Below, one piece after another: positions 1-37,631 of a DNA stretch of 37,631 bases. Position numbers and translations under genes: made by a program. The stretch is from Saprospiraceae bacterium (GTDB lineage Bacteria; Bacteroidota; Bacteroidia; Chitinophagales; Saprospiraceae). The DNA is taken from positions 1-37,631 of the forward strand of contig JAYVIT010000199.1 of assembly GCA_043769965.1 (NCBI GenBank), in the 5' to 3' direction. Positions within the stretch are counted from its first letter, which is position 1. The number at the start of each line of letters is the position of its first letter. The notes beneath the pieces were generated by a model, which saw only the letters and a program-made list of their open reading frames with translations, made no database searches and had not been told where the DNA came from.

Positions 1-336
1 AATATTCAATCCATCAAAACCTCTTCCACAAGACTGATTGATCACAACATTCGTACCCCTTGCGAAATAAACGATTTCATTTCCAACATTACCACTTCCC
101 TTATAAAAATGATCAAAGCCTTTATAAAATCCATCTTACACCAACACACTATCTCCGGCTTTAACTTTATTGGTTGCAGTTTGAATGGTTTTGAAGGCGG
201 TAGCGAAACTTAAGCCGGTATTTGCATCACTACCGTTTTGCTGAACATGATAATTGATTGCACTAACTTCCGAAAGGACAATAACAAAAAGAAATAAAAC
301 CGGAAACACTGATCTATAAATCAATTTTAAACTCAT
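1..336 (-). pseudogene. N-terminal part of a secreted right-handed beta-helix (pectate-lyase-fold/DUF1565-like) protein, interrupted by an in-frame TAA at 136-138; runs off the window
   Basis: The 66-aa ORF has a signal-peptide-like N-terminus and the motif NGSDANTGLS..AFKTIQTA..KAGDSVLV, typical of the start of beta-helix proteins. After the TAA the same frame stays open for all 45 remaining codons to position 1 (DGFYKGFDHFYKGSGNVGNEIVYFARGTNVVINQ...). Confidence 0.45.
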
Positions 337-436
337 AAATTTTAATGCAATTTTTATAAGATCAATTTAAAATATCAGCTTAGTTCAAAAATATATCATA
401 CTGGGGATTAAAGCATAAAAAGATTATCCCTACAGC

Positions 437-1063
437 TTAATTCCCCATCATACCCATGCAATTATCCAATACAACATCAACACGAGCGCTGTCTTTTATT
501 CTTCGCAAACCGAAATATACCTGGTTTCTGCTTCCCATGGAAACTATAGCCATATCCCTGCTTCCCAACGTAAATTCATAAATTGAAATCCGCGTATTAC
601 CATACCTCATAGTTGGATTTCCAGCAGTTAAACCAGAACCCATTTCTGCTACCAAAAATCCAGAAGGTAATTCGTTGGAAACAATTCTTGCAATTTGAAT
701 GGTATCATCTGGCGATCCCTGAATTGGTGTTGGTTCCAAGTACAAAGTCATGCTTTCGATGTTGTAGGTGTTTTCAAAATACACTTCCAATTCTAGAAAT
801 CCATTCACATTGAATATCAGGGTTTGTTCATTCAATTCAGAAGAATAAAATTCTTTGCTTTCTTGTGAAGTTTGAATTGTACCATTCGGCATTTGAATTG
901 TGACCGGATTCAAAGAAGTACGGTCAACAATGGATTTAAAGTTGACTACAGTTTTGTGTGTTGGATCTGCAAGTGCCTCTTTATCACTATCCGACATTAC
1001 TTGATAAAGTATTCCCAAAAGTGTCAATAAAATTAAGATGAGCAAAATGATGTAGACTTTCAT
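437..1063 (-). CDS. hypothetical protein with N-terminal membrane anchor
   Basis: 208-aa ORF with a hydrophobic N-terminus (YIILLILILLTLLGILY), 38 nt downstream of and co-oriented with the caspase-TPR gene. No recognisable domain. Confidence 0.55.
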   Translation of the reverse strand: MKVYIILLILILLTLLGILYQVMSDSDKEALADPTHKTVVNFKSIVDRTSLNPVTIQMPNGTIQTSQESKEFYSSELNEQTLIFNVNGFLELEVYFENTYNIESMTLYLEPTPIQGSPDDTIQIARIVSNELPSGFLVAEMGSGLTAGNPTMRYGNTRISIYEFTLGSRDMAIVSMGSRNQVYFGLRRIKDSARVDVVLDNCMGMMGN

Positions 1064-1101
1064 GGTTTTAAATTTTTTAATTGTTTGAAAATAGGATTAG
1101 T

Positions 1102-3336
1102 TCATTTTTTGTATTTTTCTATTAATTTTTTAAATGCATCGAAGTTTCGAATATTAGTCAGGTCTTCGTCGTCCATCAAAGAATCAAAATCCGTGAATCC
1201 ATTTTTCAAAGCGAGTTCCAAGTAATCCAATGCTTCCTCTGATCTTGACTTCATTGCTTTGTAGCAAGCTAGATTGTAATAGGCCACTACATTCTTTGAA
1301 TCATACTTGATGATCTCCATAAATGTTTTTTCAGCATCATCATTCCGTTCCAGGTCCATATACAAATTGGCCAATTCAATAAGCGTTCTGAGAAATTTAG
1401 GATTGATAATAATGGCAGATTTGAATTCTTTTTCAGCAAGTTCGAACTTTGATGTTTTCACATGCACTAGACCCATATAATGCAATGCAAGAAAATCAAT
1501 GCTGTCTAATTCAATTGCCTTGGCTAAATATCGTTCTGCATCAACATACTTGCGCAGTACAATATTTAATATGCCCAAGTTTAAGTATGCAACCTGGTTA
1601 TTGGTATCAATTGCAGCAATTTTTCTATAAAGTTTATCGGCCAATGAGTATTCACCTTTATAGAAATGATATGCTGCCTTTGCGTTTTGAACAAACAAAT
1701 TTAGCGAATCGATTGATCTGGCAATGTCTAAATATTTCCTTGCTTCTACAGTATCTCTGAATCTTCCGGAAAAAATTACAGATGCATAAGCAGCAGGCAA
1801 AACCCAAGTTTGCGAACATTTCATTGCTTCTTCTGCAAACTGTTTTGTAGAATCCTTATTTGCAAATTTAAATGCCTGGCAATACATCATATAAAAATAA
1901 GTATGTGGACCATGCGGCTCCAATGCCAGGGATTGTCTGAATTTCTTCATGATCAAAGCACCCTCTTCCTTATTCATGATATCAGAATTATCCAGAAACA
2001 ACATCAAGCCTTCAAAAAAAAATTGTCTTGCTTTCAAGTTAGAAAAATTCAGGTGTTGTTCACCCAATATCTCTGATGCTCGATTTAAATAAAGTGGGTA
2101 ATTTTTGTAGAGTCTTAATTTGGCAATTTTTGAGCGCGTGATTTCATTGAGATTGACATTCAAAAGCTTATTCAACACTTGTTGTGCATCATCTTGTAAA
2201 GCCGCAGCATAATTATAACCCAGATAATTTATAATTGACTTCAAACTGGGTTCTTTTGTCAATCGCAGAAAAAGCTCATCTGCAGTTGGCCTGCCATCAA
2301 CGGAAAATAGAAATTCTTTTTTATCTATTGCTTGTTCAAAAGCACGATAGAGTTTTTGAATAGTTGTATCCTCAGAAGATAAAATACTTTCATCATAAAA
2401 CCGGCTACGAACAGATAAGAGACCTTGTATTTTGTTTTCCTGCTGATTGAAAGCCTGCTTCTGGGAATCTTTAGCAAGATATGAAAGTACTTCATTGAGA
2501 TTTCCTTGAATAATTGGAGTTTGGATAAAATCCAATTGTTTTGCTTCCATCGGTACCTTGTCTTGTAAATACCTTTGTACTTCAAGTCCGGTAATTAACG
2601 TATCCATATTGCCATTGGCTAATCCATGCAATCCTTCTACAAAGTAATAACTGAACAAACCTCTGCCATTACCCCATTGTTCTCCTTCTATTGAAACTTC
2701 TTCCGGCTGACAGGATAATACTAAGATTTGATTTTTAAATCTCTCCATCATCGCTTTAGCTGTCACACCGGGTCCGTCGAGTGCAGAACCTGCAAGATTA
2801 CCAGACCTGCAGGCATCTGAAACCATTATGACTTTAGATTTATTTTTATTAGTTATTGTGTTGATTACTTGTTGCAAACTATTTATCGCGAGTCCATTCG
2901 CTGAATATGCTCTATGAGGTGTATCCCAAAACAATAAATAGCCTGGCTGTTCATAAAATTTGGATTCCACATCACCGTGGCCTGCAAAGTATATTATTGA
3001 TATATCACCAGCTTTGCTCGAATCAATTAGCCAATAAAATGCTTTCCAAATATTCCCGCTTGTCGCTTGTTCATTAAGTATAAGCTGAATATTTTCCCTT
3101 TTGACAGAACCCCCTGATGGAGAAAGCAAATATCTCGCAAACACCTCTGCATCCTTATGTGCATACTTCAAATCACTTATATCTGGATCCTGGTAATCTG
3201 AAATGCCAACGATCACTGCACGGGTCGTCCCTTTTTTAGATTTGGAAGGAATAGGTTTGATACCCCTGGTCTGCTGCGCTTGTAAGCAGATGCTAAAATA
3301 GCCAAAGAGGATTATCAAAAAAACAGCAGCTTTCAT
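1102..3336 (-). CDS. exported caspase-like peptidase (C14 family) fused to a TPR-repeat region
   Basis: Signal peptide MKAAVFLIILFGYFSICLQAQ. Caspase His/Cys dyad motifs YFAGHGD and SDACRSG. The C-terminal half has TPR-like repeats (AYLNLGILN.., ALHYMGLVH.., AYYNLACYKA..). Confidence 0.8.
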   Translation of the reverse strand: MKAAVFLIILFGYFSICLQAQQTRGIKPIPSKSKKGTTRAVIVGISDYQDPDISDLKYAHKDAEVFARYLLSPSGGSVKRENIQLILNEQATSGNIWKAFYWLIDSSKAGDISIIYFAGHGDVESKFYEQPGYLLFWDTPHRAYSANGLAINSLQQVINTITNKNKSKVIMVSDACRSGNLAGSALDGPGVTAKAMMERFKNQILVLSCQPEEVSIEGEQWGNGRGLFSYYFVEGLHGLANGNMDTLITGLEVQRYLQDKVPMEAKQLDFIQTPIIQGNLNEVLSYLAKDSQKQAFNQQENKIQGLLSVRSRFYDESILSSEDTTIQKLYRAFEQAIDKKEFLFSVDGRPTADELFLRLTKEPSLKSIINYLGYNYAAALQDDAQQVLNKLLNVNLNEITRSKIAKLRLYKNYPLYLNRASEILGEQHLNFSNLKARQFFFEGLMLFLDNSDIMNKEEGALIMKKFRQSLALEPHGPHTYFYMMYCQAFKFANKDSTKQFAEEAMKCSQTWVLPAAYASVIFSGRFRDTVEARKYLDIARSIDSLNLFVQNAKAAYHFYKGEYSLADKLYRKIAAIDTNNQVAYLNLGILNIVLRKYVDAERYLAKAIELDSIDFLALHYMGLVHVKTSKFELAEKEFKSAIIINPKFLRTLIELANLYMDLERNDDAEKTFMEIIKYDSKNVVAYYNLACYKAMKSRSEEALDYLELALKNGFTDFDSLMDDEDLTNIRNFDAFKKLIEKYKK

Positions 3337-3537
3337 AAAATGGGAATCTTAGAAAAACGCGAGTTATTTTCCATTTAGAAACTATCCTTGAATCCACGAT
3401 GCAAAACAGTAAAGATCTATAATTGAAATTCTGTACTGGTCGCTTTAATTCGATTTAAAGGTAATCCTATTTTTTGAAATTCAATGAAAGAGAGGACCTG
3501 AATTTTTAAGGGAGGGAAGGTGCCAATGTCCTTAAAT

Positions 3538-3573
3538 AAAAAAACGAGGCAACTTGCAAAGTTGCCTCGTTTT
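3538..3573 (-). terminator. rho-independent terminator downstream of the 3589..4002 gene (bidirectional shape)
   Basis: Perfect 11-bp inverted repeat cgaggcaactt(3545-3555)/aagttgcctcg(3559-3569). It is flanked by an A-run upstream and a T-run downstream; the minus strand reads a hairpin followed by TTTTTTT. Confidence 0.7.
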
Positions 3574-3588
3574 AAGAATCGAATTTTC

Positions 3589-4002
3589 TTAGAAATTTAA
3601 GAATTCAGTTGCTGTACCAGCTTTTAAGCGAAGGCGGAATTTTCCAGCTTTGCTCAATTTACTACGATCAATTACCAAGTTTCCAGCTGCATCTTTAGTA
3701 ACTGCTGATTCACCATTAGCAACTGGTGATCCACCAGCATCCACGATATCATAAGATAAATCGATACCACGATTTTTTCCTTTGAAAGGGTTACCTGATA
3801 ATAATCTCCTTGAAGCTTTTCCACCTTTTTTAACTGATGGAGTTTCAACGTAGATGCTTGGGCAACATTTCATCGCGTCATTAGGATCTCTCTGATCTCC
3901 AGAAGTCGTTGAGCCGTCACCTCCACTGGTTACCTGTGCCGATAAATTTGTTGTTAAAAGCATCGCAAAAAATGCCGAAGCGAATAAAATTGTTTTTTTC
4001 AT
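3589..4002 (-). CDS. small secreted hypothetical protein
   Basis: 137-aa ORF with signal peptide (MKKTILFASAFFAMLLTTNLSAQ) and a terminator directly downstream. Confidence 0.6.
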   Translation of the reverse strand: MKKTILFASAFFAMLLTTNLSAQVTSGGDGSTTSGDQRDPNDAMKCCPSIYVETPSVKKGGKASRRLLSGNPFKGKNRGIDLSYDIVDAGGSPVANGESAVTKDAAGNLVIDRSKLSKAGKFRLRLKAGTATEFLNF

Positions 4003-4874
4003 TTTTGAAAAGTTTAATGTGAATAAATATTTGTTTGTTAAAAATTTGATTGATTAATTGTTAAATTGTTGAATTGTTGATTGCTAAATTCTTTTTCCGT
4101 TTCTCTGTTTCTCCGTTTCTCCTATTTTCTGATTGTTTGTCTTCCTTAAATTGGTTCTTTTGGAGTATTTTTTTTGTGGTTCTTTATTTCGATTTTGTAC
4201 CTTGAAATAGACATAATTCGGAAAGGTTATCAGCCAGATTCAAAAAAAATTAAAATACCGGAATTCTTTAATCCCGGATCGCTTTTAAAATGCTCATTTA
4301 ATTCATTTGTAAATGTAAAAGATTTAACTGATTAATCAATTACACAAATCCTCCAGGTGGTTTTTTAATGAAGATAATTTGTACCATTTTCCAGCAAAAC
4401 CATACGGACTAATAGTTAATTGCTCGACCGTATTTTGGATATAATTTTAAAATTATAAACTAATTGACTGATAATGAAGCAATATATATAAACATGTATT
4501 TTATAATATGTTTCATTTGTATCAACACAAATGGCAATTCGCAAGGACATCATATATATGGAGTATCTGGCTTATCTTTGTTAGTACCTGAAGTTATCGT
4601 GTGTTCTTTGATATTTTCCCCGATTGATAAAAGTCATTTATTTCCTCGATTCGGTGATTGCTCCATTGTAATTCCAATCTATGAATTCGGAAAGCTGAGT
4701 GCGACCATTTCCAATATTTGAAATTCTTTTTCACAGTACTTGCTCTAGATTCAATAGCAACAATTAAACTCATCTCCATAAAGTTGAAAGGAAATGATAA
4801 CAAATTCATATCAGGGGATATATTGAAGGCAAATGATACTTTAGATTAAAGTAGTTCACATAGTATTATAAACC

Positions 4875-6872
4875 ATGACTATTAAATACATCATATTGAC
4901 TTTTGGGATTTTCTGGAGTATTATTTCGCTTCAGGCCCAATCCAACGTCCATAAAAAAGCCTTGCTCATTGGCGTTGGGAATTATCCTAGTACAGGTGGA
5001 TGGAATAGTCTGAACTCTGCAAACGATATCGGATTACTAAAAGACGCACTTCAAAATCAGGGTTTTACTTCAGAAAATGTTTATGTGATTGCAGATGACC
5101 AAGCCACTAAAGAAAACATCATCGCAGCCATTAAAACAAAACTCATTAAAGAAGTAAAAAAAGGAGATATCGCATTCTTTCACTTTTCAGGACATGGTCA
5201 ACAGAAGGAGGACAAAGATGGCGATGAGATCGATGGATATGATGAATGTATAGTCCCTTTTGATTCTCCTAAAAAATATGTACCCGGCGGATACCAGGGT
5301 GAGAATCTTATCAGCGATGATGAGCTTCGTAAAATCCTGGATGATCTTAGAAAACAACTTGGCAGTACCGGTCATCTCATCGTTTCATTAGATGCTTGCC
5401 ATTCAGGTACAGGCACAAGAGGTATGTCTCAGGGAAGAGGAACAACAGAACCAATGGCCAGTCCGGGTTATATGCAAAATAATATTCAGAATAAAATTAA
5501 AAAAGAAAATAACCAGATAAGTAGTCCAGGTGCATCTTCTTCACTGGCACCAATGATTGCATTTTTCGGATCTGCTCAAAATCAAATCAATTATGAAATG
5601 ACTGATGAACAGGGCAAGCAGTTCGGATCACTGAGTTATGCCCTTTCAAAATACCTGGTATCATCAAAAAAAGATGAATCTTATCGCGGTCTGTTTGATA
5701 AAATAAAAGTAGAAATGAGTGCAATTGCACCAATGCAACAACCGCAAGTTGAAGGCAATCTGGATATGGAAGTTTTCAATGGCAAAGCATTGGGTGCTAC
5801 AAGTTATTATAAAGTAATTTCGGCTGCTGATGACGATAACATTACCATAAATGGTGGTTTTTTACAGGGTCTCAACAATGGATCGATTGTAGGTTTCTTC
5901 AAACCGGAAACCCGGGATATCGAAAATAATAAACCAATTGTAACCGGAAAGATTACAAAGAGTATGAATACTTCTTCTGTGGTTACCTTGGATTCGTTAG
6001 TCGCACCTGAAATTTTAAAAGATAATTGGGTTTATGTTTTGGAACAAAGCATGGGCGATATCAAAGTAGCAGTAGATATAAAAATTTCAGATCCGGTCAT
6101 TCTCGATAAAGTCCGTACTAAATTATTTAGTTATTCATTCATCATTGATGATCCCAAAACTGCAAAATTAATTATCGAAGAACGAAAAAATTCGAAAGGA
6201 GTAACTTATTTATTTTTAACAACCCATGACGATTATATCCTCGACAGTTTTCTCGTTATCTCCGAAAATGATAGTTTTGTAAATAGACTTAATAGTAAGA
6301 TTATTAAATATCTTAAAGGTCAAACTTTGCGAAAGATGGCCATGGAAAATGAAGATCTAAAACTAACGCTACAAATCATACCGGGCTCTTTAAATTCTCA
6401 TGTAACAAACATCGATTCATTAATTCCATTAAAAGAAGATGCGACCGGATCGAAACAAGCTAAAGTTGGAGATACCTTTCAGATTATAATTGAAAATAAA
6501 GGTAACAAACCGGCCTATTTTCATCTGTTTGATATCATGCCAGATAACAAGTTTGAATGCTTGCTTCCTGATACGCATCAAACTCCTGAAGAAATGAAAA
6601 TATTACCAGGACAACGGATACTGATACCAAATAAAGAATGGATAGTTGGAGAACCACTTGGAAATGAATTATTCAAACTCATTGCATCCAACAAACCTTT
6701 GGACCTCAGATCTGTGTATGCCACAAGAGGAGCTAGTACTAAAACTCCTGTGGAAAAATTATTCTTCGAATTAGAAAATGCTGATCTCTTAAGAACAAGG
6801 GGAAGCAAACCTATACCAGTAGGAAATATGGAAATCAATATTTATTCAGAACCATTTATCATTGTGAAATAA
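4875..6872 (+). CDS. exported caspase-like peptidase (C14 family) with DUF4384-like C-terminal domain
   Basis: Signal peptide MTIKYIILTFGIFWSIISLQAQ. Dyad motifs HFSGHGQ and LDACHSGTG. The C-terminal region (GDTFQIIIENKGNKPAYFHLFDIMPDNKFECLLP...ELFKLIAS) resembles the domain commonly fused to bacterial caspases. Confidence 0.8.
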   Translation: MTIKYIILTFGIFWSIISLQAQSNVHKKALLIGVGNYPSTGGWNSLNSANDIGLLKDALQNQGFTSENVYVIADDQATKENIIAAIKTKLIKEVKKGDIAFFHFSGHGQQKEDKDGDEIDGYDECIVPFDSPKKYVPGGYQGENLISDDELRKILDDLRKQLGSTGHLIVSLDACHSGTGTRGMSQGRGTTEPMASPGYMQNNIQNKIKKENNQISSPGASSSLAPMIAFFGSAQNQINYEMTDEQGKQFGSLSYALSKYLVSSKKDESYRGLFDKIKVEMSAIAPMQQPQVEGNLDMEVFNGKALGATSYYKVISAADDDNITINGGFLQGLNNGSIVGFFKPETRDIENNKPIVTGKITKSMNTSSVVTLDSLVAPEILKDNWVYVLEQSMGDIKVAVDIKISDPVILDKVRTKLFSYSFIIDDPKTAKLIIEERKNSKGVTYLFLTTHDDYILDSFLVISENDSFVNRLNSKIIKYLKGQTLRKMAMENEDLKLTLQIIPGSLNSHVTNIDSLIPLKEDATGSKQAKVGDTFQIIIENKGNKPAYFHLFDIMPDNKFECLLPDTHQTPEEMKILPGQRILIPNKEWIVGEPLGNELFKLIASNKPLDLRSVYATRGASTKTPVEKLFFELENADLLRTRGSKPIPVGNMEINIYSEPFIIVK

Positions 6873-6881
6873 ATTATTTTT

Positions 6882-8420
6882 ATGAAAACTCTTAGTGTAT
6901 TCTCATTTGTATTAATTGCAACATTTTTGCATAGCCAGGATTTAAACATTTACTACGATGTGCATAATGACAGCATGTGGTATGTAAGAAAAGGTAAAGT
7001 GATCGATGAACCCATCGTAAAAAAAGGGGATCAGGTTTACTTTCATCTGGTCGAATTTAATAATTACATCTACAAAGCTGAATTCAAAGCAACAAACAGC
7101 ACGGCTCCTTTTGGCGCAGCACCAGCTCCTGGCAACAGCCTTATAAAAAGTCTTTTGTCCGGACTGGTTAGTGGTTTTGTACCCGGCGCAGGATTGGGAT
7201 TGCTAAGTACACCATTATTTGGAAATATTCTTGGCGCCATTCCAGAAGGTCAGGATGGCACTGGAAGAGGTCAGCAGGAAGATTTGGAAGCATTCCAAGC
7301 TAAACTAAAAGAATTGGAAATTGCTAAAGAAGAAATCAATTCATTGACCGAAGAAATTAATATCCGCAGAAAATCTTTAGCTTCTCTCAGTGGCACCTAT
7401 TCATTTACCAATGATTTGTGCAAAAGCAAAAATGTGGCTCCATCATTGATCAAGGAACTTTTAATCAATCATTGCAGCGAAATCTTTTTAAAATCTGCAA
7501 CTGAAAATATCACTTTAGATGAAATTGCAATACTCAATAATAAATTGATTGAGATACCCAGATTGGAAAAGGCATTGAAAGAAAAAATGAACAACTATAC
7601 ATCCGGTTTGAAAGATCTCAAAAAACAACGCGAGAAACTACAACAAGTGGATCATGGTATCGATGCATTGTATCCCTTGATTAAGAAACTCGAATTAAAT
7701 GAAAGTCAACTTGAGATTTCAGGAAATACAATGGTAGCTGAACTGGATAAACAATGTGCTGCTGATGATCAAATGAAAAAAACAGATTACACCAGTCAGA
7801 TACAACAGTTCTATCTGAAGTATCATGAGATCAGAGAAAATTCATTTTCATTTACACATCATTCCAGTGCAGAACAAAAGTATCTGATTTATGAAATGGA
7901 TCTTTATGCACTCGATAGTGCATCGGCGAATTCTGATGAAAAAGTAAGTGTGAAACACATCGAAGTAAAAGTAAAGACTTACGGTGGTACACAATTTGGG
8001 TTGAGTGTAGGATTAGTTGGTTCTAAGTTTGCCGAGACACCTCAAGGATACTTCATCCGGAATGATGAAATATTTGCAACAGATAAAGATCCTTATGTTC
8101 CTTTTATCTCATCACTCTTTAATTTGAGCTATGATCTTGGTGCATACATTTCTCCGGCTGTTTCATTGGGAATAGGCATTCCATTATCCTCAGATGAAAA
8201 TGCATCCGGTTTCGCCTTGTTTGCAGGACCGGGTATGTACATTGGAAAAAAACAAGCTTTCATGTTATCTACAGGTGCAATGTTTACTAAGACCAGTACT
8301 TTGGCAAAAGGATTTCTGGTTGGCGATAAAATTAATATCGGTGAAGGCGAAATACCAACAGACAAAAAATTTGCACTTGGATATTTTATCAGTGTTACGT
8401 ATAATCTTTCAGCGATGTAA
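6882..8420 (+). CDS. secreted coiled-coil protein with beta-rich (possibly outer-membrane barrel) C-terminus
   Basis: 512-aa ORF starting 9 nt after the end of the caspase gene. It has a signal peptide, a Gly-rich segment, a long heptad-like central region and a C-terminal alternating hydrophobic pattern (FALGYFISVTYNLSAM). Confidence 0.6.
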   Translation: MKTLSVFSFVLIATFLHSQDLNIYYDVHNDSMWYVRKGKVIDEPIVKKGDQVYFHLVEFNNYIYKAEFKATNSTAPFGAAPAPGNSLIKSLLSGLVSGFVPGAGLGLLSTPLFGNILGAIPEGQDGTGRGQQEDLEAFQAKLKELEIAKEEINSLTEEINIRRKSLASLSGTYSFTNDLCKSKNVAPSLIKELLINHCSEIFLKSATENITLDEIAILNNKLIEIPRLEKALKEKMNNYTSGLKDLKKQREKLQQVDHGIDALYPLIKKLELNESQLEISGNTMVAELDKQCAADDQMKKTDYTSQIQQFYLKYHEIRENSFSFTHHSSAEQKYLIYEMDLYALDSASANSDEKVSVKHIEVKVKTYGGTQFGLSVGLVGSKFAETPQGYFIRNDEIFATDKDPYVPFISSLFNLSYDLGAYISPAVSLGIGIPLSSDENASGFALFAGPGMYIGKKQAFMLSTGAMFTKTSTLAKGFLVGDKINIGEGEIPTDKKFALGYFISVTYNLSAM

Positions 8421-8469
8421 TCGATGATAGATTGAAATCAATCTAAAGAACGTAAAACGATAAAAAATA

Positions 8470-8518
8470 AAACCTTCCATAAATGTACCAAATGAGTATA
8501 TTTATGGAAGGTTTTTTT
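8470..8518 (+). terminator. rho-independent terminator of the caspase/coiled-coil operon
   Basis: aaaccttccataaat ... atttatggaaggttt inverted repeat (15 bp) followed by a T-run. Confidence 0.7.
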
Positions 8519-8596
8519 GTGCGTATAATACAGTATACGAAATTACGAACTAATAAAAGTGCATAAATACAATTCGAGGTTTATAAAGGAGAATTT

Positions 8597-9493
8597 ATGA
8601 AACAATTTTTTGAGGTCAATGGAAAGCAGTATGTTTTGGCTACTGATTTTAAACATAATAGTAATCTAAGAAGTGGTTTCAATGAGCTAACAATGAAAAC
8701 GTATAGATTTGATTTTGAACATTGGTATCAAAATGGATATTGGAAAGAACAATACATACCGTATTCATTACTCGATGGAGATAAAGTTATTGCTAATATT
8801 TCTGTTAATTTAATAGATTTCTATGTACTTGGGGAAAAGAAACGCTATGTACAAATCGGTACTGTTATGACCGATAACGACTACCGTAGGCAAGGTTTGA
8901 GTCGTCTTTTGATGGAGATAATTATTAGCGAATGGGAAAGGAAATGTGACCTTATTTATTTGTTTGCAAATGATAGCGTAATCAACTTTTATCCTAAGTT
9001 TGGATTTGCTCCCACTGCCGAATATCAATATTCAAAGCAAGTTACAAAGAAAGTTGGGAAAAATAATTTCAGGAAAATAGATGTAGACAATATTATTGAT
9101 AGAAATCTTCTTTTTGATACAGTTTCAAATACGATACCTTATTCAAAAATTGCTATGATAAATAATCCATATCTTGTAATGTTTAATTGTACTTCCTTTT
9201 TAAAGAATAGTATTTATTATCTTAGTGATTATGAAGTTATTGCAGTGGCGCAATTGGATAAGGGAAGATTATATTTACAAGATATTTTTAGTTCGCAGAG
9301 TATTTCAATAGATAAAGTAATTAATTCATTAATAAGTATGGACACAATAAAAGTGATTTTAGGGTTTGTTCCTGAGGAAGTTGATTCCTACGATGTGAAT
9401 TTGTTGAAAGAAGAAGATACAACGTTATTTGTTAAAGCAATCAAAGACGAATTACCTAAAAATATTATGTTCCCAATTTTATCTCGTGCATAG
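8597..9493 (+). CDS. GNAT-family N-acetyltransferase
   Basis: Acetyl-CoA binding motif-A-like YRRQGLSRLLM and ...NFYPKFGF in a 298-aa ORF. Confidence 0.7.
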   Translation: MKQFFEVNGKQYVLATDFKHNSNLRSGFNELTMKTYRFDFEHWYQNGYWKEQYIPYSLLDGDKVIANISVNLIDFYVLGEKKRYVQIGTVMTDNDYRRQGLSRLLMEIIISEWERKCDLIYLFANDSVINFYPKFGFAPTAEYQYSKQVTKKVGKNNFRKIDVDNIIDRNLLFDTVSNTIPYSKIAMINNPYLVMFNCTSFLKNSIYYLSDYEVIAVAQLDKGRLYLQDIFSSQSISIDKVINSLISMDTIKVILGFVPEEVDSYDVNLLKEEDTTLFVKAIKDELPKNIMFPILSRA

Positions 9494-9715
9494 TTTCCGA
9501 GCGCACCATCAACAAGGGTTTTGCGATAGCGGGGTTCAATGCTTTGCAGACACATTTGTGCAAGGTGGAAGCTCAGTTCTCCGGATGAAGTTTAATGCTA
9601 ACCACCGAAACTTTATTGGTCATGCCTAGACGATCTGCTGAATCAAAAAGTCATCAAGAAATTAACTTTGACAACACAAACCGATTGAAAAAAGATTTGA
9701 CTAATAAAACCAAAT

Positions 9716-11116
9716 ATGAATAAAATAATAAGGCTCTTTTGTTTTTGTGTTAGTTTGCAAAGTGCTTTTGCACAAACACTGGACATCGATTCTGTTTATC
9801 AAAAGATTGCTTCCGAAAAAGATGAAAGCAAACGATTGAAAGAATTGAATTTATTTTTTGGTGGCCCGGAAACTAAAGACCCTATGTCAGACATGCAATA
9901 TGCGCAGCGAATATTGGTGCTTTCACAGAAAAATAATGACAAAATCAGCGAAGCATTGGCACTGTCTCAAATAGGATGGGATTACATTTCATTTGGAAAT
10001 ACCGTAAAAGGCTTAGAATATAGATTGAAGTCAATCGAGGTTGCATAAAAATCTAACAATCTCGAAATGTTAGCTGACTCAAAGCTTCATCTCGGTCTTT
10101 ATTTTAATGAACAAAAGGAGTATGCAAGAGCCATTGAGTTTGCCTTGTCTGGAAATGAAACATCCATTCAAGCAAAAAATGAAATCATGCAAACTTGGGC
10201 TTACTGGCTGTTGGGTGATTCCTATTACGGACTTAACAAACTCGATTCCGCTTTAATGTATGCTCAAAGAGCCTACGATATTTGTCTGCGAATTAAGTAT
10301 TTTGATTATATCGATTGGTCATATGAGTCCCTGGGTAAAATTCAGGGTAAATTAGGAAACCAGGCTTTAGCCCTTGGTTATTTTGATTTAGCAATTAAAG
10401 AAGGCATCAAGAAATATTCCTTGAAATACATAAATAAATATTACACATCACTGTCGCAATTTTATTACGACAGCAATCAAAAAGATTCCTGCTTAGTGTA
10501 TGCAAAAAAGGCAATTGGCATTGTGCAAAACACTCCATATGCAAGTGCTAGTTTGGCATCCGCAAAATTGCTTTTGGATGTTTACAGAGTAACTAACAGC
10601 GACAGTGCATTTAAATATTCTGAATTATACAGAATAACAAATGACAGTTTGTCTAGTGCAACCAAAATCAAACAGGCTAACCTGATGACATTTACAGAAG
10701 ATTTGCGCCAGCAAGAATTGGCAGAGGCCAAATTGAAGGCAGAAGAAGAACGAAAACATAATATCCAATTGTCATTGATAGCCATTGGCATCATTACATT
10801 CATTATTTTATTTCTATTACTCAGCCGTAGTTTCATCACTAACACAAAACTGATTGAATTTTTTGGTGTGATTGCATTGTTATTGGTTTTTGAGTTTTTG
10901 AATTTATTGTTGCATCCTTTTTTGGAAAGGATAACGCATCATTCACCTGTACTGATGTTATTGGCTTTGGTTGGTATTGCAGCAGTTCTGGTTCCACTGC
11001 ATCACAGAGTTGAAAAATGGACAACAAAAAAATTGGTGGAAAAAAATAAAGCAATGCGGTTGGCGAATGCAAAGAAAACTATTGAGAATTTGGAAGGAAA
11101 AACTACCCTTAATTAA
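9716..11116 (+). pseudogene. TPR-repeat, membrane-anchored protein split by a single in-frame TAA (10046-10048) into 110-aa and 349-aa ORFs
   Basis: The two track ORFs are in the same frame, 18 nt apart. The first carries the signal peptide and first TPR-like helices. The second continues TPR-like helices (LGLYFNEQKEYARAIEF, AYWLLGDSYYGLNKLDSALMY), then a coiled coil and two or three TM helices. Confidence 0.5.
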
Positions 11117-11337
11117 GTTGTGTAGTGCAAATTTATAACAGGCTATACACTTTACCCTGCCAACAACTTTATCCTTCTCATTGACTTTTCCTCTTTAATT
11201 TAAAAACTATTTTTTAATTTTGGATGCCAAACGATTGGAGAAGAAGCGTCTGTAGCAAATTCTTTTGAGTTAACTGCAAGCGCAAAGAAGGCAAACAGCA
11301 TTATATAAAAATACTATTCTACAAATACTAAATTCAA

Positions 11338-11760
11338 ATGGCTGAAAAAAAATCAAAACTAGCACAAATAAAAACAAAACCTGGCGCAGCAAGTGTCGAG
11401 GACTTTATTAATAAAGTGCCAGATGAACAAAAGCGCAAAGACAGTTTTGTGATTTTGGAAATGATGAAAAAAGCAAGCGGTGAGGAACCAAAAATGTGGG
11501 GCAGTTCACTCATCGGATTTGGTAATGTAAGATATAAAAGTCCCGCGACCGGTAGAGAAGTAGATTGGATCCGGATCGGATTCTCTCCTCGCAAGGCCAA
11601 TCTATCATTATACCTAAGCATGAATATTAAGGAACATGCTGCTGCTCTTGATAAGTTAGGCAAGCATAAAACCGGCGTCGGTTGCCTCTATATTAATAAG
11701 TTAGAAGATATCGATATGAAAGTTCTTAAGAAAATGATTGATGCATCCTTAACCCGATAG
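11338..11760 (+). CDS. DUF1801 (YdhG-like) domain protein
   Basis: 140-aa ORF with VEDFINKVPDEQKRKDSFVILEMMKK...PKMWGSSLIGFG, typical of the family. Confidence 0.55.
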   Translation: MAEKKSKLAQIKTKPGAASVEDFINKVPDEQKRKDSFVILEMMKKASGEEPKMWGSSLIGFGNVRYKSPATGREVDWIRIGFSPRKANLSLYLSMNIKEHAAALDKLGKHKTGVGCLYINKLEDIDMKVLKKMIDASLTR

Positions 11761-11999
11761 CTATCAATCGAAAACTATCGGATCGATAATAAAATAGCTT
11801 GTCAATTCAACAAACCCAATTAAAGAATCGCAACAGCCTAAATATTTGTATATCAGATTTAAATTATTATCCGACTCTTGAACAAGCACAACTTAGACTA
11901 TTTTTACTTTACTTTTTCGTCAAAAATCAGAAAATGGAATGTTGTATTTGATAATCCTTATCTTACCCATGCAAATACGACTTTCATTAGTGATTGTTA

Positions 12000-13268
12000 A
12001 TGAATAAAAAGAAAAACGCTTCAAATAAACTTCTTAGGTTCTGGAAACTGCTTGGACCAGGATTAGTGACCGGTGCAAGTGATGATGATCCTTCCGGCAT
12101 TGCTACCTACTCACAAGCAGGAGCTGCTTTCGGCCTTTCGACGTTATGGACTTCAATAGTTGCATTTCCTTTAATGGCTTCTATTCAACAAATGTGTGCA
12201 AGAATTGGCCTGGTTACTTCCCAGGGATTAACAGGTACACTTAAAAAACATTATCCAAGACCTGTTTTGTATTTGATGTTGTTATTTAGTTTTCCGGCAA
12301 TCGTAATGAATATCGGAGCTGATATTGCAGGCATGGGTGCTGTAGGAAATTTATTGTTCCCTTCTATTGATGCCACGTATTTTAGTGTCTTTTTTACAAT
12401 CATACTTTTGGGATTAATTATTTATCTCCCATATCAAAAAATTGCTTTCGCCCTGAAGTATTTATGCATTGTCATGTTGGTGTATTTTATAGTTCCGTTT
12501 TTATATAAACAAAATTTTTTGGAAATACTTAAAGCCACATTTATTCCAACCATAAAATGGGACAAGGATTTTATTGCTATTCTTGTTGGTATACTTGGCA
12601 CGACTATTTCACCATATCTTTTCTTTTGGCAAGCTTCTGTTGAGGTTGAAGAAATGAAAAAAAAGAAACATCATTTGATAGTTGACAAGAGAATTATACA
12701 TACGATGAATCAGGATGTAGATTTTGGTATGACCTTTTCCGGATTTGTGATGTACTTCATCATATTGACTACTGGTACCGTTTTGTATAATGGCGGAATT
12801 CATCAAATTGACACTGTCGAACAAGCAGCAAGTGCATTAAAACCTTTGGCTGGAAATTTGGCATATCTTCTATTTGCAATTGGCATAATTGGCACCGGAC
12901 TAATAGCCATTCCAGTATTGAGTGGTTCAGTTTCCTACATCATTACAGAAACCTTTGGTTGGGAACAAGGACTCGACAAAAAATTCCATCAGGCCCCAGC
13001 ATTTTATGTCATTATCGCCATTTCACTTATACTCGGCTTATCTTTAAATTACATTGGAATCTCGCCAATAGAAGGATTAATATATACAGCCATACTTTAT
13101 GGACTTACCGCTCCGGTGCTCATTGCAATTATACTTCATATCTCCAATAATAAAAAAATAATGGGAGAGAATGTAAATGACAGAACAACTAATATTTTTG
13201 GATTTACAGCATTAATTATTATGACTGCTGCTGCTGCAATTTTGGTTTACCTTCAATTCACAGAATAA
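12000..13268 (+). CDS. NRAMP-family divalent metal cation transporter
   Basis: GPGLVTGASDDDPSGIATYSQAGAAFG signature near the N-terminus and about 11 hydrophobic helices. Start placed at ATG 12000 rather than the track's TTG at 11994. Confidence 0.85.
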   Translation: MNKKKNASNKLLRFWKLLGPGLVTGASDDDPSGIATYSQAGAAFGLSTLWTSIVAFPLMASIQQMCARIGLVTSQGLTGTLKKHYPRPVLYLMLLFSFPAIVMNIGADIAGMGAVGNLLFPSIDATYFSVFFTIILLGLIIYLPYQKIAFALKYLCIVMLVYFIVPFLYKQNFLEILKATFIPTIKWDKDFIAILVGILGTTISPYLFFWQASVEVEEMKKKKHHLIVDKRIIHTMNQDVDFGMTFSGFVMYFIILTTGTVLYNGGIHQIDTVEQAASALKPLAGNLAYLLFAIGIIGTGLIAIPVLSGSVSYIITETFGWEQGLDKKFHQAPAFYVIIAISLILGLSLNYIGISPIEGLIYTAILYGLTAPVLIAIILHISNNKKIMGENVNDRTTNIFGFTALIIMTAAAAILVYLQFTE

Positions 13269-13349
13269 AAAGCAACAATGCACTCGAATTGCATTTAAAC
13301 AAAAAGAAAAAAACTATTTCTAAAAATAAACTTAATAACAAATAAGAAT

Positions 13350-13787
13350 ATGGATAATCAAGCACTTGTATTCGAACGGCTATTTGATGCTCCCGCTTCA
13401 AAAGTCTGGAAAGCGATCACCGACAAAGAAGAAATGAAAAAATGGTATTTCGATCTTCCTGCATTCAAAGCGGAAGTAGGTTGCAATTTTCAGTTTAGTG
13501 GAGGGCCCTCTCCTGAAAAACAATACCTGCACCTGTGCGAAGTCACCGAGGTCATTCCGGAAAAGAAACTTACTTATAGTTGGCGATATGATGGCTATGC
13601 AGGTAACTCCTTTGTAACTTTTTAACTGTTTGAACAAGGTAAGAAAACTTTATTAAGACTTACTCATCTTGGCCTGGAATCATTCCCTGCTGACAACACA
13701 GATTTTGCAAAGGAGAATTTTACAGAAGGCTGGACATATATCATTCATACTGCACTAAAAGGGTATTTGGAGAATAGTGAAATCTAA
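13350..13787 (+). pseudogene. SRPBCC/AHSA1-like protein interrupted by an in-frame TAA at 13623-13625
   Basis: The 91-aa ORF ends ...GNSFVTF*. The same frame continues LFEQGKKTLLRLTHLGLESFPADNTDFAKENFTEGWTYIIHTALKGYLENSEI* to 13787, which is the expected C-terminal half of the domain (VTFxL..G.T.L.LTH.G...EGW...L..L..YLE). Confidence 0.6.
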
Positions 13788-13954
13788 GGTTTACATAAAA
13801 TCAAATCATCTAAATAGCTAAAGGTGAACTAGAAATGAAATTTTAATTCTCAAGACAATTTCGGATATAGTCCTTATAAAAATTTCATTTCTCATTCTCT
13901 ATCACAACCTTTTTTCCTTTTTACCATTAATTAAGCTTGAAACAAAATTAAATT

Positions 13955-14263
13955 ATGCAACAAGTCTGGTACAAAACACCAATTGGCCGATTCAGATTCA
14001 TTGCCATTTGTGAAGGAATCTCTTTTCTCGTTTTATTATTTATCGCTATGCCCCTTAAGTATTTGGCCGACACCCCTCAATGGGTGCTATATGTTGGATG
14101 GATTCACGGGATATTGTTCATAGCTTATATGATTATTGGACTTGAAGTAAAAATAAAATACAACTGGAGCATACAGAAAACTTTCATCGCCGTAGTTGCT
14201 TCACTAATTCCATTTGGAACTTTTATCTTAGACCGGAAAATCTTAAGCAAAGAAATGGAATAA
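13955..14263 (+). CDS. DUF3817-like small membrane protein
   Basis: 102 aa with three TM helices and motifs RFIAICEGISFLVLLFIAMPLKY ... WIHGILFIAY. Confidence 0.6.
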   Translation: MQQVWYKTPIGRFRFIAICEGISFLVLLFIAMPLKYLADTPQWVLYVGWIHGILFIAYMIIGLEVKIKYNWSIQKTFIAVVASLIPFGTFILDRKILSKEME

Positions 14264-14357
14264 AATTTTCTTCCTGAAAAAGAAAACATTTTTAAATTAG
14301 TTGATATACACCCAGAATATTAAATTTGCAATTGCTAAATAATTAACAAAAGAGCTG

Positions 14358-14867
14358 ATGAGTAGTAAATTTGAATCCTTATTTGAAAAAATCATCTTTA
14401 GCAGCCGGTGGCTGCAAGCTCCACTATACGCAGGACTTATAATAGGAGGTGTCTTATACGCTTACAAATTCATTGCCGAGTTGATTCATTTGTGTACTTC
14501 CATACAAACCATCACAGAAACCGCTTTGATGCTCGGAGTCCTAACCTTAGTAGATATTACTATGGTTGCCAATCTACTTGTCATGGTTATCATTGGCGGT
14601 TACTCCACCTTCGTAAGCAGACTGGATATTGATAAACATGCCGATAAACCAGAATGGTTGCAAAAAGTAGACGCAGGTACTCTGAAAGTGAAATTAGCCG
14701 GTTCATTAGTTGGTGTATCCGGAATACATCTTTTGCAGATATTTATTAATATTGAAAATAAAGATCCCGAAGACGTAAAATGGCAAGTGATTATCCATAT
14801 TGTGTTTCTCATCTCGTCACTGGCCCTCGCTTTTACCGAAAAAATATTACACCAGAAACATTCTTAA
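14358..14867 (+). CDS. YqhA/UPF0114-family membrane protein
   Basis: N-terminus FEKIIFSSRWLQAPLYAGLI and the TM layout are typical of UPF0114. Confidence 0.6.
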   Translation: MSSKFESLFEKIIFSSRWLQAPLYAGLIIGGVLYAYKFIAELIHLCTSIQTITETALMLGVLTLVDITMVANLLVMVIIGGYSTFVSRLDIDKHADKPEWLQKVDAGTLKVKLAGSLVGVSGIHLLQIFINIENKDPEDVKWQVIIHIVFLISSLALAFTEKILHQKHS

Positions 14868-14897
14868 ATAAAAAACATTAATTTAAAAAAACCTATT

Positions 14898-15509
14898 ATG
14901 AAAAATATTTTCGTTCTCACTGAAGTGTTCGCAATTTTAATGCTAATGGCTTTTATCAATAACAACTTACATGTTGATGTCTACAAAGTGGATACCAACC
15001 TGAGTTCACTCGAATGGACCGGAGAAAAAATTACCCGCAAACACACCGGAACTATTAAGCTTTTAAAAGGCGAAATAAAAAATAACCATGGCCACATTAC
15101 CGGTAATTTTGAAATTGACATGAATTCGATTGTCAATACAGATGTTAGTTCACCGGAAGGCAGAACCAAACTTGAAGCACATCTCAAGTCTCCTGATTTT
15201 TTCGATGTAGTTAAATTTCCAAATGCCACATTTGTTATCAAATCAGTTAGTCCACTCAACTATATACAACCAGGTCAATTTACTCACAATGTAACAGGCC
15301 AACTCACTATCAAAGATAAAACCAATGAAGTTTCCTTTGATGCCAACATTTCCATGCAGGATAATAAAGTCACATGCACAGGTACTGCAGTAATCGACCG
15401 TTCAAAATTTGATGTTAGACATCAATCCAAAACATTCTTTCCGGAAATTGGTGACAGAGTGGTTTATGATAATTTTACGCTGAAGTTTAATGTAGTTGCA
15501 ATCAAATAG
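14898..15509 (+). CDS. YceI-like (polyisoprenoid-binding) periplasmic protein
   Basis: SSLEWTGEKITRKHTGTIKLLKGEI..., ...LKSPDFFDVVKFPNATF..., LTIKDKTNEV patterns characteristic of YceI. Confidence 0.7.
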   Translation: MKNIFVLTEVFAILMLMAFINNNLHVDVYKVDTNLSSLEWTGEKITRKHTGTIKLLKGEIKNNHGHITGNFEIDMNSIVNTDVSSPEGRTKLEAHLKSPDFFDVVKFPNATFVIKSVSPLNYIQPGQFTHNVTGQLTIKDKTNEVSFDANISMQDNKVTCTGTAVIDRSKFDVRHQSKTFFPEIGDRVVYDNFTLKFNVVAIK

Positions 15510-15858
15510 AAAAAGCGTCCGGTAGTTCTGCTTTTAAAGCAACATTCCGAATCAAAATCTATTCGTTGAAAATTATTTGAACGGTAAATTAATTTTTACC
15601 CCTAATTACTTATTCACCCTTCCCCACCAGTCCATTTTATACAAAAAATGTACAGACTGAAATTTTGGTATACATACTAAACAGGTTCAAACAAAATCAT
15701 CATATCACACTTATTTGATATCTGTGAATGTTATAAAAATTTTCCAAAGTTGTGTAAAACTATTTTTATCAAACTTCTCACCTTTGAACCAATGTGAAAA
15801 TTCATTCACATGCAAACCTGGCAATTGTAGGAATTTTAATTTTAAGAATAAATACAAT

Positions 15859-17526
15859 ATGAAAACATCCAAACTACTTTTTGCTTTTTTAACTTTTACC
15901 TTTCTGTTTAACACGCTTTCGTTTTCACAAAATGAAGTATTCAGTATGCGGCAGCTAACCTGTGGTTTAAGTCAACCTTGGGAAATTACATTTGGGCCTG
16001 ATGGTTATCTTTGGGTAACTGAGGCACATAGCTATGAGATCACCCGCATTGATCCTGCGAGTGGAAATGCACAACTATTGATTGATCTGAGCGATAAAAA
16101 GAATTTCCCCGACTTCAATGATGCAAGTGTATGGCCACAAGGCGGACTGCAAGGTTTTGCCTTTCATCCTGACTTCGCAAACAATCCTTATTTGTATGTT
16201 GCTTATGTATATCGATTCGACGGTTGCCTACCGAATACTCAGGGTTGTTTTTTTAAAACCAAGATTGTTAGATACAATTATAGTTTACAAACTCAATCAC
16301 TTTCAAATGAACTAATTGTTGCTGAATTAATTCCAGGTAGCACTGATCACAATGGAGGACGTTTGGCAATCGGACCCATTTCCGAAAACATGGATTATTT
16401 ATTTTACAGTGTGGGAGATATGAGCGCAGGGCATTTGGGAAATGCTTCCCGTGCGCATCATGGTCAAATACCACAAATTTATGAAGGTAAAATTCTTCGT
16501 TACAACTTAGTTCCGGATGGCGACGCTTCTCTTGAAGATAGTTGGATTCCAAATGATAACCCTTTTAGTATACCGACCAACCAAAATGCAGTCTGGTCAA
16601 TGGGACATCGCAATCCACAAGGACTGGTTATTTCACCAGATGGTATACTCTATGAATCCGAACATGGACCATACTCAGATGATGAAATCAACATCATCAA
16701 AAGAGGCAACAATTACGGATTTCCTTTAATCATGGGTTACTCAGACGGAAATTATGATGGAAGCAAAGCGGGGGCAGGATCCGGTTTACCGTTTGTTGAA
16801 AGTGAAGATGACAACCGGATATTCTTAGAACAAAATTATATTTACAGCGAACCAATAGGAAGTTTTTTTCCTGCAAGCAAAAATGATGTATCAACCTATT
16901 ATACCAACGATGTAAATAATACACCGCCTTATCCAAACTACTACTTACAATATCCGACTATTGCACCTTCTGGAATTGATTACTATAACTCAAGCGCAAT
17001 TCCCGGTTGGAAAAATTCACTTCTGGTTGCAAATTTGAAACTAGCAAGCGTCTATCGTTTGAAACTTTCTACTGATGGCAAATCATTTGCAAGTGACACC
17101 ATTAGTTACTTCCAGGGCTTAGGCCGATTCCGCGATCTTGCCATTTCAGCAGACGGCAGAAAAATCTATGTTGCGTGCGACACTGTTGGTGCTATCAAAG
17201 GTGCACCAGGTCAGTCCATTACTCCACCAAACAGAGGATGCATCTTGGAATTTTCTTACTTAACTACAAATACATCGGAAACCTTTTCAAATGATGACAT
17301 ACAGGTTATTCCAAATCCGGCTTCCAGCTATTTTACATTAGTACTACCTGCTGAAATAAAAAATGCTGATGTTTCGGTTTACAATACGATTGGAGAAAAA
17401 ATAATAAACAAGCACATTACATCTGATAATACAAAGTTCAATATTACTGGTTTGACATCAGGACTTTATACTATTGAATTAGTGTCCAACAATAAATCGT
17501 TCATAAAGAAACTAATTATAAAATAA
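15859..17526 (+). CDS. PQQ-dependent sugar (glucose/sorbosone) dehydrogenase-like beta-propeller with T9SS C-terminal sorting domain
   Basis: GLSQPWEITFGPDGYLWVTE, GGRLAIGP, GHRNPQGL motifs. The C-terminal ~75 aa (VIPNPASSYFTLVLP...VSVYNTIGEKI...LTSGLYTIELVS...KKLIIK) is a Por/T9SS tail. Start moved to ATG 15859 (MKTSKLLFAFLTF signal peptide). Confidence 0.8.
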   Translation: MKTSKLLFAFLTFTFLFNTLSFSQNEVFSMRQLTCGLSQPWEITFGPDGYLWVTEAHSYEITRIDPASGNAQLLIDLSDKKNFPDFNDASVWPQGGLQGFAFHPDFANNPYLYVAYVYRFDGCLPNTQGCFFKTKIVRYNYSLQTQSLSNELIVAELIPGSTDHNGGRLAIGPISENMDYLFYSVGDMSAGHLGNASRAHHGQIPQIYEGKILRYNLVPDGDASLEDSWIPNDNPFSIPTNQNAVWSMGHRNPQGLVISPDGILYESEHGPYSDDEINIIKRGNNYGFPLIMGYSDGNYDGSKAGAGSGLPFVESEDDNRIFLEQNYIYSEPIGSFFPASKNDVSTYYTNDVNNTPPYPNYYLQYPTIAPSGIDYYNSSAIPGWKNSLLVANLKLASVYRLKLSTDGKSFASDTISYFQGLGRFRDLAISADGRKIYVACDTVGAIKGAPGQSITPPNRGCILEFSYLTTNTSETFSNDDIQVIPNPASSYFTLVLPAEIKNADVSVYNTIGEKIINKHITSDNTKFNITGLTSGLYTIELVSNNKSFIKKLIIK

Positions 17527-17540
17527 ATTCTTTGTAAGGG

Positions 17541-17674
17541 ATGTATTTCGAAAGCGGGGGCGGATTTCTCTCCCACGTACCGACCAAGTAAGCTTGACAA
17601 TAAAATGCGTAAGAACGCTTATGCATCTTGTAAATCATTGGGAGTCTAGAATGACCCCGCTTTCGGTAATACAT
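17541..17674. other. GC-enriched, rod-like nested hairpin element (candidate structured RNA or miniature palindromic element)
   Basis: Outer stem cgaaagcgggg (17549-17559) / ccccgctttcg (17655-17665), extendable to about 16 bp. Nested pairs ctccca (17569-17574)/tgggag (17639-17644) and gcgt-aaga-acgc. Confidence 0.3.
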
Positions 17675-18117
17675 AAAATTTAATAGGATATCCTAAAAAT
17701 GATATTTGACATCAGTCTGAAAATCATCAACGCAATTTAGTTTGTCCTCCGGCCTAATACGCTAATACAATTCATGTTTCCTTGTCACTCGAAATCTAAG
17801 CGTTGGTTTCTATCAATAAAAATAAATTCGCACACCATGTCTCTTTAATCGGAGCAGTAGACAATTTGCGAACATCCACACATATGCCGGTTTGGGATGA
17901 TTTGGAAGCGATAATCTCCAATGCAAAAAAACAGATCCAACAACAAATGCCAGCAGATATTTTTTCAGCAGCTTGGAATGAAGGTGCTAAGATGAATATT
18001 GATAAGATGATAGTGTTTGCGATGGAGGGGTGATTGATTCAGTGGACTATAAATATTTTTTGCAATTTTATTATATGCCTAAAGTAATTTTGCTTCCTGA
18101 AATATTTATTCTTATAA

Positions 18118-19980
18118 TTAGTCTTTTATAATTCTGGTATTTGACAATTTGCTTCCAAGCTCATTAAATTGAAGATCGCTGATTGTCTCTGACACAATAA
18201 GTTCCTTTAATTCTAATAAATTATAAAGCGGCGAATAATCTATTATATCATTACAAGCTAAATTCAAATATTCAAGATTTTTTAATACTTCAATTCCATC
18301 GACGCTAACAAATAAATTACTGGAAATATCCAAGCGCTTTAAATTTTTAAAATATAGGACTTCATTAATTTTTTGAATTCGGTTTGAAGATAAATTTAGT
18401 TGCGATATATTGCTAAAATGCTTTAATGGCTCCAGTGATTCTAAACCGGATCCTTGTAACTCTAATTCTGTCAATTTATTTAGTGCATTCAAGTCAATTA
18501 AACGATCCTGAATTTTCATGTTTTCATATGACCAGGATAAGCAACTTTGATTTTTCCAATCCAGCTGAAAATTATAAAACTTCCTGCTTAGTTTGGTATA
18601 AAACCCTTGCTCTTGAATGAAATCATTTTGATAAAGTATTTGATTCTCTTTCCTTAAGTCAATCGGTTTTAATTTTTGATGAATTGATGTGTCCTGAGCA
18701 AGAAGAAATAAATCTGGTAAATTGGAATCTGATAAATCCAATAAATAATTCAAATCCAATTGCTTTGCTTTATGAACATTATTACTGTAAATAATTGCAT
18801 TCCAGCTAAAGAAAGCGGATAGTATTAGAACTCCATAAAAAAGCCATCCGTTGATTCTGAATAAATAAGCATTGCTCTTCATTTTCATGATCTTGAAGCA
18901 AGTTGTAATTAGACCGATTCCCGCCAACAAGAGATAACTATAGACTCCAATCCTTTTATACGTTAATCCATATTCTACGATATACATATCGTTTCTTAAC
19001 CAGGTCGATGTCAGCATAAACAGATTTTGCAGAATCCAGAGATAGGCTAAGCATTTCAATGCACCACTTTTGTCAAAATGATTTAATGATCCTCTAAAGT
19101 AAAAAAGGATTAATGCAATTGCTATAAGTATTGAAGCAATCAATGTGCTTGTTCCCTGGTGAACAAAATCTGAATACGTGATACCCGGAGGTAATTTTCT
19201 CCCGAGGAATAAATAACTAACATTCAATACATTTACAATCAACAACAAAACATTGAGCAGTAGAAATAATACTTTGCCCGAGAAATTTTCTTCTTCTGTG
19301 CTTAATTCTATTCCAAACATCTTTAATCCGGAATTCTGGTTTGGGAGAATAGTATCGGAAGCGTTTTCATCCAATTTTGCGAAATAGGAAATTTTCCTGT
19401 GATAAAAAAAACCATACATCAATATAAACCCTCCAATAGTGAATAGGATCCAATCGCCGGAAATAAAGTCTATTTTTAAACTTTTCACAAGATCATCAAA
19501 CAATAAATCAGATGATCTGTATAACAAGAAAAATAATAGAGTAACCATTATTGGCAATACAACCAACCAGACTTTTCTTAAATATGAGTTTGAATTTGAA
19601 ACACTGTTCTGTTTATTGCGTTTCATCCAATCAAGAAACATCATGATTGGTGCCACTAAGTATGAATAGAAGGAAAACGCGAGTGTAAAAAAAACGGATG
19701 ACTGAACATTTATACTCAAGCCTGACAATAAGCTCAAAGAAATAATATTGGCAATTACTGAAAGTTCATTTCCATACCATCCAATGCAAAAAGCCGAACA
19801 TAAACAACCCAAAGCCGCAAGTTGCCATTTTTGATCTTTAAGTACATTTTTATTTCTGACAGCCAACAAAAAGATCAGAGCTAAATTGAAAAGTGCAAAA
19901 TTTATTCCAGCAGTTTGATTGTAAAATAATAAACTGTAAAGTGCCGTAGCAATCATTAATATCCAGTCATTCTTTTTCAT
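18118..19980 (-). CDS. polytopic membrane protein (DUF4173-like) with C-terminal leucine-rich repeats
   Basis: About 10 TM helices, then LRRs (LTELELQGSGLESLEPLKHFSNISQLNLSSNRIQKI..LKRLDISSNLF..LEYLNLACNDI). The start could be ATG 20019 or ATG 19980; the latter was chosen. Confidence 0.65.
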   Translation of the reverse strand: MKKNDWILMIATALYSLLFYNQTAGINFALFNLALIFLLAVRNKNVLKDQKWQLAALGCLCSAFCIGWYGNELSVIANIISLSLLSGLSINVQSSVFFTLAFSFYSYLVAPIMMFLDWMKRNKQNSVSNSNSYLRKVWLVVLPIMVTLLFFLLYRSSDLLFDDLVKSLKIDFISGDWILFTIGGFILMYGFFYHRKISYFAKLDENASDTILPNQNSGLKMFGIELSTEEENFSGKVLFLLLNVLLLIVNVLNVSYLFLGRKLPPGITYSDFVHQGTSTLIASILIAIALILFYFRGSLNHFDKSGALKCLAYLWILQNLFMLTSTWLRNDMYIVEYGLTYKRIGVYSYLLLAGIGLITTCFKIMKMKSNAYLFRINGWLFYGVLILSAFFSWNAIIYSNNVHKAKQLDLNYLLDLSDSNLPDLFLLAQDTSIHQKLKPIDLRKENQILYQNDFIQEQGFYTKLSRKFYNFQLDWKNQSCLSWSYENMKIQDRLIDLNALNKLTELELQGSGLESLEPLKHFSNISQLNLSSNRIQKINEVLYFKNLKRLDISSNLFVSVDGIEVLKNLEYLNLACNDIIDYSPLYNLLELKELIVSETISDLQFNELGSKLSNTRIIKD

Positions 19981-20039
19981 AATAATAATTTTATAATTTA
20001 AAAGTTCTTTGTATTTCAAAGCGTATTATCAAAAAAAAT

Positions 20040-20339
20040 TCATTGCCGGTTTTTCAATAAAGATTCCAATCCATTCAGATGATCATTAAATGCCCTTCTT
20101 CCTGCTTTAGTGACTGCATATGATGTGTTTGGTTTTTTACCGACAAATTGTTTTTTAATTTTTACATAATCCATTTTTTCAAGTGCACTGATATGACTTG
20201 CTAAATTTCCGTCTGTTATTTTCAACATTTCTTTTAAATGGCCAAATTCCACCCATTCATTGACCATCAGCACAGACATGATTCCCAATCGAATTCTACT
20301 TTCAAAAGCTTTATTTAAATCGTCTATGTAGTTTTTCAT
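20040..20339 (-). CDS. small winged-helix transcriptional regulator
   Basis: 99 aa; RLGIMSVLMVNEWVEFGHLKEMLKITDGNLASHISALEKMDYVKIKK fits a wHTH (ArsR/PadR-like). The start overlaps the upstream gene stop (ATGA). Confidence 0.7.
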   Translation of the reverse strand: MKNYIDDLNKAFESRIRLGIMSVLMVNEWVEFGHLKEMLKITDGNLASHISALEKMDYVKIKKQFVGKKPNTSYAVTKAGRRAFNDHLNGLESLLKNRQ

Positions 20340-20974
20340 GCCTCATATTTTTTATACATGACTATGCCATAAATAATGTGGAATAATCCGAATCCAACTG
20401 CCCAAAATAAAAGACCAAAACCTATATAGTATGATGCCAATAGTCCAAGGATAATTTCACAGATTCCCAAATAACGAATATCCTCCAAAGTGTACTTACT
20501 TGCATTTATTAATGCCAATCCGTAAAAGATTAAAGTAACCGGAGCAAGTAATCCGACAAATCCATGATAAATCAAAACCAGACAAAACAATCCCCCCGTG
20601 ATAAGCGGTATCATCAAGTTGATGAGCAGACGCTTTGCGATTGGATCCCAAATCGATTGATCTTGTTCTTTGGCTTTCCTCTTTGTGAGGATAATTCCAG
20701 TTAAAAAAGATGCAATCAAAACACCCATAGCAACTGCGAAAACAAAAAGTGAAAATCCAGTATTCAATTCACCATTGTCCAAAATCGCCAATTGATAATA
20801 ACCAGGAATCCAAATACTTAAATTATAGCGCCAACAAACTATCCATACGCCAAGCAATGCAAACAGGCCTGCGAAAACGCCCGATAACCCGCTTAAAGAA
20901 ATAAACCGGGAAGAACGTTCCATCAAAGATCTTATCTCAGAAAGTGCTTGTAATTCTTCATTGTTCTTATTCAT
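20336..20974 (-). CDS. membrane protein, first gene of a three-gene operon with the wHTH regulator
   Basis: 212 aa with 5-6 TM helices and a 4-nt overlap with the regulator gene. Confidence 0.6.
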   Translation of the reverse strand: MNKNNEELQALSEIRSLMERSSRFISLSGLSGVFAGLFALLGVWIVCWRYNLSIWIPGYYQLAILDNGELNTGFSLFVFAVAMGVLIASFLTGIILTKRKAKEQDQSIWDPIAKRLLINLMIPLITGGLFCLVLIYHGFVGLLAPVTLIFYGLALINASKYTLEDIRYLGICEIILGLLASYYIGFGLLFWAVGFGLFHIIYGIVMYKKYEA

Positions 20975-21310
20975 ATTTAATTTTTATAAAGTACTTTGAA
21001 ATGCAAAGTTAGTCGATTTATTGGATTTTCAAATACTATAAAGAAAAAAAATAAGTAGGGATTAGAAGGAATTGAAGACAAACTCGTATTCCTATTCGGT
21101 TAGAGGAAATTCTTTATATCGGAGCTTAATTAAAATTATCCAGAATTCTCTTCCTGTCCTCATTCTTTCCTCCCATCAGAATTGTTGGGACCGGATCTTA
21201 TCCCGCTAACAAGATAAGACTTTTCATTTTAATCATAGAGTTCAATGAAGTTAATTTTTTGTTCGTCTTTAAAATATGGGTAGATTAATCGGAAGCCAGA
21301 ATTTAATCCA

Positions 21311-21991
21311 TTATTCCACAAATTTTTTCATCTCTTCAATTATTAAAAAAGTAGATTGTTCTGATCCTCTTTCAAGGTGCGAACCAATCCATTCTTCGAT
21401 ATAAGGATTTGCAAGAAGTACATTGAACTCTGCCTGTAGATATTTTTGAAGTTTAAGATCAGAATTTTTCAATTCTTCCCAAATGGTCTTTCTATTTTCC
21501 AGCACGAAAACAATATCTTCAAAATCCTTACTCGTCCTGCCATCATCATTCCCACGACCTTTAAAGGCTTCCAACTTAGTAGCAATAAAATATGGAGCAA
21601 TCAATATTTTTACAATATTGTTTTCATCAATTTGGTAATCCATTGCATTTTTAAAACCTTCCGGATACCAAAAATTCTTGAAACCAATTGAAGGATCATC
21701 GGTAGGCATTATGTCTACAATTATTCCTTGTATTTTAAACCTACATACAATTTTGGATTCCAAATCATGAACAAAACCAATACCTCTAAGCCGTTCTTCT
21801 AACTTAACTCTTTCTGAATAACTCAATATTTCAACAAGAACATCAATATCATCAGTAGGTCTTATTTCAAAAGCTAGTCTATCGGCGTATAAAGAAATTG
21901 TGGCTCCACCAATGAAAACTACTTTTTCTTTTAATTCACCTAAAGCATTATTTACTGCATTTATTCTAAGGATATTATTCAAATGACTCAT
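21311..21991 (-). CDS. nucleotidyltransferase-fold protein (AbiEii-like toxin candidate)
   Basis: Pol-beta NTase signature VFIGGATISLYADRLAFEIRPTDDIDVLVE (GG..x..D-D-x-D) and C-terminal K..AFKGRG...SKDFEDIVFVL. The start lies 1 nt after the stop of the upstream wHTH gene. Confidence 0.55.
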   Translation of the reverse strand: MSHLNNILRINAVNNALGELKEKVVFIGGATISLYADRLAFEIRPTDDIDVLVEILSYSERVKLEERLRGIGFVHDLESKIVCRFKIQGIIVDIMPTDDPSIGFKNFWYPEGFKNAMDYQIDENNIVKILIAPYFIATKLEAFKGRGNDDGRTSKDFEDIVFVLENRKTIWEELKNSDLKLQKYLQAEFNVLLANPYIEEWIGSHLERGSEQSTFLIIEEMKKFVE

Positions 21992-21992
21992 A

Positions 21993-22502
21993 CTACATCA
22001 TTTTTTTTAATTCGCTAAGAGCTAAATTTACTTCCCTCACTCGTCCAATGCGAATTACATCTACCAAGGCCAACAGTTTATAAAAAATTGCATCCACTTT
22101 TGCAGCTTCAACTTGTTTGGGATAAAATGGATCGATTTGTTGTCCTATAAGATTTCCATTTTTGTCTGGCCAAACATAAATTTCTTCACCCTTAAAGTGA
22201 TCCTTCATTAATTGATGCGAATGAGCTGTTGGCAACCCCCGCACTAAAGCTCCAGGCTTTTGAGGAAAAACATAACAGATTCCATGCTCCAGGAACTCGA
22301 ATAAGCTTTGTCGATTAACTTTTTTCTTACTGCTGTCAAGCAAGCTTGCTATTTGACTTCTGTTTAATGATTCTGAAATTTCAGAAACACTTATATATAA
22401 AGAAGTCGACAATTCAATCAATTTCCAATTTAAATCATCATTGGCCACTATTTTTAAAAGAATTGCGATGTCTTGTGGCCGCATTCCATTATGCTTTCTC
22501 AT
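21993..22502 (-). CDS. wHTH DNA-binding partner protein (AbiEi-like antitoxin/regulator candidate)
   Basis: N-terminal MRPQDIAILLKIVANDDLNWKLIELSTSLYISVSEISESLNR resembles a winged HTH. It is tightly coupled to the NTase gene, with a palindromic operator-like site directly upstream. Confidence 0.5.
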   Translation of the reverse strand: MRKHNGMRPQDIAILLKIVANDDLNWKLIELSTSLYISVSEISESLNRSQIASLLDSSKKKVNRQSLFEFLEHGICYVFPQKPGALVRGLPTAHSHQLMKDHFKGEEIYVWPDKNGNLIGQQIDPFYPKQVEAAKVDAIFYKLLALVDVIRIGRVREVNLALSELKKMM

Positions 22503-22520
22503 AACTCAAAAGTAGTAATA

Positions 22521-22553
22521 ATTTCGCATTTCGCGAAATGCGAAATGCGAAAT
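22521..22553. promoter_or_regulatory. operator-like palindrome upstream of the wHTH/NTase operon
   Basis: atttcgcatttcg|cgaaatgcgaaat is a perfect 26-bp palindrome (22521-22546) built from ATTTCGC/GAAATGC heptamers, with one extra gcgaaat copy. It sits 19 nt upstream of the ATG at 22502. Confidence 0.5.
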
Positions 22554-22560
22554 ATATTCC

Positions 22561-22664
22561 AACGTATCAAAATCGTACTTTTTCGTCTCATATCGTATCA
22601 TTTTTACTATTACTGATGAAATATCGTATCATAATCGTATATTTACGTATCATATCGTATCAAA
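22561..22664. repeat. eight phased CGTAT(C/A)-core direct repeats in the divergent promoter region upstream of fic
   Basis: Cores start at 22563, 22574, 22584, 22594, 22625, 22635, 22646 and 22656 (cgtatca, cgtact, cgtctca, cgtatca, cgtatca, cgtata, cgtatca, cgtatca). All spacings are 10-11 bp or about three helical turns. Confidence 0.55.
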
Positions 22665-22689
22665 ATAATCACTATTTTTGCAGAATCAT

Positions 22690-23727
22690 ATGAATGCAGT
22701 ACTAAAATTGAAAATTGACCTAGACTGGAAACTAATGTCAATTATTAGCCAAATTGATAGGTTTGATGCATCATGGACTTCAATTGAGAAAAAAGAAGGA
22801 AAGAGCCTGAAACAATTAAAAGCTATTGCAACTATAAGGAGTGTAGGTGCTTCAACAAGAATTGAAGGATCTAAAATGAGTGACAATGAAGTCGAAGTAC
22901 TTTTAAATAAATTAAATATTGATAAATTAGAGGATAGAGATTCCCAGGAAGTCACTGGATATTTTGAAGTGTTGGATTTGATTTCAGAATCTTATCCTGA
23001 TATTGACATTTCTGAGAATTCAATCAAAAATCTGCACAATCGCCTATTAAAATATAGCGAAAAAGACCAATGGCATAAAGGAAATTACAAACAACACAAC
23101 AACAGTGTCGAAGCAACATTAGCAGACGGAACTAAACAAATCATATTCGAAACAACATCACCAGGATTTGAGACAGAGGATGCCATGAAAGCCCTATTTG
23201 ATTGGTATAACAATGATTCATCAACACATTCTCTAGTAAAATCTGCAATTTTCACGTATGAATTTCTAAGTATTCATCCTTTTAAAGATGGCAATGGAAG
23301 ACTTAGTAGATTAATTTCAACTCTCTTATTACTAAAGCAATCTTATAACTGGATTCAGTATGTAAGCTTCGAGCATGAAATTGAAAATCGTAAAACAGAA
23401 TATTACATCGAATTAAGAAAATGCCAGGCCCAAAGACCGAATGAAAATGTTACTACATGGCTTCACTTTTTCTTTAATGTATTGATTACAATTCAGAACC
23501 AACTTTTGGCTAAGCTTGAAACAAAAGGAATCGAATCGAAACTTTCTCCAAAAGAAAAGTCAATTCTTGTATTTATTGAAGATCATCCTGGGTCAAAATC
23601 CGGAGATATTGCTTTAAAATTGGGGATTCCTAATCCGACGGTTAAAAGGATCTTATTTCAACTTGTAAAGCAGAACTTAATTGAAAAATTTGGATCCGGA
23701 CCAGGAACCAATTATGGATTAAAATAA
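22690..23727 (+). CDS. Fic-family (AMPylation/adenylyltransferase fold) protein, class II with N-terminal inhibitory motif and C-terminal wHTH
   Basis: Fic motif HPFKDGNGRLSR. Upstream inhibitory motif STRIEG fits [ST]xxxE[GN]. C-terminal SILVFIEDHPGSKSGDIALKLGIPNPTVKRILFQLVKQNLI is wHTH-like. ATG 22690 preferred over the track's TTG at 22678. Confidence 0.85.
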   Translation: MNAVLKLKIDLDWKLMSIISQIDRFDASWTSIEKKEGKSLKQLKAIATIRSVGASTRIEGSKMSDNEVEVLLNKLNIDKLEDRDSQEVTGYFEVLDLISESYPDIDISENSIKNLHNRLLKYSEKDQWHKGNYKQHNNSVEATLADGTKQIIFETTSPGFETEDAMKALFDWYNNDSSTHSLVKSAIFTYEFLSIHPFKDGNGRLSRLISTLLLLKQSYNWIQYVSFEHEIENRKTEYYIELRKCQAQRPNENVTTWLHFFFNVLITIQNQLLAKLETKGIESKLSPKEKSILVFIEDHPGSKSGDIALKLGIPNPTVKRILFQLVKQNLIEKFGSGPGTNYGLK

Positions 23728-23922
23728 AACACAGATGGAATTTATGGATACTAAGGATTGAAAATTATTGTCTAGAAAAATGGTCACATTAATAATTTAA
23801 AGCCAATTTATTACCTCATCCCATTAAGCATTCATTCACGTTTTTTTTAATAAGAAGCCTTTAAAATTTGGCCTCCCGGCTTACCTTTGCAGCGATTTTT
23901 AAAAGAATCAGGCAAAAGCGGT

Positions 23923-25230
23923 ATGAAGCAGCTTATAATTTTGTTTTTATTGATTTTTATTGGTTCGGGAAGAATATTCAGCCAGGAAAATGGTGGAGCT
24001 TCCGATTATTCTTTGGCGCAAACTGATGGTCATGAAGGCCACAATCACGGTCCAGAAGGTCATACTCATAATGCACCAGTATCAACTATAGCTCAACCAG
24101 CTCATGACTCCCACGAAGAACACAAATTCGACCCAAAATCTACTGCCTTTCATCATATTTCAGACCTCAATGTATATAGTATTGGACCCTGGAATTTTCC
24201 ATTGCCCTGCATATTGTATGCTCCTGGCAAAGGTTGGTCCGTATTTTCTTCAGGCAAATTTCACATCGATGATGCCCATCATGGTAGCGGACATAAAGTA
24301 ATTGATGGATATGTTTTAAATCATGGACGGATCAATAGAATTAGAAATGCTGAATCCCTCACAGGAGAAATGCAACTGAATGATATCATCAGTAAAAAAG
24401 AGACTGTGAATGGCAAAGAAAAAGATGTGGATTTTGCTATCATTAATGGACAAGAATATGCTTTAGATAAATCGAGTACTGCAGATGGAGGATTGTTTGG
24501 AGGAGGTATCACTTCATTCTATGATTTCTCCATTACTAAAAATGTATTCAGCATGATGTTGGTGTTTGCTTTGCTTTCATGGTTGTTTATTTCAATGGCC
24601 AGAAATTATAAAAAAGCACCAGGTACGGCTCCAAGTGGCGCACAATTACTAATGGAACCCATCATATTATTTATTCAGGATGAGGTGGCTAAACCCTTTC
24701 TCGGTGCAAAGTGGGAACGATTCATTCCGATGTTACTTGCGATATTCTTTTTTGTGTTAGCCCTCAACTTGTTTGGACAAATTCCATTCCTTGGCGGATC
24801 GAATGTGACCGGTAATCTTTCATTTACTTTGGTACTTGCATTGATTACTTTTATTGTTGTGAACATTAATGGCAACAAACATTATTGGGAACATATCTTG
24901 TGGATGCCTGGTATTCCTGCTTGGGTAAAAATCATTCTGACACCTGTAGAAATTTTAGGATTGTTTATCAAGCCAGTTACATTAACACTACGATTGTTTG
25001 CGAATATTACTGCCGGACATATCGCCATCCTGATCTTCATCAGTTTGATTTTCATTTTTGGAAATTCAGGAGAAAATCTTGGTGCCGGTATCGGCGCAAC
25101 AATTGGATCAGGATTACTGACTTTATTTATGATGTCAATAGAATTATTAGTTGCATTAATTCAAGCTTTTGTTTTTACAATATTGACTGCGTCTTATATC
25201 GGTGCTGCAACGGAAGAGCATCATCATTAA
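23923..25230 (+). CDS. atpB: F0F1 ATP synthase subunit a, with long N-terminal extension
   Basis: Conserved LTLRLFANITAGH motif, multiple TM helices and first position in the atp operon. ATG 23923 (MKQLIILFLL...) preferred over the track's TTG start. Confidence 0.9.
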   Translation: MKQLIILFLLIFIGSGRIFSQENGGASDYSLAQTDGHEGHNHGPEGHTHNAPVSTIAQPAHDSHEEHKFDPKSTAFHHISDLNVYSIGPWNFPLPCILYAPGKGWSVFSSGKFHIDDAHHGSGHKVIDGYVLNHGRINRIRNAESLTGEMQLNDIISKKETVNGKEKDVDFAIINGQEYALDKSSTADGGLFGGGITSFYDFSITKNVFSMMLVFALLSWLFISMARNYKKAPGTAPSGAQLLMEPIILFIQDEVAKPFLGAKWERFIPMLLAIFFFVLALNLFGQIPFLGGSNVTGNLSFTLVLALITFIVVNINGNKHYWEHILWMPGIPAWVKIILTPVEILGLFIKPVTLTLRLFANITAGHIAILIFISLIFIFGNSGENLGAGIGATIGSGLLTLFMMSIELLVALIQAFVFTILTASYIGAATEEHHH

Positions 25231-25376
25231 ACAGTTGGAAGCCTGCCTACCGAAGGTAGGTTTGCAGTTAGCAGTTAGCAGATGGCAAATTAGAGAATAG
25301 GAGTGATGACTGAAAATAAATTTCGATCATAAAGATGATCTGACAAAATTTGAAACCATATTATTTTTCATTATAA

Positions 25377-25598
<222 letters not shown>

Positions 25599-25669
25599 AA
25601 TTAATTGAGAAGGTATTCAGCGGTTGGCTGTTGTACCTTCTCTTCTTTAAAATCTTCAAGCAACTCAAT

Positions 25670-26197
25670 ATGAATTCATTTTTGTATACAATATTCCTCG
25701 TGGACTTTTCTCCACTAAAACCGGATTTCGGACTTTTCTTCTGGTCCGTTTTATTTTTTCTTTTATTCTGGTTGATCATCGGCAAGCTGGCATTCAAACC
25801 TATAATTAAAGCTTTGAAAGATCGACAGGATGAAATTCAAAATTCATTGGATTCTGCTAAAATCGCAAGGGCAGAGATGTCAACATTGAAAGCAGAAAAT
25901 GAAAAAATTCTTGCTGAAGCCCGTGAAGAAAAAATGAATATCATCAAGGAAGCTAAAGAATCTGCAACAATAGTCATAACGGAAGCTCGCGACAAAGCAA
26001 AAGAAGAAGCACAACGCGTATTGCAACAAGCAAAAATGGATATTGAGAATGCAAAAAAAGCTGCTATGGTCGATGTAAAAAATGAAATCGGAGCCATGGC
26101 CCTGCAAATTGCAGAAAAAGTAATCCGCAAAGAAATGGCAGATCAGAAGTCGAATGTGGAATACGTGAATAAGTTAGTTAACGAGGTTAATAATTGA
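25670..26197 (+). CDS. atpF: F0F1 ATP synthase subunit b
   Basis: Single N-terminal TM helix followed by a long charged helix (ALKDRQDEIQNSLDSAKIARAE...). Start placed at ATG 25670. Confidence 0.85.
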   Translation: MNSFLYTIFLVDFSPLKPDFGLFFWSVLFFLLFWLIIGKLAFKPIIKALKDRQDEIQNSLDSAKIARAEMSTLKAENEKILAEAREEKMNIIKEAKESATIVITEARDKAKEEAQRVLQQAKMDIENAKKAAMVDVKNEIGAMALQIAEKVIRKEMADQKSNVEYVNKLVNEVNN

Positions 26198-26248
26198 CAT
26201 CAATCAATAATCACCAATTTAGCAATTTAGCAATTTAACAATTAATCC

Positions 26249-26818
26249 ATGTCACAGATACAAATAGCAGAACGGTATGCAAAATCACTGATCGATTTGG
26301 CTCAGGAGCAAAAATTGCTTTCCGAAGTATTTGAAGATATGCGATCCATACAAGAAGTTTGCAGACACCCGGAATTTAAAACGATGCTACAAAGTCCTGT
26401 TATTTATTCAGATAAAAAACTGGCGATATTCAAACAACTGTTTGAAGGAAAAATCCAGGGTTTGAGTATGCATTTCATCACCTTACTCATTCAGAAAGGA
26501 AGAGAATCTATTTTAGGAGCTATTTGCACAGCTTTCATTGAACAATACAAAGTCATTAAAAAAATAAAAACAGCAAGACTCATTTCAGCAACAGAATTGG
26601 ATGAAACTGAATTGAATAAAATTAAAAACCGTTTTGCATTTTGGTTAAAACCCGGTGAAGTCATGGATCTTTCTCAAAAAGTAGATGCCAATCTCATTGG
26701 TGGTTTTATTTTGGAAATGGGTGATCAAAATTATGATGCAAGCATAAAAAGACAACTCGGAGAATTGAAAGACAATTTATATGATAAGAGTTATATCAGT
26801 TTGGTGGAGAAACGTTAA
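26249..26818 (+). CDS. atpH: F0F1 ATP synthase subunit delta
   Basis: N-terminus IAERYAKSLIDLAQEQ and C-terminal IGGFILEMGDQNYDASIKRQL are typical of delta/OSCP. Position in the operon also fits. Confidence 0.85.
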   Translation: MSQIQIAERYAKSLIDLAQEQKLLSEVFEDMRSIQEVCRHPEFKTMLQSPVIYSDKKLAIFKQLFEGKIQGLSMHFITLLIQKGRESILGAICTAFIEQYKVIKKIKTARLISATELDETELNKIKNRFAFWLKPGEVMDLSQKVDANLIGGFILEMGDQNYDASIKRQLGELKDNLYDKSYISLVEKR

Positions 26819-26832
26819 TCAGACCGCCGACC

Positions 26833-26854
26833 ACCTGCCTGCCGGCAGGCAGGT
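26833..26854. repeat. perfect 22-bp GC-rich palindrome inside the atpH-atpA spacer
   Basis: acctgcctgcc|ggcaggcaggt, flanked by CCGAC-rich words, in an otherwise AT-rich 160-nt intra-operon spacer. Confidence 0.6.
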
Positions 26855-26978
26855 TGACCACCGACGACCGACAATTTAAAAATAAAGAATGAAAAATTAT
26901 TAATTGTAAAAACCACTGTAAACTGTTAACTGCCAACTTTTCTAACAACCATCAACTAACAACTAACATCTAAATATT

Positions 26979-28568
26979 ATGGTATCAATAAGACCGGAAG
27001 AAATTTCAGCGATTTTAAAACAACAGATTTCAGGAGCAAATACAGCTGCATCTCTTGAGGAAGTAGGAATTGTGTTACAAGTAGGAGATGGTATTGCCCG
27101 TGTGTATGGATTGTCCAATGCACAATCAGGTGAACTTGTAGAATTTGAAACAGGAACACAAGCCATCGTATTAAACCTGGAAGCAGATAATGTGGGTGTG
27201 GTATTGATGGGTCCTTGGGATGGAATTAAAGAAGGTTCTAAAGTACGACGCACCGGAAAAATTGCATCTATTGATGTTGGAGAAGGAATGGTTGGACGCG
27301 TTGTCAATCCATTGGGACAACCAATCGATGGTAAAGGTCCGATCTCGGGTACGAAATATGAAATGCCATTAGAGCGCAAAGCACCCGGTGTTATTTTCCG
27401 TCAGCCGGTAAATGAGCCATTGCAAACTGGAATCAAAGCAATTGACTCGATGATTCCAATTGGTAGAGGTCAACGTGAGTTAATAATCGGCGACCGTCAA
27501 ACTGGAAAGACTGCAATTGCTATTGATACTATTATAAATCAAAAAGAATTTTTCGATAGAGGTGAACCCGTTTTTTGCATCTATGTAGCATCCGGACAAA
27601 AATCATCTACAGTTGCGAAAGTTGCAAGGACTTTAGAAGAATATGGAGCGATGTCTTATACTGTCATTGTATCTGCATCAGCTGCCGATCCGGCACCATT
27701 GCAGTTCTTTTCACCATTTGCGGGTGCAGCAATTGGCGAATTTTTCCGCGACACCGGTCGTCCTGCATTAGTAATCTATGATGACTTATCAAAACAAGCT
27801 GTTGCATATCGTGAAGTATCTCTGTTGCTTCGTCGCCCACCGGGACGTGAAGCATATCCTGGAGATGTATTTTATCTGCATTCAAGATTATTGGAGAGAG
27901 CTGCAAAGATTCTCAACAATGATGAAATTGCAAGAACAATGAACGATTTACCAGATTCATTGAAGAATGCAGGAATCGTAAAAGGTGGTGGTTCTTTGAC
28001 AGCGTTGCCAATTATCGAAACACAAGCAGGTGACGTTTCTGCATATATTCCTACAAACGTAATTTCAATTACAGACGGACAGATCTTTCTTGAATCCAAC
28101 TTATTCAATGCTGGTATTCGACCTGCAATCAACGTTGGTATTTCCGTATCGCGTGTGGGTGGTAATGCACAAATCAAATCCATGAAAAAAGTTGCAGGTA
28201 CTTTAAAACTGGATCAGGCACAATACCGCGAACTGGAAGCCTTTTCAAAATTTGGTTCTGATCTCGACGCTGCTACTAAAGCAGTTCTCGATAAAGGAAA
28301 ACGAAATGTGGAAATTTTGAAACAAGCGCAATACAGTCCGGTATCAGTTGAAAAACAAGTTGCGATGATTTATCTGGGTACATTCAATTTGTTGAGAGAT
28401 GTTCCAGTTGAAAAAGTGAAAGATTTTGAAAATGTGATTCTCACTACACTCGAACAAAAACATCCTGATATATTGGAAAATTTCCGCAAAGGTCTATTGA
28501 ATGATGCGGATTTAAATATTCTCAAAGGGATTGCAGCAGATATGAGTTCCCAATACAAGGTAGCATGA
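26979..28568 (+). CDS. atpA: F0F1 ATP synthase subunit alpha
   Basis: Walker A GDRQTGKT, plus [19 protein letters not shown] and the overall highly conserved sequence. Confidence 0.97.
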
Positions 28569-28633
28569 TTTGATAATCTATCAACTAACAACCAACTCCC
28601 GACTTTCGGGACCAGAACTATCAACTTTAAAAC

Positions 28634-29527
28634 ATGGCAGCCAATTTAAAAGAAGTACGGAATCGAATCAAGTCGGTGGTTTCTACACAGCAGATTACTA
28701 AAGCCATGAAAATGGTTTCTGCTGCAAAACTCAGAAAAGCACAAACTGCTATTCAACAGTTGAGGCCATATGCAATCCGTTTAAATAAAACATTGAGCAA
28801 TATACTTTCAGGTGGTGATGGTGGTTCGGGATCATTTGGAAAAATGACACAAAAACAAAAACCACTATTGATCATCATAACTTCTGACAGAGGATTGTGT
28901 GGTGGATTCAATGCCAACATTCACAAATTGGCCAATGCGTATATCAAAGAACATTATACAAATCAGCAGGCAGCTGGTAATTTAAATTTTCTATGTATTG
29001 GAAAGAAAGGATTTGAATTTTTCAGACGCCGTTATCCAACTGCAAATTTCATTACGGATTACCAGCAATTATATAGTAACCACAGTTTTGAAAAAATCGC
29101 CGAACTCGCAGACCGCTTGATGAAAGATTTTCAGGATGGTACTTATGATCAGATGGAATTATATTACGGCAGATTTAAAAATGCAGGTACACAGTTTCCA
29201 GAAAGAGAACAATACCTTCCTGTTGCAAAACTTGCCGTAGAAAAAAACAACACAACTGAAATGGGCCCGGACTATATTTTTGAGCCCGATCAAAAATCTC
29301 TATTGGATGAGTTAATTCCTTCTATATTACAAACACAAATTTTCAAATGTCTTCTCGATACGCAAGCATCTGAACATGGTGCGCGTATGACCGCCATGGA
29401 CAAAGCCACCGAAAATGCGGAAGATATGCTCGGCGAACTCCGTATCAACTACAACAAAGCAAGACAGGAAGCGATCACTAAAGAATTATCGGAGATTGTT
29501 GGTGGGGCGGCTGCGCTTGCAGGGTAA
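28634..29527 (+). CDS. atpG: F0F1 ATP synthase subunit gamma
   Basis: N-terminus LKEVRNRIKSVVSTQQITKAMKMVSAAKLRKAQ and C-terminus ARQEAITKELSEIVGGAAAL. Confidence 0.95.
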   Translation: MAANLKEVRNRIKSVVSTQQITKAMKMVSAAKLRKAQTAIQQLRPYAIRLNKTLSNILSGGDGGSGSFGKMTQKQKPLLIIITSDRGLCGGFNANIHKLANAYIKEHYTNQQAAGNLNFLCIGKKGFEFFRRRYPTANFITDYQQLYSNHSFEKIAELADRLMKDFQDGTYDQMELYYGRFKNAGTQFPEREQYLPVAKLAVEKNNTTEMGPDYIFEPDQKSLLDELIPSILQTQIFKCLLDTQASEHGARMTAMDKATENAEDMLGELRINYNKARQEAITKELSEIVGGAAALAG

Positions 29528-29683
29528 GGATAGCCAAACTTCGTGGGCGGAAAATATCTTCGAAATCAACTCATATAATCCTTTATCGTAGTTAACCTAA
29601 TCGTGTTAGTTTCTACCTACGAGATATTAATCAGTAAATGATAGTATTCATAAATCCAGCAAAACATTTTGTTGTTTTGCTGG

Positions 29684-29769
29684 AAATCATTATTATTGTA
29701 CTAGCAAATCACAATAAAGATGATTCTGTAGTAATCCTTACGTGCCTCGTCGTTTTACGGGGCTTTTTT
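29684..29769 (+). ncRNA. predicted tracrRNA (5' end not determinable by eye)
   Basis: AGCAAATCACAA (29703-29714) is identical to the + strand 3' end of the CRISPR repeat, so it is complementary to a crRNA reading GUUGUGAUUUGCU. It is followed by the nexus-like AAUAAAG, as in the C. jejuni tracrRNA (N. meningitidis has AAUAAGG). A terminator follows: GCCUCG-loop-CGGGGC (29744-29763) plus U6 (29764-29769). Confidence 0.6.
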
Positions 29770-29779
29770 ATTTATAGCC

Positions 29780-32700
29780 ATGAAAAAAATCCTTGGATTA
29801 GATATTGGTACAAACTCAATTGGCTGGGCTTTCATAGAAAGCAATGCGTATGAAAATCCGGAACAATTAGAAGGTAGAATTTTAAATCTTGGCAGTAGAA
29901 TCATCCCAATGGATGGTGATGCCTTAAACAAATTTGAATCGGGTGTACCGGAGTCGAGAGCTGCAGCTCGAAGACAAGCAAGAGGAGTGAGAAGACTTAA
30001 TCAAAGATACAAATTAAGAAGAACCAGACTTTTACAAGCTTTAAAAATTTTAGGCTGGATATCCAATGATTTTCCAACAGAGTTTAAAAGACTTTCCAAG
30101 CATGATATCAATCAATTTCTTCCTTATTCAAATGAATTAATAAAAGAAGCAGAAGAGTTCTTTGAAATAAATGAACTTAAAACAACACGAGGTTTGGATT
30201 ATCATATTTCTGAAGATTGGATTATATACTACTTAAAAACAAAAGCTATTAAAAAGCAGGTAAGTTTAACAGAACTTGGAAGAATTTTATACCATTACAA
30301 TCAGAGAAGGGGATTTAAAAGCAGCAGGAAAGATTCGAAGATTGAAGAAGAAATATCCGAAGTAAAATACCCAATTTATGACAAATGGGTGGAAATTGTA
30401 AAAATTAATGACATTATAGAAAATGGCAAGGGGGACGGAAAAGATAAAGAGTTTACATTCTATAAACTTATTTGTCAAACACCAACTTTACAATTTGAGG
30501 CGATTAAAAAAAGAAAAAATCCCTTAGACTGGAAAGGGAAAGAAATTGAAATTGAGATAACGAGAAAGACTACTAAATCCGGAGATATTTCATTTACCAT
30601 TTCAGAGGTCGATCCGGCAGCGTGGGAAAGTAGAAAAAGAGCTTTAGAAAATGATATCCGGAATGAAGGCTTACCCATTTCTGAATATTATCTCAATAAC
30701 CTAAAAAAGAATCTTAAAAACGGGAATTACCGAATAAAGCAAAGAATTGTCGACCGCAAATTTTATCAGGAAGAATTTAAAGCAATTTGGGCAAAACAAT
30801 CTGAGTACTATCAAACAGAATTCACAAATAATAATATTATATTTGAAATTGCGGATACTTTCTACAAACACAACAAAGAAAAAAATAATGAACTTAAATC
30901 AAAAGATTTATTTCATATTTTCTTTAACGATATTATCTACTATCAAAGAGGATTAAAATCTCAGAAAGGATTATTAGCTAATTGCCAGTACGAAATAAAA
31001 AAATTTAAAGACAAAGATGGTATTGAACATATAGCCAGGGTAAAAGTCGCATCAAAAAGTCATCCACTTTTTCAAGAATTCCGTATTTGGCAAACTATTC
31101 AGAATCTAAAAATTATTCAAAAAGAAGATTCATCATCTGGTAAGTTAAAACTGAACATTGATGTAAGTGATCAATATCTTTTAGTAAAAAATAAAGAGCT
31201 ACTTTTTGAATTATTCGATAACTCAAAAGAAGTGAGTCATGATGCAATCCTAAGGTTATTAGGATTCAAAAAAGAGTTAATTGAAAATAGAGAAAAAACA
31301 TATAATTATAAATTGAATTATCCTAATGATAAAGACTTTCAAGGAAATGAAACTAAAAACTTGTTTCGAAGTATATTTAAGAAACATAACTTTATTGAAG
31401 AAGGTGAAAAATACATTTCAGATCCGGAAAAGCTTCATCTGCTTTGGCATATAATTTATTCATTGCCAGAAGAAGCTGAAATCATTAGTGCCTTAAATAA
31501 TAAAAAATACTTCGATTTTCCCGAATCTGTTATTTCTCACTTTTCAAAAGTTCCTGAGTTTAAAAGTCAATATGGTGCTTATTCAACGAGGGCCTTAAAC
31601 AATCTTTTGCCGTTGATGAGGATAGGTAAATATTGGCAAGCAGATAATCTATCTCCAAAAGAAAAAGGTGAAAAAGGATTCAGTGTGAAACCCACCATAA
31701 ACTTAAAAAGCAGAATTGAATCCATTTCAAACTGGGAGGTAGACCCAAATATTCCAATAAGAGTAAGAGAATTAGCTCAAATTTATAAATTGGAAAATAT
31801 TCAAGATTTTCAAGGGCTACCTACAACCTTAGCCTGTTATATTGCCTATGGAAGACATAGTGAAAAAGTTAATGAAGACAAATATGAAAGCAATGAAGAA
31901 TTGGATGTTAATAAATTAATACCCAATAATTCTTTACGAAATCCTGTAGTTGAAAAAATAATAAGAGAAACTCTCAAACTTGTGAAAGATGTATGGGCTG
32001 ATAAAGATTTAGGGAGACCCGATTACATCCATGTAGAATTGGGCCGAGAAATGAAAAACAACAATGAAGACAGAAAGAAAATTTATGAGAATAATACGAA
32101 CAACCGAATTGAAAAAGATCGTGTAGCAATTCTTTTAAAAGAACTTAAGTATCCGAATTTTAATCCAGACTCTCCTAATGATCTGGATAAATTCAAAATC
32201 TGGAAAGAAAATGGCGGAATTGAAGGTGAAGAAATATTTGATGAATTGTTTAAGAAAAATAAATCTGAATTTATCAAAGATGCAGATATCGAAAAATACA
32301 GGTTATGGGCTGAACAAGGTTATAAATCTCCTTACACGGGTCTGGCAATTCCGCTTAGTGATTTGTATGCAATTCCAAAAAAATATGAAATAGATCACAT
32401 AATCCCTAGAAGTAGATTCTACGATGATTCATTAGGAAATAAAGTAGTTATTGAGGCAGAGGTTAATGCTTTAAAAGGTAATAAATTAGCAATTCAGTTT
32501 ATCGAAGATTTCCAAAATCAGGACATTGAACTAAGCAATGGCAAAAAGATTAGAGTCTTAGCTCTTGAAAATTATAAAATAAACGTAGAAGAAATTTTTA
32601 AAAATAGAAAAAAGAAACGTCACTTAAAACTATACGAGATCCCTCTTGACTTCATTGATCGTCAAATGAATGACACAAAATACATTTCAAGAACAATAGC

Positions 32701-34582
32701 TCAATTATTAAGGCCGGTAGCAATTGGTACCGATACTGATCAGGGAGTTGTTTATACTTCTGGATCCATCACTTCCGATTTAAAAGGAAAATGGGGCTTA
32801 CATAAGTTATGGAAAGATCTCTTAAAGCCTCGTTTTGAAAGATTAGAGAATATTTTAGGAGAAGAATTAATAATTCCTAATGACAAGGATAAGAATGGAG
32901 ATTATCATTTTGCTAAAGACTATAAACGAATAGATCACAGGCATCATGCTTTAGATGCACTTGTCATAGCATGCACAACCAGAAGCCACATCAAATATTT
33001 AAATTCACTTAGCTCCTTAAGCAATGACAAGAAAGACTTTACAAGATATGAAGAATGGAAAAAGTATTTTTATCTATTAAATAAAAAGAAGCAATTAGAA
33101 GGGCTGAAAAATGGAATGCTGGAATTTGCCACTCCATGGGGAACATCTGAATCATTTTATACAGATGTAAAAGAAAAAATGGAATCTATAATCGTATCTC
33201 ATAAACAAACTGCAAAACTGATTAGTAAAGCCAGTAATAAATACTGGAAATGGAAAGAAATTGATGGAGAATGGAAAAAAGTGCTTGACACTCAACAAGC
33301 TCCAAAAGATGAAGACAAATATTGGGTGGCGGTAAGACAGTCTTTATTTGGGCAACCTTTAGGTAAAATTCATCTGGCAGAATATAAAAAAGATGTTGAA
33401 CTAAAAAAAGCTATTAAATACCAAATAGACTTTATTGTAGAACATAGATACCATTGGAATTCAGAACATTTTAGAATTGCATTGTCTTCATTAAGAAAAC
33501 AAGTTGATAAGATAATAGCTCAATTTAATAATGACGAAAAAGCAATTTTAAAATACCTAGAAAAATATCCATTAAAGGATAGTCAAAATAAGAGTATTGA
33601 AAAAATTGATCTATTAAAATTTGCAAAGTATGCCTCTAAACGGGTTAGCATAGATGAATCATTTGGTTTAGATAAAATCAATGCCTTGCCATATTCTGAA
33701 ATTGAAAAAAACTGGCTAACAAACTTACTAAGAAAACATTTGGAGGAATATGATAATCCGAAAGAAGCTTTTAAAGGCGAAGCATTGGAACAATTATTTA
33801 AAAAATCTCCGTTTCCAATAAACAAAGTAACTAGAAAAGAAAGTGGTGATAAAATTGAAATAAATAATAAATTGCTAGATGGTGATAAAGGAGTTAATCA
33901 ATATTTCATCATTGAAATATCGCAGGAGTTAGATAAAAAAACAGGAGAATTAGTTTCGAAAAGAGTTTATTCAACTCCTCCTTTTTTAGAATCCGTTAAA
34001 AGACTTGCTAAATGTTTACCATTATTTGATCCAATTCAAGAAAATAAATATATTGTTCTTTCTCCAGGGGATTTAGTTTATGTTCCTGAAATCAATGAAC
34101 AAATTAATCAAATTGATTGGTCTAATAAAAAGAACATCGCTGAAAAAACATATATTCTTAAAAGTTTTAGTAAAACACAATGTTTTTTTATTCCTTCATC
34201 CATTTCTAGCCCAATAATAGATACTATAGAACTAGGTGCAAATAATAAATCTGAAAGATCATTTGATGGTCAAATGATTAAAAATGTTTGTTTAAAAATT
34301 AAAATTGATCGCTTAGGCAATATAACTCATTATGAAGATGGCAAAAATAATCTTAATTATTCGAATGATTCTAGTATCAGTATTGCCAATGAGCCTCTTT
34401 CACCATACACTTCTATAAAAACAATTATTGTGTCTAATTCTTTTGAAGAAGCTGAAAATTCTCAAGTGGACTATTGGGCAAACCTTAGTCCGGAACAGCG
34501 GTTTAAGGATTTTTATGCTCTGATGCTACGCTTTTTTACATTTAACAAACCGGATTGGTCTAAATATAAAATCACCTTATAA
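29780..34582 (+). CDS. cas9: type II-C Cas9 endonuclease, 1600 aa, with ~85-aa non-canonical C-terminal extension
   Basis: RuvC-I GLDIGTNSIGWA (D8). Arg-rich bridge helix RAAARRQARGVRRLNQRYKLRR. RuvC-II YIHVELGRE (E753). HNH YEIDHIIPRS...N..V...N..KGN (D872/H873). RuvC-III HHALDALV (H1055-D1059). Confidence 0.95.
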   Translation: MKKILGLDIGTNSIGWAFIESNAYENPEQLEGRILNLGSRIIPMDGDALNKFESGVPESRAAARRQARGVRRLNQRYKLRRTRLLQALKILGWISNDFPTEFKRLSKHDINQFLPYSNELIKEAEEFFEINELKTTRGLDYHISEDWIIYYLKTKAIKKQVSLTELGRILYHYNQRRGFKSSRKDSKIEEEISEVKYPIYDKWVEIVKINDIIENGKGDGKDKEFTFYKLICQTPTLQFEAIKKRKNPLDWKGKEIEIEITRKTTKSGDISFTISEVDPAAWESRKRALENDIRNEGLPISEYYLNNLKKNLKNGNYRIKQRIVDRKFYQEEFKAIWAKQSEYYQTEFTNNNIIFEIADTFYKHNKEKNNELKSKDLFHIFFNDIIYYQRGLKSQKGLLANCQYEIKKFKDKDGIEHIARVKVASKSHPLFQEFRIWQTIQNLKIIQKEDSSSGKLKLNIDVSDQYLLVKNKELLFELFDNSKEVSHDAILRLLGFKKELIENREKTYNYKLNYPNDKDFQGNETKNLFRSIFKKHNFIEEGEKYISDPEKLHLLWHIIYSLPEEAEIISALNNKKYFDFPESVISHFSKVPEFKSQYGAYSTRALNNLLPLMRIGKYWQADNLSPKEKGEKGFSVKPTINLKSRIESISNWEVDPNIPIRVRELAQIYKLENIQDFQGLPTTLACYIAYGRHSEKVNEDKYESNEELDVNKLIPNNSLRNPVVEKIIRETLKLVKDVWADKDLGRPDYIHVELGREMKNNNEDRKKIYENNTNNRIEKDRVAILLKELKYPNFNPDSPNDLDKFKIWKENGGIEGEEIFDELFKKNKSEFIKDADIEKYRLWAEQGYKSPYTGLAIPLSDLYAIPKKYEIDHIIPRSRFYDDSLGNKVVIEAEVNALKGNKLAIQFIEDFQNQDIELSNGKKIRVLALENYKINVEEIFKNRKKKRHLKLYEIPLDFIDRQMNDTKYISRTIAQLLRPVAIGTDTDQGVVYTSGSITSDLKGKWGLHKLWKDLLKPRFERLENILGEELIIPNDKDKNGDYHFAKDYKRIDHRHHALDALVIACTTRSHIKYLNSLSSLSNDKKDFTRYEEWKKYFYLLNKKKQLEGLKNGMLEFATPWGTSESFYTDVKEKMESIIVSHKQTAKLISKASNKYWKWKEIDGEWKKVLDTQQAPKDEDKYWVAVRQSLFGQPLGKIHLAEYKKDVELKKAIKYQIDFIVEHRYHWNSEHFRIALSSLRKQVDKIIAQFNNDEKAILKYLEKYPLKDSQNKSIEKIDLLKFAKYASKRVSIDESFGLDKINALPYSEIEKNWLTNLLRKHLEEYDNPKEAFKGEALEQLFKKSPFPINKVTRKESGDKIEINNKLLDGDKGVNQYFIIEISQELDKKTGELVSKRVYSTPPFLESVKRLAKCLPLFDPIQENKYIVLSPGDLVYVPEINEQINQIDWSNKKNIAEKTYILKSFSKTQCFFIPSSISSPIIDTIELGANNKSERSFDGQMIKNVCLKIKIDRLGNITHYEDGKNNLNYSNDSSISIANEPLSPYTSIKTIIVSNSFEEAENSQVDYWANLSPEQRFKDFYALMLRFFTFNKPDWSKYKITL

Positions 34583-34584
34583 CT

Positions 34585-35058
34585 ATGAATTTCACACACC
34601 CTGCTCATCAAGAAATGATACTTGCGCTTCTTCAAAATGATGTTGAATTTATTTTAATTGGCGGTTACGCAGTAATTTATCATGGATATGTCAGAACCAC
34701 CGGCGATATGGATGTTTGGCTTAATCCTTCTGATGACAATAAGCAAAAACTATTGAAGGTATTTACTCTTTTAGATTTTGATCCTGAAGGTATAAAAATA
34801 ATTGAAGACATGGATTTTCAGGATGTTGTCGTATTCCACATTGGCATTGAACCGGAACGGATTGATTTTTTAAGTAAGGTGGAGGGCTTAAACTTTGAAG
34901 AAGCCTTTAGACAAAAAGAAATATTGCACATGGAGTCTTATGCAATTCCCTTCCTTCGGCTGGATGATTTAATCGCAAACAAATTATTGGTGAATCGCAA
35001 TAAAGATAAGGCTGATATTGAAAATCTGATAAAAATAAATAAACTTCGGTTTAAGTAA
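34585..35058 (+). CDS. minimal nucleotidyltransferase-fold protein (Pol-beta superfamily), non-cas gene inside the cas operon
   Basis: VEFILIGGYAVIYHGYVRTTGDMDVWL (GG-x-...-D-x-D NTase signature) and C-terminal LDDLIANKLLVNRNKDKADIENL. ATG lies 2 nt after the cas9 stop. Confidence 0.6.
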   Translation: MNFTHPAHQEMILALLQNDVEFILIGGYAVIYHGYVRTTGDMDVWLNPSDDNKQKLLKVFTLLDFDPEGIKIIEDMDFQDVVVFHIGIEPERIDFLSKVEGLNFEEAFRQKEILHMESYAIPFLRLDDLIANKLLVNRNKDKADIENLIKINKLRFK

Positions 35059-35098
35059 GCCTCCATAGTATTTATTGATAGTAACAGGTTATTAGAAA

Positions 35099-36025
35099 AT
35101 GACACCAGAAGTAACAGGATATTGGACTTTTTTTTGCAATCCATCGAAATGGCAAATTGACCGCTTTTTAGAGACCAACCCTGAATACGATAGTTATCAG
35201 ATTAATGAATGGTATAAACACGATGTTAAACTAGGACAACTTGGAATTATCCGTGTTGGTTTGGATAACAGAACAAAAGAACAACTTAGCAGCAGGTCGA
35301 AACTTAAATCAGGAATTTATGCTCTAGTTGAAATTATCGGAGAACCCGAAATAACAAAATCCAAGTCAGACTTTTATTTAATACAAGAAGAGCAAGGACA
35401 AGAAAAACTTCGTGCTCGGATTCGGTATTTAAAAAATCTTCTTAATAATCCTTTACGACTGGAGTACTTAAAAGAAAACCCGATTGTTAATAAAGACCAA
35501 TATTTAATTGGTGGCTTTCAGCGCTCTACAATGCCGTTGCGAAAAGATGCATTTGAAGAAATAATAAATTTTCTCGGAACTGATGAACAAATATTCAAAA
35601 ATATAGAAATTGAAACCGCTGATACTATTGACAAAATAGCATGTCTTGAATTGAAATATCAAAACGCTTCACCTCAAGTTAAGGAAGTGATTAGTAAAAG
35701 AATTGAAAGAGGTAAAATTTCTTCTACAATCAAAGAGCTTTACGATTACAAATGCAAAGTTTGTGAAGTAATTGGGCAAAGCCCGCTTTCATTCAAAAAA
35801 ATAAATGGCGAGTTTTATGTTGAAACACATCATATAATTCCTGTGGCTAATTTGATACAAGGTTCGTTAGGGATTTCAAACCTGATAACCGTTTGTGCAA
35901 ACCATCACAGGCAATTTCACCATGGTGACATAAAGATTCTTGAAAACACACCAGACAAATTAACACTGAAGATTGACGGACAAACTATAAAGGTTGAAAA
36001 GTATAAATTTGCCAGCCTAAAATAA
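35099..36025 (+). CDS. EVE(PUA-like)-HNH fusion nuclease, modification-dependent restriction endonuclease-like
   Basis: N-terminus GYWTFFCNPSKWQIDRF...GQLGIIRVG...SGIYALVEIIGEP resembles EVE domains. C-terminus YKCKVCE...ETHHIIP...NLITVCANHHRQFHHG is an HNH (CxxC...HH...N...CxxHH) nuclease motif. Confidence 0.7.
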   Translation: MTPEVTGYWTFFCNPSKWQIDRFLETNPEYDSYQINEWYKHDVKLGQLGIIRVGLDNRTKEQLSSRSKLKSGIYALVEIIGEPEITKSKSDFYLIQEEQGQEKLRARIRYLKNLLNNPLRLEYLKENPIVNKDQYLIGGFQRSTMPLRKDAFEEIINFLGTDEQIFKNIEIETADTIDKIACLELKYQNASPQVKEVISKRIERGKISSTIKELYDYKCKVCEVIGQSPLSFKKINGEFYVETHHIIPVANLIQGSLGISNLITVCANHHRQFHHGDIKILENTPDKLTLKIDGQTIKVEKYKFASLK

Positions 36026-36149
36026 CAAATGACAATAAAGGAGTTCACCCGAACACTTCAAAACTTTATTTTATTGGCAAATAATTTGCTGTGAATATTT
36101 TAACCTCCTTGGAAACTCAATCTTGGAATATTGATCCTTATCATAAAGC

Positions 36150-37058
36150 ATGATTAAAAAGACCTTATATTTTGGCAATCCGGCTTATCTGTCTGTAAAA
36201 GATGAACAACTGATTGTAAAAGATCCTGAGGCCGTTTCATCAGGAGATAATGTAAAAGCGAGCATTCCAATAGAAGATATCGGCTTGGTAGTACTTGACC
36301 ATCAAAGAGTCACAGTCACTCATACATTATTGGTAAAATTGATAGAAAACAATGCCGCGATTATTACCTGCAATGATGCACATCTACCAATCTCCCTGAC
36401 ATTACCGCTTGCTTACAATGACACCTTTAGTGAAAAAGTAAAATATCAACTGGAAGCCTCAGAACCATTGAAGAAACAGCTTTGGCGACAAACAATCATG
36501 GCTAAACTCAACAATCAATCAAAAGTGTTAAGCCTATTGGGAATCGGAGCCATTGAAATAGAAAAGATGATGATGCGGGTTGGGAGCGGAGATCCAGAAA
36601 ACTATGAAGCCCAGGCAGCCGCTATTTATTGGGATAGAATATTAGATAAATACAATGTAACAAGAGGTCGTTTTGACGGACATCCGAATCATTTTTTTAA
36701 TTACGGCTATGCCATATTAAGATCCATCATTGCCAGAAGCCTGGTAGGAAGCGGATGTCTTCCGGTTTTAGGTATTCATCACACTAACAAATACAATCCT
36801 TATTGTCTGGCTGATGATATTATGGAGCCATATAGACCAATTATAGATCTTATGATTTGTAAGTATCTATCCACTCAATCAGAAATATCTGAAAATCTTA
36901 CCAAACAGGACAAAGCACATTTGCTTACCATTCCGGTAATTGATGTAATCATTGCCGGAAAATCCAGCCCTCTCATGGTAGGATCACAAAGGACTACCGC
37001 GAGTCTGGTAAAATGCTATCAAGGCAGTGAAAGAAAACTATTATATCCAATGCTTTAA
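36150..37058 (+). CDS. cas1: CRISPR-associated endonuclease Cas1 (type II)
   Basis: NYGYAILRS, LGIHHTNKYNPYCLADDIMEPYRP and overall type II Cas1 layout. The stop overlaps the cas2 start (TAATG). Confidence 0.9.
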   Translation: MIKKTLYFGNPAYLSVKDEQLIVKDPEAVSSGDNVKASIPIEDIGLVVLDHQRVTVTHTLLVKLIENNAAIITCNDAHLPISLTLPLAYNDTFSEKVKYQLEASEPLKKQLWRQTIMAKLNNQSKVLSLLGIGAIEIEKMMMRVGSGDPENYEAQAAAIYWDRILDKYNVTRGRFDGHPNHFFNYGYAILRSIIARSLVGSGCLPVLGIHHTNKYNPYCLADDIMEPYRPIIDLMICKYLSTQSEISENLTKQDKAHLLTIPVIDVIIAGKSSPLMVGSQRTTASLVKCYQGSERKLLYPML

Positions 37059-37393
37059 TGCTTGACCGGCTAAATAAATATAAAATCATGTGGGTATTCG
37101 TACATTTTGATTTGCCTACCGAGACCAAGAAGGACAAAAAGAATTATACACAGTTCCGTAAGTTCTTGATCAAAGATGGTTTTAATATGATCCAGTATAG
37201 CATCTATGCAAGACATTGCAGCTCGCGTGAAAATGCGGAAGTACATAAGAAGCGGGTCAAAAAATATTTACCACCGTTTGGAAATGTTATTGTTTTTGAA
37301 ATAACAGATGCCCAATTCGGAAGGATGGAATTCTTTAATGGTGTAAAGCCTCAGGATGCTCCCTTAATGCATGTACAACTTGAAATGTTTTAG
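37058..37393 (+). CDS. cas2: CRISPR-associated endoribonuclease Cas2
   Basis: MWVFVHFDLPTETKKDKKNYTQFRKFLIKDGFNMIQYSIYARHC pattern typical of type II Cas2. Confidence 0.85.
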   Translation: MLDRLNKYKIMWVFVHFDLPTETKKDKKNYTQFRKFLIKDGFNMIQYSIYARHCSSRENAEVHKKRVKKYLPPFGNVIVFEITDAQFGRMEFFNGVKPQDAPLMHVQLEMF

Positions 37394-37397
37394 AAAC

Positions 37398-37419
37398 AAA
37401 AAAGGCCGGAAGTCCGGCC
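37398..37419 (-). terminator. hairpin terminator between cas2 and the array, best oriented for minus-strand (array) transcripts
   Basis: ggccgg-aagt-ccggcc (37404-37419) preceded by A6 on the + strand, which reads as a hairpin plus U6 on the - strand. The + strand has only a weak cattta tail. Confidence 0.55.
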
Positions 37420-37428
37420 CATTTATAA

Positions 37429-37444
37429 TGATAGATTTGTAACA
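37429..37444. repeat. inverted partial copy of the CRISPR repeat end
   Basis: tgatagatttgtaaca is the reverse complement of the repeat's + strand start (tgttacaaatcta[a]tca): 13 contiguous nt plus 3 more after a 1-nt gap. It lies 59 nt from the first repeat. Confidence 0.45.
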
Positions 37445-37502
37445 TTTCTGATTCTAAATGCAAGATTAAATCATTGAATTTGAATCTTTTAGATGGGGGT
37501 AT

Positions 37503-37631
37503 GTTGTTACAAATCTAATCAATTCAAAGAACGAAAGCAAATCACAACCTCCCTTGTTAGGGGTAGTCTTAATAAATGTTGTTACAAATCTAATCAATTC
37601 AAAGAACGAAAGCAAATCACAACACAAGCCG
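37503..37631 (-). CRISPR. CRISPR array (two full 46-nt repeats, one 29-nt spacer, start of a second spacer), truncated by the window end; predicted to be transcribed on the minus strand
   Basis: Identical repeats gttgttacaaatctaatcaattcaaagaacgaaagcaaatcacaac at 37503-37548 and 37578-37623 (75-nt period). Boundaries could shift by up to 2 nt because 'at' precedes both copies. The reverse complement starts GTTGTGATTTGCTTTC, the usual Bacteroidota II-C orientation. Confidence 0.9.

Follow-up and report, generated by a model that had tools for sequence, protein, structure and literature searches.

A Bacteroidota Cas9 whose C-terminal tail appears to be the fused, putatively antitoxin-like partner of a neighboring DUF6036 NTase

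The closest described counterpart of the locus reported here is MenAT1 of M. tuberculosis (MenA1/Rv0078B and MenT1/Rv0078A), a toxin-antitoxin (TA) system of the AbiEii/DUF1814 NTase superfamily whose toxin, an NTase, lengthens tRNAs at their 3' ends and is blocked by the antitoxin. MenA1 is a helical antitoxin of 68 aa, encoded by the upstream gene, that binds MenT1 and induces its auto-phosphorylation at T39 (PMC10435456, PMC11375011). AbiE (AbiEi/AbiEii, type IV TA) and HEPN-MNT (type VII TA) are likewise two-gene conflict modules built, as here, around an NTase fold. A dependence of a toxin on a CRISPR effector is known from CreTA, in which the toxin is silent only while the effector is present, leading to addiction to the effector (PMC9458426, PMC12737573). 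TA modules adjoining cas9 (UAS-35, UAS-161, and UAS-162) appear in the supplementary catalogue that Altae-Tran et al. published in 2023 (Science, PMC10910872). The same catalogue lists UAS-101 "(DUF2204)", linked to CRISPR in 19 loci, as one gene without an assigned function. Its product, uas101A, is nearly identical to the NTase of one of our loci (L079) and belongs to the same family as the NTase described below. For UAS-101, the searchable text and supplements of PMC10910872 mention neither a partner protein nor a tail on Cas9, and they offer no reading as a TA module. A December 2025 review on TA-CRISPR coupling mentions no fusion of the kind reported here, and our literature search found neither a description of a fused Cas9 partner nor a paper mentioning DUF6036.

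The window, by which we mean the whole 37,631-nucleotide stretch of DNA analyzed (contig JAYVIT010000199.1 of a Saprospiraceae bacterium), carries a CRISPR locus with the gene content of type II-C: cas9 with RuvC and HNH, cas1 (36150-37058, forward strand; Pfam Cas_Cas1, E 1e-21), cas2 (37058-37393, forward strand; Pfam CRISPR_Cas2, E 1e-20), and the start of an adjacent array (37501..37631; 47-48-nt repeats at a spacing of 75 nt, running to the window edge), with no csn2 or cas4. The only genes beyond this set are those for the NTase and an EVE-HNH protein. No tracrRNA was located by an anti-repeat search, and scanning the window with Rfam gave no match. The cas9 ORF (29780-34582, forward strand) encodes 1600 aa, and the identical protein is on record from two contigs. 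Its body (aa 1-1515; 29780..34324, forward strand) is that of a large type II-C-like Bacteroidota Cas9, matched by TIGR01865 (Cas9, E 1e-121) and by Pfam HNH_4 and RuvC_III, with the RuvC and HNH catalytic positions invariant in the Cas9 alignment (A6).

An earlier note on this DNA had claimed that the protein continues for about 85 aa beyond the usual Cas9 end, through a Ser/Asn-rich linker, and abuts an NTase gene, and each of these observations proved accurate. The body ends in KIKIDRLGNI (aa 1506-1515), and the tail comprises aa 1516-1600 (85 aa; nt 34325-34579). It opens with a 22-aa Ser/Asn-rich linker, THYEDGKNNLNYSNDSSISIAN (34325..34390, forward strand), which is predicted to be disordered (AF2 pLDDT ~47-63 across tail residues 1-25), shows no conservation in the tail alignment (A1), and has as its counterpart in free-standing proteins a Lys-rich N-terminus. 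The tail core (aa 1538-1600; 34391..34579, forward strand) consists of an EPxxxY motif followed by two helices at nt 34442-34480 and 34490-34534 (tail residues 40-52 and 56-70, AF2 pLDDT >90), so that the AF2 model is a disordered lead followed by a two-helix hairpin. The Tyr of the motif is only semi-conserved (3 of the 15 tails have F or L instead), and we rejected it as a nucleotidylylation site because it is not conserved. The cas9 stop codon (TAA, 34580-34582, forward strand) is followed 2 nt downstream by the ATG of the NTase gene (TAACTATG); in relatives, the two are separated by 0-10 nt or overlap as ATGA.

Among 117 Cas9 proteins with a recognizable ...DRLGN-type end, the window protein included, the length past this motif is bimodal, at 2-29 aa in 102 and 82-91 aa in 15. 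In 100 of 115 orthologues, the protein terminates 2-29 aa past the point where the body of the window's Cas9 ends. The extra length goes beyond ordinary variation. The tail-bearing proteins are dispersed over the Cas9 tree, and the presence of the tail is tightly linked to that of the NTase: the sampled Cas9 loci comprise 8 with both, 32 with neither, and none with the tail only or the NTase only (Fisher p = 1.3e-8). The search for a tail lacking an adjacent NTase, which the earlier note had named as evidence against its proposal, came up empty: the NTase gene directly follows cas9 in all of the tail-bearing orthologues examined and in none of those that lack the tail. The simplest alternative is that a sequencing or assembly error erased the true cas9 stop near 34325 and that the tail is in reality a separate small gene, and unfused loci with exactly such a layout do exist. 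However, we looked for an in-frame ATG, GTG, or TTG in the linker and found none, nor is there one anywhere from 34325 to the EP motif, and the closest relatives (L012 and L014, the latter from the complete genome of Algoriphagus halophytocola) are fused in the same way and carry a tail of the same subfamily. As more than 25 genomes and metagenome contigs independent of one another show this in-frame fusion, and the 1600-aa protein is on record from two contigs, we regard a missed stop as extremely improbable.

The NTase gene (34585..35058, forward strand) encodes a MenT1-like DUF6036/DUF2204 protein of 157 aa that matches Pfam PF19502 (DUF6036) at E 8e-7, with 29.4 bits against a cut-off of 23.6. 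Within a family of 37 members, DUF6036 is matched by 34, DUF2204 (PF09970) by 28, and AbiEii, weakly, by 5. The window protein itself does not match the Pfam AbiEii model, and PADLOC has no model for it. Its motif is GG26-27...T39.D41.D43, followed by K133, R138, D141, and D144, of which GG26-27...D41-x-D43 is invariant and fits the NTase motif G[GS]x9-13DxD. When the family profile was searched against the PDB, MenT1 (8an4/8an5/8rr5) was the sole significant match; the match is weak (E 8.6e-6 and 5.2e-5) and the similarity marginal, with an alignment that spans ~140 of the 157 positions. The MenT1 residues T39, D41, K137, and D152, which were mutated in PMC10435456, align to T39, D41, K133, and D144 of the window NTase, and these are invariant in all 37 members. 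The wider MenT1 motif G-G...T39-x-D41-x-D likewise falls on invariant residues. NTase folds serve in many non-toxic roles.

The cassette shares with MenAT1 a short NTase and a small helical partner (~70-80 aa) encoded immediately upstream, and it is best read as a distant relative of MenAT1 in its putative toxin and layout. Unlike MenT1, the window NTase falls in Pfam DUF6036/DUF2204 rather than AbiEii and comes from a different phylum, and unlike MenA1, the partner is here covalently part of Cas9. The likeness of the partner to MenA1 is confined to size, position, and helical character: a search of all PDB sequences with the small-protein profile (E<=10) did not retrieve the MenA1 chain of 8an5. 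For the window NTase, we infer toxicity, a tRNA target, and physical binding by the tail. With respect to the other NTase-fold modules, the partner is not, unlike in AbiE, a COG5340/AbiEi-type protein with a DNA-binding domain, and an assignment to HEPN-MNT was rejected, as there is no Pfam HEPN match and no Rx4-6H motif and the partner consists of two helices only.

When the tail by itself was the query, a word-index homology search returned no homologue, and an exhaustive search with a profile built from the 15 Cas9 tails was needed to recover its relatives. This search matched 525 proteins at E<=1e-3, 140 of them at E<=1e-10, nearly all free-standing and 60-110 aa long. The tail and the small proteins matched no family in Pfam, NCBIfam, PADLOC, or PDB sequences, and the tail model found no match in Foldseek. 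According to the earlier note, the pattern SFEE..E....W..L[ST]PE[EQ]R resembles small stand-alone proteins encoded beside NTases in Bacteroidota and Cyanobacteria. The pattern is indeed found in free-standing proteins such as P0186, P0321, and P0339, and hundreds of tail homologues stand on their own, with a homologue of the 157-aa NTase encoded right after them; the sampled loci are from Bacteroidota only, Balneolaceae among them, and no cyanobacterial member was seen in the best 80 of 554 genome hits. One family member (P0259) has a C-terminal XRE HTH, a classical antitoxin architecture. The P0259 gene sits at a contig end.

In the synteny sample, which covered 80 GTDB species-representative genomes (the best 80 of 554 genome hits), the partner ORF ends between -19 and +28 nt from the NTase start for all 82 NTases. 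Of these 82 cassettes, ~51 are free and outside CRISPR loci; in the others, the partner is a free gene between cas9 and the NTase (~9) or part of cas9 (~22). The small-protein/DUF6036 cassette is a widespread family without annotation: species-representative genomes gave 554 hits, and the partner proteins form 525 clusters. We consider it nearly certain that the Cas9 tail is the fused partner of this cassette. That the cassette is an antitoxin-toxin pair is probable, if less firmly so, and the tail core is the putative NTase-binding, antitoxin-like domain.

The evolutionary history of the fusion separates the tail from the rest of Cas9. Tail distances correlate strongly with NTase distances (Mantel r = 0.84, p = 2e-4), whereas the Cas9 body correlates with neither the NTase (r = -0.02) nor the tail (r = 0.02). 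In the pairs L005/L063 and L046/L055, the tail core and NTase are 80-86% identical and the Cas9 bodies only ~30-40%, and the fused block stays in frame across the exchange of the entire Cas9 body. We rejected the idea that the tail extends the PAM-interacting domain, as its history is decoupled from that of the Cas9 body and free-standing homologues exist. Cas1 distances correlate with those of the NTase (r = 0.53) and the tail (r = 0.60), and the cas1-cas2 adaptation module is co-inherited with the tail and NTase. Between close pairs, dN/dS is 0.11-0.19 for the tail core, 0.09-0.13 for the NTase, and 0.5-0.8 for the linker. The NTase tree requires at least 12 changes between the fused and unfused states, and inside CRISPR loci the ratio of fused to unfused forms is about 2:1. 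The junction itself is visible in a fused and unfused sister pair from Pedobacter: in Pedobacter cryotolerans, the cas9 stop is followed by 11 nt and then by a small gene beginning MKKYNKN..., and in Pedobacter sp. ASV28, the sequence reads ...KVGEE-MDNNYRQ... in a single frame, with the start Met of the small gene retained. It is clear from these data that the fusion is a recurrent, selected architecture under purifying selection rather than a one-off lost stop, as the tail and NTase co-occur and co-evolve without a correlation to the Cas9 body. The earlier proposal of an in-frame fusion of a small NTase partner to cas9 was thus correct as to the fusion itself, with all three of the note's refuting conditions decided in its favor, but the fusion is no single accident of this genome.

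It may be argued that this recurrence required no benefit. A selfish TA cassette could have repeatedly entered the gap between cas9 and cas1, where small deletions fused the antitoxin to Cas9, and, with the start codon and promoter of the antitoxin gone, fission would be lethal and fused forms would accumulate without any cross-talk with Cas9. The ~11 nt gap of the unfused Pedobacter locus means that a tiny indel suffices for fusion, the linker is disordered and weakly constrained, and the cas9-adjoining UAS-161, UAS-162, and UAS-35 in the PMC10910872 supplement show that TA modules of other families also occur beside this gene. The number of transitions, the excess of fused forms within CRISPR loci, and the persistence of the block in frame through whole Cas9-body exchange all speak against such a neutral course, and we judge it quite unlikely. 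It would also still need an NTase that is harmful without the tail, and it differs from the explanation that we favor only on whether the coupling to Cas9 is selected.

A different possibility is that the tail docks an active, non-toxic NTase to Cas9, making the cassette a fourth type II-C component that acts at the Cas9 target site or in adaptation, where it could add nucleotides to cleaved DNA ends, prespacers, or the 3' ends of crRNA or tracrRNA, or could modify Cas9. Several findings are in keeping with this. CRISPR-linked cassettes always lie between cas9 and cas1, their history correlates with that of cas1 (r = 0.53-0.60), and cas9 is the only upstream gene to which the partner is fused among the 82 cassettes, the ~51 in non-CRISPR contexts included. 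The catalytic residues are moreover invariant in CRISPR-linked NTases, and the NTase was independently picked up as the CRISPR-linked UAS-101. However, ~60% of the sampled cassettes are autonomous and distant from cas genes, and of 115 close Cas9 orthologues, the majority (100) function without any such cassette. In the tree, NTases from CRISPR loci are interspersed with those from elsewhere, and all catalytic residues are common to both; as the CRISPR-linked enzymes form no specialized clade of their own, the NTase activity is not specific to CRISPR. The tail is also unlikely to be a substrate of Tyr nucleotidylylation, given the F or L at this position in some tails. On balance, we consider recruitment of a non-toxic NTase to be unlikely.

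We therefore favor, with moderate confidence, a MenAT1-like TA cassette with its antitoxin tethered to Cas9. A mobile two-gene cassette, encoding an ~80-aa helical protein and an ~157-aa DUF6036 NTase, would have had its partner joined to the Cas9 C-terminus through the ~22-aa linker, and the two-helix tail core would bind the NTase made from the coupled downstream ORF and hold it inactive. Because the tail lacks a separate start codon and is translated last in a 4.8-kb ORF, the supply of antitoxin would depend on the making and persistence of full-length Cas9, and the arrangement may thus tie a potentially toxic enzyme to an intact Cas9. The consequence for Cas9 that we infer is that its loss, truncation, or destruction would leave the NTase unneutralized and arrest growth, which would addict cells to cas9 or guard the gene, and might also serve as a back-up by abortive infection. 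Such a guard or addiction role is a tentative proposal. The most far-reaching version, in which Cas9 is at the same time the antitoxin to an NTase toxin that modifies tRNA and removal of full-length Cas9 unleashes this toxin, is speculative and, in our estimation, rather doubtful. Triggers could include nonsense or frameshift mutations that escape autoimmunity, deletion of cas9, and phage anti-CRISPRs that degrade or sequester Cas9. The NTase start is translationally coupled to the cas9 stop, so a premature stop in cas9 might cut the production of toxin and antitoxin alike, which weakens the guard logic. A guard role also implies that an interrupted cas9 beside an intact NTase should be rare or an error; two fused loci have this form, L084 with an in-frame stop and L047, a long-read MAG, with a frameshift.

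The resemblance to CreTA would be in the proposed logic only, as CreTA is RNA-based and relies on Cascade-guided repression, whereas both components here are proteins and the coupling would be a covalent fusion of antitoxin and Cas9. Should the tail be an antitoxin, Cas9 would here be, as far as our searches show, the first CRISPR effector with a covalently attached antidote to a neighboring toxin, a protein-level counterpart of CreTA that would explain concretely why cells do not discard a costly, autoimmunity-prone cas9. If Cas9 does act as the antitoxin, the fusion would act as a covalent, protein-level "guard of Cas9" and also as an anti-anti-CRISPR switch to abortive infection that has evolved repeatedly, with the guard remaining on the cas1-cas2 block while Cas9 bodies are swapped. 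The cassette also accounts for the catalogued UAS-101, whose partner was invisible because it is hidden inside Cas9. For efforts to mine new Cas9 proteins, the last 85 aa are of different origin from the remainder; the nuclease probably functions without them, and a host-toxic enzyme may be their binding partner. The fused form is present in the cultured strains Algoriphagus halophytocola TR-M5, Pedobacter mendelii CCM 8685, and Pedobacter sp. ASV28, and the unfused form in cultured Pedobacter cryotolerans AR-2-6.

The Cas9 encoded in the window (29780-34582, + strand; 1600 aa) matches TIGR01865 (E 1e-121), HNH_4, and RuvC_III and is, judging from these domains, a bona fide type II effector. 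The C-terminal extension described in the earlier note is real: after KIKIDRLGNI, whose last residue is 1515, come 85 more residues (34325-34579), with no match in Pfam, NCBIfam, or PADLOC. Orthologues, whose termini the note had proposed to compare, show that this tail is a discrete add-on. Among the 120 best (44-67% identity), the length beyond DRLGN is bimodal, with 2-29 aa in 102, 82-91 aa in 15, and no intermediate values. The 15 tails are mutually alignable, sharing an invariant Glu-Pro, an aromatic residue, and the pattern F.SFeE.e....a.LsPe..l, but the others are only 20-33% identical to the window tail, despite Cas9 bodies (aa 1-1515) that are ~60-67% identical. An AlphaFold2 model built on a 78-sequence alignment predicts that tail residues 1-25 are disordered and that residues 40-52 and 56-70 form two helices (pLDDT >90). 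An assembly artefact as the source of the tail is essentially excluded.

The locus itself is organized as atpA-atpG, cas9, a 157-aa ORF, a 308-aa ORF, cas1, cas2, and a CRISPR array. The cas9 stop codon lies 2 nt from the ATG of the 157-aa ORF (TAACTATG), which encodes the NTase (34585-35058, +; Pfam DUF6036, E 8e-7, above the Pfam cut-off). Further downstream are cas1 (36150-37058), cas2 (37058-37393), and the start of the array (37501-37631), whose 47-48-nt repeats at 75-nt spacing run past the window end. A 20-nt probe from the repeat, allowing up to 3 mismatches, detected neither an anti-repeat nor a tracrRNA, and the window as a whole has no Rfam match. Between the NTase gene and cas1, the 308-aa ORF (35099-36025, +) encodes Pfam EVE (E 1e-6) and HNH (E 1e-5) domains, has a weak PADLOC match to type IV methyl-directed restriction, and may be a restriction nuclease dependent on modified DNA; it seems to have entered the cas operon recently, because no homologue is present in any of the ~170 related loci fetched. 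The atpA and atpG genes (ATP synthase alpha and gamma; 26979-29527) are directly upstream of the operon, which is surrounded by housekeeping genes with no obvious defence island.

A word index queried with just the tail gave no homologue, and an exhaustive HMM search with a profile of the 15 tails against 1.84 billion cluster representatives recovered the anticipated stand-alone relatives: 525 proteins at E<=1e-3 and 140 at E<=1e-10. Nearly all are 60-110 aa long and matched from about residue 5 through the C-terminus, and the rare long matches are Cas9 proteins or Cas9 C-terminal fragments. The free-standing proteins begin with a Lys-rich M-K-K... start and, from the EP motif to the terminal ...K-I-x-F, are alignable with the tail; their sole source annotation is "hypothetical protein", and they belong to no Pfam family. 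The exact signature that the earlier note described is found in several of them (...SFEE.E....W..L[ST]PEQR... in P0186, P0321, and P0339), and a free-standing copy outside CRISPR in a Chitinophaga MAG (L013) falls in the same subfamily as the window tail (YWA.L.PE.RF.DFY.LM..F). In one protein, P0259 (locus L171, 678-1061), the small domain is followed by an XRE-type HTH (HTH_3, E 1.5e-12), which is the canonical layout of type II antitoxins; the contig stops at this gene, leaving no downstream neighbour visible.

Tail and NTase travel together. In all four tail-bearing orthologues examined for context (P0013, P0045, P0078, and the distant P0109), a gene for a 155-159-aa DUF6036/DUF2204 protein starts between a 4-nt overlap with cas9 and 6 nt past it and is followed by cas1-cas2, inverted in P0109, while cas9 adjoins cas1 directly in both tail-less orthologues examined. 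Pedobacter cryotolerans has the unfused counterpart in the same place: cas9 with its stop codon is followed after 11 nt by the small gene (80 aa), the NTase gene (159 aa), cas1, and cas2. Pairs of the small gene and the NTase gene, for which a search had been suggested, occur both in CRISPR loci and away from cas genes, where one contig carries two pairs. When the NTase alignment was scanned against GTDB genomes, one per species, 554 relatives were obtained, and the best 80 of these loci, all from Bacteroidota, including Balneolaceae, contain 82 NTase genes, which were classified by local HMMs with weak cases read individually. The partner is free in a two-gene cassette whose flanks lack cas genes for ~51 of them, free inside a type II locus for ~9, fused to cas9 for ~22, and fused to any other upstream gene for none; the partner ORF ends -19 to +28 nt from the NTase start in all 82, most commonly through an ATGA overlap. 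In an independent metagenome sample of 36 Cas9 loci with a readable 3' end, 3 had both tail and NTase and 33 had neither. Pooling sample and look-ups gave 8 loci with both, 0 with the tail alone, 0 with the NTase alone, and 32 with neither (Fisher p = 1.3e-8, indicative only, as the loci are not phylogenetically independent). The proposal that the tail is the partner of a two-gene NTase module fused in frame to cas9 is thus supported by homologues and synteny, but not as a one-off accident, since the architecture recurs.

The NTase family (DUF6036 in 34/37 members, DUF2204 in 28/37, and a weak AbiEii match in 5/37) has the invariants G26 G27 Y A V, G34, R37, T39, D41, D43, K133, R138, D141, and D144, among them the classical NTase signature G[GS]...DxD. 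Against all PDB sequences, the sole significant match is Mycobacterium tuberculosis MenT1 (8an4/8an5/8rr5; E 8.6e-6 and 5.2e-5), a marginal similarity that spans ~140 of 157 positions. Invariant T39, D41, K133, and D144 align with MenT1 T39, D41, K137, and D152, the residues substituted in previous work (PMC10435456), and MenT1 T39 is a phospho-acceptor (PMC11375011). MenT1 adds CMP to tRNA 3' ends. Its antitoxin MenA1, a helical protein of 68 aa whose gene lies directly upstream, neutralises it, bridges two MenT1 protomers, and induces auto-phosphorylation of T39 (PMC10435456, PMC11375011). The likeness to this toxin-antitoxin (TA) pair consists of toxin homology and module architecture; the partner proteins are not homologous, as the small protein has no detectable relationship to MenA1, and Foldseek with the tail model gave no match. 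On this comparison, the cassette is probably MenAT1-like, the tail being the NTase-neutralising partner joined to Cas9 by a flexible linker; it would bind an NTase that is presumably toxic and may target tRNA.

The tail has a history unlike that of the rest of Cas9. Across 24 fused loci, tail and NTase have co-evolved (Mantel r = 0.84, p = 2e-4), whereas Cas9-body distances are uncorrelated with those of the NTase or tail (r = -0.02 and 0.02); Cas1 distances correlate with NTase (r = 0.53) and tail (r = 0.60) but not with the Cas9 body (r = -0.02, 19 loci). In two pairs of fused loci (L005/L063 and L046/L055, respectively), amino acid identity is 81% and 80% in the tail core (dN/dS 0.19 and 0.11), 86% and 83% in the NTase (0.13 and 0.09), 70% and 53% in the linker (0.49 and 0.76), 76% and 90% in Cas1, and 81% and 88% in Cas2, while the Cas9 bodies are ~30-40% identical along their length in both. 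The tail core is under purifying selection. Therefore, the last 85 residues of Cas9 are historically part of a tail-NTase-cas1-cas2 block, and the data suggest swapping of Cas9 bodies relative to this block, with a breakpoint at the conserved DRLGNI-coding boundary. Tail-bearing Cas9s are dispersed among tail-less ones, and the fused/unfused character requires at least 12 changes on an 85-leaf NTase tree (both neighbour-joining, no support values), compared with a mean of 23 and a minimum of 16 for shuffled labels. Junctions retain traces of the event: the sequence in Pedobacter sp. ASV28 is ...KVGEE-MDNNYRQ..., which still includes the Met of the small gene, where its sister P. cryotolerans reads ...KIGEY-stop-11 nt-MKKYNKN..., and several others read DRLGNI-SPx-KKK..., a native Cas9 end plus an MKKK... 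protein from residue 2 on. The fusion has arisen many times. A neutral ratchet, in which a selfish TA cassette with the same core became fused without selection for the coupling, is quite improbable, given how many fused/unfused transitions are required and that the junction stayed in frame while Cas9 bodies were exchanged. Alternatively, an active NTase may have been recruited to Cas9 for some CRISPR-specific function. The fixed position of the cassette and its co-inheritance with cas1 would suit such recruitment, but many cassettes are autonomous, and CRISPR-linked and non-CRISPR copies interleave on the NTase tree with no CRISPR-specific clade, and we regard it as unlikely.

If the tail is an antitoxin, its placement would have consequences for Cas9. 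Because the window tail lacks a separate start codon and forms the final part of a 4.8-kb ORF, it can be produced only together with full-length Cas9, and neutralisation of the NTase would be hard-wired to Cas9 integrity: loss or truncation of cas9 would be penalised via unneutralised NTase, and destruction of Cas9 could be converted into growth arrest. TA modules that guard cas genes have already been proposed to penalise cas loss (PMC9458426; PMC10910872), and by analogy we tentatively suggest such a guard role here, the logic of which could be blunted by the coupling of NTase translation to the stop codon of cas9. Two fused loci retain a full-length NTase beside an interrupted cas9, namely L084, with an in-frame stop at 6292-6294, ~240 codons before the end, and L047, a long-read MAG with a frameshift at ~6263-6275 that may come from misassembly. 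The two interruptions are either assembly errors or natural cases that contradict a strict guard model.

TA-CRISPR coupling and MenAT-type systems are known in kind, and the NTase family includes uas101A, which Altae-Tran et al. 2023 (PMC10910872) list in their supplement as "UAS-101 (DUF2204)", a single gene of unknown function at 19 loci. Unrelated TA modules adjoin cas9 in the same supplement (UAS-161, HicAB; UAS-162, ParE-like as judged here from its sequence; and UAS-35). The searchable literature (few subscription journals), the December 2025 TA-CRISPR review included, mentions neither the small partner nor its Cas9 fusion nor the MenT link, so the Cas9-fused partner has no precedent that we found, while the system is not categorically new. 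A repeatedly evolved Cas9-antitoxin fusion with a history unlike the rest of the protein would surprise specialists, and cultured strains are available for a direct test of the hypothesis, both fused (Algoriphagus halophytocola TR-M5, L014; Pedobacter mendelii CCM 8685, L026; Pedobacter sp. ASV28, L074) and unfused (P. cryotolerans AR-2-6, L043). The cassette is also found in other arrangements: L010 carries two copies ~2.6 kb apart (1383-2180 and 4001-4773) outside any CRISPR locus, and in L062 (5354-8000) a Cas9 of a different type is followed by two tandem copies. In L011 (4291-4772), L038, and L049, and likewise in L077 and L080 (~7001-7500), the partner is intact but the NTase is broken into two ORFs with a partial HMM match each; such NTases may be toxin pseudogenes, as would suit a TA cassette in decay.

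Follow-up and report, generated by a model that had tools for sequence, protein, structure and literature searches.

An EVE-HNH gene between cas9 and cas1 of a Saprospiraceae type II-C locus, probably a mobile modification-dependent restriction enzyme in a cargo-prone slot

The type II-C locus and its EVE-HNH gene

The window, that is, the whole stretch of DNA that was analysed (37,631 nt), is one whole contig (JAYVIT010000199.1) of a Saprospiraceae metagenome-assembled genome (GCA_043769965.1) that is 72% complete. It contains a row of cas genes in which an EVE-HNH gene lies on the same strand as its neighbours, with cas9 and a DUF6036 gene on one side and cas1, cas2 and a CRISPR array on the other. 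The position that the sequence-only reading had given to the gene, physically inside the cas operon, therefore holds. The features are as follows:

29780..34582, + strand: cas9 of type II-C, 1600 aa (TIGR01865, 1e-121; RuvC_III and HNH_4 domains)
34585..35058, + strand: DUF6036 minimal nucleotidyltransferase gene (Pfam DUF6036, 8.1e-7), beginning 2 nt past the cas9 stop
35099..36025, + strand: EVE-HNH ORF, 308 aa, ATG start (Pfam EVE and HNH above their cut-offs; AlphaFold2 mean pLDDT 88.6; 259 homologues)
35114..35578, + strand: predicted EVE (PUA-like) sensor domain, residues about 6-160 (Pfam EVE; structure search)
35579..35743, + strand: predicted helical linker, residues about 161-215, with an invariant IERG motif at 202-205 (AlphaFold2 helices 177-186, 192-204 and 206-214)
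35744..36022, + strand: predicted HNH nuclease domain with a C-C-C-H zinc site, residues about 216-308 (Pfam HNH_2 and HNH; McrA-type profile and structure matches)
36004..36011, + strand: TAAATTTG, a match to the Bacteroidota -7 promoter element (TAnnTTTG), inside the 3' end of EVE-HNH and 139 nt before the cas1 ATG
36150..37058, + strand: cas1 (Pfam Cas1, 9.5e-22; PADLOC Cas1_II, 5e-103)
37058..37393, + strand: cas2 (Pfam Cas2, 1e-20; PADLOC Cas2_II, 3e-45)
37503..37623, no strand assigned: start of a CRISPR array, with two identical 46-nt repeats (37503-37548 and 37578-37623) at a 75-nt period; the contig end cuts the array

Both csn2 and cas4 are absent, which makes this a type II-C locus. 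The spacer at 37549-37575 had no exact match in viral contigs, and no further copies of the repeat were found elsewhere in the 72%-complete genome. The same genome yielded no Dcm-type C5 methylase (PF00145). No cognate methyltransferase adjoins EVE-HNH, whose flanking genes are the DUF6036 gene and cas1. The GC content of EVE-HNH (0.32-0.34, against 0.26-0.35 in cas9 and 0.35-0.40 in cas1) carries no foreign mark, and no repeats that could define an insertion were found on its flanks.

EVE-HNH starts 40 nt after the DUF6036 gene and ends 124 nt before cas1. No + strand terminator was found between cas9 and cas1, and no Bacteroidota -7 motif precedes EVE-HNH on the + strand from position 30838 onwards; a promoter belonging to the gene itself was not recognised. 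Transcription of EVE-HNH probably reads through from cas9, with which it would thus be co-expressed. The element at 36004-36011 is the sole + strand TAnnTTTG from 30838 to 36004, with the window-wide count of the motif at chance level, and it is a weak candidate for an internal promoter of cas1-cas2.

The EVE-HNH frame has no internal stops or frameshifts, while the opposite strand is full of stops, and its length (308 aa) compares with 307 aa in relatives. Conservation was judged on an alignment of 25 family members: all 40 family-invariant residues are present in the protein, every catalytic and zinc residue included. A word-indexed search returned 259 homologues at E<=1e-3, the closest being 72-74% identical and of equal length, and an exhaustive HMMER search returned 130 clusters at E<=1e-30 and 1422 at E<=1e-3. 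Named sources of the homologues include Bacteroidota, Bacillus, Peribacillus, Desulfurobacterium, Fuchsiella, Clostridium and many Alphaproteobacteria. The match to the PADLOC mREase_IV profile is weak (7.5e-5). A homodimer prediction with two copies of EVE-HNH scored 0.34, against a mark of 0.42, which counts neither for nor against a dimer.

Domain structure and nearest characterised enzymes

The claim that the protein joins an EVE domain to an HNH domain is borne out by Pfam, in which EVE, HNH_2 and HNH all score above their cut-offs. The EVE match, on residues 8-157, has a modest sequence score (28.9 bits; cut-off 23). In a whole-genome search, the Pfam EVE model missed the window's own EVE-HNH, being too insensitive for an EVE domain this divergent. 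The AlphaFold2 model, built on the alignment of 25 relatives, was searched with Foldseek and VIA-align, and solved EVE domains (2ar1, 2eve, 1zce, 1wmm and human THYN1, 5j3e) came out on top with Z of 11.5-13.3 and an rmsd of about 3 A over about 131-139 residues, whereas YTH and ASCH domains reached only Z about 9. At the level of the predicted structure, the EVE/PUA fold of the N-terminal domain is thus confirmed, as the sequence-only reading had proposed. Its invariant residues are W9, F11, P15, R52, G54 and Y74. Position 93, a tyrosine here, is Y or W in 24 of the 25 members and aligns with Y82 of 2eve, the residue that the VcaM4I paper equates with the base-stacking W82 of VcaM4I (PMC7897488). 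The base-flipping pocket of VcaM4I is formed by the stacking residues P24, W82 and Y130 and the wedge Q128 (PMC7897488); in our mapping onto this pocket, Y93 was the only residue placed.

In the C-terminal half, Pfam HNH_2 matches residues 229-278 (25.4 bits, cut-off 21) and HNH matches residues 241-275 (24.5 bits, cut-off 21.4). The HNH residues H244, H245, N261, H270 and H274 and the zinc ligands C219, C222, C266 and H269 do not vary among the 25 family members; the HNH motif, which had looked intact from the letters of the sequence, is so. By alignment with EcoKMcrA, H245 would be the general base, H244, H270 and H274 the metal ligands and N261 the structural asparagine. When the family profile was run against PDB sequences, it matched EcoKMcrA (6.5e-9) and TagI (3.3e-5). 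The C-terminal half modelled alone (pLDDT 87.3) had three type IV enzymes as its top structural matches, ScoMcrA (Z 8.2), TagI (7.7) and EcoKMcrA (7.7), followed by Cap5, a phage HNH and the Septu/retron PtuB; VcaM4I reached only Z 5.0. In the alignment, the linker falls on the helices that precede the HNH domain in TagI, and it stays with the HNH module in relatives carrying other N-termini. By profile and predicted structure, the nuclease module belongs to the McrA/TagI/ScoMcrA type.

Comparison with the characterised EVE-HNH modification-dependent restriction endonucleases VcaM4I, TspA15I and CmeDI (PMC6765204, PMC7897488) reveals a shared plan but a separate family. Like them, the protein has an N-terminal EVE domain, a helical linker and a C-terminal HNH domain in about 300 aa, and it is likewise encoded by one gene without a methylase. 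VcaM4I (6yex) is the sole entry that aligned across both domains (Z 11.1, 223 residues), with the stacking aromatic represented by Y93 here and by W82 there. However, identity in the structural alignment is just 14-16%, and 6yex gave no sequence match in phmmer or profile searches of PDB sequences, even at E<=10, while TspA15I, VcaM4I and CmeDI are 46-50% identical among themselves. The active sites differ as well, with H224-N241-D250-D254 and a non-ligand Ser before the catalytic His in VcaM4I (PMC7897488), as opposed to the HH-N-H-H pattern plus a C-C-C-H zinc site here, and the nuclease domain alone matches VcaM4I only at the Z given above. On these grounds, membership in the VcaM4I family, to which the sequence-only reading had assigned the protein, was rejected.

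The linker and HNH domain are nearest, by sequence and by structure, to those of EcoKMcrA (6ghc), TagI (6ghs) and ScoMcrA (5zmm), whose HH...N...H...H catalytic pattern also occurs in EVE-HNH. The sensors of these enzymes are different, namely NEco in McrA, SRA in TagI and SBD plus SRA in ScoMcrA, in place of the EVE domain here. The protein represents a separate family that has the architecture of VcaM4I but joins an EVE sensor to a McrA-clade nuclease.

Genomic contexts and competing explanations

The location of the gene could be explained by a dedicated CRISPR accessory role, in which EVE-HNH would have been recruited by the type II-C system, would be co-expressed with Cas9 and would break down modified phage DNA to which Cas9 binds poorly, and in which the free DNA ends left by cleavage may also feed spacer acquisition by Cas1-Cas2. 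The arrangement of the locus is compatible with this, as the gene lies within the cas row on the same strand, with short gaps on both sides and neither a terminator nor a -7 motif in front; the lack of a recognisable promoter for the gene alone would equally suit a functional tie to Cas9 under selection. There are reports that cutting by restriction enzymes promotes spacer acquisition in type II systems, which would suit the acquisition part of the proposal. Impairment of type II effectors by glucosyl-5hmC has been reported as well (Vlot 2018, as cited in PMC7641849), and a general form of the proposal, in which restriction enzymes with EVE domains act on modified phages that escape CRISPR, was put forward earlier by Bell, Wolf and Koonin (2020; PMC7641849).

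The wider distribution of the family argues against such a role. In none of 83 homologue loci were cas genes or a CRISPR array present within 8 kb, with arrays recovered at 8 of 8 cas loci used as positive controls, and no relatives of cas9, cas1, cas2 or DUF6036 were found within 8 kb of EVE-HNH in 80 loci from species-representative genomes. The closest homologues with a visible context (66-73% identical) are in non-cas settings, one of them, from Chitinophagales (L040, 66% identical), adjoining the housekeeping genes rpiB and rpsF. Two metagenome homologues from the 72-74% identical group (L102 and L103) likewise have no cas genes at their loci. In the genus itself, a full-length copy was detected in one of 35 other genomes, within a 481-aa open frame and on a contig that differs from that of the type II cas1 of that genome. 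Auxiliary genes embedded in CRISPR-cas loci have been described (Altae-Tran 2023, PMC10910872; bioRxiv 10.1101/270033), and the present case resembles them in having a non-cas gene in a cas row; however, accepted auxiliary genes of this kind recur beside cas, which this family does not. Complementation of Cas9, as put forward in the sequence-only reading, is a biologically reasonable idea that found no comparative backing in the homologue loci, in the related type II-C loci or in the make-up of the junction (see below), and we regard a dedicated accessory as unlikely.

No neighbour family is common to more than 3 of 45 full-length EVE-HNH loci, and the neighbours sampled include McrBC with an AAA protein, type I HsdR, a PLD-helicase and a YhcG nuclease. 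On plasmids, we found the linker-HNH module only, with other N-termini lacking Pfam annotation. As far as these sequences tell, the pattern is that of a mobile single-gene defence module assembled from exchangeable sensor and nuclease parts, rather than that of a CRISPR-linked gene.

HNH genes are often selfish, and the patchy distribution and the insertion between unrelated genes would also fit a homing-type HNH endonuclease. Alternatively, the protein could read modified RNA or host DNA in a housekeeping or regulatory role, as EVE domains are known from many non-restriction contexts, including non-defence or RNA-related roles (PMC7641849). Either non-defence role is improbable on several counts: the nuclease module is nearest to the type IV enzymes McrA, TagI and ScoMcrA in both sequence and structure, several homologues adjoin McrBC, HsdR or other restriction genes, no copy was present among 50,697 phage records, and characterised modification-dependent enzymes (PMC6765204, PMC7897488) are built in the same way, from a sensor plus a nuclease.

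The cas9-cas1 junction was compared across 37 type II-C loci, comprising this window, 8 loci of the same genus or order and 28 gathered class-wide by Cas1 similarity (G153, flagged as unpublished, enters a tally only, and no claim is built on it). In 17 of them, at least one ORF lies between cas9 and cas1, and EVE-HNH occupies the junction in this window only (1 of 37). The cargo is diverse:

DUF6036: this window, G020, L123 and L129
HicB alone: G029
HicA and HicB: G033
72-aa ORF plus DUF2283: G060
HIRAN-domain proteins: G039 and L145
roughly 210-aa REP-associated tyrosine-transposase-like (RAYT-like) family: L124, L127, L129, L138 and L142
DUF6155: L137
AAA ATPase: L143
unannotated 301-aa protein: L131

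Among the RAYT-like proteins, those of L124, L138 and L142, the members compared with NCBIfam, match NF047646 at 2e-15 to 4e-18, under its cut-off, and those of L127 and L129 were placed in the family by 59-66% identity to L124. In the same-genus loci, cas1-cas2 are 59-81% identical to those of the window and cas9 only 33-38%; since cas1-cas2 are kept while cas9 diverges, the junction would also be a recombination seam. From its sequence context, EVE-HNH appears to be an isolated arrival at a site that frequently takes up foreign genes, rather than a regular CRISPR partner. The single occurrence in related type II-C loci and the unrelated cargo that other genomes carry in the same slot add to the case against a dedicated accessory. 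The same junction could be viewed as a selected docking slot of Bacteroidia for interchangeable helper modules, not a junkyard, with EVE-HNH captured as a working arm of the type II-C system that would be co-transcribed with cas9, would cut phage DNA whose modification hampers Cas9 and would leave DNA ends that prime Cas1-Cas2 to take spacers from these phages; this, too, we consider quite improbable. Foreign cargo at the cas9-cas1 junction, present in nearly half of the Bacteroidia type II-C loci sampled, matters for annotation, and so cargo-prone a junction calls for caution when function is inferred from cas9-cas1 adjacency.

The DUF6036 nucleotidyltransferase gene and EVE-HNH, being adjacent, on the same strand and 40 nt apart, might have been inserted together as a two-gene cassette, for example a toxin-antitoxin or sensor-effector pair. 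However, G020 (46% identity), L123 and L129 have DUF6036 homologues directly after cas9 without EVE-HNH. In G020, 58 nt separate the DUF6036 gene from the cas1 that comes next; in the window, about 1.03 kb with EVE-HNH fills that place. Conversely, no DUF6036 homologue lies within 8 kb of EVE-HNH at any of the 80 loci, in a family that lacks any conserved neighbour. The two distributions are independent, and therefore both genes arrived separately; the cassette was rejected, being largely refuted by the comparative data and, in our estimation, very unlikely. A decaying or inactive remnant without present function, which a single occurrence in a junk-prone slot might suggest, is scarcely credible for a full-length gene free of frameshifts and internal stops that has kept every invariant residue of its family, catalytic and zinc residues included.

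Proposed mode of action and relation to Cas9

Taken with the domain evidence, these contexts make it likely that EVE-HNH is a stand-alone, mobile, modification-dependent restriction enzyme of type IV that came to lie in a hot spot for cargo. The type IV-like character that the sequence-only reading had suggested remains the best reading by analogy: modification dependence would follow from the architecture and from the resemblance to characterised enzymes, and 5mC/5hmC is the default target by analogy with VcaM4I, TspA15I and CmeDI (PMC6765204). The role would be directed against phages.

By analogy with VcaM4I, TagI and McrA, the EVE domain would scan DNA and flip a modified base into a hydrophobic pocket, of which Y93, near the invariant P15, probably provides one stacking face. 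Base binding may then free or position the McrA-type HNH domain via the helical linker. The HNH domain would cut nearby DNA using one metal ion, with H245 acting as general base and H244, H270 and H274 holding the metal, while N261 and the C-C-C-H zinc site would serve as structural elements of the domain. We propose that the host can do without a partner methylase, as the mark is missing from its own DNA.

As for the position, a mobile single-gene module would have entered the locus after the DUF6036 gene and ahead of cas1, at a junction where type II-C loci of Bacteroidia often carry foreign cargo; that it sits within the cas operon is, most likely, incidental. A layered defence could nevertheless result, in which Cas9 reads sequence and EVE-HNH reads modification, with no dedicated molecular coupling between the two. 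Such layering is plausible but incidental, and whatever advantage the gene and Cas9 give side by side would simply add up, as for other neighbours in a defence island. The position in the cas operon would offer a tidy natural case of two defence layers behind one promoter, which the comparative data mark as incidental. If active, the enzyme would combine an EVE sensor with a McrA-type nuclease in a way that could give a new modification specificity for epigenetic tools. It would also provide a first entry into an EVE-HNH subfamily, so far uncharacterised, of about 130 clusters at 50% identity, which is spread over Bacteroidota, Bacillota, Alphaproteobacteria, Aquificota and others.

Cargo at the cas9–cas1 junction

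Foreign ORFs lie between cas9 and cas1 in 17 of the 37 Bacteroidia type II-C loci (the window, 8 loci from the same genus or order and 28 class-wide loci chosen by Cas1 similarity), with the short junction as the stretch compared. Across these 37 loci, the cargo comprises a DUF6036 NTase, HicAB, a DUF2283 pair, HIRAN, a RAYT-like transposase, DUF6155 and an AAA ATPase, along with unknowns.

Occupied cas9–cas1 junctions (L, comparison loci)
34583-36149, window
8768-9221, L106
2766-3302, L107
3085-3963, L108
8080-8545, L110
8015-8499, L111
Further loci: L123, L124, L127, L129, L131, L137, L138, L142, L143, L145

The junction has the look of a cargo hot spot or a recombination seam, and no published description of it was found. 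Between the window (29780-37393) and the same-genus loci L106 and L107, cas1 (59–72% identity) and cas2 (70–81%) are shared but cas9 is only 33–38% identical, and this contrast suggests that effector and adaptation modules have been shuffled at the junction. In the window, a gap of 2 nt separates the cas9 stop from the start of the DUF6036 gene (34585-35058), which lies equally close behind cas9 in genome G020 (2 nt) and in L123 and L129.

A candidate Bacteroidota -7-like element, TAAATTTG, is located at 36004-36011, within the final codons of the EVE-HNH gene and 139 nt upstream of cas1. If functional, it would be a promoter for the adaptation genes, brought or preserved by the inserted EVE-HNH gene.

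RAYT-like and HIRAN-domain genes

A RAYT-like family of ~210 aa, whose members are 37–66% identical to one another, was found directly 5' of cas1 in 5 of the 28 sampled loci, and HIRAN-domain proteins occupy the junction in two unrelated genomes.

1236-1859, (-), RAYT-like, NF047646 match, L124
893-1486, (+), RAYT-like, family identity, L127
845-1477, (+), RAYT-like, family identity, L129
765-1385, (+), RAYT-like, NF047646 match, L138
2429-3088, (-), RAYT-like, NF047646 match, L142
3085-3960, (-), HIRAN-domain protein, 291 aa, L108
958-1419, (+), HIRAN-domain protein, 154 aa, L145

The three RAYT-like members scanned (L124, L138 and L142) matched NF047646 (REP-associated tyrosine transposase) at 2e-15 to 4e-18, under its cut-off, and gave weak matches to Pfam Y1_Tnp. 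Cas9 has its ancestry in IS200/IS605, and in view of this descent the repeated presence of a Y1 transposase-like gene beside cas9 is curious. HIRAN binds DNA 3' ends, and therefore a role of the junction HIRAN proteins in adaptation or repair is conceivable.

N-terminal variation in the EVE-HNH family

The linker and HNH module of the family (~residues 170–305) is 40–55% identical in fusions from other bacteria, where it is joined to N-terminal regions of 220–500 aa.

Linker-HNH fusions
7155-8423, L048
7323-8402, L049
7245-8414, L052
7287-8339, L053
7368-8426, L054
7035-8402, L067
6645-8438, L072

These N-terminal regions had no Pfam match and are candidate new modification-sensor domains. Longer family forms of 392–484 aa (P0068, P0080, P0108 and P0111, columns 1–190 of alignment A1; G021:C12:7300-8214) carry an additional region before the EVE domain, with the Bacillus version differing from the Flavobacteriia version; PF26345 is present in some of them.
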